DNA from: Lingula anatina
Lineage: Eukaryota > Animalia > Brachiopoda
Direction of reading: 5' to 3'
Length of the DNA: 64,000 bases
Assembly: GCA_051362555.1 (NCBI GenBank)
Contig: CM120641.1
Span: 48,986,401-49,050,400 of the forward strand
In this document: in pieces, positions 1-64,000 of the stretch
Numbering within the stretch: position 1 is the first letter of the stretch
How the letters are laid out: each line of letters begins with the position of its first letter
Notes under the pieces: generated by a model
Database searches by the model: none
What the model saw: the letters and a program-made list of their open reading frames with translations, nothing else
What the model was told of the DNA's origin: nothing
Translations under genes and position numbers: made by a program

Positions 1-2
1 AC

Positions 3-611
3 ATTCACAATGAAATAGACTGGTGGCTTGCGTGGTTACGAATGGGAAACAATACGCGTCTGATATGGGACATGCGCGAGCAAGTACATGTTTACACAGA
101 CTCTAGTAGCACCGCAGGGGGAGCTTTCCACTACGGGGATTGGTTCTATACCAACTGGCTTTCAGACAGCCCAGTTCTGAGCGTTCAGCATATTAACGTC
201 CAGGAACTCGCAGCTGTAGTCCTGACAGCGCATAGATGGGGAGTGACATGGAAGAACAAGCGTGTTGTTATTCATACAGATAGCAAAGTGGCAATGGACA
301 TAATAAACAAAGGGGCCTCACCCAACGTCATGTGTAATAATCTTTTAAAAGAGCTATCGAGCCTGGCTCTGCATTGTAACTTTGCGTTGGAAGCATCTCA
401 CATAACGGGGACGGACAATGTCCTTGCTGATTCAATCTCGCGTTTACATGAGCCAGGAAAAGCCTTCCAATTAACTGACCTGATAAATCTGTGGTACTCA
501 TGCCTAAATATATTACCACCCGCATACTACCTTAATAACCACATGACTGCTCATTCACTTATGTTTCTGTATTCACAGGGAATACTGCCACGAAGCTATG
601 TAGAGAACTAG
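3..611 (+). CDS. C-terminal RT/RNase H (DIRS-type RNase HI) of the Ngaro-like element, partial
   Basis: Motifs DWWL, YTDSS, HINVQELAAV, IHTDS and HITGTDNVLADSISR. The frame is open to the window edge. Confidence 0.88.
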   Translation: MHNEIDWWLAWLRMGNNTRLIWDMREQVHVYTDSSSTAGGAFHYGDWFYTNWLSDSPVLSVQHINVQELAAVVLTAHRWGVTWKNKRVVIHTDSKVAMDIINKGASPNVMCNNLLKELSSLALHCNFALEASHITGTDNVLADSISRLHEPGKAFQLTDLINLWYSCLNILPPAYYLNNHMTAHSLMFLYSQGILPRSYVEN

Positions 612-1552
612 ACCAAGAAGTTGCCTTTTGGAAGTCTCAGCTATTCGCTACATCCACAAAAGTGACTTACAGAACACACCTTAATTCATACATTAACTTC
701 TGCAATGCCATTAACTGTGCACCACTCCCGGTGTCAAGTAAGAACGTGTGCCGCTATGCTGCCTTTCTGGCACGCTCTTGTGCTGTCTCGACAGTCCGTC
801 AATACCTAAACATCATCAGGATACTGCACATGGAGTTTGGCCTAGGCAATCCTCTTACATCATGGGAACTTAAGACCATCCTAGGGAGAATAAGACGACA
901 CAAGGGAGATCAAGGGAACCAAAAACTGCCGCTACTTCCAGAGCACCTTTATAAACTCCATGGCACATTCAACCTCAGCAACTTGCAGGACCTACAACAA
1001 TGGGCCGCTTGTCTTTGTGCTTTCTTTGGACTTCTTCGAGTAAGCAATGTGACAGTGAAATCCCAGTCTGAACCAGGACATTCTTTGTGTCGGAAAGATT
1101 TTTCTGTGATGGGGAAAGGGGGCATACTTAGGATAGCCAAGTCAAAGACAAATCAGTATGGACACCCGCCACATACAGTTGTGCTGCCTTACATAGCAGG
1201 TTCTGCCCTCTGTCCCATCACAACATTGTTAAAATTCCTGGGTGCCCAGCTTGCAGCTCCTGACACACCCCTCTTCTCCTACACAGATGAGAAAGGAAAT
1301 TTATCTGTGCTTACGCAATCTCTGTTTCGTCGTCGCCTCATCCAGGCTTTGAAAGATATTGGACTCTCCTCAGCCACCTACAACACCCACAGCCTTCGCA
1401 GAGGGGGAGCAACTTGACTGATGTCCGTAGGTACACCCCTTGCCATGGTCAAAGCCATGGGGGATTGGAAGAGCGACGCCGTCTACGAATATATCAAACC
1501 GTCTACAGCTATGAAGCTAGATGTCGTTACATCAGCAGTGCAGAAACTATAA
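579..1552 (+). pseudogene. Tyrosine recombinase with one in-frame nonsense codon (TGA 1415-1417)
   Basis: FFGLLRVSN, KSKTNQ and HSLRRGGAT, then TGA where W is usual. The same frame continues LMSVG...GDWKSDAVYEY to TAA 1550-1552, so the catalytic Tyr lies after the stop. No ATG; preceded by the acceptor-like TTTCTGTATTCACAG (to 578). Confidence 0.88.
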
Positions 1553-1632
1553 GCTTTTGTGAGTCCACACACAACTTTTATGTCGCCAGATGCATGCTCA
1601 AGTGTGGACATGAACTGTGTCATGTGCAATTT

Positions 1633-1735
1633 AATTTAAAGATTAAACGAGACTTACCTGTAAGTTGAAGTTTGATTGGAATTTAACTCTCATCTGGATC
1701 ATTTGAGGGATTATACGAGATATGCGTGCGCCTGC
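1633..1735 (-). repeat. DIRS1 3' (right) ITR plus terminal extension
   Basis: 1680-1735 is an imperfect inverted copy of 6477-6529. 1633-1717 is a perfect inverted copy of 1783-1867. Confidence 0.92.
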
Positions 1736-1782
1736 CCCCAACAAAGGAAGAAGGGTGGGTGTTAACTGAAAATAAGGGTGGG

Positions 1783-1902
1783 CGTATAATCCCTCAAATG
1801 ATCCAGATGAGAGTTAAATTCCAATCAAACTTCAACTTACAGGTAAGTCTCGTTTAATCTTTAAATTTAACTCTCATCTGATCATTCGGGATTCTACGAG
1901 AT
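1783..1902 (-). repeat. DIRS1 internal complementary region (ICR)
   Basis: 1783-1867 is complementary to 1633-1717 and 1864-1902 is complementary to 6491-6529. The two halves overlap at AATT 1864-1867. Confidence 0.93.
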
Positions 1903-1998
1903 TTCAAAGCTGTCGTGAACACGAACAAAGAACTGTTGAAACAAGTTTTTTTTTTTTTTTTTTTAATGCAACTCAAACAATATTCTCATGAATCATAA

Positions 1999-3228
1999 TC
2001 ACAGTTTTTCAAGCACTGAAAAAGCAAAACTAGTATTCTGTGATACTGTTGGTTTGTTATAAAACCTAGAAAAGGTATTGTTGTTACTCCAACCAGCTGT
2101 ACGTAAAATGGTACTGAGTGGAATATTGGCAGCAAAAGCTTTACTAGTAGAAGCTGCACGTGTGCTATGTGCTTTAAACACACTTGTATCCACTCCAGCC
2201 TTTAACATGACTGTCTTTATCCATCTAGCAATCGTATCCTTTTTTACAGGATTAAAAGGTCTGTTGTAACTAAGAAAAAGTTGTGAAACACCACTACTTC
2301 TATATTTGCTAGTTCTAATTAAATATTCATGTAACACATTCAACACACAGAGTCTGCTGTTCTCTGGGAAACCAGGTAAGTTTATGATTGGCTGATCTTT
2401 TGTTGGCCTAGACTGTTTAACTAATGCATCAATTAAAAAAGCCACTCCTGTGTCAGTTTTTAACACTGTTTTAAGGTTCATGAGATGAATTGATTGACAT
2501 CTTTGTCCTGATATCAGTGCCACCAACATAACTAGTTTGAGTGTTAGATCTTTGTCTGAAAGTTCTGAAACTGGTGATAATTTCTCTAGGTATGCTAATA
2601 CAATATTTGTATCCCATGTGGTTTGGTATCTGGGAAAAGAAGGTCTGCTGTGAAATACACCTTTGATGAAACGCTTGATGAGCTGGTTAGATCCAAGTGT
2701 TGAGGAATCTTTCAGTTGCACAAAAGCTGATAAAGCAGATCTTGCAGTGCAAATGGCACTGTAATTAAGACCAGCTTCAAACAGTTCAGTGAGAAATCCT
2801 AATATTTGTGGCACACTTGGCTGAAAGGGATCATAATTGAGTTTAGTGCAGTAATTAATCCATTTTTTGATGTAGGTGTTGTACTGTTTTCGTGTGCCAG
2901 TCCGCCAAGATTGCATAATAATGTCTTGAGTTTTGCCTGAAATACCCTTTTCTTGTAAGCTTTTCCCGATAACAAACATGCCATCAGCCTCATCTTGTCT
3001 GACAGTGGGTGCACCTCCCCTTTTTTGTGCGGAAGGCTCAGGATTTTGTGTGTTGGCGGCAACAGCACTGGTTCTCTGTAGAGCATCTGAAGGAGGACTG
3101 GGAACCATGGCTGTGTGGCCCACAGTGGAGCTATCAGCAAGATGTCGGCCTGGTCTGTCTGCAGCTTCTGAAGGACCTGATTCAGCATACTGAAAGGAGG
3201 AAATGCATAGTTTAAGTTTACAGACCAA
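1999..3228 (-). CDS. DIRS1 tyrosine recombinase
   Basis: SWRTGTRKQY N-domain; catalytic-type motifs GQRCQ, KQSR, HSTR, AGWS and FSRFY. Overlaps the pol 3' end by 430 nt and has no ATG at the ORF start. Confidence 0.93.
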   Translation of the reverse strand: MVCKLKLCISSFQYAESGPSEAADRPGRHLADSSTVGHTAMVPSPPSDALQRTSAVAANTQNPEPSAQKRGGAPTVRQDEADGMFVIGKSLQEKGISGKTQDIIMQSWRTGTRKQYNTYIKKWINYCTKLNYDPFQPSVPQILGFLTELFEAGLNYSAICTARSALSAFVQLKDSSTLGSNQLIKRFIKGVFHSRPSFPRYQTTWDTNIVLAYLEKLSPVSELSDKDLTLKLVMLVALISGQRCQSIHLMNLKTVLKTDTGVAFLIDALVKQSRPTKDQPIINLPGFPENSRLCVLNVLHEYLIRTSKYRSSGVSQLFLSYNRPFNPVKKDTIARWIKTVMLKAGVDTSVFKAHSTRAASTSKAFAANIPLSTILRTAGWSNNNTFSRFYNKPTVSQNTSFAFSVLEKL

Positions 3229-4895
3229 GACTGCTGAAAAGCATCTATTGCAAGTGCATGGGGGTCTGGTTTCCAGGCATAATAAAGTTCTGTCTTATGA
3301 TTCAACCTGGAGGCAAACATGTCAACAGAAGGTCTCCCAAGGAATGCAGCTAAATGCTCAAAAATAGAGGGGGATAAAGACCATTCTGTCCTATCATTAA
3401 AATATCTGCTATGTTTGTCTGCCACAACATTAAGGACACCTGGGATGTGAGTTGCTGAGAGCCAAATGGCTTGTTTAATTGCCCACTTCCAGATAGAAAG
3501 GGTGATCTCATTACATTCACTAGAATGGGTGCCTCCCATATTTCTTATGTATGCAACAGCAGTAGTATTATCCATCTGTAACTGTACATGTTTTCCACAA
3601 ATGTCCTTTAAAAAATTGATATGTTTAGTCATTTCACATTTCTGCCATCTACCCCCTGTTGTGGACTCTTGTAACACTGCACCCCATCCCATTTTTGATG
3701 CATCTGTCTGAATAATACAGTCAGGATTGGGGCGTCTTAGATTTTTTGCCAAGTTGATGTTATCTATCCACCATACTATGTCTGTGATTGCCTTGTTACT
3801 AAAAATCATATGTGCATCAAAATTACCCCTGTTTTTCTTAAGGGCTACAATTTTATCCATTTCCAGGGACCTGTAGTGTAGTTCCCCATATTGTACCCCA
3901 GGTAAAGCTGAAACTAGGGAACCTATCAACTGTGCACCTTGCCTAATTGTGCATTTATGCTTTTTCATTCTGTCCATTAATTTTGAAACAATGTTAGCCC
4001 TTCTCTCTGAAGTGAGCATAACTGTCATTGACCTAGAGTTCAAGGTAAAGCCCAAGTGGTCCATAATTTGAACAGGAACTAGTGTGGACTTTTGTTCATG
4101 AATAACAAAACCCAATTTCGATAGTAATTGCACAGTTTCTCTAACATTCTCCTCACAAGCTTCCTTAGTTTCACCTTGTAAATATAGGTCATCCAAGTAA
4201 ATGCTGGAAATGTATGCTTTTGACCTTAATTGTGCCAAAACTGGTTTAAGAAGCTTAGTCCAGATTCTGGGTGCAGAGGCTAGTCCATTTGGAAGTGCAA
4301 CATATGAAAAAAGACTGCCTTTCCATCTAACTTTAAGGTATTTCTGAAATTCTGGAGCTACAGGGACAGAGTAGTAAGCATGCTTCAGATCCAGTGAAGC
4401 TAAATAACAATTTGGAGTCATAAGATTTAGACAAGTTTGCACCGTGTCCATTTTAAAATGATGGTATTTTATACAAGAGTTCAATTTTCTCAAGTTAAGA
4501 ATCATCCTATGGGTGCCATCCTTTTTTGGCCTGAGAAAAATGGGAGAAACAAACTGTCCTGGTTCCTCATTAGAGGATATGATGACACCTTTGTCAAGCA
4601 ATTTTTTAATTTCTGAATCCACAATAAGCTGTTCTGCTGAACTAAAGTTTAAGCTGTTAGGCTCAAAATCTTGTACAGGTTGTTCTGTAAAGTCTAACTT
4701 GACCCCTACAACATAAGAGAGTATCACTGGATCTGAAGTCAACTTCTGCCATTCAAGAAGAGACTGTTTTATATTACCAGCAACAAAAGGTTGACTTACA
4801 TGAGTATTTCCTAATACTCTTTCTTCTGGAACTTTTTCTCTGTCCAGTTTTTCCTGTTGTTCTGTTGACTTCTCTGGTTCTTCCCTCCTAAAAAA
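2799..4895 (-). CDS. DIRS1 pol: reverse transcriptase, RNase H (in-frame deletion) and Dam-like methyltransferase domain
   Basis: LDLKHAY, LPNGLASAP, YLDD, TDAS, DNTTAV, HIPG..N..AD, then DMFASRLN and YAFPPF. The frame is open without ATG from just above the slippery site at 4889-4895 and is -1 relative to gag. Confidence 0.93.
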   Translation of the reverse strand, partial: FFRREEPEKSTEQQEKLDREKVPEERVLGNTHVSQPFVAGNIKQSLLEWQKLTSDPVILSYVVGVKLDFTEQPVQDFEPNSLNFSSAEQLIVDSEIKKLLDKGVIISSNEEPGQFVSPIFLRPKKDGTHRMILNLRKLNSCIKYHHFKMDTVQTCLNLMTPNCYLASLDLKHAYYSVPVAPEFQKYLKVRWKGSLFSYVALPNGLASAPRIWTKLLKPVLAQLRSKAYISSIYLDDLYLQGETKEACEENVRETVQLLSKLGFVIHEQKSTLVPVQIMDHLGFTLNSRSMTVMLTSERRANIVSKLMDRMKKHKCTIRQGAQLIGSLVSALPGVQYGELHYRSLEMDKIVALKKNRGNFDAHMIFSNKAITDIVWWIDNINLAKNLRRPNPDCIIQTDASKMGWGAVLQESTTGGRWQKCEMTKHINFLKDICGKHVQLQMDNTTAVAYIRNMGGTHSSECNEITLSIWKWAIKQAIWLSATHIPGVLNVVADKHSRYFNDRTEWSLSPSIFEHLAAFLGRPSVDMFASRLNHKTELYYAWKPDPHALAIDAFQQSWSVNLNYAFPPFSMLNQVLQKLQTDQADILLIAPLWATQPWFPVLLQMLYREPVLLPPTHKILSLPHKKGEVHPLSDKMRLMACLLSGKAYKKRVFQAKLKTLLCNLGGLAHENSTTPTSKNGLITALNSIMIPFSQVCHKY

Positions 4896-6313
4896 GAACC
4901 AGCTTTTTTGTTGTCATAGCGAGCTGTTGCCCTTGTAGGAAATACCCTGGGTTTGGAGAAGATATTTGTGGGTCTAGGGCGTGCTATTTTCTTCTGAACC
5001 TTGTTAGAGATTTTTAGGCCTTCTTCAATATCCTTCATATTTGCATCCAAATTGTCACCAAACAGCTCCTTGGTGACAGGATTCTGTGGGGAAGCCAAAG
5101 CTTTGTATTTCTCATTAATGTCTGGTTTGGCGAGTTCTCTGCGAAACATAGAAATGTCATGTACAACTGCAGCAAGGATGCTGAATCCGTCTGTCATCTT
5201 TGCTAGCAATGTTTCAGGAGAAGGCACATCTCCTTCTCCTTCAAGGTGTTTAGAACAAGCATCAGCTATCTCCAGGAAGGGTGTAAGTCCATGGAATATG
5301 TTGGTTTGCCAGTTTTGCATTATCTTGTCATTATATTTGGTTAAAGGTCTCAGTGTTCCCCACAGTCTCTGGTTACATTTGATCTGAGTCATGTAGGTAC
5401 AGTTCTCAGGTGGGTGATAAAGTTTCACCATATCCTCCAGAACTTCCTTAGGCATACCCTTGTACAAAACAGTGTTCATGATTTTAGCAACATCATCATG
5501 AACTTTCGGGCCTCTAACTTCATCATTAGTCACTGCAGCCAAAATGTTTTTCAAACATTGTAAGCCCTGAGGCTGACTGACCTGAGTTTCTGAGGGTTTT
5601 TCCTTAGCAGGACTGTCACTGCTATCACTGTCAGCATTACTATCATCATTGGCAGGAGTAGAACGAAAGTAAGATTCCTCATACAGGGATTCCTCATCAT
5701 CTGACAAAATAAGCCTCTGTCTCTTCTCTGGGGGCTCACCATCCTGGTCGCTATTTATACTAGCATCGTACGCACGTTTAAGTTCCGATACGACAGGAGT
5801 AAGAGACGCTAGCATCTGTTGAATATTACACATTTGCTCCTTCATGTCGTTCATATCTTTTTGTACCTCACGAGAGCTCACTGAATGGTCACTGAATGAC
5901 TTGGAGTAGTTTCCATGCGAGCGTGAGCTCCGGCTACTTCTAGGACCATGGGCGCTGCCATCATGTGTAGCCGACTTGTTAGATTTGTTGTTCGGGTCGT
6001 CACGTGACTCCGAATCTGCCTCGTGTACGGAGGTTTCCGAAGGAATTGCATCCTTGGAATTTAGGTTTTTTCCATGGGAGCCTGCACCGTCCGTGAAGCT
6101 GACGTCCTTTGTCAGCTTTGCTCTTTTGCTATAAGCAGAGCTCGGGGTTCTTAGTCTTTTACCCCTATTACCACTAGATTTGGTTGTGGTAGTCGATTTT
6201 TCTGAGCCAGCATCCTTTGCTGAAGCCCGCTCTGCGCCACTCTGGCTTGCCTCAGCCTGAGCAATAATAGCGCCAACTAAGTCGCTTTGCAGTCCGGTCT
6301 GAGCCGACGACAT
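4811..6313 (-). CDS. DIRS1 gag-like ORF1 (500 aa)
   Basis: First ATG ORF after the left ITR, with a low-complexity N-terminus and PPENC, RRE...P and LFGDNL segments typical of DIRS ORF1. Confidence 0.85.
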   Translation of the reverse strand: MSSAQTGLQSDLVGAIIAQAEASQSGAERASAKDAGSEKSTTTTKSSGNRGKRLRTPSSAYSKRAKLTKDVSFTDGAGSHGKNLNSKDAIPSETSVHEADSESRDDPNNKSNKSATHDGSAHGPRSSRSSRSHGNYSKSFSDHSVSSREVQKDMNDMKEQMCNIQQMLASLTPVVSELKRAYDASINSDQDGEPPEKRQRLILSDDEESLYEESYFRSTPANDDSNADSDSSDSPAKEKPSETQVSQPQGLQCLKNILAAVTNDEVRGPKVHDDVAKIMNTVLYKGMPKEVLEDMVKLYHPPENCTYMTQIKCNQRLWGTLRPLTKYNDKIMQNWQTNIFHGLTPFLEIADACSKHLEGEGDVPSPETLLAKMTDGFSILAAVVHDISMFRRELAKPDINEKYKALASPQNPVTKELFGDNLDANMKDIEEGLKISNKVQKKIARPRPTNIFSKPRVFPTRATARYDNKKAGSFLGGKNQRSQQNNRKNWTEKKFQKKEY

Positions 6314-6476
6314 GCTAAAAAACCAGCGTCAATTAGTACAAAAGATTGTCTGTCAAGCAATCTCTCACAAAAGAGTATGACCAGTCTTTAAAAAACCACG
6401 TAAATTATAAAAAATCGATGAATAATCGAGTGCACGTGTGAGCACGAAGACAAGCGAACGCAGAATTGAGTACCAC

Positions 6477-6529
6477 GCAGGCGCACGCATATCTCGTAGA
6501 ATCCCGAATGATCAGATGAGAGTTAAATT
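6477..6529 (-). repeat. DIRS1 5' (left) ITR
   Basis: Inverted match to 1680-1735 and to the ICR 1864-1902. Confidence 0.92.
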
Positions 6530-6760
6530 AAGTGCAAATGCAGTGATTGTGATTGCTCCACTGTGCAATGAACTGAAATGCTTATTTTAACTAGACTTTC
6601 ATCACAACAATCCCTACTTTGGGTTGGGACTTTTCATGATCTGTTGCAGAAATGGTTTAATTTATTTATGATCCAATCTATTAATATTGAGTTTGTCTGT
6701 TCTACTTATTTATAGTGTTCTAGATTCTGGGAAATAAAGGTCATTTTGCCCGACTCTGTG
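6530..6760 (+). mobile_element. Probable resumed 3' end of the Ngaro-like element
   Basis: Rejoins 1632 across the AATT site and contains AATAAA followed by GGTCATTTTGCCCGACTC. The boundary is uncertain. Confidence 0.4.
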
Positions 6761-6982
6761 TGTGTTTTTAAATAAGTTTGTTGCTCTCTGTGATATTTGA
6801 TATATGCCATGAATTGAAAAACTTGAAAAAAAATTGCATTTACATCACAAAATAAAAATTACTTTTGAACAGCATTATTAAATGCAATTTTTTTTCAAGT
6901 GTAGAAGTGTCATTAAAAGACCAGGCATATTTAAAGGGATTGCATGTAAGAGCTTTAAAGTGCATGTTGTTGACATTTTCAG

Positions 6983-9316
6983 GGTTACATGGAGGAAAAC
7001 CGTCTTCCTAGTCTGAAGAGAGATGCAGATGTGTTTGTGACATTTGAAGGGGATAACATGGTCATGTTACAGGTGAGTCAAAAATAGAAATCTGTTTTAG
7101 TTTGTAAGTTCTATGGGAGTAAGTTGTGTTATAATTGTGTACAAAACAAAACTTTTATAAGATTCTGTGGTGTTAAAGTTTGACATATTTTACTGTTGCA
7201 GCAAGTTGCCAAGGAGCTCCTCACTCAGTATAGTAAACAGTTTGAAAGTAGCCGGGTGGCAGCCATGTTGTCTTCTATGACAGGCAGCTTTGTGTCTTCT
7301 GTGAAAACAAGGTAACATCGTCTCATAGCCATTTAACTTAGACTAAGGAAGGTGGAATCCTAGAATTACAAATGTTACATTCATATGTAAATTTTATGAC
7401 ACAGTTTTATTGTTCTATCTAATCATGCAGTTTATTTTCTTATGGTAAAAGCAATTTTTTACTTGGTCAACCATTTAAACTGTTTGTTTTCAGTAAGTTT
7501 GCAGTAACTCTGGCCCCTGTGAGCAGTATGACATTTATCAGGAAGGCGCTGGCTTTTAAAGAAGACAAGTTGCTGAGAAGTCTGGCAGCCAGACTGTTTG
7601 ATAAGGTAAGCTGTGTCCCCAGACTTTTGGGTAATATGTGCTAGTCCTTATGAGATCAGAGTTTAAATTATTTGTCACGCATTAATGATTTAATGATGAA
7701 ATATTGACACTGTTTTGACTGGTGTAGAATTATTATGATTGCCTCGTTTACAGATTTTCTTTTACGCAATTTTGTGACTGATTGATTATGTCAACTGTAA
7801 ATGTTTTATTTTTGCCAGTTTTCATTTTAATTTGAACAGGTGTCTGCAAGATTAGAACCTCCTTTCACTGCCTGGAATCAGTGTCTCCATCACTCCACTA
7901 CACTGGCCTGGTGTTATATACATAGAGGTAAGAACTTTATAACACTGAACTCTGTCTCCATCACTCCACTACACTGGCCTGGTGCTATATACATAGAGGT
8001 AAGGACTTTATAACACTGAACTCTGTCTCCATCACTCCACTAAACTGGCCTGGTGTTATATACATAGAGGTAAGGACTTTATAACACTGATCTCTGCTAC
8101 ATTTTATTATGTGAAAAAGGATTAATTTTCCTATGGATTTATCAATGGTCTTTACAGCATTGAACGTCAGATATTTTGTTGCAGTCATTAAAGTGTCTTC
8201 TTTGTTAGAGACATCAGCGGCCATGCTCCTCCCATTTCTTATTAATGAACATTTGGCTTTTGTTGTGAACGATGTCGTAGATGTGGTTTGTAGACATGTT
8301 ATTGCCTATTCCAGTTACATTGGAGCAGTACATGGCAGCAGTGGACAGGTGCCCTGAAGAGAGAGATAAAGAGATCATGATGAAGGTAAGCCTAAGGATC
8401 TTTCTTCTCTTTCTATCAGCTTTGAAGGAGAAAATGTTGATACAGATTATTTATCATACAAAATTAGAGTTATATTTAAGAAGTCTGTTGCTACTTATTT
8501 CTGAGATAAACCAGAGCCAGAGTTAATGTAAACAAAGCTGATCTGCTAGAGAGGTACAATTCCAACAGTATCTTTGTGTTTGCCACATAACAGTGTCAGA
8601 GTGTGTACATTACGCATATTGTCAGTTTTGCAAGCTGTATGCCACACAACAGTATCAGGGTATATATTATATTATATTATATTATATTTCCAGTTTTGCA
8701 AGCTGTATGCTGTCCACCTGCTGTATGAAGACAGAGCTTGGTTCTTAGAGAACAACTACATCACAGCAGCCATGGCCAAAGACCTGAGACAAGAGGTGAG
8801 CTACACAAGTCTAGTTTACATGTAATAGTCTGAACTTAGATTCATATTTGCAGCCTACTGCAGTGGAAAAGTTGCTGAAGCCAACATAAGTTTTTTCCTG
8901 CTTTACAAAGTTGAGTTTTACGACCAGCTGTTTTACTTCATGAAGCAGGTCCCCACAGTATTCAGTATTCAAATATTGAGAAGATTTCAAGGAGAAAATT
9001 ACAATGTTTTTAAAGATATGGATTGCAACTATTCAGATATACTTTAGTCAGAAAAAAATTACTGATTCAAATATTTTTTGCAATTTTTGCTTAATATTAG
9101 TAATGTTCATAAGCTAAAAGAAAACTTCTCTTATCTTTTCAGTACATCAAACTGTGTGCTGTAACCAGAGAGCATGCTCTTGAGGTCGTGGAAGCATTCC
9201 GTCATCCCTCCAACTGTGTTCATGCACCCATTGCAGGCATTCCTAGCAGTAGGGCGCCGTGGGCTTATTATCCTGACAGTGACATGGAATTAACGCCACC
9301 CCAGTCTAAACTGTAA
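6983..9316 (+). CDS. ACOXL: Acyl-CoA oxidase-like protein, 3' exons (6983-7072, 7202-7311, 7494-7605, 7840-7927, 8315-8385, 8694-8795, 9143-9316)
   Basis: GT-AG exons join in frame: GYMEENR...[18 protein letters not shown]...AWNQCLHH...HRVTLEQY...[10 protein letters not shown]...HAPIAG...QSKL*. Carries the catalytic EGDN motif and a C-terminal PTS1 (SKL). Confidence 0.88.
7882..8094 (+). repeat. 71-bp x3 tandem duplication spanning an ACOXL donor site
   Basis: Unit is 46 nt of exon end plus GTAAG intron start, with copies at 7882, 7953 and 8024. Confidence 0.92.
8580..8710 (+). repeat. Degenerate duplication spanning an ACOXL acceptor
   Basis: CAGTTTTGCAAGCTGTATGC occurs at 8623 and at the real acceptor 8691; TGCCACA.AACAGT is also repeated. 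Confidence 0.8.
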
Positions 9317-9408
9317 CTAAATAGCATGCATTCCCAGCAATAGAGCGCCGTGGGCTTATTATCCTTATAGTAACATGGTCTTACTGCCACCCCAGTCTAA
9401 ACTGTAAC
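9237..9408 (+). repeat. 91-bp duplication of the ACOXL CDS end and stop codon
   Basis: GCGCCGTGGGCTTATTATCCT...CCCCAGTCTAAACTGTAAC occurs twice. Confidence 0.9.
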
Positions 9409-10217
9409 CTACTGGGTTAACAGGGTCCCAGTACTTACAGCATTAGTATCAACTGTAGTCTGTATTGATTTACAGAATTAACAGTGTCAAAATGGTCAGT
9501 CTTTAATGCCAGTCATTCCATTATTTGGACTAGGTTTACACAACAGGATCAGAAATACTGTTGTAGACCTAGTGCATTATTAACAGAAGCAGGAATAATG
9601 AGTTTGCAATTCTCAATCACATCTACAAATTGTACATCATGGGGTCATCTTGTGATCCTGGGTTTAATCTGTTAATAGCACAATGCTTTATATATGAAGA
9701 GAATTGAACAAGGACAAAGATAAGTCAAGTGCCTAAGTGTTGATTACCAAGGAATGCTGACAGCGTGTACCAAAGAGTTTTGATATGTACTCAAACATGG
9801 TGCACTGACCAAAATTTAACTCATTTAAATAGTACATGGGATGGACTCAGTTTTGGTTATTTTTCCTTAACAGAGTAAAATGAAGAATGGCATTAGCTGG
9901 TACCTTTTTTTTCAGCAAACAAAGTAGGTGATTACTGGTGAGAAAATTGAGACTAAGAATAATTTATTTAGAAGAATATTAAGTGCTCAAGTGGCATGTC
10001 TTGTAAATTATCTGTGATAAAGTTTTTAATTTATTGAATTGTGTACATTGAGATATTTGTTTACGGTCAAATACAAACATGATTACCCAAACTGTTGTAT
10101 TGTCCTCACAGTTGCAATCAAGTCAGTTGTCTGACCAAATGGTTACAAGTACGTCGAGAGCAGCTGGATTGTTCCACACGTGATCTGTGTTTAACCAATG
10201 GTCTAGCTAGACATCAA

Positions 10218-10233
10218 CCACCAGATGGCAGCA
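10218..10233 (+). promoter_or_regulatory. Candidate CTCF site
   Basis: CCACCAGATGGCAGCA fits the CCASYAGRKGGCRS consensus and lies between the convergent 3' ends of ACOXL and DPF. Confidence 0.5.
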
Positions 10234-11407
10234 CTGAAACTGGAGAGCTGTTTCCTATGGGTGAACTACATCCATGAACAAGTCACAGTGACCTGTGCTA
10301 CAATAACAACCACCCTTTCAGTCTTAACAATGACAACAAGCTTTATTGTCTACACAGTATACAGAGTGTATCTTCCTACACTTACCCAGGCTCTTGCCCA
10401 ATAGGAGAGATTATGAACAATAATTTGGATGTAGAAATAAACGTAGCAATATTCACTAGAAAATTTTTCAGAGAAATTGTAAATTGGTTAATTAAAACAT
10501 TCAGTTACACCAACAAATCTCCCATTCTTTGGGTTTGCTCATTATTAGAAATTTTGTTCATAATCTTGTGTACAATATTTTTCTCTCAAGTTTTTGGAAC
10601 TTGTTCAAATTCAAAGATTTACATTGCACAAAGCAATTACACATTTACAAAATATGGTGCACAAAATGATGGATGACTTATAAGTTGGGCATATTCTGTG
10701 GAGAACTAAAAGAACTATGACTACAGACTTTTTATACAAAACATGAAGCAGTAAAAAAAGTTACCCGATAAATGACCCCATGATTAAATGTTACAAAAGC
10801 TTATTTTAATGAGTATCTAATGACTGTAACATGAATACATAAACATTCATTTTGATTTCTTTGACTTAAAATGTTTAGATATAAACATTCACAGTGTGTT
10901 CTTACTACTCACTAACTGCTCAACATTACAAGTCTAGTATATAATATATACAGTACATTTTAATGATTAATTTTGGTAAATCTGAAGTAAGACTTCAGTT
11001 TGCAGTTGTCATATGTTATCCCAGATACAGATACAAGGCTGCGGTCCCTGGTTCCAGAGTTCTGTCAGAACACTCCCTAAATTGGAACAACCTCATACCT
11101 GCTAAAGCTGACTGGAAGCCATGTTTGTGGTTGCTGGGACAATAAGTTCATTGCTATCAGATTTCTACAGCACCATGATTGCTTTAAATTACTTCTAATA
11201 AAGTAAGAAAGTATAGAAAATAAATTTCATTTCTTCCCAGCCAGTCCCTATGGAAATATTTGATGTTGATTAATAAACCACAAAACATGATATTTTCAGA
11301 GTGCACCACTTCCTTAGCACAAAACAGTCCACAAGACATGGATTCTTGGTGTTTCAAAGTGACACTTGGCAGAAGACGCTATTTAAACTGTTCCGCTGTC
11401 ACTGTGA

Positions 11408-14400
11408 CTATCGTGGTGCAGCCATACAAGCAGGGGGTTTACCAGCATGGAACTCTTCAATACACAGGTGACAACTCCAGCTCCCTGGAATGAACACATA
11501 ACATTATCTCAGTGATTTATTTTAAACATAAGTATTTTAGAAGCAAATAAAGGTCATTTAGATTTGGGATTGTAAGCTGATTGTTCGTAATGATAGTGAA
11601 CTGATGTATTTCACTCGCTGAATGCACTATTTGTGTGGTATTTGTCATTTTATCTTAAATTTCTCAATACACAGCTTTCTTTTGTACTATTTCTACTCAG
11701 AAATGGTTTATCAATCTGATGGAAAACGTAATGCATGTGACTGCTGATTTAAAACATTGGTCTCTATAAGTTCTGTAAGATCTTAACATTCCATGCAAGT
11801 TTATTCTTCCATCTCCAACTAACCATGTCCACTAAAAATGAATGCCTATTGTTAATCCTTTCATACTGGCATTGCACTACCAGAAGAATTCTCATAATTT
11901 TTAAAAGTACATAAGTTTTGGCAATGTTGCTTACCCTCTGGAGGTTCAGATAGAGGGGGTGATAGGCAGTACATGTGATAGCCTCTGTCACAGTCGTCAC
12001 AAAACAGGAGTTGATCCTGGAATAATTAACAAATGAGATATACTATGAATAAGTAACATAAGAAAAAGAAAGTAATGATCAAATAAAAACATGAGCATTT
12101 AAACTTTGAAACGAAGCAAAAGTTTCCTCACTCAGAACAAATATTAAATTCAATTTCATTATTGAAACAAGTGGGACAGGACAACAACAGGACAGATACC
12201 AAAACAGATGAATAAAGAAGTCCTACACCACTACTACACTACTACTTACACCATTCAAGCCATTATAAAATCTGGGGAGTCTAAGCATAAAGTCTTATTT
12301 TCAAGTTATTGCTCAGTGCTTTAAAACTTTGTGTCTCAAGCACAAACACTTACATCATTATCAGATGTACCACATAAACCACAAACACTTACATCATTAT
12401 CAGATGTACCACATAAACCACAAACACTTACATCATTATCAGATGTACCACATAAACCACAAACACTTACATCATTATCAGATGTACCACATAAACCACA
12501 AACACTTACATCATTATCAGATGTACCACATAAACCACAAACACTTACATCATTATCAGATGTACCACATAAACCACAAACACTTACATCATTATCAGAT
12601 GTACCACATAAACCACAAACACTTACATCATTATCAGATGTACCACATAAACCACAGGACTTGCACTCTATACACTGCCAGGGATACTTCTTTACTGACA
12701 CTATCATATTCTCTGTAAACTGAAGACAGGTTGGATGGCCTGAAAGATTGAACAATCAAAATTGATCATCTTAGCTTTTGTCGAAGAAGACTTTTTTCTC
12801 AAATCCCTTAAAGTAATGTATGAAAGAAAGCTAAAGCATAAAACAAGTTGGTCTTAAGACCACAATAAAACTAAAACGTGAATTACATGTACATTTGATT
12901 ATTTCAATTTTTAATTTGACACTAATAACGCAACTAATGTTTTTCCTTTCTAAAGAAGGAAGTACATAACTTTTTGGGGGTATGAGACTGCCATTTGGTG
13001 AAAAAGCCAGAAAATATGGCAAAGGGTTCAGGGGCCACTTAGGCCAATGATATTTTTGGCTCCCAAAAAGTCAGAGATCTGCCGATAGTCGGAAAAATCT
13101 CATCCTTGCTTATCTCACAGCTGGCACTATAAACAATAGGATAATTTCACTTGTTTTTTTGCTTACACACATACAGGGGTTTATTATATCTCGGCTACAC
13201 CCTGATATATTTACGCTCCTGTATGTATTATAAAAGACATATGTCCCTAGACCAGTCTTCTTACCTGATCTGCCACAGTCGGCACACGATACCAGCTCCT
13301 CCGACACCTTGGTTTTCTTGTTGAACGTTTCATCGCCCAGACAGAAGTCACAGTAGTTGTTTGGGGAGTTCTTGTGGCGGCCAGATTTTGTACCTGACGG
13401 GGCAGTGCTAGTTCCAGCTGGAAGAAAACCAGGTCACAAAAATTTGAGTAAAACAAAAATAAACCATCTCAATAGCTTTTCAAGATGTTTCATGTCTAGG
13501 ATCACATATCCAACACCAAATATCTATGAAAATATAACATGTGGTTTGTTAAGCTTACCTTTCCAGTACACTTGTTTAAAAATTAATTTCTACTAGTTTA
13601 TTACCTTCAAACTGACATCACTGAATTATTGAAAGTTGCTATCAATTCAGTTGTATAAAAATACTTCATGCTTCACATTGTTATGGGCATAAAATTGGGC
13701 AAAAATCAAGCAAATATTGTAAGGCAACAAAGGTCAGCTTTATGTAAATCGGACAAGCTTTCTGAATGAAAACAAACATGATAAGAAGCAGATAAACAAT
13801 ATTGTATAGCAGTCTAACTTGTAAGTTATACCTCTACAAGCAAAACCCTATGTTATGCAGCTGTTTAGTTGTGTATATTAAGGTTATACATTATATTAGA
13901 AAAAAAAGGTATAATCCATAAGTTCCTGTTATAACTTTCATCAGTTGGCCAAAGTTTTCCAAATCTGTAAGAAGCCCATGATATTGCAAAGAAGTGAAAA
14001 TATTACAACTACTGAACAAATACATATAGTCTGTACCATGTCCTATATAAGAAATTAAAATAGAAGCGCATGTGCCTTTTATGTTATACTGTGGAAGTTT
14101 AGGGTGCCCAATGTCAAAATCATAAAAAAATGTTTGTACATAATAATAAAGACAAGAAAATATGGAAGTGTTTTGAATCATTGCTGCGCCTAAACCTCAT
14201 TAAATTTTACTAACATTCCTAACATGCAAGAAATGTACATTTTAGTGATGACACAAGACAATAACAACTATAATCATGAATAAAAAATGGACATAGACAA
14301 GAAAGTGTGTAAACAAGAGATGACAGGACTGAAATGATGTTGACAATGGAAATGACCTGACTGCACTTACTACTGTAAAACTGTCACTTAGCAGTCATCT

Positions 14401-17400
14401 AATGAACTCACATGGTTTCTGCAAATCCAGGTCCTTTTAAACAGTGGTAAATATTCAGTTTGTGAGAAATCAGTCAAATGCATGAAGCCATGACAGTCAG
14501 TAAATGATCACCAAAGATACCAACATGCAAAAAACTCCAAACTTGTAAAATATTTCTGTCAAATCAGTCATGTACAAATTTAGAATGAGAGTTATTTCAA
14601 ATTCATGATACAAAACTCTTGGCAAAGTATTTCTAAAAAATAACAGCCATGTACAACTGTGTAGTATCAGAGTAATTGGAAAAAGACGATTCCTGATACA
14701 AACACCCTGCACAATAAAATCCATTGAAAATAAAACCAATCATAACATTTGCCCAGACCAACTCATTCTATTTCAAGCAATTCAGTTACACCATCTGCTA
14801 ATATATGGCCATTAAAGATAGTTCTCATCGAGAAAACACATCACATTATTAAAAACAGACGGACTGAAACTGTAATATTTTTACAAATTGCATTTTCCAT
14901 GTTAGGAACCAACATAGCATTCTTTAAGGAGAGCCATTTACATCCACAGTTTAACCTGCATTAGACAAACTGCAGTTAGAAATAGAAAAAGCTTGAGAAA
15001 TAGTAGAATGAGTTAGAGTGACATGGCAACTCGCTGTTACTATCATATTGTGGAATCTTTTACAATGTGTGTGGAATTTTAACTGATATAACCTGTCTTG
15101 ATAAAATATAGGCTGTTATGGCTAGGACATTAACACCCCCACCCCCACCCCCAAAGGCAATGACATCCAAAGGCTGGATTTCAGTGACTATCCAACATTA
15201 ATGTACAGAAACCATGTGATTTTTTAGATGGTCCCTCAAAAAAGATGCACAAGTCTACAGTGCAATGCATAGAGACAAATCAACAGAAAGAAAGAGTGCA
15301 AATGTTTTGATATGCAATTAAGAAGCAAAAAGAAGGAATCGGTTCCCAAACATTTGTATTTTGGACATGCACAGCAGGAAGAGGAATATGAATTGAAATT
15401 GTTTATACTTTTGCTGATTTACACTAATAAGTCCAATGTTTAAAAAATATTTAAAGGGTTTTAATGATTTAAAATATGAGTAAATTGTCCTGAAATTCTG
15501 TGCGCAATTACATGTAATTACTTCAACAGTATAAGGTTGTCAATGCTTCTAGCAAAAATACAAATATACCATTTGATTTGGATTATAATTTCAAGGAGAG
15601 AAAATGTATTTTAGCTAAAACATTCAATATGATGGCAAAACATATACACATGTATATAGATGGACAGCATGCTTATTGTCTTCCATTTTACTTGAACTCC
15701 ATCCTACATTCTGCCTGAGTTCACATCAAGGTTTTCCCCCAGAAAGCCGCCCAGCCGTCATTAGGATGACCAATGGCCTTTAAAGATGGCCTATATTTTC
15801 AAAAAGATGGCTGTACGGCTTAAGAAATTTCTGGGAAATGATGGGTTGGGGAATTGGGTTGCTTAGGTTGAACTCCCTGTAAATTGGTGATAAAATTACA
15901 GATTCACCTACTGGACTTCCTGTGCCCCAAATCCTGGGGACCCCCCCCCCCCTCCCCCGTTCACATACACATATGCAATTAACTTCTGAAGCAAGGCATG
16001 CATGTAAAAAGCACATGATCAAAGCATTAAGAAAGCGCAGAAAAGAAGGCATAATATCCAAAGCACTGCAGTGGAGTATATAAAGTGATATAGGACTAAC
16101 GAGCAGTCTCTGTACCCTCATCATTGAATGACGAGCTCTTGGGCGACTGTGTGTGTTCGTCCTCCAAACTGCTGTTATGGAAGTGAGTCAGGTGATAGGT
16201 CAGTCCAGGCCGCGTCTTGTAACGCGCTGAACACACTGAAAATTCACAGGAGGCTTGTGTAGGTATAAAAATAATTGATTATGGACTGTTATCAAAAAAT
16301 AATGTCTCCCCACCACTTTTCTTTTTAATGACTTGTTGACATGCCAAGGTTTTTTAAATTTCGTGACATGACAGTTAACTTGACACCTTTATATAGTTTT
16401 ACTGACAACAATGTTTTCTACCTGTTTCTCACCCCTTCTGCACAAAAGTTGAAAAAATATTACATCAAAAATGTTTTTATTTATTACCTTCTCTTTTTAA
16501 TATACACTAATCACTAAAAACCATACAATGTGCAAAATTAAGAATTTGCTCTTTCAAAATCCAAGCTCTGGCTGGTCCAAATGTATAGCTTCTAAACAAC
16601 ATTCAAATGTCATGCACATGGTGATCTGAACAAATTACCAGAAATTAGAATGTAAATTTTCAATATCTAAATAAATTCAAATGGTTAAATCAAAAAGGAG
16701 AAGCTAAAATCTATACAAAAGATTAAAAAAAAACAAGACACTCAATGCATATGACAACAACTAGTATACTGCAGGACATAAAAGGCAAAGCTTGCTTACT
16801 GTCGCAAGAATATGGCTTTTCAACGTCATCATCCTTCATGGTCTCAGCGTGAGGTTTTCTGCCACGCCCTCTACCAGGCCCTCCTTTCTGCAAGTAAACA
16901 AAACCAAGGAGTTTAGATCAGTTATAGTACTGGATAAACAGAACTGACTAAAACCTGTCTCTAAGTACCATCTTGTTGGCCCACCCAGTACAGTTAAATC
17001 ACCATAGGAAACCAATTTCAAACCATGCTAGTTGCTTATATGAGAGCGGTGTTGTGTTATGCCAGCCACTTATATTGTAATTATGGAAAGGAAGACACTA
17101 AAAAGACAACCCCGCCGCCTCTGTCAAACTGATTGCTAGCAGATATAATACTAAACAAGTTGTAGTGTACTCAGAAAATACATCCCAAATTAAACAGAAA
17201 ACCTGCCAAAATTTCTGTTAGAATAAAAATAAGCAAGTACAAGATATTTCATCATACCTAATAAAAGAGTTATTCCTTTCTCATTTTAGATAGTTCAAAG
17301 AAATCTGAGAGACTGGATACAAATATGGTAGCAGGACAATTACTGGGGAGAGGGAGGAAGAGATTGCCTGGGAGGAAACTGTCCTAGAGTCACAAATACG

Positions 17401-19935
17401 ACATTTGTCAAACTCATTTTATTTGCTGAATTAATCAGATTCCTTTACTTCCTATAACAACAAAATCAAAAGCATTAAAAACCTTTTTCTTCTTCTTTTT
17501 CACATAGGTCTCTTCATAGTCACTATAATCAGATTGGTTGTCAATCTCTCCAGCATCTGGTGGTTCACTGATCTCCTCATAGTCATCATACCATGTCTCC
17601 TTCAGGGCAATGTCTGTAGACACAAAGTCAGAGCTGGCTGTATGCACATTGGAGCTAGAGTTCTCATCTTCATCTTTCCTGGCTGCTGGGTTCTCTATAG
17701 TACTGATCTGGTGCATATCTGGCAAATATAATAATTATAATAAATTATAAGTAACAGTCAGAGAGGACATATCATTCATCATTAATTCTACTTTATTTAA
17801 ATTTATGCTTTTTAATCAATCTTTCCTTTTCTTTTACTAGCGTTTTATTTTCTATTCTTTCTAGCCTTTTGTTTTCTATATTTTCTATTGTTAAGTCCAC
17901 TGAACATAATTGGACTTTAGACTCTAAATGCATATCATTATCGCAACAAATCAACACGTGTACAATAATGAGCTCATCCAATCGACTGAAAAAAGAGTTA
18001 ACTGGAGGACCATGATTGTTGCTGCCTGCACCAGGCCTGACACACTGATGATGATTATTATACATGCTAGAAATCCTTACCATCTAAGACATAGATGCAA
18101 TTAGCCACTGAAGGCATAGGAAAACAGTTTGCCAGGGATTAAAGTTTTTCATATTAATAACAGCTTTATCTGTTTTAACTGTAAAACCCACCTGCTTCTC
18201 CAGTCTCTAAGTCTGTGACCTTGGTAATACTGATTTAACAATAAAACCCACCTGCTTCTCCAGTCTCTATGTCTGTGACCTTGGTAATACTGATTTAACA
18301 ATAAAACCCACCTGCTTCTCCAGTCTCTATGTCTGTGACCTTGGTAATACTGATTTAACAATAAAACCCACCTGCTTCTCCAGTCTCTATGTCTGTGACC
18401 TTGGTAATACTGATTTAACAATAAAACCCACCTGCTTCTCCAGTCTCTATGTCTGTGACCTTGGTAATACTGATTTAACAATAAAACCCACCTGCTTCTC
18501 CAGTCTCTATGTCTGTGACCTTGGTAATACTGATTTAACAATAAAACCCACCTGCTTCTCCAGTCTCTATGTCTGTGACCTTGGTAATACTGATTTAACA
18601 ATAAAACCCACCTGCTTCTCCAGTCTCTATGTCTGTGACCTTGGTAATACTGATTTAACAATAAAACCCACCTGCTTCTCCAGTCTCTATGTCTGTGACC
18701 TTGGTAATACTGATTTAACAATAAAACCTACCTGCTTCTCCAGTCTCTATGTCTGTGACCTTGGTAATACTGATTTAACAATAAAACCCACCTGCTTCTC
18801 CAGTCTCTATGTCTGTGGCCTTGGTAATACTGATTTCTTCCAGAGGCACAGCTCGCTTTTTCTTCCTCCACCGTTTGGCAGGGTATGAATAGATCTGGCC
18901 AGCACGGGTCCCTGAAATCACAGCATCACAGAGTTTTCATTATATCAAAATCATATTCAAATTATGAGATCTCAAGGCTCTTAATTCTTATAATTACATT
19001 GAAAATTTAAAAATCATTAAGCCCTGACAATTTCTCTTATATAATTTTAAAAGTTAAAGATGACATCTTCCACATTTTCTTGACTACACAGGCACCCTAC
19101 CTGGCATTCTCTGTCTGTAACTGACCCATAGATTACTACACAGGCACCTTACCTGGCATTCTCTGTCTCTAACTGACCTATAGATTACTACACAGGCACC
19201 TTACCTGGCATTCTCTGTCTGTAACTGACCCATAGATTACTACACAGGCACCCTACCTGGCATTCTCTGTCTGTAACTGACCCATAGATTACTATGTCTT
19301 TGTGCCACTGCAGTATTGGAGTCAACATATGGCAGTCGCATCTGACTTTCCAAATACAATCTGCTGTTGTAACTGGCAGCATTTTCTATGGCCTCCTTGT
19401 ACAACTGCTCTGGGGACAACGGAACCACAGGCAAACTGAAATACAACAAAACCATGTGAGGCGCATGTGGCATTGATGTGCAGGTTGCAATGCTGTATAC
19501 CGCACATTTATAATTTACATGCAGCATTGCAATATATGACTCTCTTTACTTTACAAGTCTTTACAGAGGCGTATGGCTTAAATGTGAAATGACACTGAAC
19601 GGCTGTTTCAGTTATCAAATTAGACAACATAAACAACAAACAACACCCCTAAAATGCATACTACTAACAATATAATGATATAGCAAATTGACTCAGAAAT
19701 AACTCATAATTGGATAAAAGATATTTTTATTCATGAGGTGATGAGTGGCATTGGGTATTCGGTGTTTCCCTTTAAAAATAGTCAAAATAAGAACAATTGA
19801 AAAACCCAACTGATCATGCTTATGGTATAATGTGAAAAACTCATACTTTTACCAATCACATGTCATGACTACAGCGAAAAACGAACATTAAAGACATCTA
19901 TACCTGGAACCTTTGTTTCGTGCAGGAGTAGCCAT
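11408..19935 (-). CDS. DPF2: d4-family zinc finger protein (requiem/ubi-d4, BAF45-like). Exons 19935-19904, 19435-19257, 18911-18792, 17718-17483, 16887-16800, 16235-16116, 13417-13265, 12739-12627, 12016-11935, 11484-11408
   Basis: Requiem N-domain ([15 protein letters not shown]...RLPYVD...[16 protein letters not shown]), a C2H2 finger ([17 protein letters not shown]) and a double PHD (YCDFCLG...[15 protein letters not shown]...WQCIECKSC...[18 protein letters not shown]...WSCHLC). Which DPF1/2/3 paralog it matches cannot be resolved. Confidence 0.93.
12341..12655 (-). repeat. 39-bp x8 perfect tandem array spanning the DPF PHD2 exon donor
   Basis: Unit GTTTATGTGGTACATCTGATAATGAT|GTAAGTGTTTGTG, open in the exon frame ([13 protein letters not shown])n. 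Confidence 0.95.
18183..18836 (-). repeat. 60-bp x11 tandem array spanning the DPF exon 3 donor
   Basis: Unit is the exon end ...GGAGAAGCAG plus GTGGGTTTTATTGTT. One copy has GTAGGT. Confidence 0.95.
19083..19293 (-). repeat. 52-bp x4 tandem array spanning the DPF exon 2 donor
   Basis: Unit AGTAATCTATGGGTCAGTTACAGACAGAGAATGCCAG|GTARGGTGCCTGTGT. Confidence 0.93.
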
Positions 19936-20099
19936 ATTTGCAAGATAGTCTAATGATCAAGACAGTGTTTCAAATATCTGCCATTAGAATACTGATTTTG
20001 TCTATGTATAATTATGAATGTATATTTGAAGGATTTTTTGGGGAAAATTGGCAACTTCTTTTTTTATATTAACCGCAATCATCATACATTATCTTGTTT

Positions 20100-20165
20100 A
20101 GTAGTGCCACCTCGCGTCACAAGGTTCTTCTCGCGAGACTCGAGCAGCGCGATATTTCATTCTGC
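20100..20165. promoter_or_regulatory. Probable bidirectional promoter core with a TCTCGCGAGA palindrome (20129-20138)
   Basis: CpG cluster in CpG-poor DNA, about 200 bp upstream of the DPF ATG, with plus-strand donor-like sites at 20281 and 20460. Confidence 0.6.
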
Positions 20166-23100
20166 TACCCAAACAATGAGACATGTTCGTTGAGTTTTAT
20201 GTCAAACAAACTTTTTAAAGGCAATTGGATTATTCTGCAATTGAAGTAACGGGAAAAAATAAGGAACGGAATTATATCAAGGTTTGTATTTTATTTAAAC
20301 ATGAATTTGATGTTAGATTTACTCTGGGCATATTTTGGGTGAAATTTGATCTGTGAAACAGGTTGATAGAAAACCGACTACTGCTGCTCCAGAACAACGT
20401 ACACACACAGTGCTACGTTGTAGTTTAACAGCTGAGCTTGGCGTTATGTCACAGGATGAGGTACTTATATATACTGACTGTCATGAAATCCTTACACGGT
20501 AGAAATGATTGAGATCTTCATGTCAGTTGTCATTGTCTTTTTTTTTATGGCTGAATACAGGGTATATTTCAAATTAAAAATTAAATTTATTTTGAATTGA
20601 TTTAAATTGATAATTGCAGCCATTATATTACATAAATGATGTTTCATTGAGGTAATAAATTTCCCTTGAGAAAACAACAGATTGTGGTATTTTCCCCAAA
20701 GGACCACTTACAAATTTGAACATATTGGCTTTTTTTTGGGTCAATGTGATATATTGAAGGGGAGCATTTTTCTACTTTTGAATGGGGAAAAAACAGAATG
20801 CAAAATTTTCTGGTGCACATTTCATCAAATGAAACATGATAAATAAAACTCTTAAAGAAGCAATTTCTGAATTCCTAAACATTTTAAACAGTGCGGAATG
20901 TATAGTATGTAAAAATAAATTATAGAGTCGCGTACATATCTGATTAAAATTGGATGTGGATTATTCTCAATATTATAATTTCAATTTTCAAGTGGTGCTT
21001 AATGATAATACTTTACCTTTTGTTTATTATTTTTAATCATTTAATTGGCAGAAAGGAATAATAATGATAATAGAAATTTAATAGTAATAATTGATAAAGA
21101 AAAATTAAAAATGTGTGAGGATAATTTTAAAAAAATGTAATGGTATTTTAACAATTTAGCACTGATTTGATGTAATTGCAGTAAATGATTGAGGTTAATT
21201 GAGAGAGTCTGGGTGGTTAGAGTTTTAGTAGAAATCGGGTTTTAAATGCTGAAGTGAAAAGGTTGCTGTCTTATGAATAAAGCCGACTATCATATTTTAA
21301 TGCTAAATTCTAGAAAAATTATGAAAAACTTGAAATGGAATAATAGAAAAAATTACAAAATACATCAATGAACAAATTAAGTTGTTCATCCTAACAAGAA
21401 AAAATTAATGTTTCAGTATAGAAATAAACTGCCTTCTTCTGTTATCAATAATAAATTGAACAACATACTGGATCACATAGAAAGTGCAGTGCAGTCAAAG
21501 TAATGCAGAGTAATGGTGCAGACACCATGTGTTGGCAGTCAAAGAAGAACAGCAAAAAATAATGGTAGCCCAGTTCTAAGGAAGCTAAGAAATTCACCTT
21601 TGCAAGGCATGCGTGAAGACCTAAGTTCAGGAATATGTTCCTCAGACCAAAGCTGGTGGTACTATATAGAACCTGTACATTAAGATGTGATGTTCTAACA
21701 CTTACCTGCCCTCCATGTTAGTGCCTTGCCCTCCTTGCTGTACCTCTCCAGTGTATACCCTGGCTATTTGCATAGGTATATTTGGTATTTAGCTTAGAAA
21801 TTGTCTTCACAACTTAGGGATGGGAGGTTGCATAAACCTTGTAAAGAAGAGATTAGCTGGTGGCTCTAACTTGACCCCTAGTTTGCCTGGTTTTCTGTCT
21901 CCCTCATTCTGTGTGCCAGTGCCAGTCCCAGCTGAAACCTGCCAGCAAGCTGTATTGAACACTTGAGATATGAACTAGTCAAAGGTCTGTGTAAAAACTC
22001 ATGAAATCCACATCCAAATGTGATTTTGTTGGTGACTGCATTAACCTTGAACATATAGTTTGAATTGGCTGGAGTAACTGGTGTAATTGGCTGCAGAGGA
22101 GACATAATAGGAAAGTTTGCCTGTATTCTAGAGGTAGACTGAAATCTAGGCTGTGAAACTCAGGGTGAACAGTTTAGGGTGTAGAGAGAGCCGAGCTGCG
22201 ACAAAACTAGGGTGTTTATTGCTCTTGTTTAACTTAATAAACATTCCCAACATCACCTGCCTTGGTTTTATAACAGAATTTGCTGGCTGCTATAATGGAA
22301 TTACTCCAAGAGAAAATCTGATTTAAGCTTCTCCTAAATTGTTTCAGTGGAGAGAGTGTCAAGAAGGGACCTTGGTGTAAAGGGGATTTCCAGCTCTGTA
22401 GAGCATTGGAAGTTTACAATTAAGGAGACACTGTAGCTCATTATCTACTTGCCAGAATAATAGGACTTCTTGAAAAAACAAAAAATAAATTTTAGGAAAT
22501 AAAAGAATGTTTTCATCCAGCGATGTACTATATTTGTTATTCTTGCAAAGGAGGAAGAAAATTGCATTATATTTTAAATACCTCTGACACTTAGTTTATA
22601 ATAACTAAATACATAAATTACATAATTGCCATAAGTCATTTTGTCAGCAAGATTTTCTTGAAGACATAATCTGCCTTCTAAAAAACCTCCAACCAAGTAA
22701 TGTACTAATTCCCTGGGATGCTTAGTTCAGGTAGCTGGAATGTTCGCTAAAATTCAGGTAACTTGCAGATATTAACGGACATTTTCTTTGTTTATTTTAT
22801 TCATTAACGTCCCATTACCTGTTTGAGTCAACAAGCCTAGAGCAGCGGTAAATTCAGTAGTTTCTCCCACGTTGACAGTAAGTGGCTGCAGTCATAAGCC
22901 ATAGGACAACAGCTAAACCTAATTCTTACTGCTTCACTTCACAGTCTGAAAAGAGGGGCTACTGACACTTTGTGCAAAGAATTTTGTATGCGTTATGCAG
23001 GTAAAAGGTTTTCAGTTATTCGGTCAGAGTTTATTATCAGAGAGTGGTATTAATTTCATGAGTAAATGTAGAATGAAGTGTTCATATTTATATTGTACTG

Positions 23101-25056
23101 GTAGGTAGATGAAAGTTGAAATGTTTGATCTGAATTTATTGTTTGGAAAGATTTAGAATGTCAAGTTCAACAAATGAGTAAGGGAACAGTTCATAGATAT
23201 AAATGTCATTTGGTAGGTATATCAAGTTCAGGAGATAATGTTTTGTGTTGTGAAGTAGAAGTCACAGTTCAGCAGAGTGATAACTGCAGTACAGGGAAGA
23301 ACATGATATTGTTGCTGGTGAATAATGGATGAAAGGTTTCCAAAATCTGTGATGTAGAACTGAGCCGTCAGTAATTGTAATGCTTGTATTTAATTCTCTA
23401 CACACTCCATACTGATAGAGCTAGCTTAGAGCTATATTTTCATCCACTCCTCAGAAAGCTGTACTGTAAGTGTTTAATGTAAATTTTGGTTATACTAGTA
23501 CATGTATAGGTTTTTGGTCATTTTGGTTTCTGTGTGACAGAAATTTGTTTGGGAAATTGTGTCTTTAATAGTATTTATATCCCTTAACTTGAGGAAAAAT
23601 AATAAATTATCATAAGCTAATATGTTGTGCAAATACAGTGAAATTTAATTTTTTAAAAGGTTATTTGCCAAAGCAGCTTTCGTTAAAAGTTTTGAAAAAT
23701 CCTCTCATCTTTACATCTTGCCTGGTAAATTACAGAGCTGTGTCCATGTAGATGTAGATTGTAGACTTTCATCCCTAGAATACATGGTTTCACTTGACCT
23801 GGGAGGGTTTGTTTGTGTTAGCAACAATATTCAGTGAATTCTCAACTGCATTTAGTTATAGTCTCAACTCTCCTATCAGTCAAATAGTTTGCACTCTTCC
23901 ATAAGGTTACACAAGTGTTACCAGCTGACATTTTGTGTGGTAAACCAGTATTTTTATAGGTATTTATAAATGTTTACAATAGATAATTCATTTTATATAT
24001 GGACAAACTACCAATTTTGGGTTATTGTAAAAATTTCAACCCCAGTCCAATTTCAGCAAATATACTGTAACTTCAAGTTTTCATTCTGAAACCTTTGCAG
24101 GAATTTTAAAATGAACTTTCAGGCGTGGAAGCATAGGACTTCACATAATGTATTGAAATTATCATCTATCAATATTATGTGACCACTAGGGTCATTTGGT
24201 GTACATTGAAATGGTCAGTTAGTATATTTCACACCTCCCCCCTTGCCCCCCCCCCCCCTGGCATGGGGCTGGTCTGTTGTGATGATAAACCATACATTTT
24301 TTATGAGCAGTGACTAATCACTGCTGCCATTGTTCTATAGCTCTAATCAATAAGGTGCGACATATAGCACATTTATACCTCATAATAACCAGACACTGAT
24401 GAGATTCACTAAAATTAGTCTAGACAATTATTAAATTAATTCCTTTAGAATATCGTTCATAAACGTGTATGAAATGTGATACTGAATTCAAGGGTGATGA
24501 TACTTATATCTTCAGTTCTAGGTATAAAACTCTTGTATTATGTATATAATACTAGGTTGATAATTGTGTATTCTGTGTCTTGCCACAGTAGCATTTGTCA
24601 TATATACCTTCAACCTGCACAGAATTATAAAACACTTTGGTTGTACAGTGGCTGCTGGCAGTCCTTGAAAGCAGGAAACATAAATGACACATATTAATGG
24701 CAGCATACCAAGAGTAACAATAGATATGTGACAGAGTTCTAGATGGTGGTGCCACTCTCTCATTGCCTGGGGGACTTCTGGAGATAAGACATCACAGTGA
24801 ACTGGTGGGGAGCCATTGCCAGCACCTGCTGTTAAGGTGTTATATCTACAAACTTGGTACAATTACTGTATTTAGTGGTATATATACATGTATACTCTAG
24901 TAAAATGACAATCTGGACAATATACCCTAAGTTGAGGTAATATAATTGTAATATAATTGATTGTTTGTACTTTCAGACCTGTAAGCAGGATAAGGTGGGG
25001 GAGAGAGTAAAATGAGGAAGAAACACATCAGTTAAGAAGCAGTGATAACATACAAC

Positions 25057-25098
25057 ATGGATTCACCTGAGCCTCAAGATGATGATCTGAAAGGTATG

Positions 25099-25150
<52 letters not shown>

Positions 25151-26445
25151 ATTTTGTTACCTAGGGTCAAGTTAAGTTGTTTTAGTAATTGCAGCTTTCT
25201 AAGTAAAAAATTCTTAAAAGCAAAATAATCAGATTAGATATCAGATTTTTTCAGACAATATTTAGCTCAAATTTTCCATATCAAATACCTTCCACAAAAT
25301 GATAAAAAAGTCTAAAAACAGTAAAAGCATTATTTTAATATGTGAAAGATATAAGAATATAACTTTGACTAAAGATGATCAATATTATAAGTTAAGAAAG
25401 TATTTAAATTTTTTTGTCTAACTTACCCTTGATTTAGTGAAAATTTATCATTAAGCAATTTTGAAAAAAAAAAAAAAATTAAGAGTGACCCAAAAAATAA
25501 AAATGACATACTCTGTACATAGATATTTAGTAGTAGAAAAATAGAAATATTTAAGGTGTTTAGACACAACAGCCAATCTTTAGAACACTACTGTCAGTGA
25601 CTATATTTGGCATAAGTCAATGAAGTACAGAATATTATACCAGATTATGTAGGGGTAACAGCATACATTGTTATGTTCATGTAAATTGTTACAATCATGA
25701 TATTTCTGGTCATTTGACGTAAGGGTGGCCTCGGGATTATAGCCGTCTTGATGTCATATATAGCTTTCTATCAATAACCACTTAAATCTAATGCTATTTA
25801 AATTTATGTACACAGTCATTTAAATCCTACACAGTACACACCACAATGCAGTTCACTATTGTAAATATTTCAGAAAGGACATATTGTAAAGGGTGGATAT
25901 TTGTCCCTATGAAGGTAACAAGGGTTTACTGTTATTCTATTAGTACCCTTGTTTCTTTAACTCTGACCTAATTATTGACAGATCACATAAGGGTAGAATT
26001 TTAGGTTTTATTATAGTAAAATGTATACACATTCTTGTGGTTATGGTCCCAGGTGAAGTAAAAGATACATTGGCCACTGAATTTTCGTCTCTCAAGAACA
26101 GTTCGCCATGTTCCAGGAAACTTCACTAAATACAACTACATCTATTACACATTTAAGTTTTGACCTAATAGCCTAAATAACAGTCATTTGTTGTTCAATA
26201 CAAAAAAGGGTATTCAATAGTACTAGTAGATTTATGTAATATTGGTCTCGGCTGTAATGAAGTTTTTTGTAATTTCTTTGACGATGTTTTCTTTGCAGAC
26301 TGCCACAGCCTCTATTGAACTTTGAAAAAATATACAAAAATTTCAAAGCTAATTAAAATTGGAATTAAGAAGTGGGGTTGGCCTGCAGGTTCTTACTACA
26401 TCATAATGTCCTTTTATTGACCCCAATCTCTCTCTCTCTCTCACA

Positions 26446-26484
<39 letters not shown>

Positions 26485-29400
26485 GGCAGTGATACACATT
26501 GTAATTCACCTCCCAGCCCCATACTGTATATACTACCCAATATCACATTGTGACCAGTTGTTTAGGTCATGTGGGAAAGGTGACAGCCATTGTCCTGTAG
26601 TTCTTAGATGGAATCAGTATTGAATAAACAGATTGGTTACTTGAGTCCACATTACTACCACTGGGTCACTGCTACCATACAGGGTGTGTTTTTAGGCATC
26701 AGTGAACAGTTTCTTTCCTGTCCTATGTGCTAGCTTCAACATTGGACACAGCTAGAATAATGTTAGATAACTGTTTTTTGCTTGACTTACTGAAATTATA
26801 TAGCTTATGTCATGTTTCGAATTATTGAACCATTCAAATGGTTGAATAAATTAAAGGGATTGAGGAATGTTGTGCAAGACAGCAGCTAAAGTGTATAGTA
26901 GTTATATGTACGTACAGTGAATAACTGTGTGTGTATATATATGTGTAAGACATTGTAGGTACTACACAGATTTCTTAGTATGTTATTCATGCAGCTTTCC
27001 CAATGCAATGCTACAGCTGTTACTTCACTTCACTTCTCCACAGAATATGCACCAATCATCACCTCCATTTTAAATTGAAAAATATTGCCTTGCTGCTGGT
27101 ATTAGCAGTGACCTCTCTACAAGGTCTCTTACTTGACTATATTCAGTTTGGAAAAAAAATTAAATTCTGCTTTTGCTGTTATGACTGTATGAATTAAAAA
27201 ATTTCACTAATCCTGGGATGAATTTTAGTTAAAGCTTGTAATTGCATGAACAAATTTCAATTAATTTTTATCAGAGTATATAACATCCATTTTGTTGTGT
27301 GGCTGAATAGTTATTAGTTTAACTGCAGCTGTAAAAGACAGAAACACTTTGAAAGAGATAGACTGAAAGCAAATTAGTTTAACTGCAGCTGTAAAAGACA
27401 GAAACACTTTGAAAGAGATAGACTGAAAGCAAGCAATTGGTAATAATTGTACGTACAGTATTGCTGAAATTTTCAGGCAGAAATTTTCAGAGATATGGCC
27501 TTTTAGCCCCCTTCCCCCAACCTAAAGCATAGTACTTTACTTACACCCCATTTCCACAGATTTTAGATCGATCTATCCCTGTGGGGAGTCTCACTAGATT
27601 ACTGGCAGCTTAGCTGGCTAATTAAGCATCTGTCCTGCCTACTAAAAGCTGTAAGGGGGTAATTAACTACCGTGCTCAGCTGACATCAGTTTAGCGTGAA
27701 CCTCTAGGGATTTAGGTCAATCGAGATGGATCGATCTATATTTATGGGAATGGACTCTTAGTCTTAAGTTTTTCAAACAACCCTATTGTAAGAAGAGCAG
27801 TAGTTGACATATCAGCAGTCTCACAGTGAGATATATTTACACTTGTCAACCCCTCAGTGGGTAGCTGCTTGTACAGAGATGTATCTTTACTGGTGTCTTG
27901 ATCATTTTAGGTGAGCCTGAATTGTTAGTACAAAAATTTAACATGTCTTGATCATTTCGAATGAGTTGGAATTGTTTGCACAAAAATTTATCTTGTCTTG
28001 ATCATTTCAGATGAGTTGGAATTGTTTGTACAAAAATTTATCTTCTCTTGATCATTTCAGTTGAGCAGAAATTGTTAGTGCAAAAATTTATCTTGTCTTG
28101 ATCATTTCAGACTAGGATCCAAAATAAAGAGGATAAGACAGTGGCTCAAACTTCAAAGGGAGTCTCCCGCGGCGCGTGTCTCATGATGCCTTCGGGTTGG
28201 TACGGCGAGCCTCGTTTTCAAATGACCAGGTAGCTTGTCTACGGCAGAGTGAAACGAAGGTCCCGCTTTAGTCGCGTTTTTTTCATTGTATCCGGAGAAT
28301 TTCGTCAAAAGACAAGAGGAGCTGATTAAGGAATATGCAGTGAAGCACCGTGAGTATTTATATTGCAGTTTGTAGCTTCAATAGACAGTAATATCAATTT
28401 CAATATCCCCGTCCGTTAGATTTGCAAAGATGGCGGGCAAATTTACACTGCCGTGCATGTTTACGCTCTCGTTGTTATTTGGCGGATGCACTTTCCGAAT
28501 ATTTGTCAATGCAGAGTTATTCGGAGTACAGTTTTGATATGGCAACACCTTGTAATGTGGGAAACGAAATAAGTTGGATTGTAAAAAGAGCGTAGAAATA
28601 GTGCCCCCAACGCCAATAATGGCGGAGCGATAGTTCTGGGAGGTAGTTTACCTATACAAAAAAACTTTACATGGGACTGGCTTGCTAATTTTAAACCCAC
28701 ATCTATATTGTACGTTTTATAACAAAAGACGTTACGATGGATATTAGTGTATTAGAGTTTTTATTCCAGAGATATCAAGGACTTAAATTGCCTAATCACT
28801 CTAAATTCAACATGGCCGAACGATGTAACGCCGCGGGCCCCTTCTTTTAGATACAAATGCACACAATTATAACTGATATGTCTCATTTTAAACCTGCATC
28901 TATATTGTATGTTTTGGGACAAAAGACGTTACGATGGATATTAGTGGATTAGAGTTTTTATTCCAGAGATATCAAGGACTTAAATTGCCTAATCACTCTA
29001 AATTCAACATGGCCGAACGATGTAACGCCGCGGACCCCTTCTTTTAGATACAAATGCACACAAATATAACTGATATGTCTCATTTTAAACCTGCATCTAT
29101 ATTGTATGTTTTGGGACAAAAGACGTTACAATGGATATTAGTGGATTAGAGTTTTTATTCCAGAGATATCAAGGACTTAAATTGCCTAATCACTCTAATG
29201 TCAACCTGGCTGGATGGTAAAAAACATGACCTTTTTCTTCATAAAAACATATATGTTATTTATTTTTTAACAATGTGGTCCAGAGTTAGTATAACACTGA
29301 CTGGTCGGGTACATAGTAATACATATTTCTTTCCTCAGATGCCAATTAAAAAGAGAAAGAAGATAGGCAAGAAGGTTAAGAATGCCCAGGCCAAGAAATA

Positions 29401-32400
29401 TGGTAAATCAGCAAAGATTTCCAAAGACACAACTACGTATCCAAGGACAAATGACAACAGTGGTAAAGGTTTTTGCATTGTGTATTATACAAATAACCAG
29501 GTGAATTTTATAAATGAAACAAAATGTTGCTGTTATATTCTTATTTAATCTGCCAGCTTGCAACCAGAGTCTTTAATTTTGGAATGCTGTGAATGTGGTG
29601 TATATTATTATTATCATCTTAGATGCCTGTAACATTAAGTTATTTATGATTATTATTAAAACTGGAGTTCTAAATGTTTCTTTCTTATGCAGAATGTGTC
29701 GTGTCACGTCAACAGTTCATTGACTCTGAGGATGACATGCCTTTGAGCAGTCTGAAAGATGTTTCTTCTGACAACTCAGAGACTCAACAGTCAAATGGTA
29801 AGTGATTGATACAATGGATTGGTTTATTTTAATTAATAAAGTGGTTAACATTAATTTATTTGGTATTTTTAAAACTGGAGTTCTAAATGTTCCTTTCTTA
29901 TGCAGAATGTGCAGTGTCAAGTCAACAATCTAGTGAACCTGAGGATGACATGTCTTTAAGCAGCCTGAAGGATGTTTCTTCTGACAACTCAGAGACTCAA
30001 CAGTCACATGGTGAGAATCTTATACAATGAATTGCTTCGTTTTCATCTACTTTGTTCCCTACAACATGAAATTCATGAAGTGTTAGTCAGTTACATTAGT
30101 TCACTTATGAATAATCTTAAGGTGCCATTTAAATAGTTTTATATTTAAGGATATTCTATAGAATTTTCCAGTGACACCTTTATAAATTTTATTGTTTCCA
30201 ATAACACATATTTTCATTTTTCATTTAGGGTCCAGTATACCAACATTTTTTGACAGTCTGCAAACCTGTGCCACTGGGGATTGGCACTTCATGAAGGGTC
30301 CATGTAAAGTGCATCTTTACAAGATGGTGTTCTTTTTTTTTTTTAACTCTATAAGCCATGATTAATAGATAAATGGTGTTGTGGTGACAATTTTGTTGAT
30401 CATAAATGAAATGTTTTGAAGTTTTTTGGGGTTTCAATTTGTTGATAAACTTAGATAAGTAAATGTGTACAGGTTACATTTAACAGGCTGCATCTTATTG
30501 GGAAATTACAGTGATGAATTGCATGAACAAGTGAATTCGTTTAATAAACTTATTTGAACTGTACATCTGGATTTTTTTCACTTGGTGTTTAGGGGGAGAG
30601 AGAACTTTCAAGGGATATTAACTGTTCATTTTGGCCAAAAAATGGCTTTTCCTGGGGTAAAGGACAATTAACCCGTGCTAACCAATGGTTTGTGAATTCA
30701 TTCTGACATTCAAAGTTAGTCCCTGATTTTTTTTCTAAAAGTTTTCTTTTTGTAGTATTTTCTTAAGAGATTATTACAGAGTGCAGACATCTATGGAGAA
30801 CACACAAAGTGATGGCAAGCATAGATTTCAGAATAATTTGATTAACCGCTGTTGTTGTGGTATAATAGCATTTATTTTATTTCTATGATCAATGCATTCA
30901 TTGTGAAATTTGGATCTCTTAGACAGTTAAATGACAGTACAACGCAACAGAAAAACCCAATGTCTATTCAATCTATCAAATTACACAAGAAATCTGAGTT
31001 GAGTGTAAAAAGAGTGCTAAAGAATTTCCTTTACAAGATACAGTAACTATTTACTAACAAATCATCTACTTAACACGCCCTAAATAATTTCCACCTCGGA
31101 TACAAACAGTAATATTCTAATGTCAAGTAATCTCTTAAAATGCACTAAAATATAACTTTCTACATTTGACGTATATATATACTGTTCACATCACTTCACA
31201 AATACTTCATGTTCCCAATTTGACTCATTTTGAAGATGATTTATTCTTAAGAGATTTTCTTAGCCCCTTTTCTTTCAGAGTAGTTTTTGTGATCTGTTGG
31301 TACTTTTCCAAGAGTTTTCTTCGAAAAGAGTTCCCTCTAATGGTAATATAAAGACGTATGAACATGTACATAAGGTCCATTTTTACCTTGGTTGTTGCAC
31401 CTGTTGTCAATTTCTCCCAGTAAAGCCCCCTTTACACTGGACGGCGTCCCTTCTGCGTCCAGCAGTTCGGCCCCATTTGAGAGTTAAAGAATTATAATAC
31501 TTTACGTGCCGACAACTGGCCGATCATTGAGCATTCATTCTGATACCAAATCGATGCTCGTGCCTCCTTATTAAGACCACAGCGATGCCAAATTTCATGG
31601 TCGCAGAAAGGACGCCGTCCAGTGTAAAGGGGGTATAAGAAAGAAGTAAAGAATTTTTCAGAGCAGAATCCCAAATTGGAGAAGTTAAATTGCCATGATG
31701 GTAGTGAATGAGGGTTGGTGTCGAGAATTGTTTGCTAACAATCTCCTCAAGCAATCTTAAAAACAGAAATAACTCATCTGATATGTGAAATAGGCCTCCT
31801 CTATCAAGAGTATTTACCCACTTACATGTATTCTTCAAATACCCAGCAGCCTGACTGCCTTTCCCCATCATCATTGTTTTAATAATGTCACTGTAATGAG
31901 GCTTATTCTTTTTACATTTATCCGATAGCTTTCGGCACATGGCTCCTCCCACATATCTCAATGCTTGTTGTTCCAAGTTTGACATTGAGGGTTTGTCAAC
32001 GAATGAAGAATATAGTTTTGTGTCCATAGAATCTCTGTACTTAACAGTCTCTTTAAAAAGTGCAGTCACTAAGGTATGAAATGTTTGCTTGAAGGCAAAT
32101 GAGCAATAATGCAGACCAGTGATTTCAGCCAAAAATGTAATTCCCTTTCTAGTAAACTCGGATTGTGTCCTGAGTAAGTGAAACTGTGACCACATGCCTT
32201 CCACCTGTGCACTTGGGAGGTTTTTTTTGTCCCCAGAAGTCAAAGCATCCCAAATAAAAGTCTCAAGCCATTTAGGAACCTCTGACAATCTTGAGTGAGT
32301 GACTTTCAGGATTTCTAGTGCATTCAAACCATCCTCAGATAATGAATAAATGCTGTCCCCCAAAACTACATCAATTGCAGTGAGTAGAAGCATCAAAATA

Positions 32401-35400
32401 TTCTGGGTCAACTTCTCTCGGGACAATGCTGAAGCACGCCCCACTGCTGGCATTGGTTTTCTACGGGAAATAGTCTCTAAAGATAATCAGTATAAAAATT
32501 AGGAAAAGAATAATACCAATATCTAATACTGATACAGAAACATTTGTTTATGTTAGAAACAAAACTGGTAAAACCACAAATGTACATATACTTAAATGTG
32601 CAAAGGTACTGTATATGTGGTTAAGATTTTTAAATATACATGAATCTCTATTCTTTATTTAATACTCACTCGCTTTCTTTGTTGGTGGTGGTATGATCTC
32701 ATCCTCCTCTCCTTCAGAATCATCTTCAAAGCTACTGTTTAAAATACTCTCCCAATCAAAATTTTCATCGTCCTCAAAGAACACAAAATCTTCCTTCCCA
32801 TACATGGTGAAGATGTGTAGTGCACAAATGAAAATTGAGTCTCCTTATATAAGACCCTGATTATGCAATTTCACAATGACACATGCCAAAAAGTAATGAG
32901 TCAGTGACATCTTTTGAAATGCCACCATATAAACACAGGTAATCATGGTTGAGTGAATTTGTTGTGCCGTTGATTACGGCGTGTCAACTGGTGACGCGTG
33001 ATCATTTAAGTCACCAGCATTGTTGAACATCATTGGTGAAATAGCTTATCTGTATGTTATGATCTATTAAGTACGTTCTGTTAATTATCTAAAGTTTGTT
33101 TGTCACAGCGACACTCCGAGCTTGGCCTTCGCCGACAATTTGCTGTTATTGTCCTTCTTGGAATCTTCTAACAAAAACATATTTTACGTACAATAATGTA
33201 ACATGATACGAAGTGAACACTTCATGTCGCATAGATAATTCAAAAATCGCCGGAACGACTGGCAAAACCAATGCACATTTTCATCTATTTCATGTCTGCG
33301 TGTTACAATTACCTGTTATAGCCCTTTTTTCTTCTTGTCTGAAAGCATGCTGTTCTTCATAATATTCCAGTGACAACTTTATTTTTTGTTAAACACAATA
33401 TCAAAAAAGAACGTTATGGTATACAGACCCATTTTTTAATACTTCCTGCAATATTTAACGTTAAAACATTTCACGAAATCAACCGCGTTTTGAAACTTAC
33501 AACCAACATGGCGGACGGGAACGTAGCAACCGCGAGAATATACGGTAATGTGCGATAACTGCCTGTGCACGCTTCGTCACGCTAGCCTGACCACACGCTG
33601 TCTACGCTATCAAAACAGCTTAACTAGACAATAGGGGAATGTTTACCCGAAGGTATCATGGTTCAAAGGCGATTTGCCGCTTTCTTATCCTCTTTATTTT
33701 GGATCCTAGTTTCAGATGAGCTAGAACTGGATGAGCTCTGTTCCAGTATGCCACAGCCTGAGACTGAGGGAGAAGATCTGGCGGAACAGCTGACAGAGGT
33801 AAAAACTTCAGACAGAAATACCACAAACTATTTACAGAAAATAATTTAACATTTTAGCAATTGATTAGCATTACCCATATTAACACCCCATTTATTTTAC
33901 GTGCAATAAAGCTGTTATTTTTATCTGCCTAGAGAAAGACGCCTGAAAATGTGATGACTTCCCTAATGTTGCATGTTGGTACTATAATGTTCACTTTTTA
34001 CTGTAATGAGAAAAAGACTGATAAAATATCTTCTAACTGCCCTCTAATTTGGATCTTTGCCAAAGTCCACATTCATTTCAAAAAGCAGAAACTGAGAAGT
34101 CAAAGGTGAACATATTTGCTCAAACTGTGTAATTTAGACACTAACAAAGCCTTGCAGTTGATATTGTAATCCCAGTGAAATAAAGCATACATGTGGCAAA
34201 TCAAGTGAAAAATTAGGGCAGCTATAAAGCCGGATACTTTTCAAAGATCATGAAAGTAAAGGGTGCAGGGTTTGCAAACTAGACACTGGCTTATAAAATG
34301 ACTTGAAAGAATGAGACAACAAATTAGGGCGTAGTCTTTGTTCTGTCTTTGTCTCAGACTTTCAGATAAAAAGGCCATACAAAATATTGTTTGTTGTCTC
34401 AGGAGATGAGTGAAGTTTGTTCAAACAACATCCACACACCAGAAAGTAATCCAATTTGTATTTGAACAGCAGGCTAATTTTACATTGGTTTGAAAGTCTT
34501 TCAGGAAGCTGTTTTTTTAGTGGGGCATGTCGGATTTCAACAGCTACATGCAGTGAGATTTGTTGGTCGTTATTCACTTGATTTGAGTCATTTCAGCAGA
34601 GTATTGATTGACTACTCTTTGTATACAACATATGCTATCAAATGGGAGGCCTTTTTAACAGGGAGTGAAAGTTCAAATATTGTGCAGAATATTGGACTCT
34701 AGTTCTCAGTGTCTTTTAGAATTTAAGGGGAGGATAACTGTTATATTAATTTATAATGACTGTCCTGAAAGAAGGACAAGTAAAAGGATTTGAGGGGGAA
34801 GGAGGAGGGGGGGGGGAGAAATGATTTATGTCAAATTGTCTTCAAATTTGTGAAAATATTTGTTAAAAAATATGTTCAATAATAAGGGTTAATTTTAAAA
34901 TTAACCCTTTCAATTTTCTTTTTTCTGGTGTATGATGTTTTTTTTTTAATCTGAATTAGTTTATTTAATTATATGTCACAATAACTGATATTGCATTGCC
35001 TAAGGAAGTTGGAAAGGTGGGGGTGGGGTATTTAATGGTATTTTTAGATATGGCTCTGAGGACACACAGTATACGTACCATGTTAAATTATTGCCAGCAC
35101 TGTTGACCACTGTAGTGAATACAAAATAAAATATTTAAAAAAAGCTATTTACACCTTAGAACTGTCAGTAAGCCCCACATGTGTAAAGCTGGTCTGTGGG
35201 GCCCTAACAGGTGTAAAAGGGTATATCTTCCTGGAGAAGATTACTCATATACCTGTATTGGAACTGAACAGGTATTACAAGGTATATATATTCCTAGAAA
35301 GAATTCCTAGGAGGCCAGTATTGGCTCTGAACAGGTATAGAGAGGTAAATATTCCTAGAGAGAATTTCTTGGAGGCCAGTATTGGCCCCGAACAGGTATA

Positions 35401-38400
35401 GAGAGGTAAATATTCCTGGAGAGAATTCCTAGGAGGTCAGACTTCATGAGGATAAAGATAGCATTTTCTACTGGTGATACATACATCTCTGTCTAGGTGA
35501 ACATTTTCCAGGTAATAGAGTACAGGGCTTTTCACAATTTCCTGTCTTAATGAAAAAGATTGAACAAAAGCACAGCGAGCCCAGACTGATGAAAAAGGTT
35601 AAGAAAGTCAGTCACTAATTTGGTGCTTTTGTGGTTGACACTTATTTGAGAATTTGCTGTAAAAATCCTCCAGAACTTTGATGAGCTGCATTAAAAACAA
35701 AAAATCCAGAGTTCATAAATTTTTTAGGAACCCAAAAGATCAAGGTGCTTGAAACAGCATCCCACTTTCCCCAGATTATGAATCAGACCTCACATCTGCC
35801 ACACCTAGACAGCAGGGATGTGAAACACAGACTTGTTTAAAGCAGAAATTTGTTTTAATCAGGAGTTTACAGAAATATGTAGTTTGACAGATATTAATGT
35901 TTTGAAGATTTACATATTGGTTATAAATTAACAATGGTGGAGAGAAAGTTACAAGAGATAGTTTTTCAACTGGAAATAGTCACCATAAAGACGGTAGGTT
36001 ATAAACTGCTTCTTCTTAAACAGTTTTAGGAACAACTTGACAGATGTGGCGGAAAAATTGAATTATGTATTTTCATTCAGTATAAATGTCTGGGTCACTT
36101 TTCTTGGAGAATGATTAGACAACACCAGCCATTTTAACCATATTAATTCCTCTTCAAAATAAGTATATCACATCTTAAAGGGACCGTGCCCAGACCCTAT
36201 CATTTTAACTGTGGATCGGTCTATCTCCAAGGGGATTCTTGCCAAATTGCTTTCAACTTAAGCAGCTTAGATGTCTGTCATGCCTACTGAAGCTGCTAGG
36301 GAATCCTCAGAGATGGATTGATCCTGTTAGTTCAATCTAGGTATAGGAACCCAGTCTAAGCATCACTGAGATGTGTATTCTTCCATATTTCCAGCTCCAG
36401 TCCATGATGTTGGAACTAAAGGATGGATTTGTCCACGCCATGGAGGAACTCTCCAAGATACAGAATGGAGACACCGCTGTACAAGAGCGCTACGAGGCGT
36501 CCAAGGTGGAGCAGGAGAAACAGCTGCAGGACATTAAGGATATGGTGAACTCACTGAAGGTAATGTATCCAGGGGGAGGGGGGGTGCACTGAGCTGTGAG
36601 CCAGGGGAGGTGGGCCACTGTGTTTGCTCAGAACTTTTTTATTAGACATCATTTGTGCAGTTTAAGGGTAAAAAAACATAATAAGCTCTTCTTGTTGAAA
36701 TTGTGTATCATAAGAGTAATCAATTATGAATATTTGCATAGATGGGTATTTTTCATCCAAATCGATATCTTTTTTATTTTCCACTTACAAAAGATCATTA
36801 TGTCTAGGACAGCATACCTGAGTACTCTTGTACCTTGAAATGTGCATTGTATTCCCCCCTCACCTCCCGGGTATATACTCCTCACATGTTAGGTATATAC
36901 ACCTCATCTCTCAGGTATATACACTTCACCTCTCAGGTATAGATACCTGAAGTACAGATCATATCCCAGTGAACTGGTGCAGGTTTTATTCTCATAGCCA
37001 TGTTGGAAACATGCTTAGTGTACAATAAGTAAAGAATAAAACCAGGCACAGACTTGGCTCAGTGTGACTGATACAATAGGAAGGTGCTGAATAACACCAT
37101 TGATTTCACTTGGATGACTCTATGAGGAGCATTCTCTACACTGAGAAGAGTCGATAACTAAGTTCAAGCCTCAGTTGATACAGCTTATTATCCGTGAACT
37201 AAGACTTTGCCACAGCCAGGGGTGTAGATGTATGTACACGGATTTGTTATTTTTTATTGTGGGTTTTTTGGCGATTTTAGTCGTTTGGGTATAATAGGAT
37301 TTCTTCAATTCCGGCACAGTAAAATGGTACCTGCATTGAAATTTTTTAATACTGTATATGATCAACCAATTTGCCTTTTTTCTGAACATCATGTAATTTT
37401 CTACTTAATCCCACAATTTGAATAACTTTTGTGAATTCATGTCTGCTCTCATCTTTTATTTTCTAAGTTTTGTAAATACATAGCTGTCTATGATTGAGTT
37501 GATTTGACTAGTCAGTGTGATCTCTTCTGACATCTGCTACTGGAAATGTTAATGACTTAGAATTATGACTTAGAATTCAGAATTTATTGCAATATTTGTG
37601 TAACATACTTTCTTAAAGTGAACACACCACATGGACCCATAATTGTTATACAGATTTCTGGCCCAAGCAAGAGTAGTCTGATCCAGTAGAGAGAAGATGA
37701 TGCTGCAACCTTCCATCCTTTGGTATGTTTATGAAAAGAGAGAGAGATGTTAGAGATTGGCTTATGTTGCAGAAAAAGTTTCATTTATGAACTATCTCCG
37801 TGATGTTATCCTAACTGTACTGAAGCCTGGAAGAAGCAGTGTAGAGCGTTAAGAATCCCTGGCTGGGCCTGTGATGGTAGTTGATAGAAATTTCTTTGGT
37901 TGACCTTTGCAACAGTGTCTGTAGCAGGGGCAATTTGAGGCTGTTTTCTGGATCTTCTGGAAGATGGTCAGACTTTCAAGTTTACATTGATGGGTATCTA
38001 ATTTTTTCTGTCAGAAGACAGCCAAAAATAGAGAATACTCAACAAAGATAATTTGGAAGTCAGTCAGAAAATAGCTCTGGATCCCCCCCTGTGTAGAACT
38101 TTCTGCTTGATAATGCAAGAAGCTGTATTGAACACCACAGATAACTTTTGACTCACATCTTCTATAAACATGTCAGGCAGGTGGTGTGTCTGCGTATTAG
38201 AGAAAAAAAAACAGAACAGACATTTACTTCTTGCTGGAGTCTTACCTGGAAATTTACCAAATGTTTTAATACACTACTGGCGTCATTGCTTTTACGTTGC
38301 ATAGGAAGATTATTGAATGATCAACATATCAATTTTTCATGCTCTCATTGCATCAGTGATATCTTTTGTTTTTGTTGTTAGCTGTTATAGGTTTTTTTAG

Positions 38401-39427
38401 TCATATATTGCTTATTTGGAGTGCATATTAAGAATAATAAGAAAGATAATTTTTTTCATGCCTTTGGGACTCATTTTAGTGCTTTTGGAAAGTTGAAAAG
38501 ATGTAATAAATGATTTCACAAGCACAAAGTCAGCAATGCTGGAGTCAAAATTTGATATTCGTCACCGCTATCCTTTTATGGATTGGATAATGACAAATAA
38601 GTGAAGCATTAAATGGCTGATAGCAAGCACTGTGCCAGCACCTGGTTCTGTAGTGAGACTTTGTAGTTTGATATGTGACAGAAGTCACGTATTTGTAACT
38701 AGAATATGTCACATATATGACTGTGAAGTGCTCTCTCTTTGCTTCAGAAACCCCACCACCTGCACCTGGCTTTCATCTTGATGATATTTTTCCTTTTGTT
38801 AGTGTCTGAACTAATAGAAAATGTTGAGATCTGCAAGAAGAATTTAGATATTTTTCTTACTCAGAAACTACACAAAAAGCTGCAAGAAATTGAACAGCAG
38901 CATATGAAAAAAGCACTGTCTTTTATATCTCCTGCCACTCTGAGCTGATCAGGACACGGGGATGAACCTGCCATCATATCTCTTATAACTAAGCTAATTT
39001 GGCTCTGTTCACTGTTGTTTTACTATGGAAGGCAAATACAGAGCTTTCCACGACATCTGTATTCTGCCTCTCTGTAGAACACAGAACACTGGTCATGTTG
39101 ATTTCTGTAGAGCACAGAGCTTCAGTAGAACACTGGCCATGTTGCCTGTTCCAGGGGCTCTTCTAGTCTTCTACCAAGTTCTTCAGACTTTGCTGTACCA
39201 GATATATTTTAGTTTTTATAATTTGACATATGAACTGCTTGGAAGACTTGCAGTCAACACAGAGGTATGAGGAATTAGATAATGAGGTAGACTTATCTAG
39301 TCTTCATGAAGGAGTTAGATTATGTGGTCTTAATTATGGAGTTGATACACTGTCATGTTGATAAGATGAGCTTGCAAAATTAGCTAAACGGTCAGTTTCT
39401 CTATATTTGTAATTGTGTTTGCTGTGT

Positions 39428-39511
<84 letters not shown>

Positions 39512-40325
39512 ACATGCACATACATCACAAAGTATTCATAAACTTTCAAACAACATTTGTATAAAGTTTGTTTTCTGTCTCCCTCTCTTTAGGACCAGTT
39601 ATAGATAAAGATTGTTTTATGTCTCCCTCTCTCTAGGACCAGTTATAGATAAAGTTGAATGTGTGCCTTTCTTCCTCTAGGACCAGTTCCAGTCAGTGTC
39701 CAGCCAGGTGATCACAGCTAATGAGAACCAGACTCACCTGAGACATCAGGTAGACAGACTCCAGCAGGAGAGAGAGGTGCTGCTGCAGGAGTTAGAGAGA
39801 TCTGGAGCCATTTCTAACCAACTCAGGTAAAGTTATAGTTATTGTTCTCTAAGCTTGAGAGATCTGGAGCCATATCTAACCAACTCAGGTATGGTAATAG
39901 TTATTGTTGTCTAAGCTGGAGAGATCTGAAGCCATATCTATCCAACTCAAGTATAGTTATAGTTCTTGTTCTCTGAGTTGGAAAGATGCCCCTTCATTGT
40001 AAGCACATATTTTGCATTTTCTTTGCAGCTGCTAAACCACAGAATTCCATACTATACCACAGCCCAGGATCTTTGTACTCACTGTTCCTCTCTTATTTCC
40101 ACTTTTAGGCAGAAGTTTGGTAATGGACTCCATTCTAGCGATGCCAATCATGTGACCAGCGACCATGACAGTGGGGTCGCCACAACGTACCGTCCAGACG
40201 TGTCTTCTCATGGAGACGCAACGCCCCCTATGATCTCGCCCATGGTCCGCCCCTTTATAGCAGGCCTTCAGAATGCTAACCGTAAGTTGATTTAAATTCA
40301 AACATCATTTGGGAAATAATTTAAC

Positions 40326-40375
<50 letters not shown>

Positions 40376-43300
40376 TTTTATGTCTTTTCACACTTTTTAG
40401 ATATCATTTCTTTTCATTTACTATCTGTGCTTAGACTACTACGCTATCATATTATTGTGAACAGTGTTTTATTCATGTTTTTGGATATGTAAGACTCAAA
40501 TTTGATGGGTACCTGTGTCACTTTGAAAATATTTTTTGTATATATAATTTGCAGGTCCTGAAGACAATTTTGAAGAGAATTATGACTCAGATTCATCTCT
40601 GATCGAGGCAGCCAATAAGAGTTTGAATCTCAGCCGTTCACTGGGTCAGAAGTGCCTGGATGTTGACCCGTCCAACTCTAGTGATGGCAGCGATAATGAG
40701 AAAGAAAATGTTTCTTCTGCACAGGTATTGTGCATTAATGTTCCTTGTGTATTGTGTTGTATAGCTATGAAGACACCAATTACCTGGTCTTTTTTCTTTC
40801 CAATATGTGTTATTTGACAAATAATAAGGTTCTGTAAGACTGTTTGATATCAATTTTAAATGATTTCATTTACTTACTGTTAAAGTATGTCTTTTAAAAA
40901 TAGTAGTATATGCAAGACAAATATTTATCACATGTTAAATCACATTAACACATGTTAAATCTTATTATTATTATTACCATTTTATTAAAAATTTCAGGGT
41001 TTTTCATCACCAATGAACAGACACAAAAGTTCATTTTCACCAAAGAAACTTCCACCTCATGAATTATCGATTAGAGAAAGTGCGTATTGAACTGGTAGAA
41101 TTATCACTTAGGTCACCTTTTAACTTTCAAGGCAGTTTTTTTAAAAGTTTTGACCTTTAAGCTTCTCATTTAATTCTAATAATTTTTAAACACATTTTTT
41201 ATCATTTTATTTTCCAATCAAACTTTATTATTATTATTTTACATTGATATCACTCTTAAGAATTTGGACAGAATCCAATTTCTGATGTATATTTTAAATA
41301 TACATACATGATTTTTTTTCCCTTGGAAAAGTGGAATTTTTAATTCTTTTATGATGGTTCCTAAGATTTGTCAAGGTTAGGTGTTGGGCCCCATGATAAA
41401 TGTTCTGAGGTTTTTTTAAACCTATGCTTATGTCTGCATATATAAGCTGAATAAATTAATAATATTATTATCTAGAACTAAATAATGATATCTGTAGTAC
41501 CCAGAGTTTTGATGAAGGTGTGAGACTATACATAAGACAGTTTTTATAATCCATGTTTTCTCTCTCAGCTCAGCGTTCCCGCGTTGCCAGGGAGCTGTTG
41601 GAGACGGAGAGGAAGTACTGTAGCAGCCTCTGGACCATCGTGGACACCTACTGCCAGCCAATCAAACAGTCCGGCTGTACTGGGGCCAAGGACATAAGGT
41701 TGGTGAAATATATAGATTTCTGTACTAGAAATTTCAAACAGTCTGTCTGTACTGGAGCCAAAGACATAGGGATGGTGAAATATGTATACAGAGTTCATAT
41801 CTCCCTTCCTGTAGTCTGATGTTCCTATCTAGTGTGTACAGACTAATGAAATGTATGGATTTCGATATTAGAAATATTATAAAGAGTTCATATCTTTCTT
41901 TCTGTAGCCTGACATTTCCATCTAGTGTGTATGGGCTGATGAAAGATATAGATCTCTGTATTTGAAGTATCTATATAAATGTGACATTTGTCTCCCTATA
42001 GCTTGATGTTCTTGTCCAGTGTGTCCAGACTGTACAGTGTATTAAAAGTATCTATATAAATGTGATATTTCTCTCTCTCCCTATAGCTTGATGTTCTTGT
42101 CCAGTGTGTCCAGACTGTACAGTGTATTAAAAGTATCTATATAAATGTGATATTTCTCTCTCCATATAGCCTGATGTTCCCATCCAGTGTGTCCAGACTG
42201 TACAGTGTGTTAAAAGTATCTATATAAATGTGATATTTCTCTCTCCATATAGCCTGATGTTCCCGTCCAGTGTGTCCAGACTCTACAGTCTTCACTGTAA
42301 CTTGCTGCACAAACTGGAGGAGAAGCTACTATACTGGAAGTGGCAGTGTGGGATTGGAGATGTATTCTCACGGTTTACAGAGACTAATGTGAGGGGTTTT
42401 CTACTATACAGCTGACATTAAAGACAAGATTTCAGTGCCGAGTGTCCATATTTGTAATATTGTGGTTATATAAGAGTATCTGTTTTGGAATATTTTAATA
42501 TTGTCATTAGCATAGCCTTTATAATTTATAATTGTAAGGTATTTATCATTCCCTATATAAGTAATGTTTTGAAATGAGGAAACAATAAGTAAAAGACTTG
42601 GTTATATAGTGTCACAGTTCCGCAATGTACAGAATATTGCCTTGGTTTCAGTCTGAACTCCTGGGCACATACAAGATTTATGTCCATGATTTCCCCACTG
42701 CTATAGGGACCATCAATAAGTGGTACAGACAGTCCAGCAGGTTCAGGAAAGTACTCAAGGTAAAACTAACATCATTCATAATTATATCTGCTCTCATATC
42801 AGCTGTCAACTCTTTCTGAAAACAGTCAGCAATTTTAACACTGGTCAATTGTTGGTTTATTAAAGCAAAGCCTGTAAAAGTTGTAAATATGTTCATTTAT
42901 TGGCCATTGTGTCTGTTTTGGTCCAGTATATTCTTAGACTGTCTAGAAGGGCTAATAGGCACAAACTGGGTATAGGGTAAAAACAACAAGAACACCCGAT
43001 AAAATAAAACTCCCCCCCCCCCCCCCCCCCCAAAAAAAAAAAGAAAGAAAAAAAGTGGTTATTTGGAATTTCAATTGGTCAACATCTTGTCTTCTCCATC
43101 CAGACGTGTCAAAAACAACCAAGCTGTGAGGGTTTGGACTTGACTGCCTTCCTGCTGACCCCCATTCAGAGGATTCCCAGATATGTGTTGTTACTGAAGG
43201 TAGGTCTTAAAGACAACTCTACATGTATAACTTAGGATGTAGTGATGAAATTAGTTTGTGCCTTGACATCCATAAGAAGTTGTTATTTACAACCTTATGA

Positions 43301-46300
43301 ATATCATATAATTATAAGCAGCATAAGTGTTACATCATCTGTTTCAGCAACTGCGTAAGTATACTGACCCTGAGCACCCAGACTATTACTACCTGGAGTC
43401 CGCCTTGGATTGTCTGGGGCACTTCTTGGCTCAGCTGAACAACTCCATTGAGCACTCCATGCAGCTGGTGGGGCTGGACGGGGGTGGGGCCAAACAACAC
43501 AGGTAAGGACACTTGAACTGAAGTGGGGGGTGGAAGGGAAAAACAACACTGGTATGGTGTAGTTTGTTACACATTAGCTGCATTTGAAAGTGATGTTAAA
43601 TGAAAAAAAAAAAACGTCAGGATGTGTTTATACTTGGCATTTAAATCCAATATTTGTTGAGTGGGCAATTTTATAACATTTTCTATAATCTTTTGTAATT
43701 AAAAGCCTTTCAGCTGTTACAATTTGTTTTAGCTGATTTTGGTTTTCATTTCTAAATGTCCTATCATCTCTGTGACAGGAAGCAGAGAAATGCAGCCAGT
43801 CTGCGCAGGTCCAGCTCTAGCAGCCATGATGGTTTTCCTCTGTCCAGTACGACCAGGGACAGCGGTGTCCACTCTGTAGTAGACACACACGGAGGCAGGA
43901 GGTCAGTGGCTCTGCTTTGACCAGTGTGATGATGGGTGTGCCAGTGTGCTGTCATCTTAACTAACACAATCAGAGTGTGATGATGGGTGTGCCAGTGTGC
44001 TGGCATCTCAACTAACACAATCAGAGTGTGATGATGGGTGTGCCAATGTGCTGGCATCTCAACTAACACAATTGGTTTGAAGCTTGTTTTATTTGAGTGG
44101 AATTGATTGGAAGATTCCACATTTAAAATGCTCTTGAAAGTAAATTTTAGAGTTATTAGTACCACCAGCGTGTACGCTGGCGGTACTCATGGTTTTAGTC
44201 CCGACCCGTCTCGTCCGGCTCCGCCGGCTCCGCCGGCTCCGTTGGCTCCGCCGGCTCCGCTGGCTCCGTAAGCTCCGCCGGCTCCGCGTACTGGCGCCGG
44301 ATACAAGTCACCGTTACCGCTTCTCCTCCTAGACCACAAGGACCCCTGTCCCCATCTCTTGGATTTAGGTCACATATAACCTCAACTTGAACCCCCAGGT
44401 TTTTTTGTCTCAGTCGGTGCATTGACCTGGGCGTGACGCTCGTTGCAATGCACCCTTGTCAAAATTTTTGAAAATTCAATGCCAATTATCTACCCTACGG
44501 AAGGAATTATGGGAAAAATTTCTACAGACGGCTTTCCAAAAGTCATATGTGTAGATTTCAAATATGCCCTTGGATTTGACCTTTGACCTTTATTTCAAGG
44601 TCAAACGGGCCAAAATTTTCAAAAAAATGAAATTTTTTACGAAAAAAAATATTATTTGCACTGTTATTCAGACACTACACAGACTTAACCAATAATTATA
44701 TTGGAAAGTGTTACCCTTTGGGTCATCTTTCATCTCCATGAATTTGGGGTCAATCGGTGCATTTTCTTGGGAGTAGCGGCCATAAGATACCGAAACTAAA
44801 AACTGTCTCTAATTCAGGAACCGTTAATGCTAGCGACCCGTTCTTTTTTGCATTATGTAGAGCATGTAAAGCCCAACACTGAGAGTGGTCTCCGTTTTTT
44901 TTGTATTTCAAAGGGTTTTCGTGTTATGCTGTATTAAAAAGTACTTTGTGGTGGCACATTATTGTAACTCGGAATTGTAACATTTAGTCCCTTATATCTC
45001 CAAAACTGGCAGAGGTGGTCAATAGTTATTATTTAAGTTGAATAGGAAGTCATTTACTTGGAATCTAGATGTGACCTTGAAATTGACCTTTGACCTACTT
45101 TTCACTATGAACTGAACTTTGCAAATTTTTGTTCCGTTTAATCTCCAAAACTGGCAGAGATAGGTCCATAGTTACAGTTGAACTTGAATAGGAAGTCATT
45201 AGAGGCAATTTACTCTGACCTTGACGTTGACCTTTGACATACTTTTTATCATGAACTGAACTTTGCAAATTTTTGTTCCCTTTTATCTCCAAAACTGGCA
45301 AAGATTCGCCCATAGTTACTATTGAATTTGATTAGAAAGTCATTAGAGACAATTTATTGTGACCTTAAAATTGACCTTTGACCTACTTTTCACCATGAAC
45401 TGAACTTTGCAAATTTTCATTCCCTTTTATCTCCAAAACTGGCAGAGATAGGTCCATAGTTACTATTGAACTTGAATAGGAAGTCATATACTGGCAATCT
45501 AAGTGTGACCTTGAAATTGACCTTTGACCTACTTTTCATCATGAATTGAACTTTGCAGATTTTCTTTCCCTTTTATCTCCAAAACTGGCAGAGATAGATC
45601 CATAGTTACTATTGAACTTAAATAGGAAGTCATATACTGGCAATATACTGTGACCTTTAAATTGACCTTTGACCTTCCTTTTACTATGAACTGAACTTTG
45701 CAAATTTTCGTTCACCTTTATCTCCAAAACTGACAGAGATAGGTCCATACTTACTATTGAACTTGAATAGGAAGTAATACACTAGCAATCTGTGACCTTG
45801 AAATTGACCTTTGACCTACTTTTTATGATGAACTGCTTTTTGCATGTTTTCTGGCCTTTAAATCTGCAAAATTGGCAAAGAAATGCCCATGGTTGCTATT
45901 GAACTTGAATAGAAATTCATATACTATGATATTGAAATTGACCTTTGACCTACTTTTTCACCATGAACTGAGCTTTGCATATTTTCTTGCCTCTCATATC
46001 TTTAAAACTAGCAGAGATGTGCCCATTGTTTCCCCAAGGTTTTCTCTTTTGTCAGCATATATGCACCATTGACAACACATTTCAAACCAATAGGCCTTTT
46101 GTCTAGAGAATACAGTAGTGATCAAGGGTAGGAAAATGCAAGTCAATTCGAAAATCTGCTTGATTGTACCATTTTTAGTTATATTTTTTTGCATATTTTG
46201 AGAACTCTTGTTGATTGCATCTTATAGAGCTTCTCAAACACAAGACTGGTGATGGTGTCCCTTTTAGGAGGGGGGGGTCCATACGAATGCGCTTACTCCA

Positions 46301-49300
46301 GCTGGTGGTACAATATCCGGAGGCGGTATCGCCTCTCTGATCCTCTAGTTTAAACATGTGAATGAGATGAATAATTCTTCCTATAGCACCACAACCCTGG
46401 TGTTGTTGTCATTTTAAGATGAGGGACATTAGAGATTGAAGTTTGTAGATATCAAAATTATGTATATGGAATGATACCTTGTCTGAGTTAACAACTTACT
46501 AACTTCAGTTATAAATACATAGAATATATTGTTTTTATTTCAAATGTGTTGTTGTGTCTATCAACCACACCCAGTAACTGTATAGTAATTTGCCTGTGGT
46601 CTGTGTTGTTGCACTAACACCAGCTTCACTAACCTATTACTTGTTTCAGATCACATTTAGTCGATTTTTAGTGATTATTTTGTTGAAACCCCACTAACAC
46701 ATGTTTTTGTCAATTACATTGATATTTTATAGGTTTAGAAACTACTTCAGAGAGGCCTACAAAATATTAAAAGGGTATTGAATGGCATTGTGGTATTGAC
46801 TGCTTTGGGATTGTTTATTTTGCTGTTCACCTGTTAGAGCAATAATGTTTTACATTAGTGATTGTGGTGTGTGTGATACTTCCTGCTTTACCATTTTAGC
46901 ATTTTGTTTTATTTATATTAGAAATGAAATATACCCAACTCAGTTATGTTGAAGGTGGTGAGTCTTGTTTAGATAATGAAATGATAATAGTGAGTTGCTG
47001 TGGTGATATGAGTGCATGTAACAGGTCCTGGGGATGGAATAGCAGTTAGAAGTGAGGTCGGGGTATTGTTATTGTTATACATAGCAATAAGACATGAGCA
47101 GTACGTAGGTTTCAGAGGATGTTTGCATGGTCTCTGCAATACAGTATTAGAACAGCATTGAAATTGTTAGGATGGTCCCCAGTATGTAATGTATTTACAG
47201 AAACTTGCATTCATGTATTTTGATAGATAACAGTATATATACCTAGTGTTGTAATAGGTTTTATGATTATCTTAGGAGACCTGACAGTGAAGCAGTAGAA
47301 TACCTTAAATGAACAAAACATAACCTTAATGAAACCATGCTTGCTCATCACTTTTCTCTCAATTCATGTCTTCTTTGTCTTACAAAGAATGTATGTGAGT
47401 GGCACTTAGAACAGTTTGTGTTGATAAAATTGTTTTGTTTCTGAAACTATTAAGTGTTTGATTCAATGAGTGATATTCAAAGTGAATCACTAAAAAAAAT
47501 TTCCCTTGAATATATTTGTAATCAATAAATCCAGATATATTTCTGTATCAAGGAACATCAAAGTTGTCTCTCTGTCTTTCCAGATATCAGTTGTCAGTGT
47601 TCAAGAACCCCGGCAGACAAGTAGGTCACCAGTCAGACAGTAGTGACTTTGCCATGGACCCCCACTCTATTCCCATCCCGCGGGACAAGCACAAGTCTTC
47701 CCATCACATGAATGGAGGCACTGCAAGCCGAGATTCTACGTTTTCACACGACGGCCCAAATTACATCAAGAATAAAAACAGGGACAAGCCACGCAAGTCA
47801 AAGAGCAAGAAGGGGCACAGGAATGAGTTAAGTTTTGAAGCCTTGAGCACAAGTAATGGAACAAGATTCCACGCTGCAGAGGGGGAAGACTATGGCAGTA
47901 ATGGACGGAATAGGAGAAAGAATCTCCGCTCTAAATCTATGGCTGAGCAGATCTCAGAGACGAGTTATCGTAGCAGACTGGCGGAGGGAGGAGAGGAGGA
48001 GTATGGTGAGGCAGGGACAGCAAGGAAGAAGCCCCACAGGTCCAAGTCCAGTACCAGACCTGCCAGTGATTATCTCAGTATCTCCATGAGGGACCTGGTT
48101 GGGGAGACATCTGACGGGAGTCTGGATATGGAGAAAATGGCCCCCGATGGTGCCTCATTTCACCGCAGCTTGCCTCGGTTACCTAAAGACTATGGAATAT
48201 ATGGAGAAGACGACAGTGTCATAGACGAGCCTGCATATATGCCCTCCATGGCCACCAAGGATGTCCCAACCAGGAAAGCTCAGAAACTGGGGCTTATTCA
48301 GAAGTCCAAGAGTCACGGGGATTTTCTTCAAGAGGACGCTGCCAGTCCTACTCAGTCTCATCTGAACATAGTTCTTGCCAGGAGTCTCACAGAAGCCCAT
48401 GTTAACAATATAGGAGAGTCTGGTATTATTACAGATGGTGAGGCCAGTCCTTCACCTCTACGCAAACATTCAATGCAGGTCAACAGGACCGCCATGGTCA
48501 GCCAGCAGGAGTTCCCGGACAGGGTGCGGGAAAATGTCTGGAACGATGACCCTGAGCAAAGTTATGTTCCTCGAGACCCATCACTGGTGAAAGAGGAGAA
48601 GGGAAGAAGAAGGAAGTTGAAAGAGAAGAGGAAAGATCGTCAGAAGCAAGTGGTTGAGAACCTGGCGTCTCGTCCTGTCAGTGGAGGGGGGTTGAAGAAG
48701 AAGAGGTCTCTGAGGGATTCTTTGAGGAATATTTTCTTTCGAAAGAGGTAAGATTGGTATGAATGATGGAAAACTTTAATTAATTGTCCCTGTGAAAAAA
48801 GTGTACAAAAAATTTTGCATAATCAACGTAATTTAGAAATAAAATAATGAAAACATAGGTAGGAAATAAATGCAACATTCACAGTGATTGTATTTTGGGG
48901 GTTTGATGTCCCCACATGGCAACAAAACTTTTCTTATAAAATTTATCCCTGACAATCAGAATACATTATATCATATTGAAGATAAGAAATATGCTTAAAC
49001 TAATTAAATGCATTTTGAAAATGGGGAATAAAAGGTTTGGAATATTTGAATAGAGAAAAGTAAGAGAAATCCTGGTTTATGTGTGCTCTATTCAACTATG
49101 CCTCTTTAGTGGCTATGAGCCCACCATTGATCTCTGCCCTGAGGAGGAAAGTAGTGAGGAAATAATACCCAAGTTTCCTTCTGAAACGAGGGTTTAAGTA
49201 AGTAAGTAAAGCATGGTCGGGAAGTCACACTTTAATATTATACTTCATTTACAAAAGGTTCTGAGCAGCTAGTTATCAGAACAAGATCAGGCGCACTTTG

Positions 49301-50124
49301 GAAGTTGTTTTAAATATGTTTTATTTCAGTTGTTCACTTAGCTACTGGTATTTATTTTTTTCACAAGCAGATTTTTAAAGGTGTAAGGTTTGCACAACTT
49401 CCAGCTTAGGCAATTGATTATTGTTGTTTTATGGCTGGAAACTAAGCTTTTATAATGAACTGTGAATTAGCTTTTGTTGTGGAGAAAGGATAATGTTAGC
49501 AAGTTTCTTTTCTTTCTTTCTTTTTTATTTTATTTTATTTATTATTATTTTATTATTTTTTTTTTGCTTGGGGAAAATATGTAACATAAAAGATCAACTA
49601 TTATGTCAGCTCTTAATATTGTGGCTACATGTCTTTCATCATTTTTTTCTCTGTTTTCTTACGTCCTGTATGGTTATTACGAAAGTACCATTTTAGGTTA
49701 TATTTTTTATTTTTTCACGTCATAAAGTGTTTATTGAATATTTTGTAAAACATTAGATTAACTATAAAACTCCTGGAAAAACAAAGCTTCTGGCATATCT
49801 GCTTTAACAGAGGTATGAGAGAAGAACTGTTTGGAAGTAGTCACCCCCCCCCCCCCCCCCAAATAAATAAATAAATAAATAAATAAAATAAAATAAATAA
49901 TAATTATTATTATTATTCAAAAGGCAGTTCAAATGATAATATAAAATGTATTTTATTTCAGGGGTAATTCTAGCAAGGTAGTGGAAATCGACCCTCTAGG
50001 CCAGACAGTAGACCTTTCTTATCTAAACCAGTCTGGGAGTTTTGAAGAGCCAGACAACGGAGAAAGTTATGAATTCAGTCGGACATTTGAGGATGAAAAT
50101 GGAGATCCTTGCAGTGCAGTCTGA
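25057..50124 (+). CDS. ARHGEF33: Rho guanine nucleotide exchange factor, coiled-coil plus DH domain without PH. Exons 25057-25093, 33716-33798, 36395-36559, 39681-39826, 40109-40281, 40555-40724, 40998-41079, 41569-41698, 42253-42388, 42652-42759, 43104-43199, 43348-43502, 43779-43901, 47584-48747, 49962-50124
   Basis: Exon phases are compatible throughout. The N-terminal LQSMMLELKDGFVHAMEELSKIQNGD resembles the ARHGEF33 coiled-coil as recalled. DH motifs RVARELLETERKY, FLLTPIQRIPRYVLLLK and KYTDPEHPDY are present, with no PH domain after them. Confidence 0.85.
25101..25146. repeat. (TC)n microsatellite
   Basis: Directly visible just after a donor site. Confidence 0.95.
26427..26480. repeat. 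(TC)n(AC)n compound microsatellite
   Basis: Directly visible. Confidence 0.95.
27313..27432. repeat. 60-bp perfect tandem duplication
   Basis: ATTAGTTTAACTGCAGC...GACTGAAAGCAA occurs at 27313 and 27373. Confidence 0.92.
27545..27755. mobile_element. Old MITE-like repeat with imperfect inverted ends
   Basis: TAGATCGATCTATC near 27563 and GATGGATCGATCTA near 27725 are inverted. A diverged relative appears at about 36190-36350. Confidence 0.45.
27894..28111 (+). repeat. 50-bp x5 degenerate array spanning the acceptor of ARHGEF33 coding exon 2
   Basis: TGTCTTGATCATTTCAG|ATGAGTTGGAATTG units resemble the real exon start ATGAGCTAGAACTG at 33716. The last unit is split by the transposon. Confidence 0.88.
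28690..29197. repeat. 197-bp x2.6 tandem repeat inside the transposon
   Basis: AAAAGACGTTAC recurs at 28724, 28921 and 29118. Confidence 0.9.
29339..30302 (+). CDS. Transposon-borne spliced gene fragment (exons 29339-29462, 29693-29797, 29906-30010, 30229-about 30302), unknown product
   Basis: Clean AG/GT borders, all phase 1. Basic NLS-like start MPIKKRKK, and a 105-nt exon duplicated with period 213. Confidence 0.5.
31225..32805 (-). pseudogene. Transposon-borne protein with YVGG...RKL, DRGGL and TIRG motifs, disrupted by a MITE
   Basis: Acidic exon 32805-32670 joins in frame to 32476. Removing the MITE and one TAA joins ...LLLSY|WEKLTTG... to the 31225-31410 ORF. Confidence 0.75.
31424..31635. 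mobile_element. PIF/Harbinger-type MITE (212 bp)
   Basis: TIR CCCCCTTTACACTGGACGGCGTCC with 3-bp TSD TAA (31421-31423 and 31636-31638). Excision restores the host frame. Confidence 0.9.
35205..35440. repeat. Degenerate tandem repeat of about 60 bp, about 4 copies
   Basis: Recurrent AACAGGTAT...ATTCCT.GAGAGAATT.CTAGGAGG.CAG. Confidence 0.75.
39423..39510. repeat. (TG)n microsatellite
   Basis: Directly visible. Confidence 0.95.
39560..39688 (+). repeat. About 45-bp x3 duplication spanning an ARHGEF33 acceptor
   Basis: Pyrimidine tract plus TAG|GACCAGTT at 39592, 39636 and 39680 (real acceptor). Confidence 0.88.
39795..39970 (+). repeat. About 62-bp x3 duplication spanning an ARHGEF33 donor
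   Basis: GAGAGATCTGGAGCCAT.TCTAACCAACTCAG|GTA at 39795, 39857 and 39918. Confidence 0.9.
41662..42290 (+). repeat. Intron built from a donor-side duplication (x2, 73 bp) and acceptor-side duplications (x6, 83-94 bp)
   Basis: TAG|CCTGATGTTC..TCCAGTGTGTCCAGACT-like copies have AG ending at 41814, 41907, 42001, 42086, 42169 and 42252 (real acceptor). Confidence 0.9.
43923..44070. repeat. 51-bp x3 tandem repeat 20 bp after a donor
   Basis: AGTGTGATGATGGGTGTGCC recurs at 43923, 43974 and 44025. Confidence 0.9.
44153..46349 (+). mobile_element. Non-autonomous Helentron-associated (HINE/DINE-1-like) element with internal satellite
   Basis: Subterminal IR GTACCACCAGC (44159) / GCTGGTGGTAC (about 46301), a 5' hairpin, a (CCGGCTCCG)n microsatellite, central 145-bp repeats, a 3' hairpin GAGGCG-GTAT-CGCCTC and a CTAG end in a T-rich site. 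Confidence 0.8.
44990..46030. repeat. About 145-bp x7 tandem array (TTGACCTTTGACCT-containing) inside the HINE-like element
   Basis: CTCCAAAACTGGCA recurs near 45001, 45146, 45290, 45434, 45580 and 45725, with diverged copies after that. Confidence 0.9.
46733..46774 (+). CDS. Candidate 42-nt cassette micro-exon of ARHGEF33 (RFRNYFREAYKILKG)
   Basis: TTTTATAG acceptor and GTATTG donor, phase 2-2 matching the flanking exons, open frame. Confidence 0.45.
49110..49197 (+). CDS. Candidate alternative stop-containing exon of ARHGEF33 ending ETRV*
   Basis: CTCTTTAG acceptor in phase 2, reading SGYEPTIDLCPEEESSEEIIPKFPSETRV* with GTAAGT directly after the stop. Confidence 0.6.
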
Positions 50125-52289
50125 TCTCCACACACCTGTGCTAGAGACTCAAAGTTCAAGAGGCCAAAATGAGCTCATAATTACTTCTACTATGTGTAAG
50201 GAGGTAGAATATCTTTGTTATAAAATAGCATGTTTATATGGGAATAGGCACTGGGTGCTTCTATTGTTTATTAAGTAACAAAAGTTAACATACAGTTTAT
50301 TTATATATGTCAGTTTGTTTTGGAAAGAATTGTTTTTATTTCTTTGTCAGGTTTAATTCTAGAACATAGGTCAAACGACCACAGTGCTGTACACAGGATC
50401 AGGTAGATCTTGGAGTAATGTCATTTTATATGGAACATCAGGCAACTTTCGTTTTTTGTCAAACTGACTGTTAGTTGTAGTCAGTTCACTAACTATGAGC
50501 ATTTTTTAAAATCTGTTCAAAAATGTCATTGTCTTAGACCCAACAAGTTGGCAGGATTTTAATGAATTGCCTTAAAAACAAACATTGTATTTGACAGTTC
50601 AAGCAATGAATTAAGTGCAATGGTTGACAAGAAAGAGGGGAACATGTTCCCTAGTAACTGTTTGAAAAACTTTTATTACATCTTCAGAAAAATAAGTTTG
50701 TAAAACTTTGTTCCCTTTTTATTTGCCTGGGGCCTCAGCAGCTTGATACTATTTGGATGAGGATGAATTCCTGAAAACTTGATAATTGAAATATCTACAG
50801 ATTTTATTGCAAGATGTTAGGCTTGTTAATTTTTTCCATTTATTTATTTTTATTCTTTTTTAAGCAGATGGGGCTGAGAGCTAGCACCCAAATGTTTCAT
50901 GTCTTTATTTATACCAATGAGAGGGGAATCTGCAAGTAAATATAAAAGATGATGTGAAGAGTACGACCCTCCATAGTGTTGTATGTGAACTAGGCAATAC
51001 TAGGGTGACATTTCAGAGAAAGCTAAGTCATACTCACATGTACCTCAACTATGGTATGCTAGCATTTTTTTACAATAAGAACAATGTCACATATTTAAGA
51101 TGTTATTAATTACACTACAGCAATAAAAAAAGTGTGCTGCAGTTTCATAATTGTGTTCTAACAATACTCAATGTTTTCTGGACTTTGTTCCTGTTTGCTT
51201 CATTTTTATGACACGAATTGAGAAACTGACAAATAAATGATGTGCTTTCTTTGTAAATATATTTTACCATAACTAATTAATCAAAATGTAAGTTAACCTA
51301 ATTTTTGTATATATTATGAATAGATCTTCAATCCCTCATGTACTCTACATTAACTTTATTTCTCTCAAAAATGCTGGCAGATCATGAATGCTTTGAAGCC
51401 ATTTGTACATTATTAGAATTATTGCAGGTTACACTTATTCATGTTATTGTGCTTACTAATACTGTTAGAATGAAATTAATTTATTTGAATATAATGAAAG
51501 GTATTTATTACTTTATTGAAGGACCCGTCCGTTTTGAAACAAAGAATTGGAAAGCAACTTTCCTTGCCAAAGAGATTTCTTTTACAATTGTGTTCAAGTT
51601 TTAGTGATATTTCACATCCAGTAAGCTGAAACAGCAAGGCTACATCTATTGTTGTATTAATATCATTACGTACCAGTATACATTTTATGTTTTAGATTGT
51701 AAATAAATAATAACCATGAGATTAAATCACTTTTTCTTTGCTTGTTTTTGGAATTTATTAAAGAAGAAACTTTAACTGAGGCACGAATATTTAAGAGAAA
51801 GTCAAGATTCCTATTGTCATAAGATGCACTTTCATGCACACAACTATTAAGTTTGTTGCCCAGACTGAAGTACCAAAGAAGACTACGTCTACTTGCACTT
51901 GTAGTAAGCTTGAGGCAAGCTGGGATACATTGTTTAAGAAATAAGATGCCATACTACCCATAAAGGCCCATTACAAGTTGACAACTGACATCATTTTAAA
52001 AATGTTTATTTCAACTAAAACTTCAAAATGCCTTCCTTGAACTGTTTCCTCACATCTCTAATCTCTGCTTAGCCCATTTCAGAACTTCCTTCTTGAAGGG
52101 AAAATCAAAAACTAAAAGGATATGAATAATGCATAACTTGAAAGTCTTAACATGTGTTGATGTTCTGGAACAACTTTTATGAAATAAAAAGTACATGTAA
52201 ACTTTCAAACTAACATCCTTCCAGCAAGAAAGTTCAAATGAAGCACCAACAGCTCCTATCTACTGATGCACGGTGAAGCACTGGATGTG

Positions 52290-54974
52290 TTAGATGTGAC
52301 TGAGCTTCTCTAACACATCTGTCACACCTGCTTCTACACAGGTCTCTGTGACACCAGCTACTGTGTCAGTTTTCTTGCTCTTCTTTTTCTTCAAGGTGGG
52401 TAACTTAACCTGTAAAGATGGCTTAATCTTGCCTCTCTTAGCTACTCTGATAACACTTGATACAACATCATCGACAAGATCCTTCTTTTCCCTTTTTCGC
52501 TCTTTTTTCTTCTTTTTAGTTTTGTCTTTAGATGGTTTAGATCTTTGTCTCATCTTTTTGTTCCCCATATCACCGTGTTCTGTTTCTTTATCTACTGAAT
52601 TTTCATCCTCTCTTTTTTTCTTCTTTGACCTTTTAGCAGGTTTTATTTCTTTATCAATAGATTCCTGATTTGTTCTCTTTCTCTTCCTGGGCTTTTTAGC
52701 AGGTTTTGAAGGATCATGGGCTCTTTTCAGATGTTTGCTCAGATCAGATGAAGACATGTAATTACTGGGACATATCTTACATTTGAAAGGTCTCTCCCCT
52801 GTGTGTGTTCTCTCGTGAATGGTTTTAGCTGAAGCAGTGGCGTACCCCATCTGACAGTAAGAACACTTATGTGGCCGTTCTCCCGTGTGTATGTAGCCAT
52901 GAACCACCAGTTCTTTCCTGGTGCAGAAACGTTTTCCACATTCAGAGCACAAATATTTCTTCATCCCAATGTGAATTCTGTTTTCGTGCACGGTTCGCTC
53001 AGCTGACCTTGCAAAGGTCATGTCACAGTAACGACACTTATGAGACTTGACCTCCAGATGTCTTCTCTGATGTATATACCAGGTATGTTTACTAGCAAAT
53101 GCCTTTCCACACTCCTGGCATGCTATCTGATCTTCCCCATGCTCCAACATGTGATCATCTAGTTCAGCTTGGGATACAAGTGTCTTTCTGCATACTTTGC
53201 ATGTCAGACGAATACAATCTTTGTGGTGGTCTTCCAAGGCCTCGAAATTTAAAAAGTTGCTGGAACAATTTCTACAGGTGAAAGCATCCTGATGACTTAA
53301 CCAATCTTTCATAATGGATTCTAGGGTATTCTGGCCCACTTTGTGTTGTTTAATCATGTGTTGTCTCAAATATTGTCTTTTTGAGAATACAGTATCACAC
53401 CCTGACTTGGGGCAGTGATAACTTCTGTCACCATCACAACTATCACCAGTATCCATGTCAACATGACAACCATCACCAGTGGGTGTGTCACCATCACAAC
53501 AATCACCAGTGGGCCCTATACCTTTATTTTCCACACTATTTACTTTCTTGTCATTTTCTATCTTTTCTTTATTATTTACCTTTTTATTCTTTTCCCCTTT
53601 TGGCAAACTTTCATTACTTTCAGATTTCCTAGGGAGGGTGAGAGTTAATTTAAATGATGCATCTGATTTTTTGTCCGTGTTTGTAAAATTTTCACTATCT
53701 ACTTCTATATCAGGGTCAGGGGCTTCATCAGCAGTGCAGGGTGACTCCCCTCTGATGTTACCCCCCTGGGCAGAGACCACACTAGAATCCACTTTAGATT
53801 TTTCTTCTTCATTACTAAGTTTCATAAAGTCACTTTCTTCATTAAATAAAAGAATATCATTGTCTTTGTTATGTTCTGGAGAAAAGGTAGGAGTTTCAGC
53901 AGAGCCACTGCCACATTTAGAGTCATCAGTTGAAGTTCTTTTCATATAATACTGTGATTTATCAACCTTCAGAACTTTACATGAATCACTCTGCTGACCA
54001 GCAGTCACAGATGGTCTACTTTGTTTGTTAACTATATTTTTCTTCCCTATCATTTTCACAACAGAATTCTGCATGTCAGTTACTGTAGAACCATGGCCAT
54101 TTATCTCTGTAGTAGCTGACTGGGGCTCTTTCTTCTTAACAATGTCCAAATCCTTACATTTTACACTGTAACCATCTGACTCTATACAAATATTAATCTC
54201 CTCACTGGTTGCTAGTTGAAGGCTTTTTTCCTCCTCAGTAACTTCAGCACAGGAGAAAGGATATCCAGACTCCATGTCCACCAAATCAAAGGTCTTCCCA
54301 GGGGTTTCCACATCACACGGGGTGCTGCCAACATTCTGACATGAGACCTCCAGCAGACTTTGGTCAGCTCCCATAAAAACATTACTATTACTTTCACTAG
54401 ATGTGTTTAATGGCAGAGATGGCTTTAGGTTTTCCTTAAAACTATCAGAACTACGATCAAGAGGTTCTGATGAGCAGTTACCTTCACCTTGCACTAAACT
54501 ATCATCATTTGCAATAATAAAGGTGTCTGATTTTTCCTTGACACATTCTCCACTTATTTCTGACTGAGGTACTTCATTCAAATCCACAACTCTTGGAAAT
54601 ACAAAGGTAGTTGATACCACTAGATGGGAATCTTTTACAGTTTTTGCACTGAAACGTTCTGCAAACTTCCTGTGAGCTTCTTCAATTACTCTCAACATAT
54701 CAGCAGCAGCATCAGTGCCTTTTTCAAACTTGCTGTTAGTGGAATGCATATATTGTTGATCCTCCCTGTCTTTACTAACAGCAGCTACTGCACATAGTGG
54801 TGTGATTTCTCCATCTGTACCCTTAGCTCTACCTCCACTGCTAGGACCTACAATACAGGAGCCATCATTACAGGAGGTGTCTGAGTCAGTGTCACACCCA
54901 GAACAAGAACAACAAGAGCAACTAGAGCCACAGTCAGAAGAAAAAGAAGCATCAAAAGTCCTGTCAGTGTCCAT
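52290..54974 (-). CDS. C2H2 zinc finger protein (about 8 fingers) in a single large coding exon
   Basis: Tandem CxxC-x12-HxxxH fingers with HTGERP linkers, an acidic N-terminal half and a basic tail. First ATG is at 54974, but the frame is open to an acceptor at 55025, so an upstream coding exon is possible. Confidence 0.92.
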   Translation of the reverse strand: MDTDRTFDASFSSDCGSSCSCCSCSGCDTDSDTSCNDGSCIVGPSSGGRAKGTDGEITPLCAVAAVSKDREDQQYMHSTNSKFEKGTDAAADMLRVIEEAHRKFAERFSAKTVKDSHLVVSTTFVFPRVVDLNEVPQSEISGECVKEKSDTFIIANDDSLVQGEGNCSSEPLDRSSDSFKENLKPSLPLNTSSESNSNVFMGADQSLLEVSCQNVGSTPCDVETPGKTFDLVDMESGYPFSCAEVTEEEKSLQLATSEEINICIESDGYSVKCKDLDIVKKKEPQSATTEINGHGSTVTDMQNSVVKMIGKKNIVNKQSRPSVTAGQQSDSCKVLKVDKSQYYMKRTSTDDSKCGSGSAETPTFSPEHNKDNDILLFNEESDFMKLSNEEEKSKVDSSVVSAQGGNIRGESPCTADEAPDPDIEVDSENFTNTDKKSDASFKLTLTLPRKSESNESLPKGEKNKKVNNKEKIENDKKVNSVENKGIGPTGDCCDGDTPTGDGCHVDMDTGDSCDGDRSYHCPKSGCDTVFSKRQYLRQHMIKQHKVGQNTLESIMKDWLSHQDAFTCRNCSSNFLNFEALEDHHKDCIRLTCKVCRKTLVSQAELDDHMLEHGEDQIACQECGKAFASKHTWYIHQRRHLEVKSHKCRYCDMTFARSAERTVHENRIHIGMKKYLCSECGKRFCTRKELVVHGYIHTGERPHKCSYCQMGYATASAKTIHERTHTGERPFKCKICPSNYMSSSDLSKHLKRAHDPSKPAKKPRKRKRTNQESIDKEIKPAKRSKKKKREDENSVDKETEHGDMGNKKMRQRSKPSKDKTKKKKKERKREKKDLVDDVVSSVIRVAKRGKIKPSLQVKLPTLKKKKSKKTDTVAGVTETCVEAGVTDVLEKLSHI

Positions 54975-55983
54975 CTTGTAAATGTTCCTGAGGGTGGTCA
55001 GCAACACTTGACCAAACTTCTCACCTGCAGAAAGGGGTCAGGAAATCACCTAAAAATACAAGTTTCTTCCATTACTGGGTTAAAACATTAAATAGTGTCA
55101 TTAGTGAAAATACATCTTAGAGGAAAATTTTATCATCTGCAAAAATCCATGATTTTTCAGCAATATAATACTCAGTATATGAATTTATTTAAAACTTATT
55201 ATTGACCCCCAAACAACAGACCTATTAGTACTTAGATAGTGAACAGAGAGAGATCTTGAATGAATTAAAAGTCACTGTTCCACTTATTCTGTACTACTGC
55301 TGGTGTAAGATCTGCTTTGAAAAAGCGTCGTCGTATCCAAGACTAGCAGGAAAATTTGTGTGTCAGCAATCATTTTTGTTTTTGTAATAGTTAAATGGTC
55401 AGAGATAGTGAGAGGTCTTGCCTTAATTTTTGGCGTAAAATGCTTGTTTCTTACCAAAGGCAAGCCCTCATTCCACCGTGTTTCAAACTTTCAAGACATT
55501 TAATACCAAAGTCCTCGCTAAATTGTGTCGCACCTCATGTATATATAATATAATTCGCATTTCAAGAGCTTTTGTATCTATTCAAGCGCTAGTTCGATAA
55601 AGTTTTAGTCCTTTTTATGCAATTACTACCAGTTTAGATGCGTCACATCTGGTCTTGAGAAATTGTAATTTAGGGTGGTAAGCCTAAAATTGAGGCAAAC
55701 GGTAGAGTTACCAATACTATTACCAACCCCGGCCTACAAATTGTTTAGTTATTACACATTAACTAGGTATTAAAACCAAAACTGGTTATGCTTGCCGCCT
55801 CAACAAACCTTAAACTATTTTGACTGCTTCTGCAAAGGTGAAAACAAGCCAAACAGCAACGCCGTGAAATAAAAATTACATGACTGAAAGCGCGAGCTGA
55901 GAAGCTACCGCGTTAAGTGGGGAATTACCTTGCCACCGATGTTACATATGTAACGCATTTGCCAAGCGAGTCCTTGCTGTGAA

Positions 55984-56017
55984 CTAGGATCCAAAAATAA
56001 TTATCTTTGGATCCTAG
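55984..56017. mobile_element. 34-bp fold-back remnant (17+17 bp TIR ends) of the CTAGGATCC transposon family
   Basis: CTAGGATCCAAAAATAA|TTATCTTTGGATCCTAG flanked by the 7-bp direct repeat CTGTGAA. Confidence 0.88.
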
Positions 56018-59000
56018 CTGTGAAGCATCCCACTCGCGCTGAACTGTCACCTTGATTAGTTAACAAACCGTGTAAAACAGTCTAATAACCAAACTCGACT
56101 ATCAAACCAGTATACCATAATGCAAAAAAAAAAAAAAAAAAAAAAAAAAATCAGCTCCATATTTTTCAATGAATTTCTTAAAACCATACCTTACAGATTA
56201 CAAAATGTAATCTTCAACTAGATTAAGGCAGTGATAGTTAAAGCAAATGGCCCAATACAAAAGACAACAGAAGTCTTAGTTCCGGCATTGTGTTTTGAAC
56301 TAAAAATCATGGCAGTAAAAATCTATTTAATATTTTCTTATTCATATCACATTTCTGCATGAAATGAAATTATATTTCATTCATTCTGTATTGTTTTTGA
56401 AAAGTTGAAATTGTATTTTTGCCACACTGATGAGAATACTCAACTTCCTTGAAAAGATGTCTGTCTGAAAGTGGAAACAAAATAACGGACAATTTTGGAG
56501 TCATAAAAATTGTGTCTCTGGTAAGTATCTGTGGTGCTTTTCTTTGTAGAGAAAAGAACTATAAGGTAGCCTGTTTTTCAGTTTTGTGCTACCAATCAAC
56601 AGCAATGTTCTAATTCCAAGAATTTATGACTTAAAAAGTATTGTATCTGTAAAATTAATAAGTTTTCCCATGGAAATAATCGAGCCATTACTGTACTTGA
56701 TTGTTTACTCCAACTGGTGTTCAGTTTGGTTACAATTTATTAAAACAATAATGAAAACTATGGGAGCAGAATAAAAGACAAAGATAATGGAGTTAAATTT
56801 TATTTACAAATCCAACAAAATGGGAGTAATATTATTTATCATACTTAGTGAAAATAATACCATAAAGGCAACAGGGTAACACCCCTTTCAAATCTAGTAG
56901 ACTACTATTATATGCAATATTAACATGCCTTTAGGTGAATAGGTACAGAAGTAGAATGAACACCTTCAGAATCCTTGCCGTAAATCACAATTCAAGCTAC
57001 ATTCTGTCTAAAGTCTACATGCATGAGTATTGTAAAAACACGGTATCAATGATTGTGAAACTTGTCACATAAAATCTCTCATTTAGGACATAATAGCAGT
57101 AGCACAAAGCGATATGGGCTGTCAGAATAAATAAAATACAAATGTAAAACTGGTATACTTTAACATTGCACTTGAATGACTTGTTAAAAATATTATTGGG
57201 ATTTAAACATTACGACCAGAACTAAAAAAGACCAAATAGGCCTTTTTAAAAAAACACTCCATACTAACTATGGAAAGAAGTCTAACTGAACAAAGTTAGA
57301 CACAAAAATGTTGGATTACGAGAAAACTGTTAAATACATGTACGAAAGAAAATTTTGAAAGTTGAAGAAATGTCCAGTTCAAAGGGCTGTTCAAAATTTT
57401 TTTAATGAATTTTGGAAACTCGTGGAGATTGCAATAATATAACATATATACTTAAAAGGGGAAACCTCAGCACCATCATGCTTCTTTTCTTCACACCTCC
57501 ATCAGATCTTTATCTACATGTGGTACTGATTGAACTGTTCAACCCGTTTATATAAGTAAACAATGCTACAGATAAAATACAATTACAATTCTATAATTTC
57601 AAAAACACTATTTGCACTTCAAAGGCCTTCAAAGGTTTTCTCACTGTCACACCTTAAAGACCAAATTTTTCACCAAACAAAATTGTGCACCACATAAATC
57701 AAAAATAAGAAGAAAACTTCTCGCAATATAAAACAGACAAAATATAGGGTAAATTTTAGGGTCAAGGGTATTTGCTGCTGCTTGACATTTAATTATGCTA
57801 ATATTTCAGGGTAATGCCAGACAGCAACCTCTCCCCACTGTTCTCAGCTCATTGTAATATTATAATCAGCTCATTGAAATATTATAATCAGCTCCATGCC
57901 CTGACAGGATAGTACATGCACCAGACATAAAGATATGAACTGCCAATAAAAATTTTTAATCATTAAGTAACATAAGTAAACATTCAAGAGCAGCATTCCT
58001 TGTGCAATGCCAATCTTTTTCTCCAACTTTATCCTATTCACACAGCAATAGAACAGAGAAATCAGGCACTGAACTATAAAAAACACTGTGTAACACTTAG
58101 AGACTACAGCAGAGGCCTGCTTTGACCACTGTAAAATGATATGCTAAATGTAGAGAGGGTAGCTATCACAAAAATAAAACTGGCCAGGAGATGCTTTGAC
58201 CACAGTTATGTTGTTGGGGATTCCAATATAATATAAACTTCAATAAATGGTGTTAATTTTCACTACAGGAAGTGCCAGGAGTTCCCATGATTCCATGCTG
58301 CAAACATGTGACTTCCCTTTGTACCATGACATGAAAGACAGCACTGTTGACAAATAATTCAGAAGTCATCAACACTAATTCAATCATATATTTAATGCAA
58401 TAATACTCCCCTTTCTGCCAGAGATTCTCTCAGTCAAAAAACTGATGAATTAAATGCAAAAGTTTACAATTCAAGGTACACTTTGCAATCATCAATTCTT
58501 AGAAAAAATTCATACATCCATGGCAAGACGACAGTTCTAGTGAATCAAATTTTTATATGAACATTATAGTCACTCACTCTAACAAAAACATTTACCATGC
58601 AATAAAATGAATAAATAGCGCCTTCCGTCCTGCAGGCTTGGGGCACCACAGTCACTACAAGCATGATATATATGAAGTATGATCACTTTCACCAAGGAGG
58701 ATAGAACACAGAGCATAGCATGAAAACCACTTCTGGGCAAATATAAAGGAGCACAGGCTATCATATTTGGGGGCAAGGTTCTCTAGACATTTGTGGATTT
58801 TGAAGTTGTTTTTTACAAACTTTACCAGACCATCTAGCTAATGTATACCTGACAACTCATCAAGGATATTTTATAATGAAGATACCCACAGGATCCTTGT
58901 TAGGCAAACTTTGTCTCAGAATCCAGTTTGCATCTCCAAACATTATGTAATTATATAATTCAGAGGTTTTTTACAACTGGTGTCCCAGGTTTCTCTTTAT

Positions 59001-59079
59001 ACTGTGTTGTATATCATACTGTCAACATCACTACAGACAAGCACCAAATATTGTTGACTTCTTCATGCAATGACAATAA

Positions 59080-59450
59080 GACAACTGATATTCTTATTAG
59101 ACAGAAGTTAAGTTGCTAAAACAACTGATATTTCCTCTTTAGACAAAAGACATGTTGCTAAGACAACAGATATATTCTTATTAATCTGGAGCTAAGTTGC
59201 TATGAAAACTGATATATTCTTATTAGATGGAAGATAAGTTTAAGACAACTGATATTTTCTCTTTAGACAGAAATAGAATGTTGCTAAGATGATAGATATA
59301 TTCTTTTTAGTCAGGAGCTGAGTTGCAACGAAAACTGATATATTCTTATTTGATGGAAGATAAGTTACTTAGACAACTAATATATTCTTTTTAGTCAGGA
59401 GCTGAGTTGCTTAAGATATCTGATATATCGTCATTAGACAGGAGATAACA
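59080..59450. repeat. Degenerate tandem repeat of about 40 bp, about 9 copies
   Basis: Recurrent AAGACAACTGATATATTCTTATTAGA...AAGTTGCT. Confidence 0.8.
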
Positions 59451-60220
59451 AGTCACAAACAGAACTCAAAGCATGCTGATTGTAAGCTGAAAGCATGGTT
59501 AGTTATAGTCTATTACAGTTTGTTGTCATTGTAATACAACTACAGATTACTCTGTCCATAATGTACCCAAATCATTTTAAACAGTAAATCCATACAAACT
59601 CATTGCAGATTTTTTTGCTACTATCTATAGTTGTTTTTGTCAAATGCTTTTCATATTAATGCCATGACCTTTTTTAATAAAAGATCTCAGGTCCATTCAT
59701 ATCAGTTTGCCTTAAAAGCTAGCCACATTTCTCCCCTTATCCTGGTAGACAATTCGTATAGTCCTGTATCTATTTCCCGCCGACCTGGTAGTCATTTCAC
59801 ATACTCTTGAACCTATCTCCCAATGACCTAATAGTCAATTCACGTAGTCCTGTACCTATTTCTCGCTGGCCATGTAGTCAATTCAAATGGTACTAGGCGA
59901 TAGAAATTGTGCCTATTTACTGCCTATACATGCTGCTGTTCCTACCTATCCTTCTTGCTTGTGACTGATACCTGTGTAAATTATATGTCTACTATCCACC
60001 AGTTTCCACATCATCTATGTGGAAACAGTTTATCATTTTACATGCTATATCTTGGAACAGCGACAAGGAAAACACCTGATGGTTTGGTGTCATACCTCAT
60101 GATGGAGACTAACATGCCTCATACAGAATAATATAAATAGCATTCTGATGACAACAACAACAGAAATTACAGAGAAGCAATTTTCTCCAAGCTAACCTGC
60201 ATTATGATTACATGAGTGTT

Positions 60221-60251
<31 letters not shown>

Positions 60252-61291
60252 TTATATTTATACATACGTATATCTATATTTGTATGTATATTGCACTGAT
60301 CCTATATTGTTTACAGAACCTAGTTATAAGAAACACGAATACAAAGGGTAAATTCTGCAGTGTTTGTTAAACCACACTTTAAATGCATAGGCAGCATTCA
60401 CTTTGATCGTGGCTAAAATGAAACAATGGAGGTCAACTAGAACAAGGAATGGCAACAAATTTTACAGGAGGCAAAATAGCATTTTAAAAATTGAACATCC
60501 CAAGATCCTGTCCCCCAATACATCTTAACAAAGCATACAAAATGACTGCAGGTATTTTGTTCAAAATATCCTTACTATCCAATGAAAAAGGTCCACACAA
60601 AGAACAACTGAGTAGAAATCGATCCTTTGTTTTTGTCTCATGTTCTGACATCATTTCAAAACATCTGGGCTGAAGTCCTGCCCACATTGAAGATTCAAAT
60701 CTCCATCTCCCTTGTCTTACATTTCACTGTTATTTCCAGGGATGTGATACAATATTTTCTCAATACCCACTCATCCCCTTTCATCATGTCCAACAGTTCT
60801 GCCAGAAGAAACACCATCCACACCTCTGTGTACAGGGAGGTGTTAGATGGCCAACAGATCATTAGAATATATGTGTTTGCAATACCTGGTGCTGAATGCA
60901 TTCTGAAACTTAAAGCAAACCTCTGCACCCATGGGCAACTGTTGCCCTGCATCTGTGCCAAGTGTTCCACGTGAACTCTGGAGCTCCACTGAATGTCCTT
61001 GACACCCATGCCATGGTGTGGTGTATTATGTTCATGGTGTATTAAGTTGTACTGGTATTCCATAGAGTCACTTGGTTAAGGGACCAAAACAAGAACTGTT
61101 CCGTACAGTGAGCCCCGACTCTGGAACCTCTCCCTACTGTCCACCCCCCCCTCTATCTCTTTCTCTCTCCCTCTCTTTCTCTTTTCAACTGGAGTAAAAA
61201 ACCACTGGGTTCCAGGAGAGCAAGGTGACATCAATGTAAGGAAATAAAAATGGTGTATTATGTAATCCAATCTCCATAGAAAGTCATCCAA

Positions 61292-62664
<1,373 letters not shown>

Positions 62665-63230
62665 CTGTAATAAGACAAACAAGCTCTGTTACATGGACCA
62701 TTTAAATGCAAATGATACTTATTTTTCTGATGAAAAAAAATGAGCTGCTCTGAAAAGATGAAGAATAGCAAGACCATCCCAAACCCTACAGTTTATGCAG
62801 TAATGAGATACAGGGAGTAAGAAAATATCCAAACCAATTTATTGAGACCACCTGCTGTTCATTACCATGAAATAGTCACTGTGTGGCTTTTTAAGTTCTT
62901 CATGCTTAAAACTTCTCAAATATGTAATAATATATATTCTATGCAATTGCAAAGTGAGCAATGCATGCTCCAATTCAATGGCATATATCAAAACATGCTT
63001 ACTTTTTTGTGCTGAAATCAATTTTCAAAGCTTTAAAGTTATGCATGTGGAATATCATATGCATAAAAGTCCTATCTGCCCAACACAAGAATTGTATTTA
63101 ATAAATACATCCTTAGATTATCCTCTAGTCAGTCTACAGAGATCTTTATATTGGAAACCAGAACTCAATGGAACTCAAGCTATGCTGTGGTAGCTATTGC
63201 ATATTACATAATTCCACCAAGTGGTAAATT

Positions 63231-63742
63231 TGCCTTGAGTAACTGACAATGTTCCCAATGCCTGTTTATTTTTAATATGCCTTGAGTAACTGACAATGTT
63301 CCCAATGCCTGTTTATCTTTAATATGCCTTGAGTAACTGACAATGTTCCCAATGCCTGTTTATCTTTAATATGCCTTGAGTAACTGACAATGTTCCCAAT
63401 GCCTGTTTATCTTTAATATGCCTTGAGTAACTGACAATGTTCCCAATGCCTGTTTATCTTTAATATGCCTTGAGTAACTGACAATGTTCCCAATGCCTGT
63501 TTATCTTTAATATGCCTTGAGTAACTGACAATGTTCCCAATGCCTGTTTATCTTTAATATGCCTTGAGTAACTGACAAGGTTCCCAATGCCTGTTTATTT
63601 TTAATATGCCTTGAGTAACTGACAAGGTGCCCAATGCCTGTTTATTTTTAATATACCTAGAGTAACTGACAATGTTCCCAATGCCTGTTTATTTTTAATT
63701 TGCCTTGAGTAACTGACAAGGTGCCCAATGCCTGTTTATTTT
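63231..63742. repeat. 47-bp x11 minisatellite in a CACNB intron
   Basis: Unit TGCCTTGAGTAACTGACAATGTTCCCAATGCCTGTTTATCTTTAATA. Confidence 0.95.
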
Positions 63743-64000
63743 TCACCAACAAACCTCTCTGTAATGAGAAACTTAAGTGCAACCTTTCTCCAAACAAGTT
63801 GTACAGGAAAAAAATTCCAGATATTTTTTATAAATACATATCACACATGCAGTTGCAATAATATTTCCCTGTCTTAACTTCAGAACAATCAAATGCAGCA
63901 AATGTTGTGCAGCAAAATGCAAATATTACTGCCTCAATTCTTCAACACAAAAAACATGCATCAAGTTGACACGACAACCAGTATTTTCAAAACATATTGA

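Follow-up and report, generated by a model that had tools for sequence, protein, structure and literature searches.

Within the 64,000-nt window (the whole stretch of Lingula anatina contig CM120641.1 analyzed here), a DIRS1-like retrotransposon of ~4.9 kb is located on the minus strand, extending from ~6526 to 1630. Its termini are inverted, with nucleotides 6498-6477 complementary to 1735-1714 and the outer parts divergent, and both ends find their complement in an internal complementary region (ICR): nucleotides 1783-1870 pair with 1630-1717 (99%), and 6491-6529 form a perfect inverted match (100%) to 1864-1902. In the 20 of 39 families listed, the element ends carry no split direct repeats of the Ngaro/PAT-like type (at least 25 nt); the ends are inverted. 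Four reads of a single RNA run (X4) showed an empty-site joint from 1632 to 6526 with four ambiguous letters, which is consistent with, though not proof of, insertion at a short matching sequence without target-site duplication. The parts of the element are as follows.

1630..1735, minus strand: right terminal repeat with right extension, assigned by complementarity
1783..1902, minus strand: ICR, complementary to both ends, assigned by complementarity
1999..3189, minus strand: YR exon of 396 codons, a variable linker of ~68 aa followed by the tyrosine recombinase (Pfam Phage_integrase)
2799..4913, minus strand: pol ORF (RT, RNase H, MT-like), 704 aa from stop to stop, -1 relative to gag
4811..6313, minus strand: gag-like ORF1 of 500 aa, ATG at 6313 and stop TAG at 4813-4811
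6477..6529, minus strand: left terminal repeat, with the left element end near 6526

The ORF1 product had no Pfam match and is named “gag” by position only. The pol product contains RVT_1 (Pfam E 3e-20) and an RNase H-like match under the cut-off, and no further Pfam family, neither a protease nor a DDE integrase, was matched in the element apart from the Phage_integrase domain of YR. For the MT-like domain, Pfam gave no match on the window Pol, and PF05869 is present in many homologues. The motifs DMFASR, FPPF and QPWF were found in the window Pol, and we take them to be those of the methyltransferase-like domain. The YR frame (3294-1999, minus strand, -1 relative to pol) encodes a Phage_integrase match over the cut-off (E 9e-8) and a weak Cre match (E 0.0013), and the recombinase residues R, H-x-x-R, W and Y are invariant across 23 sequences. 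The RNase H of the window copy, whose damage the initial annotation had overlooked, is missing 13 codons, including a Glu found in all 36 other families, and the copy is therefore probably not autonomous.

Predicted expression signals in the window copy

As the initial annotation pointed out, both pol and YR ORFs begin without an ATG. The first Met of pol is aa 137 (4505), ~94 aa beyond its first conserved motif. For YR the point has to be qualified, as its frame contains internal ATGs at 3108 (GCCATGG) and 2979, both situated before the conserved part. It had been proposed that a -1 frameshift at the end of gag and a phase-0 intron would together give access to both frames, and the signals of this proposal lie exactly where they had been placed: T TTT TTA occurs in gag phase at 4895-4889, the first intron base (4799) follows the gag stop by 11 nt and falls on a boundary between pol codons, and the acceptor, ...TTTCCTCCTTTCAG|, ends at 3190, is built from the FPPF-S codons and resumes the YR frame (TAT GCT GAA). 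The distance of 1610 nt between donor and acceptor was likewise recovered, and compares with 1649-1952 nt in relatives.

4889..4895, minus strand: T TTT TTA in gag phase, the heptamer predicted for -1 slippage, from sequence and conservation
4847..4853, minus strand: second candidate slippery site G AAA AAC, non-canonical, in gag phase, from sequence
4800..4889, minus strand: predicted 30-codon transframe peptide common to Gag-Pol and Gag-YR, an open -1 frame
4794..4802, minus strand: predicted donor CAT|GTAAGT in pol phase 0, 11 nt past the gag stop
3190..4799, minus strand: predicted 1610-nt intron that spans RT and RNase H and reaches halfway through the MT-like domain, from its signals
3190..3204, minus strand: the F-P-P-F-S codons as predicted acceptor, in YR phase 0, from sequence and conservation

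A hairpin after the heptamer is not clear in the window copy (z -0.2; pseudoknots are outside the model).

Conservation among related families

A Pol alignment yielded 108 loci, which were fetched (109 sequences counting the window). An intact pol, judged by motif, was present in 51 of the 109 sequences, which formed 38 groups at 80% identity. After removal of the divergent and mis-anchored L101, 37 rows were left, comprising 36 related families (relatives ~40-52% identical in Pol) and the window copy. The remaining 58 loci, broken or left out, were scored later as a held-out check. Loci in bacterial MAGs presumably stem from eukaryotic sequence carried over, and a search for relatives among viral contigs found none. 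Splice scores were obtained from simple weight matrices of our own making, not from trained models, and the tree was built by a quick method and contains no named DIRS1 reference element.

Across these relatives the signals occur far above chance. Of 31 families with an intact gag, 28 have a strict XXXYYYZ heptamer within the gag-pol overlap and in gag phase, compared to 17 of 313 gag-body windows and to 6 and 4 in the other two phases. The three misses carry TTTTTTG (L031, L081) or, in L043, AAAAAAC with a stop codon of the -1 frame between heptamer and donor. Two unrelated forms of the heptamer dominate, TTTTTTA (U6A) and AAAAAAC (A6C, about one-third of families), and on the quick tree four changes, two or more of them forced, are needed for the swap between them. 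A downstream hairpin (z < -1.5) was detected in 14 of 30 families versus 5 of 30 controls. From this conservation we infer a -1 frameshift at the gag end. Readthrough at the stop codon that ends gag was rejected for the short-overlap clade, in which the stop varies (TAG, TAA, TGA) without a common context and the spliced RNA would then be joined to the MT tail instead of YR.

RNA reads of a sister copy (runs X1, X4 and X5) diverge after 4865 and, followed by hand, leave gag open and the -1 frame closed: stops in the -1 frame follow the U6A site, and a similar A-run is present where this frame reopens. The window copy has its own A-run in the second slippage candidate, G AAA AAC at 4853-4847, and the family may use either site.

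Within 130 nt ahead of the first Pol motif, 32 of 37 families have a donor scoring above 3, compared to 33 of 408 pol windows and 29 of 265 gag windows. Of these 32 best donors, 31 are in pol phase 0, versus a distribution of 7/25/1 over the phases, mostly phase 1, for chance donors. Exceptions are L083, which has no good donor, and L027, whose best donor is in phase 1 with a phase-0 donor 4 nt away. Among the held-out loci, 18 of 22 carried a donor scoring above 3, every one in phase 0. In all 31 families that have gag intact and a donor scoring above 1.5 (L013 and L101 excluded), the donor is located 2-41 nt past the gag stop, and thus the same Gag would be made from both RNAs. A stop codon within a zone of ~50 nt of an exon junction escapes junction-dependent nonsense-mediated decay, and the donors would fall inside this zone. 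Since the donor phase may be inherited, the acceptor data carry more weight.

At the acceptor, the Ser after FxPF was found to be coded by AGY in 30 of 32 families, compared to 434 of 1759 pol serines, and YR-frame stops per 30-nt bin drop from 19-80 to 0-5 exactly at the AG after FxPF. The ~68-codon linker is free of stops from this AG in all 28 AG-bearing families scored, whereas 0.9 would be expected from synonymous shuffles (0 stops observed versus 89.7 under shuffling); this count excludes L048, which ends early, as well as L050 and L085, which lack the anchor motif, and L085 possesses the AG but has YR-frame stops downstream. For 36 of 36 families the best acceptor falls in YR phase 0, compared to 61 of 180 control windows. 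In seven families without the AG, a pyrimidine-YAG is found instead at +12, +12, +135, +135, +138, +210 or +213, in every case in phase 0 and at or beyond the last YR-frame stop. Since relocation of the acceptor needs five changes on the quick tree, of which at least three are forced, and all relocated acceptors are in phase 0, the phase was re-established more than once. The AG followed FxPF in 31 of 43 motif matches among the held-out loci, the misses including long-overlap elements. Overall, donor, acceptor and their phase match, whose conservation had been named as a check on the proposal, are kept in 33 of 34 families.

Joined sequences and the proposed expression route

A search sample of 120 YR homologues contained a sequence in which the two predicted exons of a related family are joined. 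In P0145, derived from Logan public assembled contigs, aa 1-39 match L070 1264-1371 (69%) and aa 40-436 match L070 3075-4265 (87%), and the ends of these exons coincide exactly with the donor predicted at 1372 and the start of exon 2 predicted at 3075 in L070. Contigs of this relative thus contain the joined transframe-YR frame, and the join was present in 5 of 10 examined members of the P0145 cluster (14 members). Whether such contigs represent RNA or a processed DNA copy, either implies that splicing took place at some time. In P0254, a RefSeq model from Stylophora pistillata, a different donor leads to the same YR acceptor, and both P0380 (34 members, many from Logan) and the Haliotis rubra model P0262 resemble transframe-YR joins. 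P0309 and P0257 are ambiguous in this respect. P0327 shows an apparent join of the gag +1 frame to YR (by hand, from protein only), a misfit unless an indel is assumed. No convincing genomic parents for the N-termini of P0380, P0262, P0309 and P0327 were found among the loci or Pol matches.

For the window copy itself, the joints listed for six of nine RNA runs labeled Lingula anatina (X1, X2, X4, X5, X6 and X7; 6-25% of each was read) do not include 4799->3190. At least three reads were needed for a joint, and the coding region was covered at a depth of 0-9, a large share of which came from diverged copies. Run X6 shows a trace depth of 0.09 (~6 letters) past the donor into the intron, and reads of the pol region occur. 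Pol-poor coverage in X2 and X4 was discarded as splice evidence, since finer bins showed no reads ending at the acceptor.

Taken together, the initial frameshift and splice interpretation is supported, and the RNA of this clade probably gives rise to Gag, to Gag-Pol by frameshifting on the unspliced RNA and to a Gag-recombinase by frameshifting on the spliced RNA. In this model, normal termination would yield Gag (500 aa in the window copy), while -1 slippage on the unspliced RNA would add the transframe peptide and then Pol to produce a Gag-Pol of ~1171 aa. If the RT-RNase H region were spliced out, the same slippage would instead lead into the flexible linker and YR, resulting in a Gag-YR of ~901 aa. 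Co-assembly with Gag would then bring YR to the cDNA, tethering the recombinase to Gag particles, and the two steps together may set the RT:YR ratio, as the initial annotation suggested.

The splice might be real and translation of the recombinase nevertheless start at an internal ATG, giving a free protein by reinitiation or leaky scanning after gag, with frameshifting used for Pol only. Indeed, the YR-frame ATGs of the window copy at 3108 and 2979 would allow such a start, and an in-frame ATG precedes the conserved SW motif in 25 of 34 families, often ~23 or 66-72 residues ahead. However, no ATG in the YR frame is present ahead of the conserved domain in 9 of 34 families, the frame is open all along from the acceptor (28 of 28), and relocated acceptors retained phase 0; a free recombinase is therefore considered unlikely. 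A further upstream splice, with the T-run and AG at 4895-4888 as its acceptor, could also open the Pol and YR frames in place of a frameshift. This would suit the window copy, where TTCTTTTTTAG resembles an acceptor and no hairpin lies behind the T-run, but about one-third of families carry AAAAAAC without an AG at the same position and in the same phase, a GC-rich hairpin is found a few bases downstream in about half of all families, and the corresponding joint is unlisted in the RNA runs, which are of low depth. We judge this scenario very unlikely.

That the splice mainly generates non-coding or non-autonomous deleted derivatives, or dampens RT, with the fusion being incidental, is compatible with the fact that the joined frames are predicted proteins from assembled contigs and possibly processed DNA copies. 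This explanation would leave the open YR frame from the acceptor, the repeated phase matching and the production of YR in ATG-less families unexplained, and appears highly improbable. Finally, all signals could be by-products of protein constraint on the FPPFS motif and the Val-Ser codons without any splicing, since Phe and Pro codons force a polypyrimidine tract and the donor phase can be inherited once Pol needs an open frame. Constraint does not predict the AGY bias or the relocated acceptors, the AG is absent from long-overlap elements which share the FPPF motif, and P0145 largely refutes this reading, the chance of which we consider minimal.

Long-overlap elements and relation to known retroelements

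The predicted route by frameshift and splice applies to elements with a short pol-YR overlap. Among proteins whose YR frame extends at least 200 residues upstream along pol, only 1 of 17 has the acceptor-derived Gln, compared to 18 of 22 with short overlaps (p 2e-6). Five of seven distant loci (L101, L102, L103, L105 and L106, all contigs of one assembly) carry gag and a YR ORF of ~1000 codons in one frame, separated by a single TAG, and P0378 is a single ORF of 1290 aa with both gag and YR matches. These observations suggest that Gag-YR is a general product, which long-overlap elements would reach by readthrough or a short splice. On balance we lean slightly toward the view that the DIRS1-like group makes its recombinase as a Gag fusion by two routes, namely frameshift and splice in short-overlap elements and a frame shared with gag in long-overlap elements. 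If true, the division into long and short overlaps in the literature would correspond to a division in expression mechanism.

In retroviruses and Ty3/Gypsy elements, Gag-Pol is produced by -1 frameshifting, at sites such as U UUU UUA in HIV-1 and A AAA AAC in MMTV. The integrase of these systems resides within Pol, and the donor of their spliced RNAs (env) is located upstream of gag. The elements described here share the heptamers and their phase with these systems and often a downstream hairpin. In contrast, the predicted splice of the window element lies downstream of the frameshift and would choose the enzyme that follows.

In Ty1/Copia elements, conserved alternative splicing balances retrotransposon proteins, as far as the available parts of that study extend (Oberlin et al., 2017, PMC5580714). 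There, splicing gives rise to a Gag-only subgenomic RNA, and neither a frameshift nor a fusion to a second enzyme is involved. For Ngaro elements, a frameshift from RT/RH to YR resulting in Pol-YR was proposed (Poulter and Butler, 2015, as quoted in the accessible portion of PMC13003380). The window element resembles them in a YR without a clear start that is -1 relative to pol, and differs in that YR would be joined to Gag by a splice that skips Pol.

As far as the available text of both studies goes, inverted termini, an ICR, a length of ~4.9 kb, separate gag, RT-RH-MT-like and YR ORFs and a pol-YR overlap are shared between the window element and described DIRS1-like elements (Piednoel et al., 2011, PMC3266345; Gazolla et al., 2021, PMC9210276). 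Long ORF overlaps were reported for half of 28 elements, with no mechanism given in the text available (Piednoel et al., 2011). Within the same portions of both papers, no expression route for these overlaps is offered and “splic” occurs 0 times. To such elements, as described there, the short-overlap clade adds the frameshift site and the phase-matched intron. The combined frameshift and splice model is absent from the open-access literature searched, an earlier mention in the main reviews or in Repbase annotations being still possible; it is not described in the available sections of PMC7192593, PMC13003380, PMC9210276, PMC4157794, PMC9341512, PMC5633606, PMC3266345, PMC3783388, PMC6681497, PMC2685390, PMC3950715 and 10.1101/2022.06.16.496473. 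Likewise, in the available parts of the literature searched, no other retroelement is reported to use a frameshift and then a splice that selects either Pol or YR. The element is a new member of a known superfamily, with a well-supported expression strategy that is apparently undescribed in that literature.

How two start-less, overlapping DIRS1 ORFs are expressed appears to be unanswered in the literature searched, and the model provides an answer that is precise and can be tested, as it predicts the junctions of dozens of families. In addition, it supplies many candidate -1 frameshift sites from animal genomes and, with FPPFS, an example of a protein motif that serves at the same time as a predicted splice acceptor. 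According to this model, the real proteins of these elements would be redefined as Gag-Pol and Gag-YR, which bears on the study of the recombinase and on DIRS integration in vitro.

Gag-recombinase junctions in long-overlap loci

In the long-overlap DIRS-like loci L101, L102, L103, L105 and L106, a single TAG separates gag from a tyrosine recombinase (YR) ORF of about 1000 codons in the same frame, and pol is found in the +1 frame.

Gag-YR junctions of the long-overlap loci (locus coordinates)
L101, 2545-2549
L102, 2388-2392
L103, 2183-2187
L105, 1584-1588
L106, 2938-2942, Ns present at the junction

GT motifs resembling donors lie close to this TAG in some of these loci, and readthrough or a short intron is a candidate route by which Gag-YR would be reached. 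The contigs that contain the DIRS-like retrotransposons at loci L081-L108 are assigned to bacterial and archaeal MAGs, a large share of them to one Sedimenticola MAG; these retrotransposons most likely represent eukaryotic carry-over.

Neighboring elements and repeats in the window

The end of the DIRS1 element is adjoined by a fragment of another YR retroelement, which is Ngaro-like by its layout.

Additional features of the window
3-1417, plus strand, second YR fragment: RNase H ORF followed by a YR ORF without start codon
12260-12727, 18050-18949, 63133-63837 and 44983-46016, tandem arrays: 39-, 60- and 47-nt units, plus a family of roughly 144 nt

Within the second YR fragment, a strongly acceptor-like pyrimidine tract with CAG ends at 578, in phase 1 of the fragment's own YR frame.

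RNA reads and the window copy

Reads of RNA runs X1, X4 and X5 contain a sister copy that departs from the window sequence at 4865 for about 50-100 letters or more; past this point, gag is still open and the -1 frame is closed, and a second A-run is present where the -1 frame reopens. An abundant poly(A) transcript of other origin, represented by 100-180 reads in X1 and X2, contains an embedded 35-nt stretch of the terminal repeat/ICR (window 1867-1901 and 6492-6526).

The RNase H of the window DIRS1 copy carries a 13-codon in-frame deletion at about 3615-3608 (minus strand), which removes a Glu that all 36 of the other families retain. Empty-site reads (1632/6526) are contained in X4, suggesting that some alleles or individuals lack the DIRS1 insertion of the window.
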